Source of the DNA: Catajapyx aquilonaris
Lineage: Eukaryota
Direction of reading: 5' to 3'
Assembly: GCA_000934665.2 (NCBI GenBank)
Contig: JYFJ02002805.1
Span: 1-50,536, forward strand
DNA length: 50,536 nucleotides
Shown here: one piece after another, positions 1-50,536 of the stretch
Numbering within the stretch: the stretch's first letter is position 1
Layout: each line of letters starts with the position of its first letter
Made by a program: the position numbers and the translations under genes
Notes under the pieces: generated by a model
Seen by the model: the letters and a program-made list of their open reading frames with translations, nothing else
The model's database searches: none
Told to the model about the DNA's origin: nothing

Positions 1-21
1 TACATGGAAAAGTATTTCATA

Positions 22-50
22 ACCCGAGCAACGCCGGGTATCCTGCTAGT
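22..50 (+). mobile_element. Helitron 3' terminus (element extends off the left edge)
   Basis: GC-rich subterminal hairpin ACCCG-agcaacgc-CGGGT followed 6 nt later by CTAG|T, the typical rolling-circle transposon 3' end inserted before a T. Confidence 0.65.
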
Positions 51-477
51 AGTTACATAATTATAGATTATTACATTGCAGCATTTCATTGTCTACTAGT
101 AAATTCATTTTCTAAGCAAGAACCGGACTACTACAGAGTTCAATCACATGGTATATTGAGAGATAGTCCTCCATTTTACAGCGAGTGTGATTTTTTTTAC
201 AGCTGTATAGTATATAATATCTTCACCCTTATCAAAATGCAAAAATATTCACTGGTGCAGCATCGCAAATGTATGAATCGTCTGTACATAATGTAAATGC
301 CTTGCAACTGCAAACACACTGCCAATAATGAAACACTACCTCAGCACTGTGACCTGAGCTGTTCCATTCAGTTGATGCCACAATCAACATCGATCAGACT
401 GTGTAATATTACCGAACGAGAACAAGGAGCGTGGAGGACTTGGAAGGCGGCGACTTCTCATATACGGAAGGAAGACA

Positions 478-1684
478 ATGCGAAAGTTGAAGTTCTACTA
501 CTTCTCTGCAGTACTATCAGTGTGCACCATTGTCCTAATAACCACCCGGTGGCAAGAAACACCTAGCAAGGCAGTATCACCAGAGGTATCGCCAATAGTT
601 TTACCAGGTAACCAAATCAATCAATCAATCATCATGATGATGTTCCCAGACGATTTACTCCTCGTTGTCATCGCCATTGCTATTCCTCTCTAGTGCTAGT
701 CCTTGTTTCACATTCACTTCAGCCAATGGAACTTCACTGCAACCTATTACCGAATCACCCACAAATTGCAACCTGAAAGCAGACCCGTCCAAGACGATAA
801 CAGTGGTAGGAATGGGTGGCCTCGGAAATCTCATGTGCCAGTATGCAACACTCTTTGCCATGACCAAAAATGTCTCACTCCCTGGAGCAGCTGTACCATC
901 AAAAATGAGGGAAAAACTACTCCTCGCATTTTCCAATTTGTCCCTGCCCGAGACCAGAGTGTGTGAGGACCGCTTGTCCGTCCTTACTCTCGATAGCTTC
1001 TACCAAAATCTGAGCAACTCTCTCATTCAGGTGAAAGAAACTGGTGTCGTGATGTACGATTATCTGGAAGAATTGATTTTCTTTCACCGGTACCGAAATG
1101 AAATTAAACAGGAATTTCAATTCAGGTAAGACCACTTCACTAAGCTAAATAATGTGTCTTGTCTAATCCGTGCTGTAGGTCGGATAATTCAAATAATGAT
1201 TATTTACAGGCCTGACCTATCCTCCCAGGCTCAGTCAATACTTCATCAATTTGGCCACAAAGGAACCTTCGTAGGCGTGCACATACGTCGAACAGACTAC
1301 ATAGCTCACCTTGAGTGGTTCAACAATGGTACAGTACCCGACAAGAAATACTATCGACAAGCTATGAAGAAAATGAGACTCCAGGTCGCCAACCCCATCT
1401 TCCTTGTCGTAAGTGACGACAAAGAGTGGTCTACACAACACGTGGTCAGTGCATCCCCGAACGACACCTACTGGGTGGGAAATGCATCCAGTCGAGAGCA
1501 GGACATGGCCACACTTGTGGCTTGCAATCATTCTATCATTTCTCAAGGGACATTCGGATTCTGGTCTGCGTATCTGGCTGGTGGGATGACAATCCTACCC
1601 GATCACTTCTCTACAAAGCCCTACCCACTGTTTGATCAAGCCAAAACGTCAAAAATACCCGGGTGGTCATTTTTGGATGTATGA
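478..1684 (+). CDS. Alpha-1,2-fucosyltransferase-like (GT11), copy 1; exons 478-607, 723-1125, 1210-1684
   Basis: Type II N-terminal TM (FYYFSAVLSVCTIVLI) and GT11 motifs GGLGNLMCQYA, VGVHIRRTDY, VSDD, ACNHSIISQGTFGFWSAYLAGG. GT-AG introns 608-722 (phase 1) and 1126-1209 (phase 2) restore one frame. Confidence 0.88.
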
Positions 1685-2124
1685 CGTCGCTTGTAAATTT
1701 TGTCAGAAAAGTGCATAACTGTACTCCGATACACTGTAGAGCAGGCCAAATGGTATGCTCTCATCTTCCTTCGATTAATTTTACTTTATAGTATTTTAAA
1801 AAAAACATGTGAATATCTTGCATCGTCCTGCATTTGATCCGGATGTGTGAAGGACAATAATAATATCAAGAGAGGCCACATAAAATCCATGTCAGATATT
1901 GACAGATATACCTTTGTCGCTCCATGGCATTCAACCAATGATAGGCACCAGTCAATCCCAAACGGAATTAATTAAGATGCTATTCATGAGTAGCAAAATA
2001 TGAATCCGCCTACATTGAGGCGAAATAGTAGGTTCTAGACTCTAGAGGTAGTGCAATGCTGAATGCTACGTTACCCGATTCAGAGTGGTGTTTGAGTAAG
2101 TCAACAGTAAAACTCAAAACGCGG

Positions 2125-2400
2125 AGAGGATGTTTATTCCATATACGTCGAACAGACTACGAACTCTACATCCATCAAAAATGCAAAGACCGACCAGTAA
2201 CGAGCTTTGAAGAAAATGCGACAATCAGTCGTCAACCCCATCTTGTTGCATGTTACGATACAAAGAATGGTCCTTTTTTGATCCGTGCGTCAACAAATGG
2301 GAAATACGTCAGTCATGCATAAGACATGGCAACACTGGGGGAATCTCATGAAACACTGATTCTGGTCGGATTATATGCAGTGGGATGGCAATCTTACCTT
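2125..2400 (+). pseudogene. Decayed duplicate of the GT11 catalytic exon
   Basis: Collinear nucleotide matches to copy 1 exon 3 (atacgtcgaacagactac = IRRTDY; gctttgaagaaaatg..caaccccatctt; gacatggcaacact; gattctggtc..gtgggatggcaatcttacc), broken by deletions, frameshifts and stops. Confidence 0.8.
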
Positions 2401-3102
2401 AGATGGTATTTTGTGTTTATTTGTGTTCATAACCATTCTTGGAGGAAGTGAGGCCTAAAAATTTCAGGTCATTTATTTCAAGGGGGTAATTGACATGCAA
2501 ATTAAGTGGAGGAAGACCATGATGCCCCTTACATTGTAGTCCCTGATGTTAACTGCTTCTTCGTCAAAAAAGTGCCGGATAAATTAATTCTAATGTGCTC
2601 GCGTGTTCCAGGCTGTGGCCATGCAGTGTATCTTAGCATGTTGAATAAACGACAGTCCGCACAGGCCTTTGTGTGGTAAAAGACAAAGACAGATGCCAGA
2701 CTTTCCTGCCTTCTTGCTTTGGCTCCTTCCCACATCCGGTCACTTTTTTGAGGTATCCTGATCGTATTAAATATCGATACTTCAAACTCAAAATTTGACA
2801 TAAAATAGTCACTCACGTCTGATGAAAGTATTTCACAGAAAAACTTTTTTTTAACAGCCACTATTGACAGCCCACTCTGTTGAAATGGTTGGAAAATTTA
2901 CACAGATGTGGAAATATTCGACGTCACATTGCAAATGTGGTAATAAAACATTTCCATATTAATATTTTGTACTATTTGCATGACCTCCTACCTGACTGAC
3001 AATGAGTACCTGGAAGTTACACAGACTTCCCACTTCCTGCCATAACATCGCAACCAACGGTTTTGAAAAGTGGTGAAATTTTGAGTAGCTCTCGTGGGAA
3101 AA

Positions 3103-4770
3103 ATGGCACCAAGAGCCAGTCAATACCAATATTATTTTTATGCATCAGCTGCAAGTACAGCATTCTTCATCTATAATGTGGCTCAAATTTTGCAACAAGA
3201 GACATCAGAAGTGCAACCCTCAGTGGCAGCCCAAACAGATGCAACAGTGGATCAGGTGACATTACAGTCTGCAGATTATCGGACATCACTCAATCAGGTG
3301 TTCTCCACACCTATGCCATCCGAGCATACATCACCGCCCCAGTTAATTACACCACAATCAACTTCACCCAGGTCACCTACTCTGAAATCTACATCAATGC
3401 AAGTACCTGTCCATCAGTGGTATTCAGGGAATCAAAGTACAGCTACAATGCATAGGATTCCAGCTTCATCTCAGCCAAGAATATCTCATGTGACCCCTGC
3501 ACTGACTAAAGATGAGTGTAACACAAGTGAAGCTCCAGCAGGTACAGTAACAGTGCATGGATGGGGTCGCCTGGGAAACCTCATGAGTCAGTATGCAAGC
3601 CTATGGGCCTTGGCCAAAAATGTATCGCTCCCAAGAGTAGCCCTTTTTCCAAAAATGAGGAAGAGACTGCTGCAAGTTTTCTCCAAGTTGTCCATAAATG
3701 AGACAAGACTGTGTCCAAAACAGTTACCATTAGTTAATATTGAAAATTTTTTCAATAATCAGAAGGGCAGTATCACCAAAGTAGAAAATCAGGGTGTCAT
3801 GCTGCACGGATATCCCGAAGAAGTTTACCTCTTTAACCAGTACCAAAATGACGTCAGAAAGGAATTTCAATTCAGGTATGGCTAGTCAAACATGTATTGT
3901 GCTTTGAGCCTTTTATTGGCAGAACTATTCAGTGCAGGCATGTAAATTATAGCAAAGCTTGCATTCCAACCCAGCTTCATGCTTCCAATCTAGTGCTAAT
4001 GCAGTGGCAATTGATCTGTGTTGGATATCACAACTGTTGTGTAAATATTAAAATACTGCACATCTACATAACACTGCAATTTACTGGTGCTTATACTGAT
4101 CTAGTTCCATTATCAACTAATCTCTTGCTATGCGTGACGTTTTAAAGCTGTTTTCGGATATAATAATTGCTTTGAATGAATTAATCAGTGATGTAAAAGT
4201 CACCACCAATTACATCATTCTCCAAGACATTGTTGCAGTGAACGTTTTGCAATCTTTCATGTATTTTACCCCATATAACTTCACAGATCTGACTTGGCCG
4301 ACCAGGCTCAGGCTGTGCTTCGCAATATCACTCATAATGGGACATTTGTTGGTGTCCACATTCGGCGAACAGACTACGCATACCACATCAAATGGCAGAG
4401 TAAAGGCAAGTTGATTGGCATAAGTTACTTCCATCGAGCCATGGAACTCATGCGACAAAAGCTTTTTGAACCTGTCTTTGTTGTCACTAGCGATGATGAG
4501 AAATGGGCAACAAAACACGTGGTCAATGAGTCAACAGCCACATACTGGGTTGGGCATAGTGGAAACAGTAACCTTGACTTTGCTATATTGTCAGCCTGCA
4601 ACCATTCCATTATTTCACTAGGAACATTTGGATTCTGGACAGCATATCTTGCAGGTGGAATTACAATTTTGCCAGATAATTTCTCTGAAAAGCCATACCC
4701 ACTGTATGAGAAGGTCAAACAGGCAAATATATCAAGGTGGATATTTCTCGATATCAGTAAATTAAAGTAA
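3103..4770 (+). CDS. Alpha-1,2-fucosyltransferase-like (GT11), copy 2; exons 3103-3875, 4287-4770
   Basis: N-terminal TM, long S/T/P/Q-rich stem, GRLGNLMSQYA, VGVHIRRTDY, TSDD and GTFGFWTAYLAGG. The intron interrupts EFQFR at the same position and phase as in copy 1. Confidence 0.9.
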
Positions 4771-6652
4771 TCTGAGTGAAAATAAATTTTTAGATTGACT
4801 AAGTACCAATAGCGTTTTACTATTACGCAATCATGCAGCAACTTGCACATGTTTCTAGTTGATGATGTAAGTCAATATTTACTAGATGGTTTACTGTTTG
4901 TGCCTTGTTCTCAGTCCTGTAAATACTTTCTTCTTGCTTGCTACTACCTCAATCTTGATTTCTACGAGTGCATACATTTCTGAACAAACTGTTTTGTAGC
5001 TATCCACCACCACTGTCTTGGCATCCCACATGTCCGATTATGCCTGACAGGAATCAAGTAAACATGTTAATCTGTCTATTTTTTACATCATCTTATCTAG
5101 CCACTGATAATTTGGTTATGAGATAACATGTGGCTATACCAGTGAAAACAACTTCTGCAGACCTGTCACCACATTATAGCCTTGCAGCCACATGCCACAC
5201 TGCATCAATGTTGCAGCGATACATGAGGGTCTTGAGCTTGCCTTGAAGATACCATCAAGTGCCAGGACACTGCAACTAAAATGCTTATGTGCACTACTCA
5301 CATTGATGTCCACTATCGACGCGATGCACAGCACACCTCCCTGTAACGACAATCAATCCTGAGTAACACGCACCATTGTGTAACCCCCACAGCTGCTGAT
5401 TCCCCCCACTGCAATGCATGCAAAACAAAGGCTTGTTAGCCACCACCGGGCCCTAGCTCACCTGCCGTTCCCTTCCCGGGCCGCCACTGGTCCTTCTCCC
5501 GTCCGTCCTGTCCCCGTCACACCCGAGATCACACCGGAACCAGTCACTCCGCGGTGCAGGCCAGAGTCGCGCACACACAGAACCCCCCGAATCTCACCAA
5601 ACTGCCTGACTGCCCCTGCCTGCCTGCCTTGACGCAAGATGAAACTTGCTACTCCACTTTTTTGTCTTTTTTCCCCCCCCCCCCTCTCGGATTCTCCCCG
5701 TCCCTTCGCAACCCGCAAGGTGGCCAGGTGAGATAGGGAGGGGGCTGTGCATGGGGAGGGCCCGGGGGCTGGAAAAGCCCGCTCTTTTTACATGCTGACA
5801 TTCCCAAAACGCTGTGACAGAAGATGCACATGTTTCATCCTTTCAGTTAGGTTACTCTGGCAGGCAGGAGAGGCTTAATGGTGGCCTGACTGGTCAGGAT
5901 GTGTTCAAGGATGTGGGCTCGGATATTATGGCAATACCTTGCTTATAATAATTATTAGTTCACATCTTCACAAGGTTCTCTGTTGGTCCACTTCTTAGCA
6001 GCAATCAGTGTATGTACACTTGCATTTACCTATCTAACTGCAGAGACCCATGTCGGGCCTCTTCCCAAATCGTCAGTGCAAAGTGTGTTTGGTAAGAGTC
6101 CTTGACTATCCCTGACCTACAGACAGGCAGCTATTACTGGATGAAGCATCTGAATGATTAGCAGACTCTAGACTAGAGAGAGAGGGCGAGTGTTTGTTAC
6201 ATTATGAAATACTGATTCAGCACAATGTACATGATGTTACTACAGTAATAATGAAGTACTACAAATAAACCTTGTACTCTGAATGGAAACAAGAATCACA
6301 ATTTTATTTGTAACAATACAAACTGTTCGTAAATTTTTATGGCCATGAAGAATGACTAGGATGCTACAATACAAAATAAAATTGTCAATTACTGTGTCTA
6401 TACATAGCTGAGCACCTCATACATTCTTTCAACTTGGAATGATCCCTAAATAAACTGTTAGAGCAAGTACAAGCACCATTCCCATAATATCAACAATCAA
6501 GTGGGTTAGTTTCCAATATGTCAGTTTCAACAATATCCACACAGGTACCACACTCTGGCTACTCCCAAGTTCCAGACTAAGCTGCACCATTTTGCATGGT
6601 TCTCGTTCTGTACATACAAGTGGCACGTGGCATCCATCATCACTGTAATGCT

Positions 6653-9600
6653 TCAGCCATCTTTTGCAAAGACCAATGCTGTCCTGCATGGAATGTATAC
6701 CTGTGAAATAAACATTAGTAGAGTTCAATTCAGTTTCATCATGACAAGTACTGACCAGTAGCGAGTTGGACCGGTTCGCAAACTTGTAGTCATGAGTGTA
6801 GAAGTCTGTGTTGTGATCCAGTCGATCATTACCACCAAATTGTGATTCATCAGTATCCAAGACAATTTTGTATTTTCCAGGCACCTCGACACCAATGCGG
6901 TAATCAGTAAAGCTCCTCTCAGAGTGAAAGTTGAAGGCAAAAACCAGACCCCCACGCTCGAAAACTATCACCTTATCACCTTCATTCTTTGTGCTCACGT
7001 ATCCCTGCATTCAGGAAGAGAAAATAATTAATTCACCTAACCAAACTGAGCTGAAAGGCAATATGCAAACTCACTGGATCCTTGTGAAGCCAGCCATATT
7101 TCTCTTCTAGCTTGTTCATGGCTCCATCAAAGTCACTGAGATACTTGTACTTGAGCAGATCATTATCCACTAGGCTCCACTGGCGACGAGCATAATGGAA
7201 GGAGTCACTGTTACCTACGCGGGGGAAGTCAAGCCACTCAGGATGTCCAAACTCATTTCCTGCAAGGAACAAGGCAAGCACTTGCTATGTCATTCAATTG
7301 GTGGTATGCTCTGGTAGTTGTAATGTGTTAGCTTTTGCCTATAAAAATTATTCTCTCAGATCTTCAAATTTGAATAGCATTCATGTATCTGTTATAAAAA
7401 GGCTGACTCAGTTCAAGTAGATGCAAGAGTAAAACAACACACAACTATAAGCTTACTATGAGATTCTGCTTTCCTTGCATGGCCAAGCATATTCGGCAAC
7501 AATCCCTCTTCAGAAATACTTATTACTTGAGAAGAATCTATATTTATAAAATTGACAATTCATATACCCATGAAATTGAGGTATCCTTCCCCACCAAGCC
7601 CCATGGTTACAAGACGAATCATCTTGTGTAGGGCTATACCCCTGTCAATGATAAGGTTTTGCTGGGACATCCTAGACATGTGGCTATACATATCTTTGTC
7701 CATCAGCCAAAAAGCTAAGGTCTTGTCTCCAACCAAAGCCTGATCATGACTCTCGGCATATGCTATGGTCTTCTCCATCCACCTCCTGTTGGTCAATGTG
7801 TGAACAATGTTGCCTATATTCCAGTCTTCATCCTTCTTCTCCTTCAAAAGTTTTATCCATGTGTCCGGAATGGCCATGGCCAAACGGTAGTCAAACCCAA
7901 CACCACCCTCACTGACAGGGCGGCACAGGGTAGGCATTCCTGACACATCCTCTGCAATAGTAATCATTTCTGGATACAGAGTGTGTAGCATATAATTGGC
8001 ACTTATCAGGTACACAAGAGCCTCTGTGTCTGTATTTAGCCCAAAGTATTCATCATAGTTTCCAGAGAAGCCTTGTCCAATCCCACGGCTATGGTAGAGC
8101 ATGGATGTCACTCCATCAAACCGGAACCCGTCAAACTGGTATTCTTCTGCATACCATCGTAGATTTGACAGAAGGAAGCGGAGAACTTCAATCCTAGAAA
8201 GGGAGTCATGAACTTTTATTAATATCACAATTTGTCACCCAACCCAAGTGCACTTGGCAGATGTTTTTAAATAAAATAATAATTAAAATTTTGATTGAAT
8301 ACATTATTGTTATGTAATGATAACATTAGTGTCCCTTGTTATTATCCCAGAGCTTTGACATAACATCAGTACCATGCTAAACTCAGCGCTGAGTTTAGCA
8401 ACTACTGCATGTAGCATTTAGTTATCTGAAATGCATGATTACAGCATGAACTTTGGACCCCATCTTGAAAATCCAATGCCAGTGCAGCAGTCGATTTTCG
8501 CATAATACTGTGCAACTTTTGTCATTTTTGTACCGAAATAGGGAAAACTGACAACTCACTCAGCATAATTGAACAGTCTGCTATCCCACAATTGATGAGT
8601 ACCCCTGATCCCTGTGTGGAAGTAGCATGCATCAGTTCCGTCAAAATCATTGAGCCCATCAAGTGCATTCTTGGATGCATGGGAGTGGACTACATCAAGC
8701 AAGACATAGAGCCCATAGGAATGGGCAGTGTCAATCATCTTCTTCAACTCATCAGGTGTGCCATAACGACTGGAAGTGGCATAGAAGTTGGTGACCTGAT
8801 ACCCAAAGCAAGCATAGTACACATGCTCCATAATGGCCATCACTTGGATGGAATTGTAGCCCAGCTTCACAACACGGGGAAGTACATTGTCAGTGAACTC
8901 GGTATATGAGGCAACCTTCTCCTCCTCCGATGATATGCCAATGTGGCACTCATAAATGCGCAAGCTTTCTGGACGTTTAACCTTTTGGTGTTGAAACTTG
9001 TATTTCTAGAAAGGGCACAGAATAATGGAATCAATTTATTTATTATTTCATAATTGAATTACTGAATTTGTAAAAAATCGTTAATCAATACTATAAATAA
9101 GATCTAAAATATTAATGCACAACTTTTAAAATGTTGGCTACTATTATTACGCCAAACAGCAATCCATTCTAGTTCTGAACCTCCAATTAGATTAGATTAG
9201 ATTTTATCAGAGATTTTATCACATTTCTTCCAGGACTTATTCATAATGTTATCATATGGTTGACTGATAAGCTTTCACTTAAATCACTCCTGTACCATCA
9301 GGCATCAAGCTTGATCATGTCAGAGAGACAGTAATTACTACACATTGTTAACTCATTGCAAGATTGTTGAAATTACCTGATCAGGAGGAGGATTCCATGC
9401 TAGTTGGCGGTATGTGAGCCCTTCTGATTTTGGTGGTTTCACCACATATGGAGCCCATGGGGACAAACGGTAAAGTTGATTGCCATTCTTGTGGACCAAC
9501 AGCTGCAACAAATAATTATTTCTCATGCCAATTCAGTACTACAGTAAAATTTGGGCATAAATGTTAATCGTCATACTTTCACTTGTGATAAATGCTGAAT

Positions 9601-10411
9601 GGGACATGTTCCATCAGGATTGCCTGGTACCTTTATCTCCCACTTGCCATGTTCAAGTCTCGTAAAAGGGTGTGATATGGTGTTCCAGTTATCTGCAAGA
9701 AAAGTATCGGTAAATATAAATTTCACCTGAACATATGAAAGCCTCATTAGTATGTCATGTAGGTTATTAAATAGGCAAATAACATCACTACAGCACTCCA
9801 AAGTGGCTTGGGCTTATTTTGTCAGCATAGAAAAATGTAAGAATAAGTTTTCTTCAAAGCGCCCCCCCCCCCCAATTGACTGTAATTATATAAACGTAAT
9901 CAAGAGATCTATCTAGTAAACTAAGTAAAGAAATAAAACTTACTAAAGTCTCCAACAAGACTTATAGCCTCAGCCCCTGGAGCCCACTCCATCCAGACAA
10001 CACTTCCATCAGGCTGGAAATGGCATCCAAAGTGCTCATAGCCTCTGCTAAATAATTCTAACCCTCCTAAGTCATTATCAATCTTCTCCTTGTTGTCCAG
10101 GAAGACAGCATATCTGTAGAAGAAAATGATAGTTTCCACAAGTGAATGTAATGACTTTTTACCTTCTACAATATGCATCTGTAGCCAAATGAAACTGTTA
10201 ATAAAACAACAAAACTGTCACTCTAAATCTATCTACAAAACAGTGCATTAAATGGCTCAAGACACATCTCCTGAACTTGACAAGCTGACAGTCATTACCG
10301 GCGGCGTATCTCCTTTTCATATGCACAGAGGTATCCATCCCGCTCCAGAAGGACACCAATCTCTGGGACAGGAACCTTCATCGGGTCCATGGACGACCAA
10401 CGTCCACCCAT
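6653..10411 (-). CDS. GBE1: 1,4-alpha-glucan (glycogen) branching enzyme; exons 10411-10299, 10113-9944, 9692-9577, 9502-9377, 9005-8560, 8193-7568, 7259-7075, 7004-6756, 6700-6653
   Basis: GH13_8 motifs [64 protein letters not shown] and C-terminal [11 protein letters not shown]. All introns are GT-AG. Confidence 0.97.
8375..8400. repeat. Perfect 26-bp palindrome in GBE1 intron 5
   Basis: TGCTAAACTCAGC|GCTGAGTTTAGCA is its own reverse complement. Confidence 0.9.
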
Positions 10412-11102
10412 CTTGCGACTATAATTCTTAGCCGCTGCAGTGTACGTATTTCCTCCCACAATAAGAGGTGCCGGTGCAACAATTCCGCTGCTGAGGGGAC
10501 AAGGACAAACTTACATAAGAGGTACTTGTACATAATCTCCTCTAGCTGGTAATCTTTGGCTGATGGCCAGAAATAAAAATATGCCATGTTGCTCCTTGAC
10601 ATTATGTGGCCACGGGATGGGAGGGTGTACGGAAAGAGGAAAAGCGTGAGATCTACCTGGTGGAGTTAGCCGGCTCCTTACAATGCCATTATTACATAAT
10701 CCTCTCCACAGAAAGAGAAACGTGACCCACAGTGAGCAATGAAGGGCCCCATATTGGCTTGTAATCACCAAACAGCTGACTTGGCTACGTCTGAAATTCA
10801 CCAAACCGGTTCTACAAATAAAAGTGCTTCATTTTTAAAAATATATAATTTTATTTATGTGTACCATGCTGCAATACGGTTTCTCACAAATTTATTGTGC
10901 GATATGACGTCATATCGTCTTCTCAGGCTGTTACGGGCTGATTTGCAGTATTTGCCCGAAAACAGGATATAGCACATATTTTACAACAATTAAATTATAT
11001 AGTACACATGCAGATGTGTTAAAATTTTAATGCAATCAAACATTGGATCACGCATTGGATGTAGATATTCGGACGCACTCTTCCACGCTTTACAATGCAA
11101 AG
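10412..11102. promoter_or_regulatory. Putative bidirectional promoter GBE1/RCL1
   Basis: Divergent start codons separated by 691 bp, locally CpG-richer than the flanking gene bodies. The RCL1 ATG lies in a YY1/Pho-like AAGATGGCG context. Confidence 0.6.
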
Positions 11103-13810
11103 ATGGCGTCGAAAGAAATGCACGTGTTGCACTACAGCGGCTGCAATTTTTTCCGGCAGCGAATAGTGCTAGCCACGCTTTCTGGAAAGTCTGTCCGGAT
11201 AAGCAGCATACGGTCTAAGGAAAACGATCCAGGCTTGAAAGGTGAGGTAGTAATTATATTATGCCAATTCATGTTGCAAGCTTTGTTGACATATGACAAG
11301 TAAATAAAAAGGCATCGTGGGAGAGAATGAAGTCGCCCCCGATTTTGTCAGTACCGCCACGATATACAACTACATATGAGACGCTTAGAACGAAAGTGGC
11401 CCAAGTCCAAAAAAATAAAGCTACGAAAATTGACCTGAAATCGGGATGATCCATGGCGTAGGCAAAGCGTAAATTAATGTCCATCAACACTCATTGCCTA
11501 GGTACAGTAACTATGGTTTTCCACTTTTGCCATTCAAAAATAAATTAGACGACATGTAGCGGTCAGAAAAACACACACTGGTCATAGGGTCCAGGCGGGC
11601 CCAGGTGGGCTTTGCCTGCGCGGAGACTCATCACCAATGTGCATGTGGTAATACTTTCCTCCCTAGGTGCGGCCACGGTGCGGCAGTAGTGTGCAGAGGG
11701 ACAGCCTATGCGCCTACTGGTAGGGGCAACTACATCCTAGTGGAGCTGGGTGGGCCAAGCAGTGTTGCCAAAATTTGGCAACGGGTTGAACTAGTAAATA
11801 AGATTATGCCAACTATTGACCAAATGTCTAACTTAGGACTTAATGCTAATTTTGCACCAACTCAGAGTAGCATTCCGAGCATGATGAGGGTTGCATCTCG
11901 AAAGTGGCAAAAATGGACTTGGGCCATTTTTGTTCTAAGCCATTTATATCATAAGTGGAAAATATTTTTACAACATGTATACAGTACTGCCCATATAGGC
12001 TCTTGCCCCTTTTTGCACATGTTTTCACCTCCAAGAAATTACCCCTGCTTGAACTGACCCCCCTTCGTTCATAGGAAAGGGGTAGGCTATCACATTGGAA
12101 GGTAAATCCTGGACCATGTCATAAACTAGTTGAATAACCCTGATGTAGAGTTACTAGAGTATTTTGTTGCTGAATTCCTGGTGCTAAAAGGTCTTTAATT
12201 CACTTCAGAGTTTGAGGCCAGCTTCATCCGCCTAATTGATAAAATTACCAATGGAAGCAAGATCGAAGTGAATGAATCAGGCACAGAGGTCACCTACCAA
12301 CCGGGCCTGTTATATGGAGGTACTGTTGAACATGCGTGCAGCACCTCTAGAGGGCTGGGATATTACCTAGAACCCCTCTTGTATCTGGCACCTTTCTGCA
12401 AGAATCCACTTCATGTTGTGTTGCGAGGAGTGACCAACGAGCAGGAAGATCCCTCAGTGGACTCCATTAAGAATGGAGCCCTTCCTGTGATGCAGCGATT
12501 CTTGATAGATGATGAAGGGTTGGAACTGAAGGTGGTCAAGAGGGGTGCAGCACCATTAGGAGGGGGAGAGATTCTGTTCAAGTGTCCTATTGCTAGACGG
12601 TTACGACCAGTTCAGGTGAGGTCAAAGATATCATTGCATACCTTTTTTTTTTTAGTTCTCACATTCAGTGCAAACTCAGTTCTCAAGCGAAGTTTATGTA
12701 TATAAACAAGTTGTTCCATGTATCAGGGTATTTCAGCCAAAAAAGGTATTCCACATAAAGCCACATAATTTTGGTTGTGCCTTGATCCAGATGCCCAATT
12801 ATTCCCAGGTGGCTGAATGTTGCTATATAATAGTGCACCTTGATTGGGGCACAACAAGCTAAAAAAATAACAGCTTTGAGTGAAATTTCCCATAACTAAA
12901 GCAACCTGCATACTTGGAACACCCTGTAGCCTATATGGGTACTGAACTGTCCTTAACTTTGGTTTATGTGCGCACATCTGTCACTCTCTGTAAAATGGCT
13001 TGTTGGCACTTTGCAGCTAATTGATCCTGGAAAGATCAAGCGTGTGAGAGGTGTTGCCTATGCCCTGCGAGTATCTCCATCCCTGGCCAATCGGATGGTG
13101 GAGGCAGCCAAGTCCCTTCTTCTTCGCTACCTTCCTGATGTCTATATCCACACTGATCATAGACGTGGAGGCAATGCTGCCACCTGTGGGCCCTCAGCTG
13201 GGTTTGGACTCTCCTTAGTGGCTGAGACTACCACAGGCACTTTCCTTACAGCCGAGAGTAGTGCCAACCCAACTGGAAGTGACATGCCCCCAAGTGTGGC
13301 TGAAGATGTAGGAAAAGCAGCAGCAGCAGGCCTTCTGGAGGAAGTGTATCGTGGAGGGTGTGTGGAATCCTCATCACAGAGTATGGCACTGCTCTTCATG
13401 GCACTTGGACAGAAGGATGTATCAAAGATGCTTCTGGGACCACTGTCACCTTATACGTATGTAAATACCTTCTACTTGCCCTGGGACTTGTCACCTGAGA
13501 ACGTGACATTTTCTAAACCATCCATATCTCACCATTCTTTTTATTAATTGGGGTTATTCATTAAGTCCTGAACAATTCGAATGATGCCAGCAAAATATAT
13601 ATTCAACACTTTGTCATTGATCTATACAAATTTCTGGTTAATTCCAGGATACAATTCATGAGGCACATGCGAGACTATTTCCAGCTGATGTACAAGTTAG
13701 AGAGGAAGACTGGTGATAATGAGGAGGAGGAACTCCGAACCGGTGCAGACAAGGTCTTGGTCACATGTGTTGGGGTTGGTTTCACAAATCTCAACAAAAC
13801 TGTTACTTAA
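11103..13810 (+). CDS. RCL1: RNA 3'-terminal phosphate cyclase-like protein; exons 11103-11241, 12209-12615, 13017-13456, 13648-13810
   Basis: GCNFFRQRIVLATLSGKSVRI, EFEASFIRLIDKITNGS, YYLEPLLYLAPFCK, KRGAAPLGGGE, LLEEVYRGGCV and C-terminal CVGVGFTNLNK. Confidence 0.96.
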
Positions 13811-13931
13811 GTTGGCACCTGTTCTAATGTTAAAAGCATGATTGATCCCTACATTTTCACAAAAATAAAGCCCTTTGTACTTGTAAATAAATGGCCATTT
13901 GAATCACATCGTAAAGTAGAAAGCAACATTT

Positions 13932-16287
13932 TCATTTCAAGTCCAGCAGCATTGCAGCAGGGTTCTCCAGGTAGTCCTTCCAGCAGTTTGAAAACCGGGC
14001 CATCGTGGCACCATCGATTACCCTATGATCAGCAGACCAACTGACGGTCATTAGGTGGGCAGCAATCACCTTTCTGTCACAGTCAAATCGTGGAAGTACC
14101 TGAATTGAGAACAGTGAATGTGAGCAAGAGATGCATAATAACTGGTTTCACACTATGTTCAGTAGCTCATTGCATCTGTAGCTTGACTTGACCAAAGTAC
14201 TATTGTACTGGTTTTCTGGACTGAAGTTAGTAGGGTTCTATATAACTCGCCTGAATCTTCCCTATGGCACCAATGGCAACTTCGGGTGGCATGATTACCG
14301 GCTTACAGTAAGTCCCTCCAATCTGAAAAAAAAAAGTCAAAATAACTAAGCATTACAATATTTAAGCCGATTTAAGCCGAAGCATAAAATACCTTTGGTT
14401 ATAGGATGTTCAAGTTAAAGGAGTTTGATAATGGTTTCGGTGCAAAAGGGTACAAGGACAGCTCAGCAACAGCGACACACGTGAGCAGTATAATATAGAC
14501 TGCAAACTGATCAGGAATCAGGAAAAGTACAAACTGGTTAACACTGAATCATACCATTCCAATATTGCTGAGTGTGAAGGTACCCCCCGTGATGTCCTCC
14601 TTTCCCAGCTGGCCCTTGCTCCCTGCAACCTGCAGACGATTGAGCTCTGCAGCCACCTCAACCACACTTCTGGCCTGTACTGACTTGACATTTGGCACCA
14701 CCAGACCTTGGGGTGTGTCCATGGCCACACCTATGTTGTGAGCAGCTTTATACGTGATATTCTCACATTCGGCATCAACCACAGAGTTTAAAATAGGAAA
14801 CTGCATTAGTGCCATTGATGCTGCTTTAATCATAAATGGCATGAAAGTCAGCTTAACACCTCGCTGCTCAGCAATTGATTTCAGGTCAGCTCGCAAGTTG
14901 TGAAGGTGAGTCATGTCAATCTCATCACCATAAGTGAAGTGTGGTATAGCTCTTGCCAAAGTCATGCTTTTTGCCATTGCACGTTTGAACCCCTTTATCT
15001 GCTCCTTCCGATCCTGCGTAACCACAGGTGGTATTGGCGGTGACTGTGATGGCAGTGGTATTTCTGACTTCGCTGTCTTCTGCGGGATGCCTGAAGATTT
15101 GGATTCTAAGTAGCGTATGACATCTTCTTTCAGGATGCGGCCATGTTTTCCAGAAGGTGCTACATCGCTCAGCTGAACTTTATTTTCAGCAGCAATTCGC
15201 CTAACTGCAGGAGTGGCTAGGGCCTTACTCTTGTCTGGAAGGCGAACAGAAATGTCCTCCTTCCCTACTTGGATGGCATCACGGTCGAGCAGGTCTTCAA
15301 CCTCAACTATGCAAAATAAAATAAAAACATGCTTAAGTCTCACTAGTGTGGGGGGAGTCCGCAAGACTCCCACTAGCTCCCTCATGTCCCAAGCTTACCC
15401 CATAAGTTCACAAAAATACTTTTTCACGTGTAGCTTCCAAAAAGCCAGCACATAAGATCAAACGTTGATTAGTTAAGAATAGTGAAAACTGATATAGACC
15501 AGTTCAGTTTCAGTATGTGTCAGCTGATTACAGTTTAATTTAAACATCAACCTTTATATCCAATACCTGTTGCAGTACCATCTTGAAGTGATTCAATATC
15601 AACGAGGGGCAGCCCAACACGAGCAATATCATCAACCTCATAGTGAACTTTGCGAATAATTCCATCATATCTGCTGGTTATGGTTACAGATGCCTTATCA
15701 CTCTGCACCTCACAAATGCTGTCAAACTGTGCCACCTTGTCTCCAACTGACACAAACCTGTGAACATAACACATTTTACCTCCAATTCATTACATCATGA
15801 TATGCATGCCTGCTCATACCATTCTTTTATGGTAACTTCCATAATTCCTTCCCCAATGTCCGACAGTTTGAAAGGTACTATTTCTCCTGATGCAACTGGT
15901 GTGGTGTGGATGGATAGTCGAGGCAGCCTCAACAGCTTGAATGGCTTTGTCACGCATGCTTGTGTAGTGTGAATATAACTGTACCTTTGAATCGTTGACG
16001 GCAACGCACATAGCCTCACCCTCAACACCGAACGTACCTGAAGAAAAATCATAGTGAAGGTCACATTGCCAATTACTTGCTATTACTAGAAAAAACGTGC
16101 TCTTAAAATCCTTGAAGCATGATTATTAAATTTCCGCTTGTTGAGCCGCGTAATTGAATCAGCCAAATTACATATCCGACTCATAACACCACCTGGTAAG
16201 AACAAGCGACAAGAAAAGGGAGAAGCAGCATGAAATGAAACTGATTACCTGCCCCGTAGGCAACCTCCCTGCAATAGACGACGCCAT
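13932..16287 (-). CDS. DBT: Branched-chain alpha-keto acid dehydrogenase E2 (dihydrolipoamide branched chain transacylase); exons 16287-16249, 16037-15820, 15757-15567, 15306-14555, 14322-14251, 14099-13932
   Basis: Mitochondrial presequence, lipoyl domain [10 protein letters not shown]...[19 protein letters not shown]3-binding [15 protein letters not shown] and catalytic [10 protein letters not shown]. Intron 14250-14100 is GC-AG. Confidence 0.96.
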
Positions 16288-16796
16288 GTTGCAAGGAGTG
16301 TTCGCATCGCTGCCAAGAACTGCACTTGAAACGTATGCACACTTGAAATCCCTTCCACAACCATTTACATAAAATTTAAATCTAACTTTACTTCTACACA
16401 TTTTATTGTGACGGACTCTGTAATTGTTATGTACATTATGTAGGTTTTACACAGCAACAGTGCACCATGCGCGCGCACCGAGTGCGGTTGGCCTGTCATG
16501 TTCGACCGTGTAACATCTTACGTCGCTTGCCCTCATTCCCGCGGAGGCCAGAGTTGCCTTCGAAGGATACAGCAGACGAGCGGTGTTTTCGCTTCCTGTT
16601 CAAGGGATTTTCCGTATCCGCTAGGCGTCCTATTTAGCGTTCAATATCAAGGACGTAGGGCAGCTTGGCTTCTCTTCGGGGTCAACTTGGTGACCCTCAT
16701 AGAGGATACTTTTTGCATTTTTCGTACTGAAATACTGGTGGTTGAGTGGCTCAAGCAGGGTAGTTTAGAAGGAGTGTAGCAGTTCGTACAAAGAGG
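16288..16796. promoter_or_regulatory. Putative bidirectional promoter DBT/HSD17B12
   Basis: Divergent ATGs separated by 509 bp, CpG-rich, with a TGCGCGCGCA palindrome (NRF1/ewg-like) near 16468. Confidence 0.55.
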
Positions 16797-19700
16797 ATGG
16801 AGGAGTGCGCAGGGTACCAGACTGATGGGGGCTTTAACCGCTTGGAACTCCTTGGAGTTGTGTTCGTGGTGGTCATTGGAGTGACTGCGGTCAGCCTCAC
16901 TGCCTGCCTCCTGCACACTGCATATCTTATATGGATTGGGCCACTTCTGGGACACAATACCAATGTCAAGAAGATGGGCAAGTGGGCTGGTGAGTTTGGG
17001 GTGATGCTGATGTTGTGTGCAGGGGAATGATTGCGGGTCGTTGGATTGCATTGGACATTATACAAGTGTTTGTGTGGGCATTTTTTGAAAGATTATATGA
17101 AGGTGTTGATATTTTAGTTAGTCTGGCAAATGTTCCAATATCCATATTTCTGTTGTTCAGATTATCCAACCAAGTTTGCCCCAAAGATTAACATTTTAAA
17201 TATCTTTTCTTGAAGATCAAAAGATTTATGTTGTAACTGCAAGGTGTAACCACTACAATTAGCACAGCACATGCTGAGGTCAACTATATCATGCTGGAAT
17301 TTTGAAGTACATTAAGATATTTAAAATTGCAGCTTCTTCCTGAAATAAGGAAAGTCTGTATTGTACCAAGGACAAGTCCATATCGCATGACTATCACAGT
17401 TTAAAAATGGCAGTCATGTCATGACATGTTACGCCAGATGTAAAGATCAGATGTCACGTTTTATATCTACTATACGGCAGTTAAATAACAGTCCTTTGAT
17501 CCAGCCCATTTTCATCACTACATTTGCTATTGTACATTCTCTTGGGTACAATGGCCCTTATACTGGTACAAGGTACTGGTCAGAGACCCTCCTGATGCTG
17601 ACGAAAGGGAACTCCCAGGTGGGGGATCGAACCTGGAACCTTCTGCTCAGCAAGCCAAGTTGTTACCAACTCGACCATCGCGTCTTTCGTAGGTGTGGAC
17701 AATATACCCACAGTGGTGTAAATATTACCCAGATATGGGAGGCATGGTGGCTGAGTTGGTAACGACTCGGCTTCCTGAGTGAAAGGTCCCAGGTTTGATC
17801 CCCACCCAGGAGTTCCCTTTTGCCTGCGTCAAGAGGGTCTCTGGGCATCGGAGGCATCTGGCAACCTACCCTCTAGGGAGACTGCACATGACCCATTTTC
17901 CAACATTGCACTTGCACTGCACCCGTGTCTCCTCCACGTAAAATCCCATCCCTACCTCTTGCCCTTTCTTCCCTGCACGGAGTTTGAAGAAAATGTACAA
18001 ATAATTGAATGGAAAATATGGTGGTGTTCCACCCCCAGAAGAGGGCCCCTGGCCCTAGCACAGGATAATAATGTAAATAATAATAATTTACCCAGATATT
18101 ATTATTAGCTTTTGTTATTTTAAAAGTATTATTTTTAATTCATTATTCACTATTCATTATTTATGGGAGTGGTTAAATTCATTACATGCGTATGCACTGG
18201 TAGGATTTATGGATCGTATATTTTGAACAGTGGCAGTCCACTAGACATAAAGAAAAGTTTAATGTGGCTAGATGCTTACTTCACAATATAACCTAATAGC
18301 TTCCAAGTGATCCAAAAGCAGACAGTCACCAGATATGCCCTCTATTTGACACTCTAATTTTCATACACTCCATCACCTGATAAGTCATGGTAATGCCTCG
18401 CAAGGTCATCAGAGTTGCAGGCTGTGACAGTGCAGGAAAGGATAAAATTGGATTGTTTTATAATTGGGTATACCTTATGTTGCAAGCAACTGTATCTCAG
18501 AAAAAAGGTCAGCATAGTAGCAGGGTGTGGTAGTCGAGGAAAGAATAAAATTGAATTGTTTCACAATATATTGGGTAAAGCATGTTGCAAGGAACTGTTA
18601 CTCAAAACCTGATACCTTTTCATCCATCATGCAGTTTTTGTCTGGAGATTACAAGAGAAGTTGATATCCAAGTTTTCCCCAGAGTAGTGCTCAAGTAATA
18701 GTGAGAAGCTAAAAAAAAACTTTTTTGTCCATTAAAAAATTTTGTTGCGTAAATTTGCATGTAGTTTTTGTTGTCCTTTCACCATCTATTGTGTATTGTT
18801 CCAGTGGAAGGATTTTAATTAGGGACAGACGTGAAGAATACACATTTTCTCCCACCTTCGTTTCATACCTTGAGAATAATTTGAGGAGTTGGCAAGTGAC
18901 CTAGATTTTTTTGGACGGAAGCATGTTTCTTTTGATGGTCTTGAAATGCTGGGAAGGAATGAAAGTAATTTGATGGAGTTTAGAATGCACTGTAGTGTAG
19001 GGTATTCACAAATAAACATTGCCATTGCAGTGGACAATTTGAATTGTCGTCCATAGGCAGTGAATAATAAATCGGGGTTGTCAGCAGGTTGGACTGATTC
19101 ATATCTATATGAGGTGATTTTCAGGCTGTCCCTAATGCCCTCACCTTTGGTTCATGAGTTTGCGTACCTTTCAGGGCCAAAGGAGAGATAATAGGCATTA
19201 GTCATTCATGGCATAGGTGAGACACTGTTTCTCTAGCTGGTCATTATCTAGATTTTGAGTGAGGATTAGGAATTGTAACAATTGTTAGGAAACCATAATT
19301 AACCGGAGTCTGCAGCTGGTCTCAAACCTGATGATATATCTGGCTGCATTAGGAGGGAAATTAAAATTTTAAAAATAAGTAAGTGTGAACAGATGAAATA
19401 TCATCCAAGGGATCCATATTTGGGATTCTGGAATTAATGTGTGTGAGTCAGCCCATTTTGTCATTGGAGTTATTAACATAGAATTCAGCAATTTTATAAT
19501 ATTATTCATTACCTGGAGAAACCAATAGGAAAATAACTTTTATGATCCGATCCTTTCCAGTACACCGAATCCTACATAACTTAATACATCTTGGGACACT
19601 AATACATAGGGAGAACCGTCTATGTATCTCTTGACAGAAACTGATGCATTGAAATGTCATTTGTTTTTGACGTGAATGATTTTCTTTGTTTTACAGTTGT

Positions 19701-22700
19701 AACAGGTGCAACAGATGGCCTTGGCAAAGCCTTTGCAATTGAGGTAAGTTCCCCTACAAATTGGAAATTTTCTCTGCTGTGTGTATATATAAAAAAGTTA
19801 TGTAGGTTTCCTCACTGACACAAAAAATGGCCTTGAAGGTCTTGCACTGTTGCTTGGAAAAAATATCTTCACATTATTATTGGGAAACAAATGTGCTTTC
19901 AAAATAGTGATTGATATCTCTCTGTGAGATGATTTGCTGAATAATTTTAGATGCAATAATGACACTTACTGGTACGCTATTTTAACTTGAAGCTTGCCAA
20001 GAGAGGCATGAGCATCATCCTGATCAGCAGGACACCCAGCAAACTACAGGCTGTGGCCGAAGAAATAGGCAAGTTGATTAACATTTTTTTGCATAATTCT
20101 TTTTATATTCTTAATTGAATGACAGTTTCTCTTTTTTGTCATTACTGATTTGAGTTACATTAAACATACTGTGGAGCCATGAGTCATAGTTAATAACCAT
20201 TTACTAAAGGTAATAGGAGCATATTTTCAGCATATTTCATATGCATGTTGTGTGTAACACTAGCTAAAGGATTTCCTAGATTGATAACTGTAATGAGGGA
20301 ATAACATTATGTAAATTCAAGTGTGACTCACATGGCATGGGTGTGAAGAAAATGAATATATTATTGTGTGATGGAGGTGAAGGTAAGAAATATCAGACCT
20401 TCTGCACAACATGCAAGCTCTTGTTTAGTGATGTAAAGTCCTTATCGGCCTTGAATCAAGGTTATGTTTATATCAAACTGGGCCCTGTCATTCAAGAACA
20501 CTATTCAAGACAAGTCGCAAGAGGGAAATATTACATCATGCAACTTGTATTAAATGATGTGGAGCTTGGGATTCAATATACGACATGGTAAAATAACAAT
20601 AAAATACAGTAGCTCATAATACTGATTTAACAGTAAAGTTTGTGAATGTCAAGAAATTACACGTACATAAACATTCACTGAACATTAAGAAGCCAATGGC
20701 AATGCACAGAAATGGCATACACTGAATATATATTGTTTACTTGAAAACCCGTTACAAGGCCAGGGGCCTTTATGGGGGACATGCTGACAGAGGTATCACT
20801 TTTGAATTTGACTCTTGTATGTGACATTGGGTTAGTGCACAATTATTATTATTATTATGTATGTGACATCTGCCAGTATCTCTCCTGCTTATTACAGAAG
20901 TAATTTTGTTAGACATTCTTCAATATCTTGATTGGACTTGACAATCTCAAGACTGTCACATATCTCTCTCTCTAGCAGTGTAGCTGGAGCGGATGTAGGT
21001 GAAGGAATAGCGTAATTTTTACCCATTATGGAAGAAATGCTTCAGTTGTGTGCTCACCAAGGAAAAGTTGGTTTGGAAAGGGACACCTGCTCAAGGTCTT
21101 GGAGCAGTAGCCTTTTGAAAATAAACAGCCTGTAAACAGAATTCCCTGGGAAATTAACAGCTTCAGGGAGACGAAAATATTTGCAAGATGACCTTATAAA
21201 CCCAAAATGGAAAGATTGCATTCATGAGCACACGTGCAGGGTTTCACAAGCTATGAAAAATGCAACTTATTAATGTGATTATGTTCATACCACAAAATCT
21301 TGTAATGAATCCCAAAAGTATGGTGACGAAAAAAGTATTGTAACAGTTCATATAGGATTTTTGTAATGTCACAATCGTAATAATTGCACTTTGTAATGTG
21401 ATAAGATAGTGAATGGCATGAGAACATAGGCACCTTGTTACCAGGAGATTGGTATTAAGCAATTATTTTGAGTAATGCATGAGAAATATATGGCTTTACT
21501 TTATGTCCACATCCTTTATACTATATAGGGTGTCCCAGAGTCTCCATACATAGGGAATACCAGTTCAAAATAGAAATGTCATAAAATTCCAAAGTCAGGC
21601 ACAAGTCAGTGGATTGCTGCCAGTCTTCAAGCACATGTTGCAATATGTCCGGTTTCACACAAGGTGGCTAACCTCACCATTGACGCCAAAGTTGGCCTTG
21701 TCAGAGAAGGGGATATCATCTCCAAAGTTGTCCTGGTCAAGGTGATCTTGCACCCATTGGCAAAATTCAACACATTGGTCAAGACTTGCAGCAATGCACT
21801 ATTGAACTGACATTCCCATATATGGAGATGTATGTACGCACTGGTGTGCCAGTGCGTAGTTAATGCCTACAGTGGCGTCCAAAACTAATTTCACATCCCT
21901 ATATTAGTTTTGCAAGTACTACTGCGAGTATCAGTCTACCTGGCAATTGTCCAGAAGTTTCTCTTCACCCTGTACAAGTAACATACTATCACATGTACTA
22001 TATCGTTCAAGAAATAGAGACGATTTTGCATTTGATGCAAGTACAGCGTGCACTTGAATCAAATGCAAAATAATCTCTTATGTTTTTGAGCGATATAGTA
22101 CATGTTCACATGATTTCAATCTAATGTAATCAGTTCATTCACAAAATTTATGCTATGGCTTCATATCTGATGTGATGATGTGAGTAAAGATTTGTAGGCT
22201 TAGTAATGCTAATATAAAAGGCTCGACTGTGTGTGACCTAATCTGCAACCTTATTTGATTGTTTTTGTCATTACCCGTAGCAAAAATAAGCTCTTGATAC
22301 AGAAAAGCTATAAATGGAGGAACCTATCTTAAATATATTTATTCCAGGACCCTAGCAATTTATTAGGAGGGTCCAGGAAAACAATACATTCAGGAACAAT
22401 ACGAACAAGGTTTCACTGTATTATGATCTGAAATCTCAACTACAGTATTATTTCTATGTAGGAACAGGTACAGTCAAATATCTGTCATGGGAATATTTTA
22501 CAAATGATTTGGTGTATGTTCCTACAGATAAGAATCATGGTGTGGAGACCAAGACCATAGCAGTTGACTTCACTCAAGGTGCTGATATTTACCAGAACAT
22601 AGAGAAGGAGCTGAGTGGATATGAGATTGGAATCCTTATTAACAATGTTGGTGTGTCATATGAATACCCCGAGCTGTTCCTGGAGATTCCAAATCGACAT

Positions 22701-25320
22701 CAGAAGATTCTCGACATGTTGTACTGCAACATGTTTTCTGTCACCTTTATGACTGAGATGGTACTGCCCCAGATGGTTGAGCGAGGAAAAGGACTAGTGG
22801 TCAACCTATCCTCACTTGGGGCAGTAATACCTTCGCCACTCCTCAGTGTATATGGCGCAACCAAAGTGAGGAAATGTTCATTTTGAAAGGTGTAATTTAA
22901 CATTGTGCATTCAATGAGCAAGGAAAGATCATTGAACTATTGTCATATTATCCCCATTACATTAATTGGGAGCTTATGAAAATTTGATAGTACCATATGT
23001 TGATGCAAAAGTGTATATTTTTTACACGTTATTGGCTTTCACAAGGAGAAATCTAATGCAAGCTGATATCTTTATTAGGCATATGTGGACAAGTTTAGCC
23101 GTGACCTGTACATTGAGTATGGACACAAAGGAGTGCACTTTCAAAGCATCATCCCAGCCTTTGTAGTGTCAAACATGAGCAAGGTGCGCAAGCCAAGCAT
23201 GATGATCCCTACTGCGGAAACATATGTCAAGAGTGCTGTCAAGTCTTTTGGGATGGATTACCAGACTGGCTCATACTTCATGCATCGATTTTATGTAAGT
23301 GTTGCAAGTCTTTCTTTTTCTTCATTGTCGTTATAAATAATTATTAAGTCGCTGTCACAATTACTTGTGCTCCATGTTTTCTAACAACTTTAAAAGCGAG
23401 TTAGGAATGCATTTAGAGGCTATGAAAGGCAGGGTTTGAATATTTGGGAACTCCATTACTCTCACAGTAGAATAACATGAAACAAAAAGTGAAGGGATCA
23501 TAAGCTTATGACATTTTCATGTACAGTAGTTTTATTCTTTACATGATGGTTTTCCTTTTTTAATGAGGGAATATTATGAAGTTCGCAACTTATGCATGCA
23601 TCTGCAGCCCACAGGCATGCACATATTGTAATTAATGTGGGATTTCCCTATAAAAGAGTAATCACTCAGCATAACAAGGTAGTGCCCCCAAATTGTAAGT
23701 AATGTAATTGTCACTTGCAATCCCCATTACTCTTTTATCCAACCTAATGCAGCATGCTGGCAGCTGACGAGTCAATATAAAGTGGGGTAATGTTCATGGA
23801 TTTTCTCCTGCCCTTGAAAATCATGAGATATTTTAACTTTAAGAAGTATTGAATGCCTGTGGTACAGGGCAAAATGAATCACAGATTGTAGGCTATATGA
23901 AGTGCAATGAAATCAAAGAATGATTCTTAAAATTACTCATAGTGGGAAGGTGGTTATATTTATATGCCATCATTAGCATAGTTTCTTGAACCCGGGTAAG
24001 ATGAATAATTTGCTAAGATAAAAGTTGCTGATAAGTTACACTTTGGGAATGTCTTCATGGTCATGAATACTTAGATCGAAATCATTAGGGACTATACCCA
24101 GTTCAAGGTTGTCCTTAGCACTAATTTTATTAACATGCATTGCATGCTTTTGTGCAGTTTTCCACATCAAAGTGACCACAGATGGTGTGAAGGTACAAAT
24201 GAAATTTATTCTGCTGGCATTTCCGTAGCTGTGGCTGTTGTGAAAGGAATTTGGAGGAATTACCAGTGGCATAATATATTGCTTGATTTTATCATTGTAT
24301 ATGACAATATTGTGGCGTAATTGGTTTATAAATAGAAAGAACCTTTGTTAAATAATTAAAATAATCATGTTGGCCTGCTGATGCTAGCCTATGCCCATGT
24401 TGAATGCACTGTCAATGCAACACCATATGTGCATCGCTAGTTGTATGTGGATATTACAAAGATAAGGCAGATTCTGTGCAAGAAGGTCAGGTAGGATTTT
24501 ATTTCGCCATGAAACTTATTTGGTTTTTTGGAGCTTCATGATTATTGCACGCTGCTGCCTGTGATTAGCTATTAGGTAATTTATAATGATGCACATCTCT
24601 CATGACTTGCATTTCTCATAAATAATATTGAGTAAGCTAGGTTTCAAGGTCATGCTGATGATGGCAGCAATCCAGTGTGCATAGTTGCATTAATAAATTG
24701 ACGTAGTGTTTGGCTGTATTGAATGCAGAAAATACTGCACTTTGACATGCTGAGCTGACCATCAAGGAATTTCCAGAAGTGCAGGATCCGTTGGAAAGTT
24801 TCAAGGTTCTTTTGTAGCATGCACAACAGGAAATGTAGATGCAAAGAAACCAGTTATTAATTTAACCAGGAAAATATCCATCCATGATTGAGTGCAGGCC
24901 TTGAAGCATTACTAATACATTTGGGATTTTGTAAGCACTTGTACTAGCATCTTTGTTTCAAATGTAGCTTTTAATTTTTAATCGTGAAATATTTAATGGA
25001 CAGATAGCAGTCACGGCAGACTTACTATGCATTGCACGACAGGAGGCAATGAAGCAAAAATTGTGACCTTTCCGGTACGTAGTTTAGAAATGGGAGGGCA
25101 AATACTCATTACATGACCTGGATTGTGACACGCCACTGACCTTAATGCTGAAAAGAAATTGTAGTGCATGTGACATTTACACTTGAAAATATTTCCTTTT
25201 CAGCTTCAAGTGGCCTTGTTCTTCGGATACTTCTTTCCATGGCTATCAAGGCGCAGTGCATACAATGGACTTAAGGAGCTGAGGAAAAAGGCATTGAAGA
25301 AGAGGGCAAAGCAACAATGA
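16797..25320 (+). CDS. HSD17B12: Very-long-chain 3-oxoacyl-CoA reductase (KAR/HSD17B12, spidey-like SDR); exons 16797-16989, 19697-19743, 19993-20068, 22528-22865, 23079-23294, 25204-25320
   Basis: N-terminal TM, GKWAVVTGATDGLGKA Rossmann motif, ILISRTPSKL, IGILINNVG, catalytic YGATK and basic C-terminus RKKALKKRAKQQ. Intron 20069-22527 is GC-AG. Confidence 0.92.
17581..17685 (-). mobile_element. tRNA-derived SINE family A, 3'-truncated copy
   Basis: The reverse strand reads A box TGGTCGAGTTGG and B box GGTTCGATCCC, then GGGAGTTCCCTTT..CAGGAGGGTCTCTG, homologous to the copies at 17739 and 36979. Confidence 0.8.
17739..17990 (+). mobile_element. tRNA-derived SINE family A copy
   Basis: A box TGGCTGAGTTGG and B box GGTTTGATCCC; the body is collinear with 36979-37240 (ggagttcccttt..cctgcgtca..tctggcaaccta..gactgcacatg..acattgcac). 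The 3' end is approximate. Confidence 0.82.
21524..21830 (-). mobile_element. Internally deleted Tc1/mariner-superfamily transposon relic
   Basis: The left end is TATAGGGTGTCCCA, with inverted match tctccatacatagggaat (21541) / attcccatatatggaga (21812). The minus strand encodes QCVEFCQWVQDHLDQDNFGDDIPFSDKANFGVNGEVSH, resembling the ...EFC.W...ILFSDEA.F..NG.VN first-Asp region of Tc1/mariner transposases. Confidence 0.65.
21991..22105. repeat. ~115-bp foldback (imperfect inverted repeat), MITE-like or hairpin RNA
   Basis: The left arm acatgtactatatcgttcaag...tttgcatttgatgcaagt pairs with the right arm acttgaatcaaatgcaaaa...ttgagcgatatagtacatgt around a ~9-nt loop. Confidence 0.85.
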
Positions 25321-25665
25321 CTTGTCTTCATAATATAAATTGTGTCAGAAGGAAGGTGTAATGAGCAAAACAGAGAAGTCTCTTGACATAGTCAAGTGTC
25401 TTCACTGTCACTAGCTCTAAAATGTGCAATGATATTCAGTTTAATAAGATAAGGAGGGTTAAAATATAGGTGGGAGTCTTTGCCAGCCCCAGCAATCACC
25501 GCAGCCTTTCAATTTGAAGGAAATTATAAATGGCAAAAGGACCACACTGTAAATAAAACACTGGCAGATCATTCCACAGAAAAACATCATTTTTTTGTCA
25601 TTTTGTCTTGATTCATAGTCTGTTTTCAGTGCACTTTTGGTGTCCCACATCAATCCCAAAGACTG

Positions 25666-28065
25666 TTACCGGTCAGCAAAATAGTCCAGCTTGTAATTAG
25701 CAGTGTCCTGCAGCGGCCGCTGTAGAGGATGGGGAAGGAGTTTGGCTATGCAATTGTGCAACTTGACTGCATTTCGACCCACATTGAACACATAGCTGTT
25801 GTCCTTCTCGCACAGGTTTCCCAGCACAGTGTAAATGTCCTGTCAAGGAGGAGGGGTCAGTGCTATTTATACACCTTCATACATAAAAATGAATAAACCC
25901 AATTTCAATTACCATGCAAAAGAGACTTCAAATATTTTGAATTTAGAAATTCCAGCTTAGGATAGATTACAGTAAAACTTTGATATAACGCCCCCTTTAT
26001 TCCGGTCCCTTTGATAATTTCCATTAGGTACATTTTCCTGGATATAACACTATCCCCGTTATAATGCTACTTTTTGGTGATCCCTTGGAGAGCGTTATAT
26101 CAAGGTTTTACTCTATTTACAGGTGAGTTCCTGCCATGTGTCCTACCCCATTAATTTGGGTGGATAAGCAGGCTCTTAAGATATGATAATAATTGTGTAA
26201 CATTTTTATACGTGCTGTACCTCACACAGGTTATTCTCAGCAGTAGCAGGCTCATGAATATAAAGAAGGTCCAGGAAGAAGTATGGTGAACTAATCAATT
26301 TCATGTAGCCCTCCTTACTGCTCTGGAACTCTGGCACACTGAATGATCGACCAAAGAGCAACACTGAAATAAAAGACCACATTGAGTAACTAGTTGCGAG
26401 TCCAGGCCAAAACAACATACATGTCCTGACTACATAAGGTGGCACAGTGGTCGACAACTCTGACCTCTGGGTCATGGGAAGAGGCACTTTCTGCTCGATT
26501 GTGTTGAACAAAGATGAAAGGTCCAGTTTTGAAGTAGGACCAAACTCAGTGTATTCACTGATGGCCTTCAGCAACTCCTGAGTGTCACTGGTGAATCCTG
26601 TCAACTATAAATAATTGTGTCTTGAATAGTAGCAGTAATAATAGTGTTTATTTAAATAGTTTGTTGCCCAGTTCATTCAAATACGCAGGGTGCTCATGAA
26701 TTCATCTGCCAAAATGATGTGGTGGAGCATTGCTGACCTTTCGGACCTAAGCCATGTTTCTTCCCTTGGCACTCCCTACTACTTGTATCATTTTGGCAAA
26801 TGAATTCATGAACACTCTGTATAATGGCTTGTTTTCAAATCTGACAGAGCTTAATGTAATTTTGTTACTGTAGTAATTGACAATCATGTAACTAATCAAT
26901 TCAAACCAGATGTGAACATCTGCAATTGTCTGCAACAAAATTTAAACAATTTGTCAACTGGAGTTCACTTGTGTATATGATGATAATCCTGTTCTTAGAA
27001 TGAGCCATAACATTCAGAAGCATTTGCAAAAACAAACATGTGGAATGTAGAGAACCAACTAACCCATGTTGCTGATTCTTTGAGAATCACAATAGCATAC
27101 TCATGCTTGGTGTTGAGGCACTGTTTGGAGAGGAGATACCTTTCAACCATACGTTTTAACATCTGGCTCACACTAAAGCCCCCTGTGGACATCTGGAAGG
27201 GAGTTACTTCAGCCTGCACATCGAAGTCCAAGCAGAGGATCTGGAAGAGCAAATAACATCATTAGAATTTTTTCCATACATTTGTTGTAGTGAATGGGGC
27301 TTCACACACCCTTTTCACAGGTCCCTTTGACAGAGGAAGGGCACTTTGCTACTCTCTCTCCCCCTCCCAATGGTAATTTTGAAGGCAGCATTATTGTGAA
27401 GTGACATACCACATGTAAGGAGCCACTTAGATTAGAATTAACCTGATTTTAGTTTAATCATCTTGGCATTTCATACCTGTTTCACCTGCACTCATATATC
27501 AAGTACAATTTCTATGAATCACTGTTTCTATCTACTTATCACTTACAATCTTCTCCTGACATCCAATGCGAGGAAGGGTTGGCGCCTTCTTAACTTCCCC
27601 TTGCTCTGAGTCAGTATCTTGTGACTCCTCCATGGGAACATCACTCTTTCCAGAATTCTGTGAACACTCTAGCACAGTCACTTCCTCATCTTCATTTTGC
27701 TCTGTAGGTGCCCCAGAAGATGTCATTACGTCTTTGGATAAGTGGCTACTGTCACCTTCCATTTGGGAAGTCTGGAAATGCATGGATAGGGAGTTAATAA
27801 AATGGGCAATATAACTGTAGGACCACTTAATTTCAGAAATTTCAGCCTGTTCTGATCTCAATATATGATATACCTTAGGAACGTTTGGTTTTCTTCCCTG
27901 GGCTGGAAAAATTTCTTCATCATCATCACTGGAGACAACCATGGCCACCTCAGGACTGGACTTCGGTTTGTTAGTGCAGCTCCTCTGTCGAGTGTTGTGT
28001 AATATGTCAGGACTTGGGGGCCTCTCCGCAGCTCTGCCAGAATGTTCATCAGAAGAATCATCCAT
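25666..28065 (-). CDS. BABAM1: BRISC and BRCA1-A complex member 1 (MERIT40/NBA1); exons 28065-27874, 27771-27547, 27240-27064, 26604-26421, 26363-26221, 25839-25666
   Basis: Acidic disordered N-terminus, then PRIGCQEKIILCLD, KHEYAIVIL, PPYVVRT, SPYFFLDLLYIH and LHNCIAKLLPHPLQRPLQ (vWA-like MERIT40 motifs). Confidence 0.92.
25970..26113. mobile_element. pogo/Tigger-like MITE in BABAM1 intron 5
   Basis: ~22-bp TIRs CAGTAAAACTTTGATATAACGC / GCGTTATATCAAGGTTTTACTC, flanked by TA on both sides (25968-25969, 26114-26115); no coding capacity. Confidence 0.8.
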
Positions 28066-29141
28066 AGTCTGGCAACTAGTACTACACAAAATGTGATTTT
28101 CTCAGGGCAAGTCCACCATTTACAAACCTGAAACAATTATCATCACTCTTTAGAACAGATTTTAACAAGATAAATGCAAGTACTGCAACTGACAAGCAGC
28201 TTTAATGTTTCGGCATATGCATACGGGGATCTGGGACCTCAATGATGTAAAGGTAATTGTCAAAAATGTTCCTTACAATACTGGTGCTGAGCATAAATAT
28301 TGAAGTTTTGAAATGGAACGGTATTTGAATAAGCATTTCCGATTCAATGTTGTCACATGCAAAAGTAGCATTTATTACATCTGAACGTAAGTGATCCTAA
28401 CTCAACTTTCACTCTCTCTAACCCAATCTCTTGAGCATAGTAACTAAACTTATGGCTACTTAATAAAATAGTACACCTATCTAAAAATAGCCCTGGCTAA
28501 CACATATCTTGCAAATTCAGGGACCAAACCTGGTATTGTGAATTGCTATTTGCATCAAGTGTGATGCATTTTTGTATGGCATCAACAGAAAAATGTGTCA
28601 CGCTTCTGGCTAGGCTATCTTTCCTTGAGCTAAGTACCCTGCAAGTATGTGCATGGTGAAATACTTTTCATCTGTGATCCACGCTTCAAAGCTCTTGACA
28701 CCTCCCCCAACACCCAGTCACTAGGGCCGCAGCCTTGTCACCATCAGGGATATAAGTCTCTGATCCATCTTGTGTCCCCAGGTTCACAAGCAACGACCGC
28801 TCCTGCCTTCTGACCAATTTTCTGCATACCTACGTGCCTGCCTTATCTCTCTCTGTAAAAAATTGTTTAGCACCAAAAAATTGCAATCACCTGAGCTGAC
28901 AAAGTTGCATTCCTACTCCTGCTTTCCGATTGCAAGAACCGACTACTACGTGTTGTCACGAATTATATATCAGTTAGTTTCTATCATAATTTTATAGCAC
29001 TTAACATTTCATATTGTTTTATAATTATGCTTGATTTGTATTACACGTATGGAATAAACAGCATTAAATGCAGTTTATGGCGCGGGTGCGAATGCGCTTT
29101 GCTCGTTCTGAGATGGCGATAGTCTTCGTTCGTTGGAAGCG

Positions 29142-30011
29142 ATGGGCTCCCGAAGAAACGGCTCTTCCTTGCTGGAGAACCTCCCAGACGAAATCCTGGC
29201 CCACATCCTGGGGTACCTCAACGCGGTAGACTTGTACAACGTGTCCTGGTAAGCATTCAACCTGGCCCGATCGCTACTGTCGAGAAAAGTCGTACCGCTT
29301 GTCCAATGTGTACGCCCTAGATGTCGTCAACCTCAGAAATCTGATGATTTGTATTTGAAAGAAATTCATCATGTATATCAGTTAATATTATATTTTCTCT
29401 AAAGTGTGTCGCAGCGCTTGGAAGGGTCTGTCGCAGACAACTGCCTGTGGAAGGTGGTCAACTTTGGACCCCTGCCGCTCAACTTGACCTACCTGAGAAA
29501 GTTTCTTCGCTACTTGGGACCTCATACAGTAGTCATACGTGTGGCTGGATTTGTGAAGCTGGGACAACGCCCATCTGGCCCAAAGTCTACTTCACAGTGC
29601 GTGTCAGAAGCTTTCTTGCTGAGCCTGAAACGCAGGTGCCCCAACCTGCTGGAGTTGTCCCTTCGGCGTTGCTTCCTTGACGCCCGCTCTGTCAAGTTCT
29701 CTCTCTTTCCAAAGTCCCTCCGCTGGCTTTGTCTGGCTGGATCGGTCCTGCTAAACCTTCCTGTGACCCGAACCAAGCTGACTTCACCATTCCACCATCT
29801 GGACCGTCACTTACCTCGACTAGAAGCTGTGGATGTGCGCCACTGCACGACCTGGTTCACAAAGGTTGACCTGGTGGTGCTAATGAGCAAATGTCCACAG
29901 GTGCACACTGTCAGGCTAGCTGAGAGGAATTATTTGCGTGAAACTAAGGGGTGGAGTGTCGTCAGTGCTTCTGGCATGCCCTGTTGCAGTAACGCTTCCT
30001 GTTCATCTTGA
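29142..30011 (+). CDS. F-box/LRR protein (FBXL12-like); exons 29142-29248, 29405-30011
   Basis: F-box LENLPDEILAHILGYLNAVDLYNVSCVSQRL...LWKVVNF is split by a phase-2 GT-AG intron, followed by LRR-like CPNLLELSL, FPKSLRWLCL and LPRLEAVDV. Confidence 0.85.
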
Positions 30012-30430
30012 GACAACAATGGGAGCATTGTTTCATTTCACTAGTTTTAATTTAAAATTTCAACACATATTGGTGTCCATATAAAGGGGAAAATATTGTT
30101 TTAGTGTTAGAACTATTGCTGTGGTGCCAGGATTGAATTGATTTGGCATACGGGTGTGTGTCATGACTGTTGAACTCTTCGTGAGTTTAAAAAATTATTA
30201 CACTCATTAGGATATTTTAACATTTGTGATGGCTACAGCATATTTCAGAAGAACACATACAGATCTTCCAAATGGAAAATATTGGAATGTTGGAAAATTT
30301 ATACTGTGCACCTGACTACATTATGTGAACTAAATGTGACCTGTGGTATCACATGACACAAATAATGTGATTGTGAATGTTGCCAGCTTGCAAAATTCAA
30401 GACCCAAGTGCCACTGTTAATACTGCAACA

Positions 30431-30826
30431 ATGGCTGTCCTTCACCGTGCTCTGTTCACTTGGTTCCTGCTTTTAGTGTTCCTGATTCTTTTGGTTCTCC
30501 GCCTGGATGAGCGGACCCAATGGAGTTGGTTTATTGTGTTTGTGCCTGTCTGGGTGTTTGATGGAGTGCTTCTTACTTACGTCCTGTTTAACATGATGAG
30601 CCACTGTCGCAATGGTCGTGACCGCCATTTTGTGTCTATGCAGCGGAAAGCCTGGTATGCCCTAGCTGCTGTGCTGAAGACAGCAGCTGAGATTCTACTA
30701 TGTTTTCGTCTGGAGCGAACTGACTGGCAACTACCTATGCACTACGTTATGGTGCCTGTGTGGACGCTTTTAACCGGTCTAGTAGTTGATGTGTTTGTCA
30801 CTCTACTGCAGCACTATCGCCACTAA
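30431..30826 (+). CDS. TMEM60: Transmembrane protein 60 (TMEM185/203/60 family), single coding exon
   Basis: HRALFTWFLLLVFLILLVLRLDERTQWSWFIVFVPVW signature, four hydrophobic helices and a good Kozak context (aca ATG G). Confidence 0.85.
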   Translation: MAVLHRALFTWFLLLVFLILLVLRLDERTQWSWFIVFVPVWVFDGVLLTYVLFNMMSHCRNGRDRHFVSMQRKAWYALAAVLKTAAEILLCFRLERTDWQLPMHYVMVPVWTLLTGLVVDVFVTLLQHYRH

Positions 30827-31218
30827 TATGTAATTTGAAGTGGCAGGAAATGAGAATGGGGTTTACATTATGTGCATTGATATGTAACAAGAAATTGTAA
30901 AGCAGCACAGGAAACCTCAAGTACTCACATAATGGAAATTAACACAATTAAAATATTTATGAAATTGTTGACAAAACACAAAATTTCAGGATTATCTACA
31001 AGGAATCATATATCAAGAATTTTCTGGTGTTTCATATAATATCATATTCCATGTTATTTGAATTACGAGATGCTTCCACTTAACCACGGGATGTTTTATT
31101 ATGATAAATTCAGATGATACTTTCGTCAGCAGCACATCCTACAATTCTGTTGTACTTATGGGTTGATGGGATTAATAAATATGTATCCAGATAATCTGTA
31201 CCATTATTTAATAATATG

Positions 31219-31728
31219 CTAAAGATTGAGTGTAAATTCTGAATCTTGCGTTGGAAGGCTGTTCAGAGATTCCAATGCAGTGCTCACAGGCACATCACTC
31301 AGGGTGAATTGAAACTCATCATACGTGTTCTCCTTATTGGAGAACGTCTTCTTGGGGCTTCTTTGTGGGCTTCGATGTGGACTCTTAAGTGGGCTTCTAC
31401 ATGGACTTTTTAATGGACTTAAGTGTGGACTCCTTAGGGGACTTTTGCATGGACTGTTTGGGGGGCTCTTGAGCCCACTTTTGTGGCTTTCCGTTTCCAG
31501 TAATTTAGGTTGGACTGAGGCCATTTCCAAATCACGTGACTTTTCACATTTGTTTTGACAGTTGTCCCCTAAAGTACGTGCTTTAATGGCAGTCTTCTCA
31601 ACAGTACACCTTGGCACAAAGAAGGACGTAATGGCATGCTGGTCTCGCCCTCTGATTAGAGGCAATGGTGGTAATTTTCCCAGGCGTGGTGCCTTCTTTT
31701 TACTGTTTTGAACCACTTGAGTTGGCAT
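31219..31728 (-). CDS. Uncharacterised ~169-aa protein with PIP box and tandem SPx(K/R) repeats
   Basis: Open frame preceded by a splice acceptor (tttgtttcag|ATG), with QHAITSFF at 31641-31618 and a 12-nt-unit array encoding SPPNSPCKSPLRSPHLSPLKSPCRSPLKSPHRSPQRSPKK. The true start may lie in an upstream exon. Confidence 0.7.
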   Translation of the reverse strand: MPTQVVQNSKKKAPRLGKLPPLPLIRGRDQHAITSFFVPRCTVEKTAIKARTLGDNCQNKCEKSRDLEMASVQPKLLETESHKSGLKSPPNSPCKSPLRSPHLSPLKSPCRSPLKSPHRSPQRSPKKTFSNKENTYDEFQFTLSDVPVSTALESLNSLPTQDSEFTLNL

Positions 31729-31896
31729 CTGAAACAAATTTATGATAAAATATCTACATATCAATAGCTTGCACACTACAGTGTAAGGGAAACTATACTT
31801 CAGAGTTCAGACACATCCTGTACACATCTGCTCAATAAGGAAAATATTTGTAGAATCTAAAAGACCCTGCTACAGCAAGGTTTTTCATGTTTGCAA

Positions 31897-32403
31897 TCAA
31901 TTTATCCCCCACACAGTCTCGACATAACAAGACGAGTTGTTTGTGTCCATACCTTTCGTTTCAGGCTTTTCGCCGACAGCCACTTTCGCTCCATCCCTGT
32001 CTGGAATGACTTGAACGAACAGTGAGCACGTGTCGCACCCAGTTATGCACTCCTCTTCTGCTTGATCTAAAGGCACCAAGTAAACTCCTCCACACCTGCA
32101 ACCATGCAGGTAGGCTCCTTCAGCCTCGGAATACTGCAACTCTGATAGCTTCAGGACTTCACTGATGTTCCAAGGCTGATGTAGGTCCTTCTGATCAAGC
32201 CTAGCGTCATACTCTGCACGTCGCACAGGATCACTCAACACCTCCCATGCCTCTTGCAGGAGATGGAAGCCATTGGTCCCCTGGCCTTTCTTGTCCGGGT
32301 GCAGCTGCAGCAAAAGTGACTTGTATTGTTGCTTTAAGTGTTGTGCAGTGCAATCACGATCAATGCAGAGTACTTGGTAATAGTCTGGTTCTTCAGGTGT
32401 CAT
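31897..32403 (-). CDS. DNAJC24: DnaJ homolog subfamily C member 24 (DPH4)
   Basis: J domain DYYQVL...LHPDK...AWEVLSDP..R..YD followed by the CSL zinc finger CRCGG...GCDTCS. Confidence 0.92.
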   Translation of the reverse strand: MTPEEPDYYQVLCIDRDCTAQHLKQQYKSLLLQLHPDKKGQGTNGFHLLQEAWEVLSDPVRRAEYDARLDQKDLHQPWNISEVLKLSELQYSEAEGAYLHGCRCGGVYLVPLDQAEEECITGCDTCSLFVQVIPDRDGAKVAVGEKPETKGMDTNNSSCYVETVWGIN

Positions 32404-33317
32404 CAACGTTACGCTGCAGGTTGCCTGTAAATATAAATTGTTATATGGCACATCATGACCTAGGATGAATGAAGTACCTTCACTGCACCAGCAGACGTCT
32501 GAGTACGGGCCCGGTACGGCCTTGTTAATGTGGCGGGAAGCGGGATGGAAACAACGGACCGACCTGCACCATGCCTGCACCTCGTCTGTATGAAAAAATA
32601 AAAGCACATTGCCGCAACTTGGCTAGTTCACAACATTAATTCACACCGCTAAAATGTTACATTTACTTAAAATTTTCACTACTCATTCGGTGTTCTTGAT
32701 CAAAACTTTAAAATATTTTCATGGAATTCGAAATGACTCATTTCAGTTGGCAACCTTGAGTCGGCCATGTTGTGGAACCACCACTTCTTGCAGCGCTCGG
32801 TAGATGGCTTCGGATCATTCCTCTGAGAAGGAAGTCAGCAGCGTTTTGTCCAGTTTCCTGGAGCAAAATCTAGCAAATTCTCCATTTATCTGCCGCTGGA
32901 ATAAGTGGGTAAGGTTTATGGTCTCATGCTTAATGCACTGGGACGTCCTCGGCAGCTTGGATAGTCAAAATGTTGCTGAGGGATTTCCTCATTGCGGAGG
33001 GCTTGTACAGATAATTTGACATATTCTCAGTCTTGCTGCAGCCAGTATGTTAGTGTGTAGTAAGTAAAAAAAGCTTTAAAACATGGTAAGGAACCGTTTA
33101 ATCATGCATCTGGCATTTGGGTGATGTTTTACATTGTTGTGATAATTGAACTGCACACGGTGCCAAACAAGGCATCGTTGTAGTTGATATGGTGTGTGTT
33201 CACTCGCTGAGCGCTCGCAGAGTTTTAAATGCACACATTCACCGACGAGCAATCTTTGAAACATGAATACTTTCAGGTAAGATTCCTGACGGATCTAATC
33301 CTTGTCTGGAGTGAGGA

Positions 33318-36300
33318 ATGATGCCAGGCAAGGGGAAGCAGAGTCCCAAAGGAAGAGGAAATGGAAAGCAGAATGGGAAAGGACAGTCCAGTGGAGGGCG
33401 GCATGGGAAGGATGCTGGAACTTCCTCTGGAAAGGGAGGAAGGGGTGGTGATGGTGGAGGAGCCACCTCTCCTGACTGCACCCTCAGTCTGCCTAACATC
33501 AAGGTTATTGATCACACCAAAGCACTGCCTAGATTTACTGCAGGTTTGTTGCATTTTAACTTAAGAGGTGATAAAGAATATTGTGAATATTGCCAATTAA
33601 GAATTTTTAAATGTTGATGTACGGAACTTATTGAAAATACCATAAGTAGCCTACTTGACGCTACACAGGTATGGGTGTCAATCTGATTTTTTTTTAACCT
33701 CTGACATTTTGTAAAAAAAATCTATGCCTGATACTCGACTCTCTTGCAAAGTTTGAGCAGAGTTCTTAGTATAGACACCAACACTGTAACGTGGCAAACC
33801 CCCTGCCACTACCATCACCACCATCCATGCCATTGGCTGGGAGTGAGGAGTGGGGGACTGACAAGTTAGATCACCAGCCCCTGCAGCTGTTTTCCTCAGA
33901 AGTGGTTTGACTACACTTGCTACCACTTCTTTCGAGTTAACAGGAGAAATGTATTGACATACGCGAAATAATGGCAAATTGGAACTTGTTTAGCATTGTA
34001 CTAATATCATTAGAATAACTTTGCTGATGCAATTAGTACATCCAATAAACGAGTTGCAAATATGCAGTTATTTTTCACATTCTTTTAATATCCTTTCAAT
34101 TTGCACTAAACAAGTACATAGGACATTCAAATTTACTTTCACAGTACTGCCAAGACATATTAATATGCAATACTTTGGCACTGTGGGCAGTGACTCATTA
34201 TAGTCTGTAATGCACATTTGGACAAGTTATTGCTAATAAAATTGCTATGAAGAACTGTGTGACTAAATATTTCAGGGCTGTACTTCCCTAGACTTATTTT
34301 TTTGACAAAATGCCAAAAGACTTTTCAAGCCTAAATGAATGCTTGTGCCTGTACTGTCATGCTCATATGAGATATTCATTACACCCTGTATACTTGATAT
34401 GTTATGCTGTTGCCTTATTATTTGACCAGTGTTAAGTCGCAATGAAGAGGAAGGCGTTGGAATGGAGGACTTGGACACCCTCCAAATGGAGCTAGAGACA
34501 CTACTGTCATCAGTGGCAGTAAGGATGAGGACATTGCAGGGAGAAGTGGACATTATAAACAGTGCTGAGGACAAGAAGTGGAGGACCAGCTTGAGTAAAC
34601 CTGTAAGTTTGTTTTGAGTCTGCATTACAGTATTGAATCTTCAAAATGACAAACACCTGCATTTGGCATGGGGTTGAACTGGTGGTGGCAGTATTGGAAT
34701 GAGTTAAGTCACACTGCCACACTGTCACAAAGGGTCTTAACCATGATGATATTTATTCCTCCAGCCTGGGTCTCCTGGGAAGCGTGGCAAGCACCATGAT
34801 GACCGCCCTACCAAAAAATTCAAGGACCATTCCGGAAAAGCCAAGGATGTTTCCTCTCCTGCCTTGAAGCCCCCAAAAGTAAAGCCTGTCACCCCAAAAG
34901 CTGAAGTAGATCCTGATCTCCCCCTACCAGATCTTCCACGACCCCCACCTCCAAAGAATGATGTTCCCAACAAATTCTGGGCATCAGTGGAGCCATTCTG
35001 TTCTGACATCACCCCTGATGACATCAAGGTGCTTGAAGAACTAGTGAAGACACACTTGGATGATGCGGAATACCAAAAGATACCCCCATTGGGTAAACAC
35101 TACACAGTCCGTTGGGCTCAGGAGGACCTCCTGGAAGAGCAGAAGGAGGGTACCAAGCTGTTCAAGAAAAAGGTTGGAGTCCAAAGCATGACTGAGGCTG
35201 AGCACATGCTTAGGAGGGTAGCCGAAAAAAATAGTGGATTTGGAGATGTAACTCAGCGACTGGTGTCAGCACTGATAGAGGAGGGAATAACAACAATGGA
35301 GGATGGAGGTGATGGTGATGGCAATGAGCGAAAGATTAAGATGAGTGTTGGTGCAGCAGCATCTTTGGAGCGGCGACTCAAGAAGGAGCTCCAGGAACAA
35401 GGGATTCTGGATGCAGCTGATGAGCCCACAATGGCACAGGATCAGGCCAATGACGAGATCTTACAGGAACTCAGACGCAGTCAGGTAGAAACAGTTTAGG
35501 AAGGTTACTTACGAAGGTTTACTGTAAGAAGCCAGTACTCTCTCTATATCGTCCTGAGACCCGAGAAGAATTTTTAACGCAATGTCAGTTCCTATTGCAG
35601 TTTCTGAACATTATCCCAATAAGAAACGAGAAAAAAAAAATTGTTTTAAAATATCAACAAAAATAAGTGACAAACAACCAATGAGAACATTAGGACCCAA
35701 TTGCTGCTACAAAAGCAGAACGGATGAAAGCTGAAAATTTAAATACCACCTAATGGATCACTAACATAGTGCTCTATCCTCAAAACAATGTTTTTTAAAT
35801 TCATTTGTGGAATTCGTGGTAGCAATTCCTCTCCGAAGACAAATAAAGATAAATGAAATTATTTTTGAACGCCACCACTCCAGGCATGGGGCTTGCTCCT
35901 TCCCTTCTTACCCGCTAGAGTGGTACCTTGCTATTCTAGATTTTAAAACTAAACTGTATAGTGCAAAGCACACTTCTTTATGGGTGTATAGGTACAGTGC
36001 TGGGCACATTAGCCGTCGCTGAATTTTTTTTCCCGTCGGCAACGGCACTACGTTACCTGGCAACCCCATCCGACGGGCCAATTCAAACATCTAGCCCAAG
36101 CATTTTAGTCTGATATGTGCCCAAACCCGGTAAAAAATAATGTAAATCTGAAAATCGCAGGAAATGTTCTGTTAAGTGTGCTGAACAACATACTAAAAGT
36201 CCCAAGAGCTCCTATGCCGGCATCATGTTTTTTTCGGCGCAAGAAGTACATAAGTCTCACTCGCTGTGGAATTGGCTATAAAAGCAAAACTACTCCTCCG

Positions 36301-37876
36301 AGGCAATCGCCCCGGCACCATTTTGGTCGCAAAAAGCATCTTCGCACCTAATTGGCCAGGCGGACTGCTCGGAGCTCTGGGCGTTGCCCACTTGTCACCT
36401 GAGCCAGCTTTTTTTGCACCTGGCAGATCCCATTACTTCCTTTTAAACCTTAAACTTGTAAAATTTTAAAAAATGGACACTAATGTTTCGATAATTCCTC
36501 AGAGAGACTGGGCAACCATATAGAATTAGCTTGGATTTCTGAGAGGGGTAGAAGCTGCCTTGAAAAATCCCAGTCTTGTGCATAGTTTATGAGGCGGTTG
36601 CTGGCCTCTCTCGATATTTGCAGTGTAGGTTAGTATGTCTCGCAATGTACAACCCCCTCTTGTGCATGAATCGAGAGCGAAACCAAGGGTGCCAGATCCA
36701 GTGATTTTCGCCTAGGCTCTCTTTTTAAACCACCACCCGAAGAGTTCAGAATCAGTCAGGAGACAAAGGGTTAATGTATTGTTAGATTTGCATTCAGGAA
36801 AGCATGCTATTTTTTCATGTGAAGAAGGGGTAATACTGGGTGGATCAGAGAGTGCCACAGCAATAAAATCCGTTGTTAAACTTGCAATCTGTGTATAATG
36901 GTGCATAAAAATATGGCTGTAATCACTTTAATTAGTGAAATACATAGTATACACCTATATATGGTATGGTGGAGGTGGGAAGGTGTGGTGGCCGAGGTGG
37001 TAACGTCTCGGCTTGCTGAATGAAAGGTCCCAGATTCGATCCCCGCCTGGGAGTTCCCTTTTTCCTGCGTCAGGAGGGCCTGTGACCCCCACCTTGGAGG
37101 TGTCTGGCAACCTAATCTCCTGGGGGACTGCACATGGCCCGACATCCGACATTGCACCTACAGAAGTGTCCCCTCCCCAACAATCCCTCTTCCTACCCCA
37201 CATCCCGAAGCCCTACACTGTGATTGAAGAAAAAAAAAAGAAATTTTTTTTCGAAATGGTGGTAATCCACCCCCCTACAGGGGTTATCACAGGGTAATAG
37301 AGAGAGAAAAATGGTATGGTAAGTATATGGTTCAGTCATAATAATTTGACACCTGGCTGACTTCTTAATCAGATGGGCCCCTTCTGAGCAGCTTGTGTTA
37401 TTTTGGGGAATTACATTGATCCAATATGTTAGTTGAGATATGTGGAAGAAATTTATCAAATTGAAATACTTGACTGAGTGTAAGTGTATACCTATTAATG
37501 CATACTGAGTACTGGAAATACTGTGACTAGATATTTTGTACCCAACTGCTTATATCGTGACACAAGTTTCCTCCTTGACAAACATTTTAATGGCATCTCT
37601 TAATTTCCTCACAATCAGGCAGAGCAGAAGGCCCTCTCACAGCACAACTTGCAGCAGCTTCAGAGGCTGTTGAAAATGGCCAAGGAGCAAATGGCCAGGC
37701 AGGAACTGAAGCAGAAGCTGAAAGCTGCTGATGCAGAGGTGATGGAGGCCTACAGGAGAATAGCTGCTGCCCACCAGAAAAAGAAGCCTCCTACAAAGAA
37801 GGAGAAGGAGCAGGCTTGGAAGGCCTTGCGGGACAGGGAGGCCATCTTGAAGCAGTTGGACAGCTCTTCAAACTAG
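33318..37876 (+). CDS. TADA3: Transcriptional adapter 3 (ADA3, SAGA/ATAC HAT module); exons 33318-33543, 34430-34602, 34765-35484, 37619-37876
   Basis: PRFTAVLSR..EGVGMEDLDTLQMELETLLSS, KNDVPNKFWASVEPFC, KIPPLGKHYTVRWAQEDLLEEQ, TQRLVSALIEE, DEILQELRRSQAE and KKKPPTKKEKEQAWKAL. Confidence 0.95.
36979..37240 (+). mobile_element. tRNA-derived SINE family A, near full length, in TADA3 intron 3
   Basis: A box TGGCCGAGGTGG, loop with TTGCTGA, B box GATTCGATCCC, body shared with the 17739 copy, and an A-rich 3' tail. Confidence 0.82.
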
Positions 37877-37977
37877 TGGCTTCAGGTGATTACACAGACA
37901 TTGCCAATAGTTTTTGTTGTATGTAAATATGTATTTATGCGGCGTGAGGGTCAGTTTGTTGTACACTCAAGAGCACA

Positions 37978-38752
37978 TTAATAGAGGAGAGCTGCTGTAA
38001 TAAAGCTGATCAAAAGGCAAAGGAACCCAGGAGTATGTTTGATCATGCCACTCATAGAGTAAGAGTAGTCCATTGTTATTTCTGGGGGTGCTTCCTTCTC
38101 GGATGTGATGTCTTCATGGGCTGATTCACCTTGCTCTTCAGATTCACTCTCTACTTGTTCTTCTGTTTCCTCTGATTCTTTCGTTTCGTCTGATTTTTTC
38201 GTTTCGTCTGATTTTTTCGTTTCTTCTGAATGTTTCATTTCTCCTGCCTCAGTTGAGACTGATACTGCAGATGTTGCAGTCTCTCCGCTTTCTACAGGTG
38301 GTGTTGCATCATCCTCTGGAGAAGGTACTTCTGTGGTATTTTGCATGACCTCGGCTAACGTCATGCCAGCAGTTGAATCTGTATCAGTCTCAGCTGAACC
38401 TCCTGTGGGATTAGTTGATGCTTCGGTGACATCCGAAGAATTTCCTGGTGCCTCAGCTGAAGATTCTGTGACCTCATCACTTGCCTATGAACAGGAAGTG
38501 GAATTATTACAAGCTCTCTTGAATATTGGTCTCATATCTTGTACTACTGCACATTGCATGAGTCTGTGAATTGAAACACTTCCTTTGATCATGCATGGGG
38601 AAGCCAAGCCAAGCCAAGCCAAGAAATCACCTGGAAGGAGCGTATCAGTTAACAGGCTAATGCAACTTGCAATAGGCATATTGTGAAAGGAAAGGCATTA
38701 CCTGAGAAATAAAGATGAGTGTGAAAATAAGCACAATTCTGAAGAGCTCCAT
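37978..38752 (-). CDS. Orphan secreted, acidic Ser/Thr/Glu-rich mucin-like protein with GPI-type tail; exons 38752-38702, 38484-37978
   Basis: Signal peptide MELFRIVLIFTLIFISQ|A joined by a phase-0 GT-AG intron to a low-complexity S/T/E body with ETKKSD repeats and a hydrophobic terminus PGFLCLLISFITAALLY*. Confidence 0.7.
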
Positions 38753-39389
38753 TTTGTTCTCGTCTCTGGAGCAGTTACACAAGCACAGAGAGTTGTAGAT
38801 ACTGCACTGCCTGAAACGACACTGCAGCTTGCTGCAACTGTTGATTACCAATAGGTGTCTATTTCCACTCACTTCATCCTGCCAGCATTTCCTGGGCTGG
38901 CATCAGTGTGAGATTAATTCCACCAGACTTTCAGTTCTTTGTGCGCACTTTATTTTCACCCGATGGAATCATTAGTATATGGAGCTAACGTGAAACATGG
39001 ACATGCATTCTGGGATTTTGTCAATTTTGGAAGGGAACATTTAGATTCACAAAAGTAGAGAGCAGGGCACATTTATTTATTTCTGAAACAAATTTGTCTT
39101 GGGTTTATAAAACTCGAGCTACAGGATACCACGCGCCTCTGTTCCTGATAGATAAGTCAATAATCAATAATTGAGGGCCAGCAGGATGTTTGCTTGATTA
39201 GGCAGTGCTGACCTTCAGAAAGTCAAACATACTGGCCCACATAATACCTCTTACGAAACCATATTAAGAGGAGCGCCTTTTGATGTAAAATAGTGACATG
39301 TAGTAACATAAAATAATATCGTGATAGATCCCAATATCATTAATAGCAATGTTAATCCAGATTAAAATATATTAATAAATTACTCAACT

Positions 39390-42300
39390 TCAAAACAGAA
39401 CCTGGTACATCACACACATTATTAGACTTGGAAGCCAAGTGAAACTATTGGCAATCATTTTAGCACCAGATGGGGAATGAGTTGCTGGGCCAACCACTGG
39501 CCTCGGAGGTCGATGGTGATGCCCTCGAGTGGCAGGAGTGGGTGGGGTGAAACCTGTTGGTCCGTGTTCTGTGCTGATGGAAGGAGTTGTTGTCATATTT
39601 GATGGAGGTGTGGTGCTGCCTGTCATTTCTGGGACTTCAGCTTTGGCAGGGTTGGATACATCTCCCTGTAGATTTAGCCAATGAATCAAATTATGTGACA
39701 TATGTTAGGTAACGTGCATTTCTTACCACTTTGCTCCAGTTTATGCCCATGATTGAAAAATAAATGCTGGATGAGGTATAGGAGCACTGCACAGTAATAT
39801 TAAACATCTGGTTCTGCCCAGGAGCTTCCGCCAGGAAATGTTTTGTATGTAGAGTGGATGCAGTTGGATTCAGTGCTTCAGACACACTTGGAGAGTAATA
39901 CACGATATAGGTCTGCACTGAAAATAAATTAAATAGCGAATGTGAATTGTGATGTTGAGTAAGTAGAATGAAACCTATCCATAGAAGACTACCTGGAGAC
40001 TAGAGTGGAAAATAGTGACAACTTAACTGTGAAAATAATAATAATGGGTAGTGGGGACCGCCTGGGAGGTATTACACGGACCTTTATATAAAGGCATACC
40101 TTACAATGTCATATGCTCACTTTGGATATGCAACCTTGCCTTTTAAATTAAACATTTGCGCTTCGGTTTTCATTCAAATAGCTATCTCATTTGGTGTAGT
40201 AGGCAGTTGCTGACATGGTGGAAATATTGTAACTATCCATTACAGAGGAGATGATATGATCACTAACTTGTTGATTTAGAGTATTAGTGAATCAGTAACA
40301 AGGCTGACACCTTACTTTATATTCCTGCTATCATTACAAAAAACATTTCATCTTCACACCATGGCAAGGTCAGTTTATAGACTGTGTGTTGCCTAGAGAC
40401 TTGACCGTACCATCTGGTGCTGATGTGATGTTTTCCTAAATGATGTCAGAGTAGTCTTCTGGTGTCCAGGTGTGCAGTACATCCTAGATGTCTAGATTTG
40501 AATCATTATGAAACACTCTGCATGGCAGTAGCCTACTGTAACTTATACTGCCTTGAATCTTTTCTGTCAAGCTTATTTTGTGCTGGATTTTTTTATTTGC
40601 CCCTAGATTCAAGGCATTAGTTGTCAATCTTATTTTATTGCATGATGAGGTGATGATAATAGTGCAGTGACCCATGCATGGCGACGTGTTTCATTCACGC
40701 ATGAATCTATTCATATTACACCTAAGTGAAGGTATCTTCTACATACATTTGTAATTAGCTTATAATGACACTCATATGAAACTACCATCTCATAGTTACT
40801 TACATGGCTTGTTGGTTATTTTGGTACCAACTGATGTCCACTGAAGTGTAATATTTGCATGACAATGAGTGGTAGAATTGTCAATATCCTCCACAACTGC
40901 CTTTAAATCTGTCACTGGATTGGGTTTTTCCTGAAAAGCATCAGTACAGAGGAGTTACATTTTTCTTTGACATTTAATATTCAGTGGTACGACATTAACT
41001 ATATGGGAGAAGACACAGGGGTCACAGGTCAATGTTAATGTATGCTGCAATAGGAGTAGGCAGATTTTTATTCACATTAACTGAATGTAGTGGATGAGCC
41101 CGGTGTGCTCCAAAACTACTCATGGAATGCCAAAATGTCAGTATTTTATTTATCCAGGATGAACTCAACTGAATCATTTTCCATTTAATGTGTAAGCCCT
41201 GACTTCCTTTCTGCCTGGCTGTGTGTTCTACCATGACGTTTCCAGGAAAGAGTCACGGAGCGATTTTTTTGTCTCCATGACGAGGGGTAGTTTCATGATC
41301 ATGGGATGAGAATATGTGATCAGAATCAATACTTCAAAAGGTTTGCAGGTTCAAATAGGTGTAAAGAAGCCTTTTAAATATTTTGATTTGGCAAAACATT
41401 CCTTAATATCCTGATTTTATTTTACATACTTATGATTTTGTGCAGGTGTTCCAAAATTAGGAAATTATTTCAAACCTGAATATATTCAGGAGAGTGATGG
41501 ACACAATGGTTCAATTATTCAGAATTGAATTTAGTCATGAATTCATGATCAATTTAAAATATTTGAATTGAGGGCAGCATGTGAAGAATGAAGGTAGATG
41601 GCCTTAACATAAAATAAATGAGAATTCAACTGAATAAAGAGGAATGGGAAATTGAGTTGTGATGGATTAAAGTTAAATGAGAAATGGGAAGTGAGTGCCC
41701 AATGGATTAGGTTTGGTGTATTCATTTTCAAATGAATTGGGCCCATCTTGGATTCTGATCATCATCACAGCACCAAGAGTTGTTTTCTTACCAATCCATT
41801 CGCATTTGAAATTTTCAAGATGACAATATCATGCAGGCTTCGTTGCAGGTCATATCCACCATATGATACAATGCGCCAGTCAGGGGTACTTCCACAACAA
41901 TAATTAACTGCAGAAATAAGTAAATTAGCAGTTCTCATGAATGATTAGCAAACCAATAATTTCCCACCTTGATTCCGAGGAATTACACTTGATATTGTTG
42001 AGGGTCTGTTTTTATTCACTGCAGCATTTGTGAAGGAACTTTGATCATCACCTACTACAAGGGTCATAGATACTCTGTAAATGCCACTCACTTGTGGAAC
42101 AAAGTAAGCAGAGTAGACACCATCCCCACTAATCAGATCAGGATCTAGTAATATAGAATCAAAAGTTGGCCATATGCAAAGAGATTTACCAGGGCTATAC
42201 TTTATACATACTTTTTTCCCCATCATCTTTAAGCTTAAGCGGTGTAATAATACCATTTGGTAACAAAATGCGTGCATTGACTTCACCATTGGTAATGAGG

Positions 42301-45300
42301 GAATTTTTCATTGCCACTTTCATAACGAGAATGACAAAATCTTCTTTGTTCATGTCAACCTGGTATTCCCTTCCATTTCTAATACCATTGCTCCAAACTT
42401 GCATGTCCAGGACCTTCGGAGTAGCATTATAAGATGATGAATGTACATCCAGTACAACCAGTGTAGATTCAGTGTCACATAACTCAATTGTGTAGTCATA
42501 TGCCACATTCTGTCAAAGTTGAGGTAATAGTCTTAACAAGGTGTTTTTGTCTGACAAACTCATGTGACATGGATGAAAAACTTGGAAAGAAAAACAAATC
42601 TTACCAACTCTTCTCCTACAGAATATGTCAAGACTTTTTGAGCCGTAGAATATTTTTTCATATTCCATGCAATATCTTGTGCCGAATGAGTTTTCAGTTT
42701 TCCATTGATATACACATTTATTGTATCCATCATATCGCATTGGAGGATTAAGGTGGTATGTAAGCCCAATGTATCATCAACATATATTTTTCCAGTGTGA
42801 TTCTTAACTTTGTTCAGGTTAATATTCACCAGGTCAAGCTGCAATGGAAATCATTTACTCCAATACACAACAGACAACATTATGTCACGTGGCCTTTCCT
42901 CAAAACCATAAGGCGAGACACTTTTTAAAACTTCGCCAGGGCCCCCTTTCATATGGCACATGAATGATATGTATCCCAAGGAAGAGACTTTCTGGTTCTT
43001 TCAGTAAGTATGTCAAAAAAATGTCATCAAATGAAAGTACTGAACTGTCCCAGAATGCTGTCTTTGATGATCCTGGGTATAACAGGTAGGGGTGCGCCTA
43101 CAGGGGCCTAAATAAATCAGTGACATTTCTTTGACACTTACTCCTTGATGTTACTAATTAAGTGTACGAAGAAAGCAATACTGTAAATACCTGCTGAATC
43201 AAATTCTTGCCGTCAAAATTGTGTGAGAGATGTGATGCTGCTGTTTCGACTCTCTCTTTGCAATCTTGTACTGTCACAGGAAAATAGTAGCTTGAAGTTC
43301 TGTTTAGAAGTGCTGCAAAATTTTGAGAGGTGCTTCCATCCACAATGATGAGCATGATTTTCATGCTGTTCAAAAGGCTGATAATCTCACTCTCACTCCA
43401 CTTGGCAGAGTTCATATCACCGTATTTGGTTATGAACAGAACAGAACCTTCCAAGTCCCTAAATATTGATAATTTGTCTATGGCCTCATAAACGGCTGAA
43501 CTCAAGTCTACTCCTGCATCAACCTCACTACCACTGTTTACAATGGCAGATATAAGTTTCTCCTTCACATCAGGAGACATATGAGTTAGAGGCAGTTTTT
43601 CATCCAAATAAGGTGAGGATTTTTGGACTTGTCCCCCAAATGTAGCAAGTCCAACCAAACTGTCAGCATTGATGACCCCTGAAGTGACACTCTGCTTCAA
43701 CTGCATGTTCACTTCAGATCTTAACTGTGGAATATTGAAGAACTTCACAATGATAGAAATGTCACAAATAAGAGGAATATCTTAAGTTATCACATACATC
43801 GTCATATGCGCCGACTTCACTGACATCCATCAAGAAGTATATTCCTTTACTGGCTGATGTCCAAAATTTGACATTTGGTGGTTTGCTATTTGTTGTGGGT
43901 GGATTGGCACCTTTAGCAAAATCAACATTTTGCTCCATTACTTGCCATATACTCCGTTTACCACATAAATCATTCTGCTTGTTTGGGGCTTCAAAATTGT
44001 GGGTATTGGCATCACAAAATGATGTAACCTGAAATGACTCAAATTATTATTAACAATATATTGCTCAATGTTATCATTAATAATATTTCATGCTAACTCA
44101 CTTCCACACTATCTAGAGAGCTGAAAATTGACATCCTGATTAGTAGAAACCTCACGGAAAAGTTCCATATCTCATATATCTGTACATTTGTAGCACGAAT
44201 TGATATGCATATCTGAACTGAACCCTCATGCAATTTGCCAATTGGCTGCCTACCTACAGGGGCAGGTAATGAAAATCATAATCTTATAATAAAGCCCTGG
44301 CTTAGTGTAATCCATTGTATTAGAAGTATATTTCATGTGTGCCATGAATCTTGACTTTGTTGCGTTAATGTAAAATATTAGTTACACTGTAGTACGTATA
44401 TTTTCAAACCGAACAATTGAAAAGTTCTCTTGAACATTCTCAATAGTTTTGGAATGTGGCTTAAAAACTATCTTATAAGCCTACTTTATTACTCCAGGTG
44501 TCTAAAGTGGACTGATGCACCTGTTGACAGGGACGGTTGAAAGACTTTGAAGAGGATATACACACTGTACCATACTCGTAATGTTGCCATATAAAGACAG
44601 AAGACCATGTAACCCATAGTTTGGAGCCAAAATTTATACATAAATTATTCAACTCGAAGCTGACAAACATGTGATGTGTGTTGATTTTTTGGCACTCTTT
44701 CCATGAACGTATTAATTTTTATGTACCAGTCCTGTTTAAAATACAAATCATAATTTAAATTTTGGAATTTTAAATTTGGAAATTCTACCTGTTTTTACAT
44801 GGCACTAAACAATATCATTACATCATCCTCCGAATCTGTGGACCAACACACTATTTGCCACCAGCAATCCAAAAACTGATTTGGTGGTTTATGATCCAGG
44901 GTAGTGGATGCAGGTGGATGGATGTTGAGCTGCTGTCACAAAATGGATGTATTGGGTCATGTTGGTAATTTTGAAGTATCAAGCAACCAAAAACTGATTA
45001 GAAAGAAGACAGAAAGAAATCTAATTTTTTGAATTCAATGGTTTTTTGAGGTTTACTTTAACAAACTTTTAAATGTCCAAATTGACATTTTTATAATTAT
45101 TTTGGAAATAAGTTCATGTGGAATTGTTCCAATATCATTTATCTTTTCATTGTTTTCGTAACATTAACTCATGCCAAAGGGCCTGAGGTCCCTTACCTCC
45201 ATCCACTCACAACCATCCGAACTTCTATAGCTTCTCCACTGATGGGAGACCTTAAGTTACACCCAAAAATGGTGACATTATTGTCTGCTGGCATGTAAGT

Positions 45301-48037
45301 AGGCACCGATTGATAGGTAGCACAACGCATTGTCACATAGATGCATGGGCTATTAGTATGCTATGGCTGCTGCAGAGAAACCTATTTATAAACTTCAGTA
45401 AGGGCTAAAGCAAAACGTGGCCCATTTACTAATGAATCCCCATACATATATCCTATGACGGCCTTCTGCCTAAATACCTCTCAGTCTGCTTTCAGAGATT
45501 CTTCAGTTTTAGCATTACAACATTCCTGAATGAATGGATTCAGTGAGTGTGTCAGTTAATTATACATATCACACCTCACCTCAAATCACATACCAATGCT
45601 CACATTCATTCATTCATTCATTCATTTACATGACGGCATAATCCCAGACATGGGGTAGCCAGCAACGACTAGAAGTGTATACACCTAGTCGTCTACCAAT
45701 GCTCACGATTGTTAATAAATTGTAGGTAGGTCCACCACTACCTGTATTAATAATGGCATCATACAGAGAACAGTAGTTTTCATCAAAATGTACATTACAC
45801 TACATATTTGAAATACATTTTTAAAAAGCCAAGTTTAGAGGTGAAGAGAGTTTAGTTAGTTTCAGTAGCCATGGGTTAGATGGGAACTGAGCAACATACC
45901 GAGTCCAGAAACTGTAAATGCATGATGGAGGTCTTGGTTGTGCATGCATGTAGATCGGGGATAAAAATACAATCTGGATCATCCGCCAAATGTTTCTCAC
46001 AGTATGCACTGTCTTCGTACCCATCGAGTGAACTGTAATATAATAATTTAATATGAATGATCAGTCCCACAACATTTTTGCTGTACCAAGAAAATGCTAC
46101 GAACCATACCTGTAGTTTCCATGTAAAGTGCCATTCTGGTAGCAACCATTTAGCCAGACCTCTTGTGTGCCAGGGTCACTGTAGGCATATGGATAGACTT
46201 CATCACTAGAGTATCCATACTCCTCAAATACACCCCAGCGATAATGTGCCCATTCATGAACTATGGCTTTAGCTGCAGTAGCATATAAAAAGGATAAAAT
46301 TATTAGGCCTATTATAATATGCAGTCACATCTACTCATACCACAATAATGTAAGTTATTTCTTGAACCATCTGCCAGGATGTGAATTAGAAGTTCCTCAT
46401 AGGCTCAGAATATTATTGTATGCAGTTCTTATTGTAATTACTTTACTTCATATACAGTAAGTATGTGGGATGTTTCATTTGTTAAGGTACTTAAATATGC
46501 AGTTGAAAATCTTTCTATGGAAGAAATTAATTCTCAAGATGACTGATATAATCACAAAAGCCTAACCTGCACATCTATTGTGTGTGTGCAGGGTTCGGAA
46601 TATTTTCTTCCATATTCTCTTCAGAAATAAAGTCAAACAGAGGATTGTTTTGCATACAAATTTTCTCCTTAGGATAATTTTACGTAGCCTAGTTTAGTAC
46701 AGTACTTAGGAATCTAACTTGTAGCACTCCTCAGTATCTTGCAAGACCATACTGAGTTCTCTGGTGCATTGATCAGATACATTTAGAGGGCATGATTCCA
46801 GTATTATAAAATTATTGTGAGATGGCTAGGATGGCATCAATTCTGTATATCCATTACGGATGTAATGGAATGAATTTATTAAAGAATGATATTAAATTAG
46901 GCAATAATTTCATTATTTAATGATAACAACAGCACCACCATCATGACATTTCCCTATAAGGGGTAGTCAGCGATGAAGGAGACGCAAGTTAACCCCACAT
47001 GTGAACTAAAACAACACCCCACTCATCAGCAAAACCATTTAAAACTTACATATTTACACACCAGTATACAATTTACATGCATGCATTTTGGGAACAATTG
47101 GTCAATATTAAAAATAATGGTACAAGCACTTACCTCGAGGTCCAATTCTTTCGTAAGTCCTATCACGATCAAATATGAAGTTGGCTGTCAACTGAATGAA
47201 TTCAGAACCCAGCCCACATGGCTTGGATTGTTGTGTTACAGGAATGAATGCATCTTGAACATTAGGGTCAGGGTTAGGAACTATAATCTGTATATCTGCA
47301 GAACTAAATGTTTGCCTGCAATGATAACACATATATGAGAAATCTTCGATGGTTGCTTAATCATAGCTTTTGTTACAAAATTTATTTCTCTACATGGAAA
47401 AGCCCTTTAAAAAACTTAATATTCTTGCACTATATTATCATAAGGCCAACAAGGGAAAATTTCTTCTGAAGAGGTCATTCCTGTTACATGCATTGCAACC
47501 TCTGAAGTGGAAATTTCAGTCACAGATTTGTGCAGGTAATGAATCACTGCATAATTATTTCTGAATGGAAAATGTCATAATCTAGCATTATCCTGACCTA
47601 CTCTTCTTACTACCAGGGTATACCCATCATTATGCTTAGTTCTGCAGTTAACACAATTTTACCAAGGTTGTGCTAAGCCTTCAATTGTCACATTTTGACT
47701 CCATGATGATGGGACCAGAACATCAATGTTTCGGAAAAATGCTCTGTGATTGGTTGCCTCAAACAAAAAGTCAGATGCCTCAGAAAACACAGTCTAGAAT
47801 GATAAAAATACATGTGCAAAATTTTTGTTGTTTCAAAAGTGCCTGTAACGTGACAATTAATATTACACATACCTTAATTTCATTCGAAAATTCCTGTGCA
47901 GTCATGCCTCCCATATTCATGTGATCTGCTAATGCCACCAAAACATTGTCGTATCCATTATTTTGTAACACTACTCGACTGGACAAGGCACAGTTGGCTG
48001 ATAGCACCAGTAAAAGAATCTTTAGCAGGTTCTCCAT
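39390..48037 (-). CDS. Calcium-activated chloride channel regulator (CLCA)-family protein; exons 48037-47873, 47793-47663, 47315-47134, 46272-46110, 46032-45900, 44028-43798, 43724-43191, 42838-42605, 42509-42212, 42144-41968, 41907-41792, 40930-40804, 39917-39727, 39665-39390
   Basis: Signal peptide, then LQNNGYDNVLVA, LFEATNHRAFFRNIDVLVP, VHEWAHYRWGVFEEY, FCDANTHNFEAPNKQNDLC, a vWA domain, LKDDG..PDLISGDGVYSAYF, FN3-like PNPVTDL..ITLQWT, GDVSN, a T/P-rich stalk and a hydrophobic C-terminus. Confidence 0.9.
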
Positions 48038-48285
48038 GTCTGCTGAGCAATTGACATCACCTCTGTGTTATGACAATCATGTACAGAGGAAGACATACTA
48101 TAAAAATGAGCATCTCCTGAAGATAAGATGAGATATAGTTTGACGTAGACACATGTGTCATACTTATCAGTAATCATATAGACTTTCCTGTTCATATGGT
48201 ACTGTAAGTTACACAAAAAATCCACTTACAAATCAATTAATGCGTAGTGTCAGTCTCTATCAGAATTGGTTATAAGCATGATAAC

Positions 48286-48643
48286 TTGGACATAATATCC
48301 TTTTGTTGAGGAAGTTTGCGTTCGGGCATTGATTATTATAATTATTATCAACACTGTATCTCCTGGATGTATCATTTTCCTCATTTGAACCTTAAAAATT
48401 GTGATTGATGGCACATAAAGACATACATCCTGCTATTATGATACAACGCTGCTGATAAGGGTCCTTAAAGACTGGTATTTACAAAGAGTCCACTAAGATG
48501 TCCCTAAGTGCCTAAGAGGTCACAGGCCTGTCATGGGTCATTGGACATAATATCCTTTTGTTGAGGAAGTTTGCATTCGGGCATTGATTATTATTATTAT
48601 CAACACTGTATCTCCTGGATGTATCATTTTCCTCATTTGAACC
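48286..48643 (+). repeat. ~105-bp direct repeat pair (48286-48391 and 48541-48643) upstream of the CLCA gene
   Basis: ttggacataatatccttttgttgaggaagtttgc...cctcatttgaacc is present twice, differing by a substitution and a small indel in a (TTA)n tract. Confidence 0.9.
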
Positions 48644-48945
48644 GTGAAAATTACGTTGCAGGCAATAATAATAAACTAATAGCCATAGGCAATACAACTG
48701 CTACAACAAAGCTGTCATACAAAGAAATTTTAGTGGATTTTAGGTTGTGCAATTTTCTGCTGCATCTCTAAAACAATTTTGCAACCACATGAAATAGATA
48801 CCGTATATGCAACAAAATGGCATTACTGGCTGCAAACTGCACTCATTATTATCAATATGTGTACGAGTACATTCCCATTCACATCAATCAAGAAGAATTT
48901 CTTGGGACAGGATCAAGGCATAACAATGAATAATGAACCACACTA

Positions 48946-49245
48946 ACCGAAGCAGGTTGGCATAGTGGATAAGGCGTCCGACTGCTAATCGGGAGGTCCT
49001 GGGTTCGAATCCCGGGGCCGGCAACTCTGACCGTGGTTTTCTGTGGTTTCACACGGTCCTTCCAGGGAAATTCCGGAGTTGCTTCCGTAATTAATAGGCC
49101 ACAGCCGCTTCCTTCCGTCCCTATCCTATCCCAAAGAGCACAGTAAAGTGAAAGCGAAGAGTTCCAGGCAAAACAAACTTCCCCCCTAAAGAGCCGATGG
49201 CTGATAACGGGGTATGAATGATTTATTATTATTATTATTATTATT
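48946..49245 (+). mobile_element. tRNA-derived SINE family B, full length with TSD
   Basis: tRNA-like head at 48952-49023 (A box TGGCATAGTGG, B box GGTTCGAATCC), body GGTTTTCTGTGGTTTC...GGCCACAGCCGCTTCCTTCC, (TTA)n tail, and a 13-bp direct repeat ATGAACCACACTA at 48933-48945 and 49246-49258. Confidence 0.92.
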
Positions 49246-50536
49246 ATGAACCACACTATCACCATTTCTGTAGATACTTACTTTAATACTATGCATACTA
49301 TGGAAAGCAAGCGTGGAATGCAGGAGTACAGATACTTCACGCAATTTTGCTTTTCTTTTCTAATTCATGTATTATACCAGAGTGGTCAGTAACTGCCAGG
49401 ATACACAACTGATAAGAGTACTCCTTGCTGTAGTTGTAAGACCAATTAAAAAAAAAAAAAAACAATATCATAACATCGTGGTTGGCTGTAAGATGTAATT
49501 AGATCAGGAGGTGACATTTTAATTTTGATTACTTTAACCAACTTTAATTCTGGTGATGTAGGGAATATCCTGGAAGCATTTCACATTCCAAATAAGGAGC
49601 CCTGTTAAATGTGTGGGGGCGATAATTTAATCAAAACTTATTTTCAAATACATACCGTAATTAAGCCTGAATTTTAAGATTGACATTAAGTATTTTGGCC
49701 CTGTGGTAGGCCAACGTGACCTTGCGTGAAAGAATTCCTTATGTTTCTAATCAGCTGTTGTACTGTACTATATACGACAGATAGTTTCATACACCCCGCA
49801 AACGAGCTTTATCCTGGCTATCCTAAGCAACCCACACGGCATGATAACAGAAGCGAGTCAGCGGCAACAGGGCTTGGGGGGTGTTGCTCGGCTACGGAAC
49901 CAGGTGGGGTGTCGCTGGACTGACCTTGCGTACCCCGTAAGCGATGAAGCTTTTTTTTTGATATTTTTTGACTTGCCCATGCCGGAGGATAAATATAACC
50001 ATCATGTCCTTTCACTAAATGCGCGCATACGAGCTTGATGGCTGCATTCTGCATATAATAAGATATCATTGAACTTAGGAAGCATTCTGTTTGCTTTTGT
50101 GTGCTGATTGTGTGCTGCTGCAATTAACTAATTGATACATTTAAAAGGAGCGTGGGACGGGGGAGGGGGGAGTCATTTGAATGATAAGAACCCATCAAAC
50201 AAGAGCGAATGCCAGCAAAGGCTGGATGCCTCAGGGGTTCGAAGCCCTTCTGGAGCCACAGCTGGATTATATTTAATTGTTTCTTCTGTTAATATTTTTT
50301 CTCCCCGGCATTGTCCTCAAATGATAATTTTACAGATCCTCCCCTGTCTAAAACTATATATTGGCCAGAAATATGCCCCGGACGTAATTATTCGTCCCTT
50401 GACCTACCCTTAAACCCGCGCGAATGTTGGCGGTGTGGACACGGGATTATTCGGCATAAACGAACAAGATATTGAGCACCCATTCCATGGTTCCATGATG
50501 GTGCCATTCTGTAGGTCTGACACGATACTTCTGAGG

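Follow-up and report, generated by a model that had tools for sequence, protein, structure and literature searches.

A candidate second coding region with a PCNA-docking motif in the terminal exon of DNAJC24 in Catajapyx aquilonaris

The question posed by this locus is whether an open reading frame (ORF) of 169 codons on contig JYFJ02002805.1 of Catajapyx aquilonaris specifies a protein and, if so, what that protein might do. The window, by which we mean the whole stretch of 50,536 nucleotides analyzed, had been surveyed earlier from its letters, and this sequence-only reading took the ORF to encode an unannotated small protein that partners PCNA. The motifs on which that proposal was built, QHAITSFF, KKKAPR, ten SPxx units and TQDSE, were all found at 31219-31728. 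The ORF and the features associated with it are as follows.

31219..31728, minus strand: 169-codon ORF, ATG at 31726-31728 and TAG at 31219-31221
31684..31701, minus strand: KKKAPR, aa 10-15, a basic run that may act as an NLS or contact DNA
31618..31641, minus strand: QHAITSFF, aa 30-37, a motif match to the canonical PIP box, followed by VPR
31348..31467, minus strand: S-P-x-[K/R] array of ten tandem units, aa 88-127, specified by a degenerate repeat of 12/24 nt
31327..31335, minus strand: KEN box, aa 132-134, which may be an APC/C degron (motif match only)
31237..31251, minus strand: TQDSE, aa 160-164, five residues from the C-terminus of the ORF protein
31207..31212, minus strand: ATTAAA, a variant and putative poly(A) signal, beginning 6 nt past the ORF stop

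The KEN box was missed in the sequence-only reading. QHAITSFF fits the PIP-box consensus in full, as had been claimed for it. PIP degrons, which characterize substrates of CRL4-Cdt2, have T-D at positions 5-6 of the PIP box and, four residues beyond the box (+4), a basic side chain. QHAITSFF does not fit this pattern: it has T-S at positions 5-6, and the residues that follow the two phenylalanines are V-P-R-C, which places the basic residue at +3 and a cysteine at +4. The units of the SP array are, in order, SPPN, SPCK, SPLR, SPHL, SPLK, SPCR, SPLK, SPHR, SPQR and SPKK, eight of which have K/R at +3. Tandem Repeats Finder described the array as a degenerate repeat with a period of 12/24 nt and 69-77% matches. 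Within the array, the Ser and Pro codons are invariant at their first two positions (10/10 each) and vary at the third (T6/C4 for Ser codons and A7/C3 for Pro codons). Searches with Rfam and ARAGORN gave no match within or near the ORF.

The RNA evidence, which consists of spliced contigs from one run, places the ORF in the context of a neighboring gene, DNAJC24, for which the following features were assigned.

32478..32570, minus strand: DNAJC24 5' UTR exon 1, with an approximate 5' limit and no ATG inside
32533-32539, minus strand: E2F-core-like TTCCCGC in exon 1
31953..32424, minus strand: DNAJC24 exon 2, with the DNAJC24 ATG at 32401-32403 and the complete J domain and CSL zinc ribbon
31992..31994, minus strand: upstream ATG in exon 2, context GGGATGG, in frame with the ORF in the spliced mRNA
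31729..31952, minus strand: 224-nt GT..AG intron, absent from the RNA contig, whose acceptor AG abuts the ORF ATG
31700..31702, minus strand: stop codon of DNAJC24, nine codons past the splice joint and out of frame with the ORF

At the joint 31728/31953, the last base of exon 2 (31953) is spliced to the A of the ORF's ATG; this joint has a depth of 23.7, at least 255 nt on its shorter side, and CT..AC ends on the plus strand. A second joint, 32423/32477 (cut +1, side 94), has the same depth of 23.7, and because of this equality both joints presumably lie on one contig. Since the ORF fills the terminal exon in a frame other than that of DNAJC24, there are two overlapping reading frames on the mature mRNA, and this arrangement of both ORFs on one mature transcript, given the presumed linkage on a single contig, is that of a bicistronic or dual-coding mRNA. 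A start at the upstream ATG would extend the ORF to 183 codons and give it a 71-nt overlap with the DNAJC24 tail. RNA coverage had been named as a check on the ORF, and the region proved to be transcribed as part of the DNAJC24 mRNA. A free-standing small-protein gene is not supported, since the sole RNA evidence puts the ORF within that mRNA in a frame other than that of DNAJC24. Neither an exon-2-skipping joint nor a separate ORF transcript was among the joints listed, which is not evidence either way. None of the contigs listed covers approximately 31192 to 31235, and this gap likewise speaks neither for nor against any reading.

The neighbor had already been named as DNAJC24, and Pfam confirmed it with matches to DnaJ (E 2.1e-18) and Zn_ribbon_CSL (E 3.9e-13), the J domain preceding the CSL zinc ribbon as in members of the DNAJC24/DPH4 family. 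Its top PDB match was human DNAJC24 (2L6L, E 6.5e-21, query residues 5-133). A TMEM185-like gene is also found in the neighborhood. The ORF protein was absent from the collection used for an exact-sequence look-up, but so was the TMEM185-like neighbor that served as a control. A metagenome scan with DNAJC24 matched 387 stretches, and among the best 80 of the 253 confirmed matches the similarity fell within DNAJC24 residues 1-101, essentially the J domain, at 34-47% identity; a single locus (L052) extended to query residue 101. None of the 80 is a syntenic orthologue, and these loci were left out of all later comparisons. The literature searches did not join DNAJC24 with "bicistronic", and no work on DNAJC24/DPH4 together with a dicistronic term was among the matches listed.

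We give about an even chance to the reading that the DNAJC24 (DPH4) unit has the ORF as its second, overlapping coding region and that the ORF encodes a disordered, basic, cell-cycle-switched PCNA-docking protein. The 169-codon ORF probably did not arise by chance. When the 544-nt terminal exon was shuffled with its dinucleotides preserved, an ATG-initiated ORF of at least 169 codons appeared in 2 of 20,000 cases, with a median of 43 codons. The exon is essentially all ORF, as the frame runs from exon base 1 to 6 nt short of ATTAAA. Translated in six frames, the window has 101,068 residues, in which the strict pattern Q-x-x-[ILM]-x-x-F-F matches once, at QHAITSFF, and a relaxed PIP pattern matches 11 times. 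The non-repeat parts of the ORF have a codon log-likelihood of 0.057, which places them among the highest 8.5% of 223 stretches that are free of stops and lie outside the frames used to train the codon score; the whole ORF has an undistinctive score (-0.034), and the SP array alone scores -0.29. The stretches that score above the non-repeat parts mostly resemble real exons.

An alternative, somewhat unlikely in our estimation, is that this stretch is the 3' UTR of DNAJC24, in which a degenerate 12-nt repeat keeps the frame open, the motifs are coincidental and no protein is made. Such an explanation agrees with the DNAJC24 mRNA being the only transcript in evidence, with its own stop nine codons into the exon, as well as with the empty homologue search, the ordinary codon score of the whole ORF, and the fact that the repeat accounts for about 40 of the 169 open codons. 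Short linear motifs, moreover, can arise by chance in low-complexity sequence, and all of the functional claims made here rest on such motifs. The rarity of frames of this length among the shuffles argues against a 3' UTR, however, as does the fit of the ORF between the first base of the exon and the ATTAAA. Also against it are the strict PIP box, which occurs once in the window and here accompanies a basic N-terminus, a KEN box and eight CDK sites of full consensus, the restriction of variation in Ser and Pro codons to third positions, and the N- and C-terminal non-repeat parts, which score within the coding range.

Searches for relatives of the ORF protein returned mainly its repeat. With phmmer, 27 matches at E<=1e-3 were obtained among 1.84 billion representative proteins, and for 26 of them the best stretch was inside aa 52-149, at or around the SP array. 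The remaining match (P0027, aa 5-41) was rejected as a homologue because it is itself a repeat protein, and all six of the match sequences that were inspected were low-complexity. In hmmscan, the whole protein matched only TALPID3 out of 24,736 Pfam-A models (E 0.029, under its cut-off), and residues 1-84 and 125-169 matched no Pfam family. A word-indexed search of proteins of similar length with the whole protein yielded one match from 53 candidates, a low-complexity SP-repeat protein; the same search with residues 1-84 yielded no candidate, and among longer proteins none of 37 candidates for residues 1-84 matched at E<=10. Residues 1-84 also had no match in the PDB by phmmer and no usable match in a language-model feature-space search. 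Evidence of conservation is absent because the non-repeat parts have no homologue in the phmmer, word-indexed, Pfam and PDB searches.

Vertebrate AUNIP has both a Q..I.SFF motif and a C-terminal TQDSE, and an AUNIP-like identity had been suggested for the ORF protein on that account. We think it unlikely that the ORF encodes a highly diverged non-vertebrate orthologue of AUNIP, in which the basic N-terminus and Q..I.SFF would serve in recruitment to damaged forks and the TQDSE-type C-terminus would serve in CtIP binding. The cluster nearest to the ORF protein in feature space was AUNIP (PF15334 on 81% of its 72 members), with a score of 0.78 and 148 of 256 features shared, and the AUNIP family or clan was common to four of the ten best family-bearing matches. 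Lou et al. (2017, PMC5645412) describe AUNIP as conserved at both termini; they assign an NLS to residues 21-24, recruitment and DNA binding to residues 25-70, and the binding of CtIP to the final 77 residues. The order of elements in the ORF protein resembles this layout. The same paper reports, however, that AUNIP orthologues are found exclusively in vertebrates. The PF15334 profile had no match at E<=10 to the whole protein, to residues 1-84 or to residues 125-169, AUNIP was absent among the 27 phmmer matches, and the search of longer proteins with residues 1-84 was equally unhelpful to this identification. The feature-space lead vanishes when residues 1-84 are used alone, and the guide to that search rates a lead with a score below 0.9 and no more than five of ten agreeing matches as "probably wrong"; recognition of the protein was 1443 versus 2300, a level reached by 91% of known-family proteins. 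At 169 aa, the ORF protein is less than half as long as the representative of the AUNIP cluster (389 aa). The suggested AUNIP-like link thus failed its profile check, and what is left of it is the feature-space lead with its unfavorable rating. The literature search returned no report tying AUNIP to a PIP box; the titles and abstracts among the matches listed for AUNIP with PCNA contained no claim of binding, and nothing relevant was found for C1orf135 with PCNA.

A still bolder combination, which we consider quite unlikely, is that the DNAJC24/DPH4 mRNA of this animal, whose genome is compact, is dual-coding and that its second frame specifies a PCNA-docking, CDK-switched and APC/C-degraded counterpart of AUNIP in a non-vertebrate. 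If it were true, AUNIP-type proteins would predate vertebrates and would be PCNA clients by way of their N-terminal Q..I.SFF box, so that a repair factor would be dated to before the vertebrates and PCNA docking would be its mechanism of recruitment.

No better placed is the possibility that the ORF is translated as a young, lineage-specific orphan, for instance a generic basic nuclear or chromatin protein, in which the PIP-like, KEN and SP motifs go unused. The failure to detect relatives is consistent with an orphan, and growth of the ORF would have been driven by the repeat; the PIP box also lacks the acidic residue at position 6 that is tied to high affinity in PMC7225939. On the other hand, the PIP box is canonical throughout and nearly identical to the validated ZRANB3 peptide in that source, and a protein of 169 residues would hardly collect four cell-cycle and replication motifs by chance. 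Finally, a very improbable reading is that the ORF yields no protein of its own and is translated only when fused to the C-terminus of DNAJC24, either by a +1 ribosomal frameshift within the 71-nt overlap or by use of an alternative donor, to give a J-domain/CSL protein with a PCNA-docking tail: the frame is indeed open for 30 codons within exon 2 of the spliced mRNA and overlaps the DNAJC24 tail, but the donor used is the joint-best-scoring GT of exon 2, phase-0 donors reach at most six of nine consensus positions, and the RNA contig has one junction there.

If the ORF is a second coding region of the DNAJC24 mRNA, ribosomes must have some means of reaching it. Five ATGs precede the ORF start, which lies behind DNAJC24, and a scanning ribosome would therefore not normally arrive there. 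Some features of the mRNA would nevertheless fit translation from a start further downstream: the start context of DNAJC24 is weak (T at -3), and its 159 codons include no internal in-frame Met. The five ATGs occur in the 448 nt between the DNAJC24 start and the ORF start, compared with a mean of 11.7 per 448 nt (range 7.9-19.9) in fifteen other coding stretches, although this depletion is weak as evidence because base composition predicts 7.6. Four of the five open ORFs of 5-19 codons, and the fifth (GGGATGG) is the one in frame with the ORF. One possibility is that exon 2 of DNAJC24 is skipped in some transcripts; as exon 1 has no ATG, that of the ORF would then be the first. Alternatively, the weak DNAJC24 start may be leakily scanned past, with subsequent reinitiation, or transcription may start internally. 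The whole 50.5-kb window has six TTSSCGC E2F-core matches, two of which fall within 83 nt at the DNAJC24 promoter, and this pair is a possible cell-cycle promoter signal; the total of six is close to the 6.3 expected, indicating no enrichment across the window.

The predicted product of the ORF is 18.8 kDa with a pI of 9.8. The description of it as a disordered PCNA partner was upheld as regards disorder, which is suggested by its composition (S+P+T 54/169 residues) and GRAVY of -0.8 and is in keeping with a mean pLDDT of 49.6 and a single 8-residue helix in a single-sequence AlphaFold2 model that is by itself uninformative on disorder; the partnership with PCNA is put forward from the motifs. 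The surroundings of the PIP box have pLDDT values below 60 and no secondary structure in the model, so that a Q-x-x-[ILM]-x-x-[FY]-[FY] motif is predicted to lie in a disordered, accessible segment, as in canonical PIP clients. We infer translation of the ORF, PCNA binding, DNA contact, phosphorylation and degradation from the sequence, and together they suggest the following model. The product would be a basic, intrinsically disordered nuclear protein whose N-terminal PIP box would engage the hydrophobic pocket of PCNA. In its unphosphorylated state, the basic S-P-x-K/R array may touch DNA, and phosphorylation by CDK at up to eight full-consensus sites would neutralize this contact. The KEN box would direct destruction by APC/C outside of S/G2.

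The value of the locus depends on whether the ORF is translated. If it is, the small, disordered PCNA regulators that resemble PAF15 would gain a new member from a non-vertebrate, and a J-protein of the diphthamide pathway and a replication/repair factor, which are unrelated, would occupy overlapping frames of one animal mRNA. If it is untranslated, this is an ordinary 3' UTR that contains a repeat, and it serves as a warning against inferring function from short linear motifs.

Several known systems offer points of comparison. Bicistronic or dual-coding animal mRNAs with overlapping frames are known, MOCS2A/B being an example. The DNAJC24 mRNA is similar in that one mature molecule carries two frames, the second of which starts 5' of the stop of the first, but differs in that its second ORF is a predicted coding region only. 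The SPKK-type repeats of sperm histones H1 and H2B bind the minor groove of DNA and lose this activity on CDK-type phosphorylation. The ORF protein has tandem units of a similar S-P-basic-basic-like form, although these are S-P-x-K/R units with a non-basic third residue in nine of the ten, and they have no histone fold or context. AUNIP (AIBp, C1orf135; PF15334) resembles the ORF protein in the order of its elements (PMC5645412): its basic N-terminus or NLS, N-terminal recruitment motif and conserved extreme C-terminus have putative counterparts in the basic N-terminus, the SFF motif and the C-terminal TQDSE of the ORF protein, and it is the top neighbor of the ORF protein in feature space; the failed profile and the shorter length of the ORF protein separate the two. 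For ZRANB3 (PDB 5MLO), PMC7225939 gives the PIP box as QHDIRSFFVP, which is identical at eight of ten positions to QHAITSFFVP of the ORF protein, and lists an experimentally validated Kd of 4.8 uM for the binding of this peptide to PCNA (Table 2). The similarity is at the level of the motif, however, as ZRANB3 is a large translocase and endonuclease, the rest of which does not align.

The nearest functional analogy may be with PCLAF/PAF15 (p15PAF). Like the ORF protein, p15 is small, disordered and basic with an N-terminal or central canonical PIP box and a KEN box, and according to PMC7225939 it undergoes APC/C turnover and has a basic tail that touches DNA. The ORF protein corresponds to p15 in its short length of 169 aa, its predicted disorder, its PIP box (aa 30-37) and its KEN box (aa 132-134). 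It differs from PAF15 in matching no Pfam PAF profile, with no sequence similarity detected, in having its KEN some 95 residues past the PIP box rather than adjacent to it, in its ten-unit SPxK/R array, and in its coding position, the terminal exon of a different gene read in an alternative frame. The motif layout of the ORF protein thus resembles that of PAF15 or AUNIP, a likeness of layout and not of family membership, and the logic proposed for the product would be that of PAF15/PCLAF.

The 169-codon minus-strand frame at 31219..31728 (the ORF), read from the sequence, runs from an ATG to a TAG. All of the motifs that the sequence-only reading had ascribed to its product are present, together with a KEN box absent from that reading. 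A motif scan placed them as follows.

aa 10-15, minus strand: KKKAPR
aa 30-37 (31618-31641), minus strand: QHAITSFF, the PIP box (PCNA-docking motif)
aa 88-127, minus strand: ten contiguous four-residue SP units, the SP array
aa 132-134, minus strand: KEN box
aa 160-164, minus strand: TQDSE

Eight of the ten SP units carry K or R at +3, and S-P-x-K/R is the full CDK consensus. At the nucleotide level, Tandem Repeats Finder resolves the array into a degenerate repeat with a period of 12/24 nt (69-77% matches).

Upstream of the ORF on the same strand lies DNAJC24/DPH4, the neighbour that had been named from the sequence, and its identity is upheld by Pfam matches to DnaJ (E 2.1e-18) and the CSL zinc ribbon (E 3.9e-13) and by human DNAJC24 (2L6L) as the best solved relative (E 6.5e-21, query residues 5-133). 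What is new is that the ORF makes up the terminal exon of the DNAJC24 mRNA, in a frame different from that of DNAJC24. Transcript evidence came from X1, one public run covering the stretch, of a type that is not recorded; since introns with GT..AG ends, on each gene's own strand, are missing from its contigs, X1 behaves as RNA. An X1 contig with a depth of 23.7 joins 31953 to 31728; the 224 nt removed begin with CT and end with AC on the plus strand, and the shorter side of the joint spans at least 255 letters. A second joint, from 32477 to 32423 (53 nt removed), has the same depth, from which we infer that the two joints belong to one contig; the depth bins agree arithmetically. The ORF's ATG begins with its A at position 31728, directly after the acceptor tttgtttcag. 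The junction of exon 2 with the terminal exon is phase 1 in the DNAJC24 frame, which continues for nine further codons to a TAA at 31700-31702 and yields a 159-residue DNAJC24; the ORF is offset from that frame by +1. Because its ATG starts at the junction and its stop lies 6 nt upstream of ATTAAA (31207-31212, minus strand), the ORF spans the terminal exon from the first base nearly to the poly(A) signal. The region of the small protein proposed earlier is transcribed, as the X1 contig indicates, with its frame inside the DNAJC24 mRNA.

The ORF is more than a chance frame. When the 544-nt terminal exon was shuffled with its dinucleotides preserved, an ATG-initiated frame of at least 169 codons arose twice in 20,000 shuffles (median 43), and the strict pattern Q-x-x-[ILM]-x-x-F-F matched only the ORF site in the window's six-frame translation (101,068 residues), where a relaxed PIP pattern matched 11 times. 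Among the ten repeat units, Ser and Pro codons differ at position 3 (T6/C4 and A7/C3) and are constant at positions 1 and 2 (10/10), which fits selection on the peptide, with the caveat that duplicated units are not independent. In a codon log-likelihood test, for which 16 exons that were long or had Pfam support served as training set, the non-repeat N- and C-terminal parts scored 0.057. Among 223 stop-free stretches lying outside the frames used for training, this value ranks in the top 8.5%, and the stretches scoring higher were mostly exon-like in appearance. The test is compatible with coding yet not decisive, because the whole ORF scored -0.034 and the SP array -0.29. That the region is simply non-coding UTR, a reading favored by the location of the frame within the DNAJC24 mRNA and by the lack of detectable relatives of its product, we consider unlikely.

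Three candidate routes could lead to translation of the second frame. Skipping of exon 2 would join exon 1 (about 32478-32570), which is without an ATG, to 31728 and make the ORF's ATG the first, with A at -3; no 32478-to-31728 type junction was seen among the X1 joints listed, and contigs lose rare forms. Alternatively, ribosomes might scan past the DNAJC24 ATG, which has T at -3, and reinitiate at the ORF. DNAJC24 has no internal Met, and the 448 nt between the two starts hold five ATGs, against 7.6 predicted from base composition and a mean of 11.7 per 448 nt (range 7.9-19.9) in 15 other coding stretches; short ORFs, 5-19 codons long, begin at four of the five. The third route would be an internal start site. 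Fusion of the ORF to DNAJC24 via an alternative donor is unlikely, as the used donor is the joint-best-scoring GT and every phase-0 donor matches at most six of nine consensus positions. In the spliced message, the ORF's frame is open over 30 codons of exon 2 as well. They include an in-frame ATG (31992-31994) with a strong context, GGGATGG, and a start there would give a 183-codon version with a basic extension of 14 residues, MERKWLSAKSLKRK. The last basic pair of this extension and the ORF's KKK, separated by ten residues, match classical bipartite spacing and may form a nuclear localization signal.

The surrounding window contains the following features.

30377-30826, plus strand: TMEM185-like ORF, convergent to DNAJC24 (Pfam)
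divergent from DNAJC24: Ada3/TADA3 gene (Pfam)
641-1684 and 3085-4770, plus strand: two tandem glycosyltransferase family 11 (alpha-1,2-fucosyltransferase type) genes (Pfam E 6e-32 and 6e-33, second exons)
further out from DNAJC24: glucan-branching-enzyme C-terminal domain, RNA-cyclase-like gene, 2-oxoacid-dehydrogenase acyltransferase and short-chain dehydrogenase (all Pfam)
48952-49023, plus strand: tRNA-Ser(GCT) gene or tRNA-derived element (Rfam 39.7 bits; ARAGORN)

The TMEM185-like ORF has only 149 aa, aligns to positions 1-105 of Tmemb_185A, a profile of 252 positions, and lies on an unspliced RNA contig (30204-31191) that continues past its stop; it would be a truncated paralogue or else a form that retains an intron. 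Its poly(A) signal (AATAAA, plus strand, about 31173-31178) is approximately 30 nt from the DNAJC24 ATTAAA on the minus strand, and therefore the 3' ends of the two transcripts must abut or overlap. Introns of 53-61 nt at the locus (X1 contigs), including one of 53 nt in the DNAJC24 5' UTR (32425-32477, minus strand), and the placement of the DNAJC24 J and CSL domains in a single exon suggest the compact genome of a non-vertebrate animal. The DNAJC24/Ada3 bidirectional promoter, about 250 nt long, holds two E2F-core-like TTSSCGC matches at 32533-32615, two of the window's six within 83 nt; since the motif is not enriched across the window (six observed, 6.3 expected), the pair is a hint only. 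The 2134-nt Ada3 intron attracts several X1 contigs with many differing letters (35700-35964, 36341-36407 and 37072-37089), with depth up to 133 at 36816-37349, and looks like it contains an expressed repeat or transposable element. An RNA contig bearing Ada3 exons also covers a 168-residue acidic ORF (37978-38484, minus strand), rich in Ser, Thr and Glu with SDETKK-type repeats and without a Pfam match; this ORF may be a gene of its own, antisense or at the 3' end. At 25204-28125 on the minus strand, a multi-exon gene has good RNA support (six GT..AG joints, depth 85); its two longest exons had no Pfam match, and one of its exons has a high content of Ser, Asp and Glu.

The best reading of the ORF sequence, to which we give roughly even chances, is a PCNA-docking, disordered protein of cell-cycle type, and the earlier interpretation is partly supported. 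The PIP box is fully canonical. A PIP degron has T-D at positions 5-6 and a basic residue at +4, a reading ruled out here by T-S at positions 5-6 and a basic residue at +3. Eight of ten positions are identical to the ZRANB3 PIP peptide, for which Table 2 of PMC7225939 gives a PCNA Kd of 4.8 uM. The predicted product looks basic and disordered from its composition (pI 9.8, GRAVY -0.8, S+P+T 54/169) and from single-sequence AF2 (mean pLDDT 49.6, a single helix at aa 148-155), the latter being weak evidence taken alone.

The AUNIP-like relationship suggested earlier is unproven. Word-indexed protein searches, Pfam scans of the whole protein and its separate parts, and a PDB search found no relative of the non-repeat parts, nor did phmmer against 1.84 billion representatives, where 26 of 27 matches lay at or near the SP array and the remaining one was a repeat protein. 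AUNIP may share Q..I.SFF and TQDSE with the ORF product. In the ESM-atlas the nearest neighbor was an AUNIP cluster (score 0.78, 148/256 features shared, recognition 1443), with the AUNIP family agreeing in four of the ten best family-bearing matches, which the atlas itself graded a lead, probably wrong; residues 1-84 alone returned nothing. Lou et al. 2017 (PMC5645412) report AUNIP orthologues from vertebrates only. In their account both termini are conserved, residues 21-24 form an NLS, residues 25-70 mediate recruitment and bind DNA, and the final 77 residues bind CtIP; the ORF product has its elements in a similar arrangement. In the literature searched, we found no report pairing AUNIP with 'PIP box' or DNAJC24 with 'bicistronic'; among the matches listed, none joined DNAJC24 or DPH4 with a dicistronic term, and no title or abstract claimed binding of AUNIP or C1orf135 to PCNA. 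Because the product matched neither the AUNIP (Pfam PF15334) nor the PAF15 family profile, we treat it as working like these proteins and not as a member of either family.

A putative function of the ORF product can be read from its motifs. The PIP box would dock on PCNA, and the S-P-x-K/R array may touch DNA, by analogy with SPKK motifs, until neutralized by CDK phosphorylation. The KEN box could steer APC/C destruction, and TQDSE may be a target of ATM/ATR or bind a partner. According to PMC7225939, p15PAF is disordered, 111 residues long and turned over through APC/C; its PIP box is canonical, and its basic tail touches DNA. The parallels between p15PAF and the ORF product make this, by analogy, the most economical mechanism.
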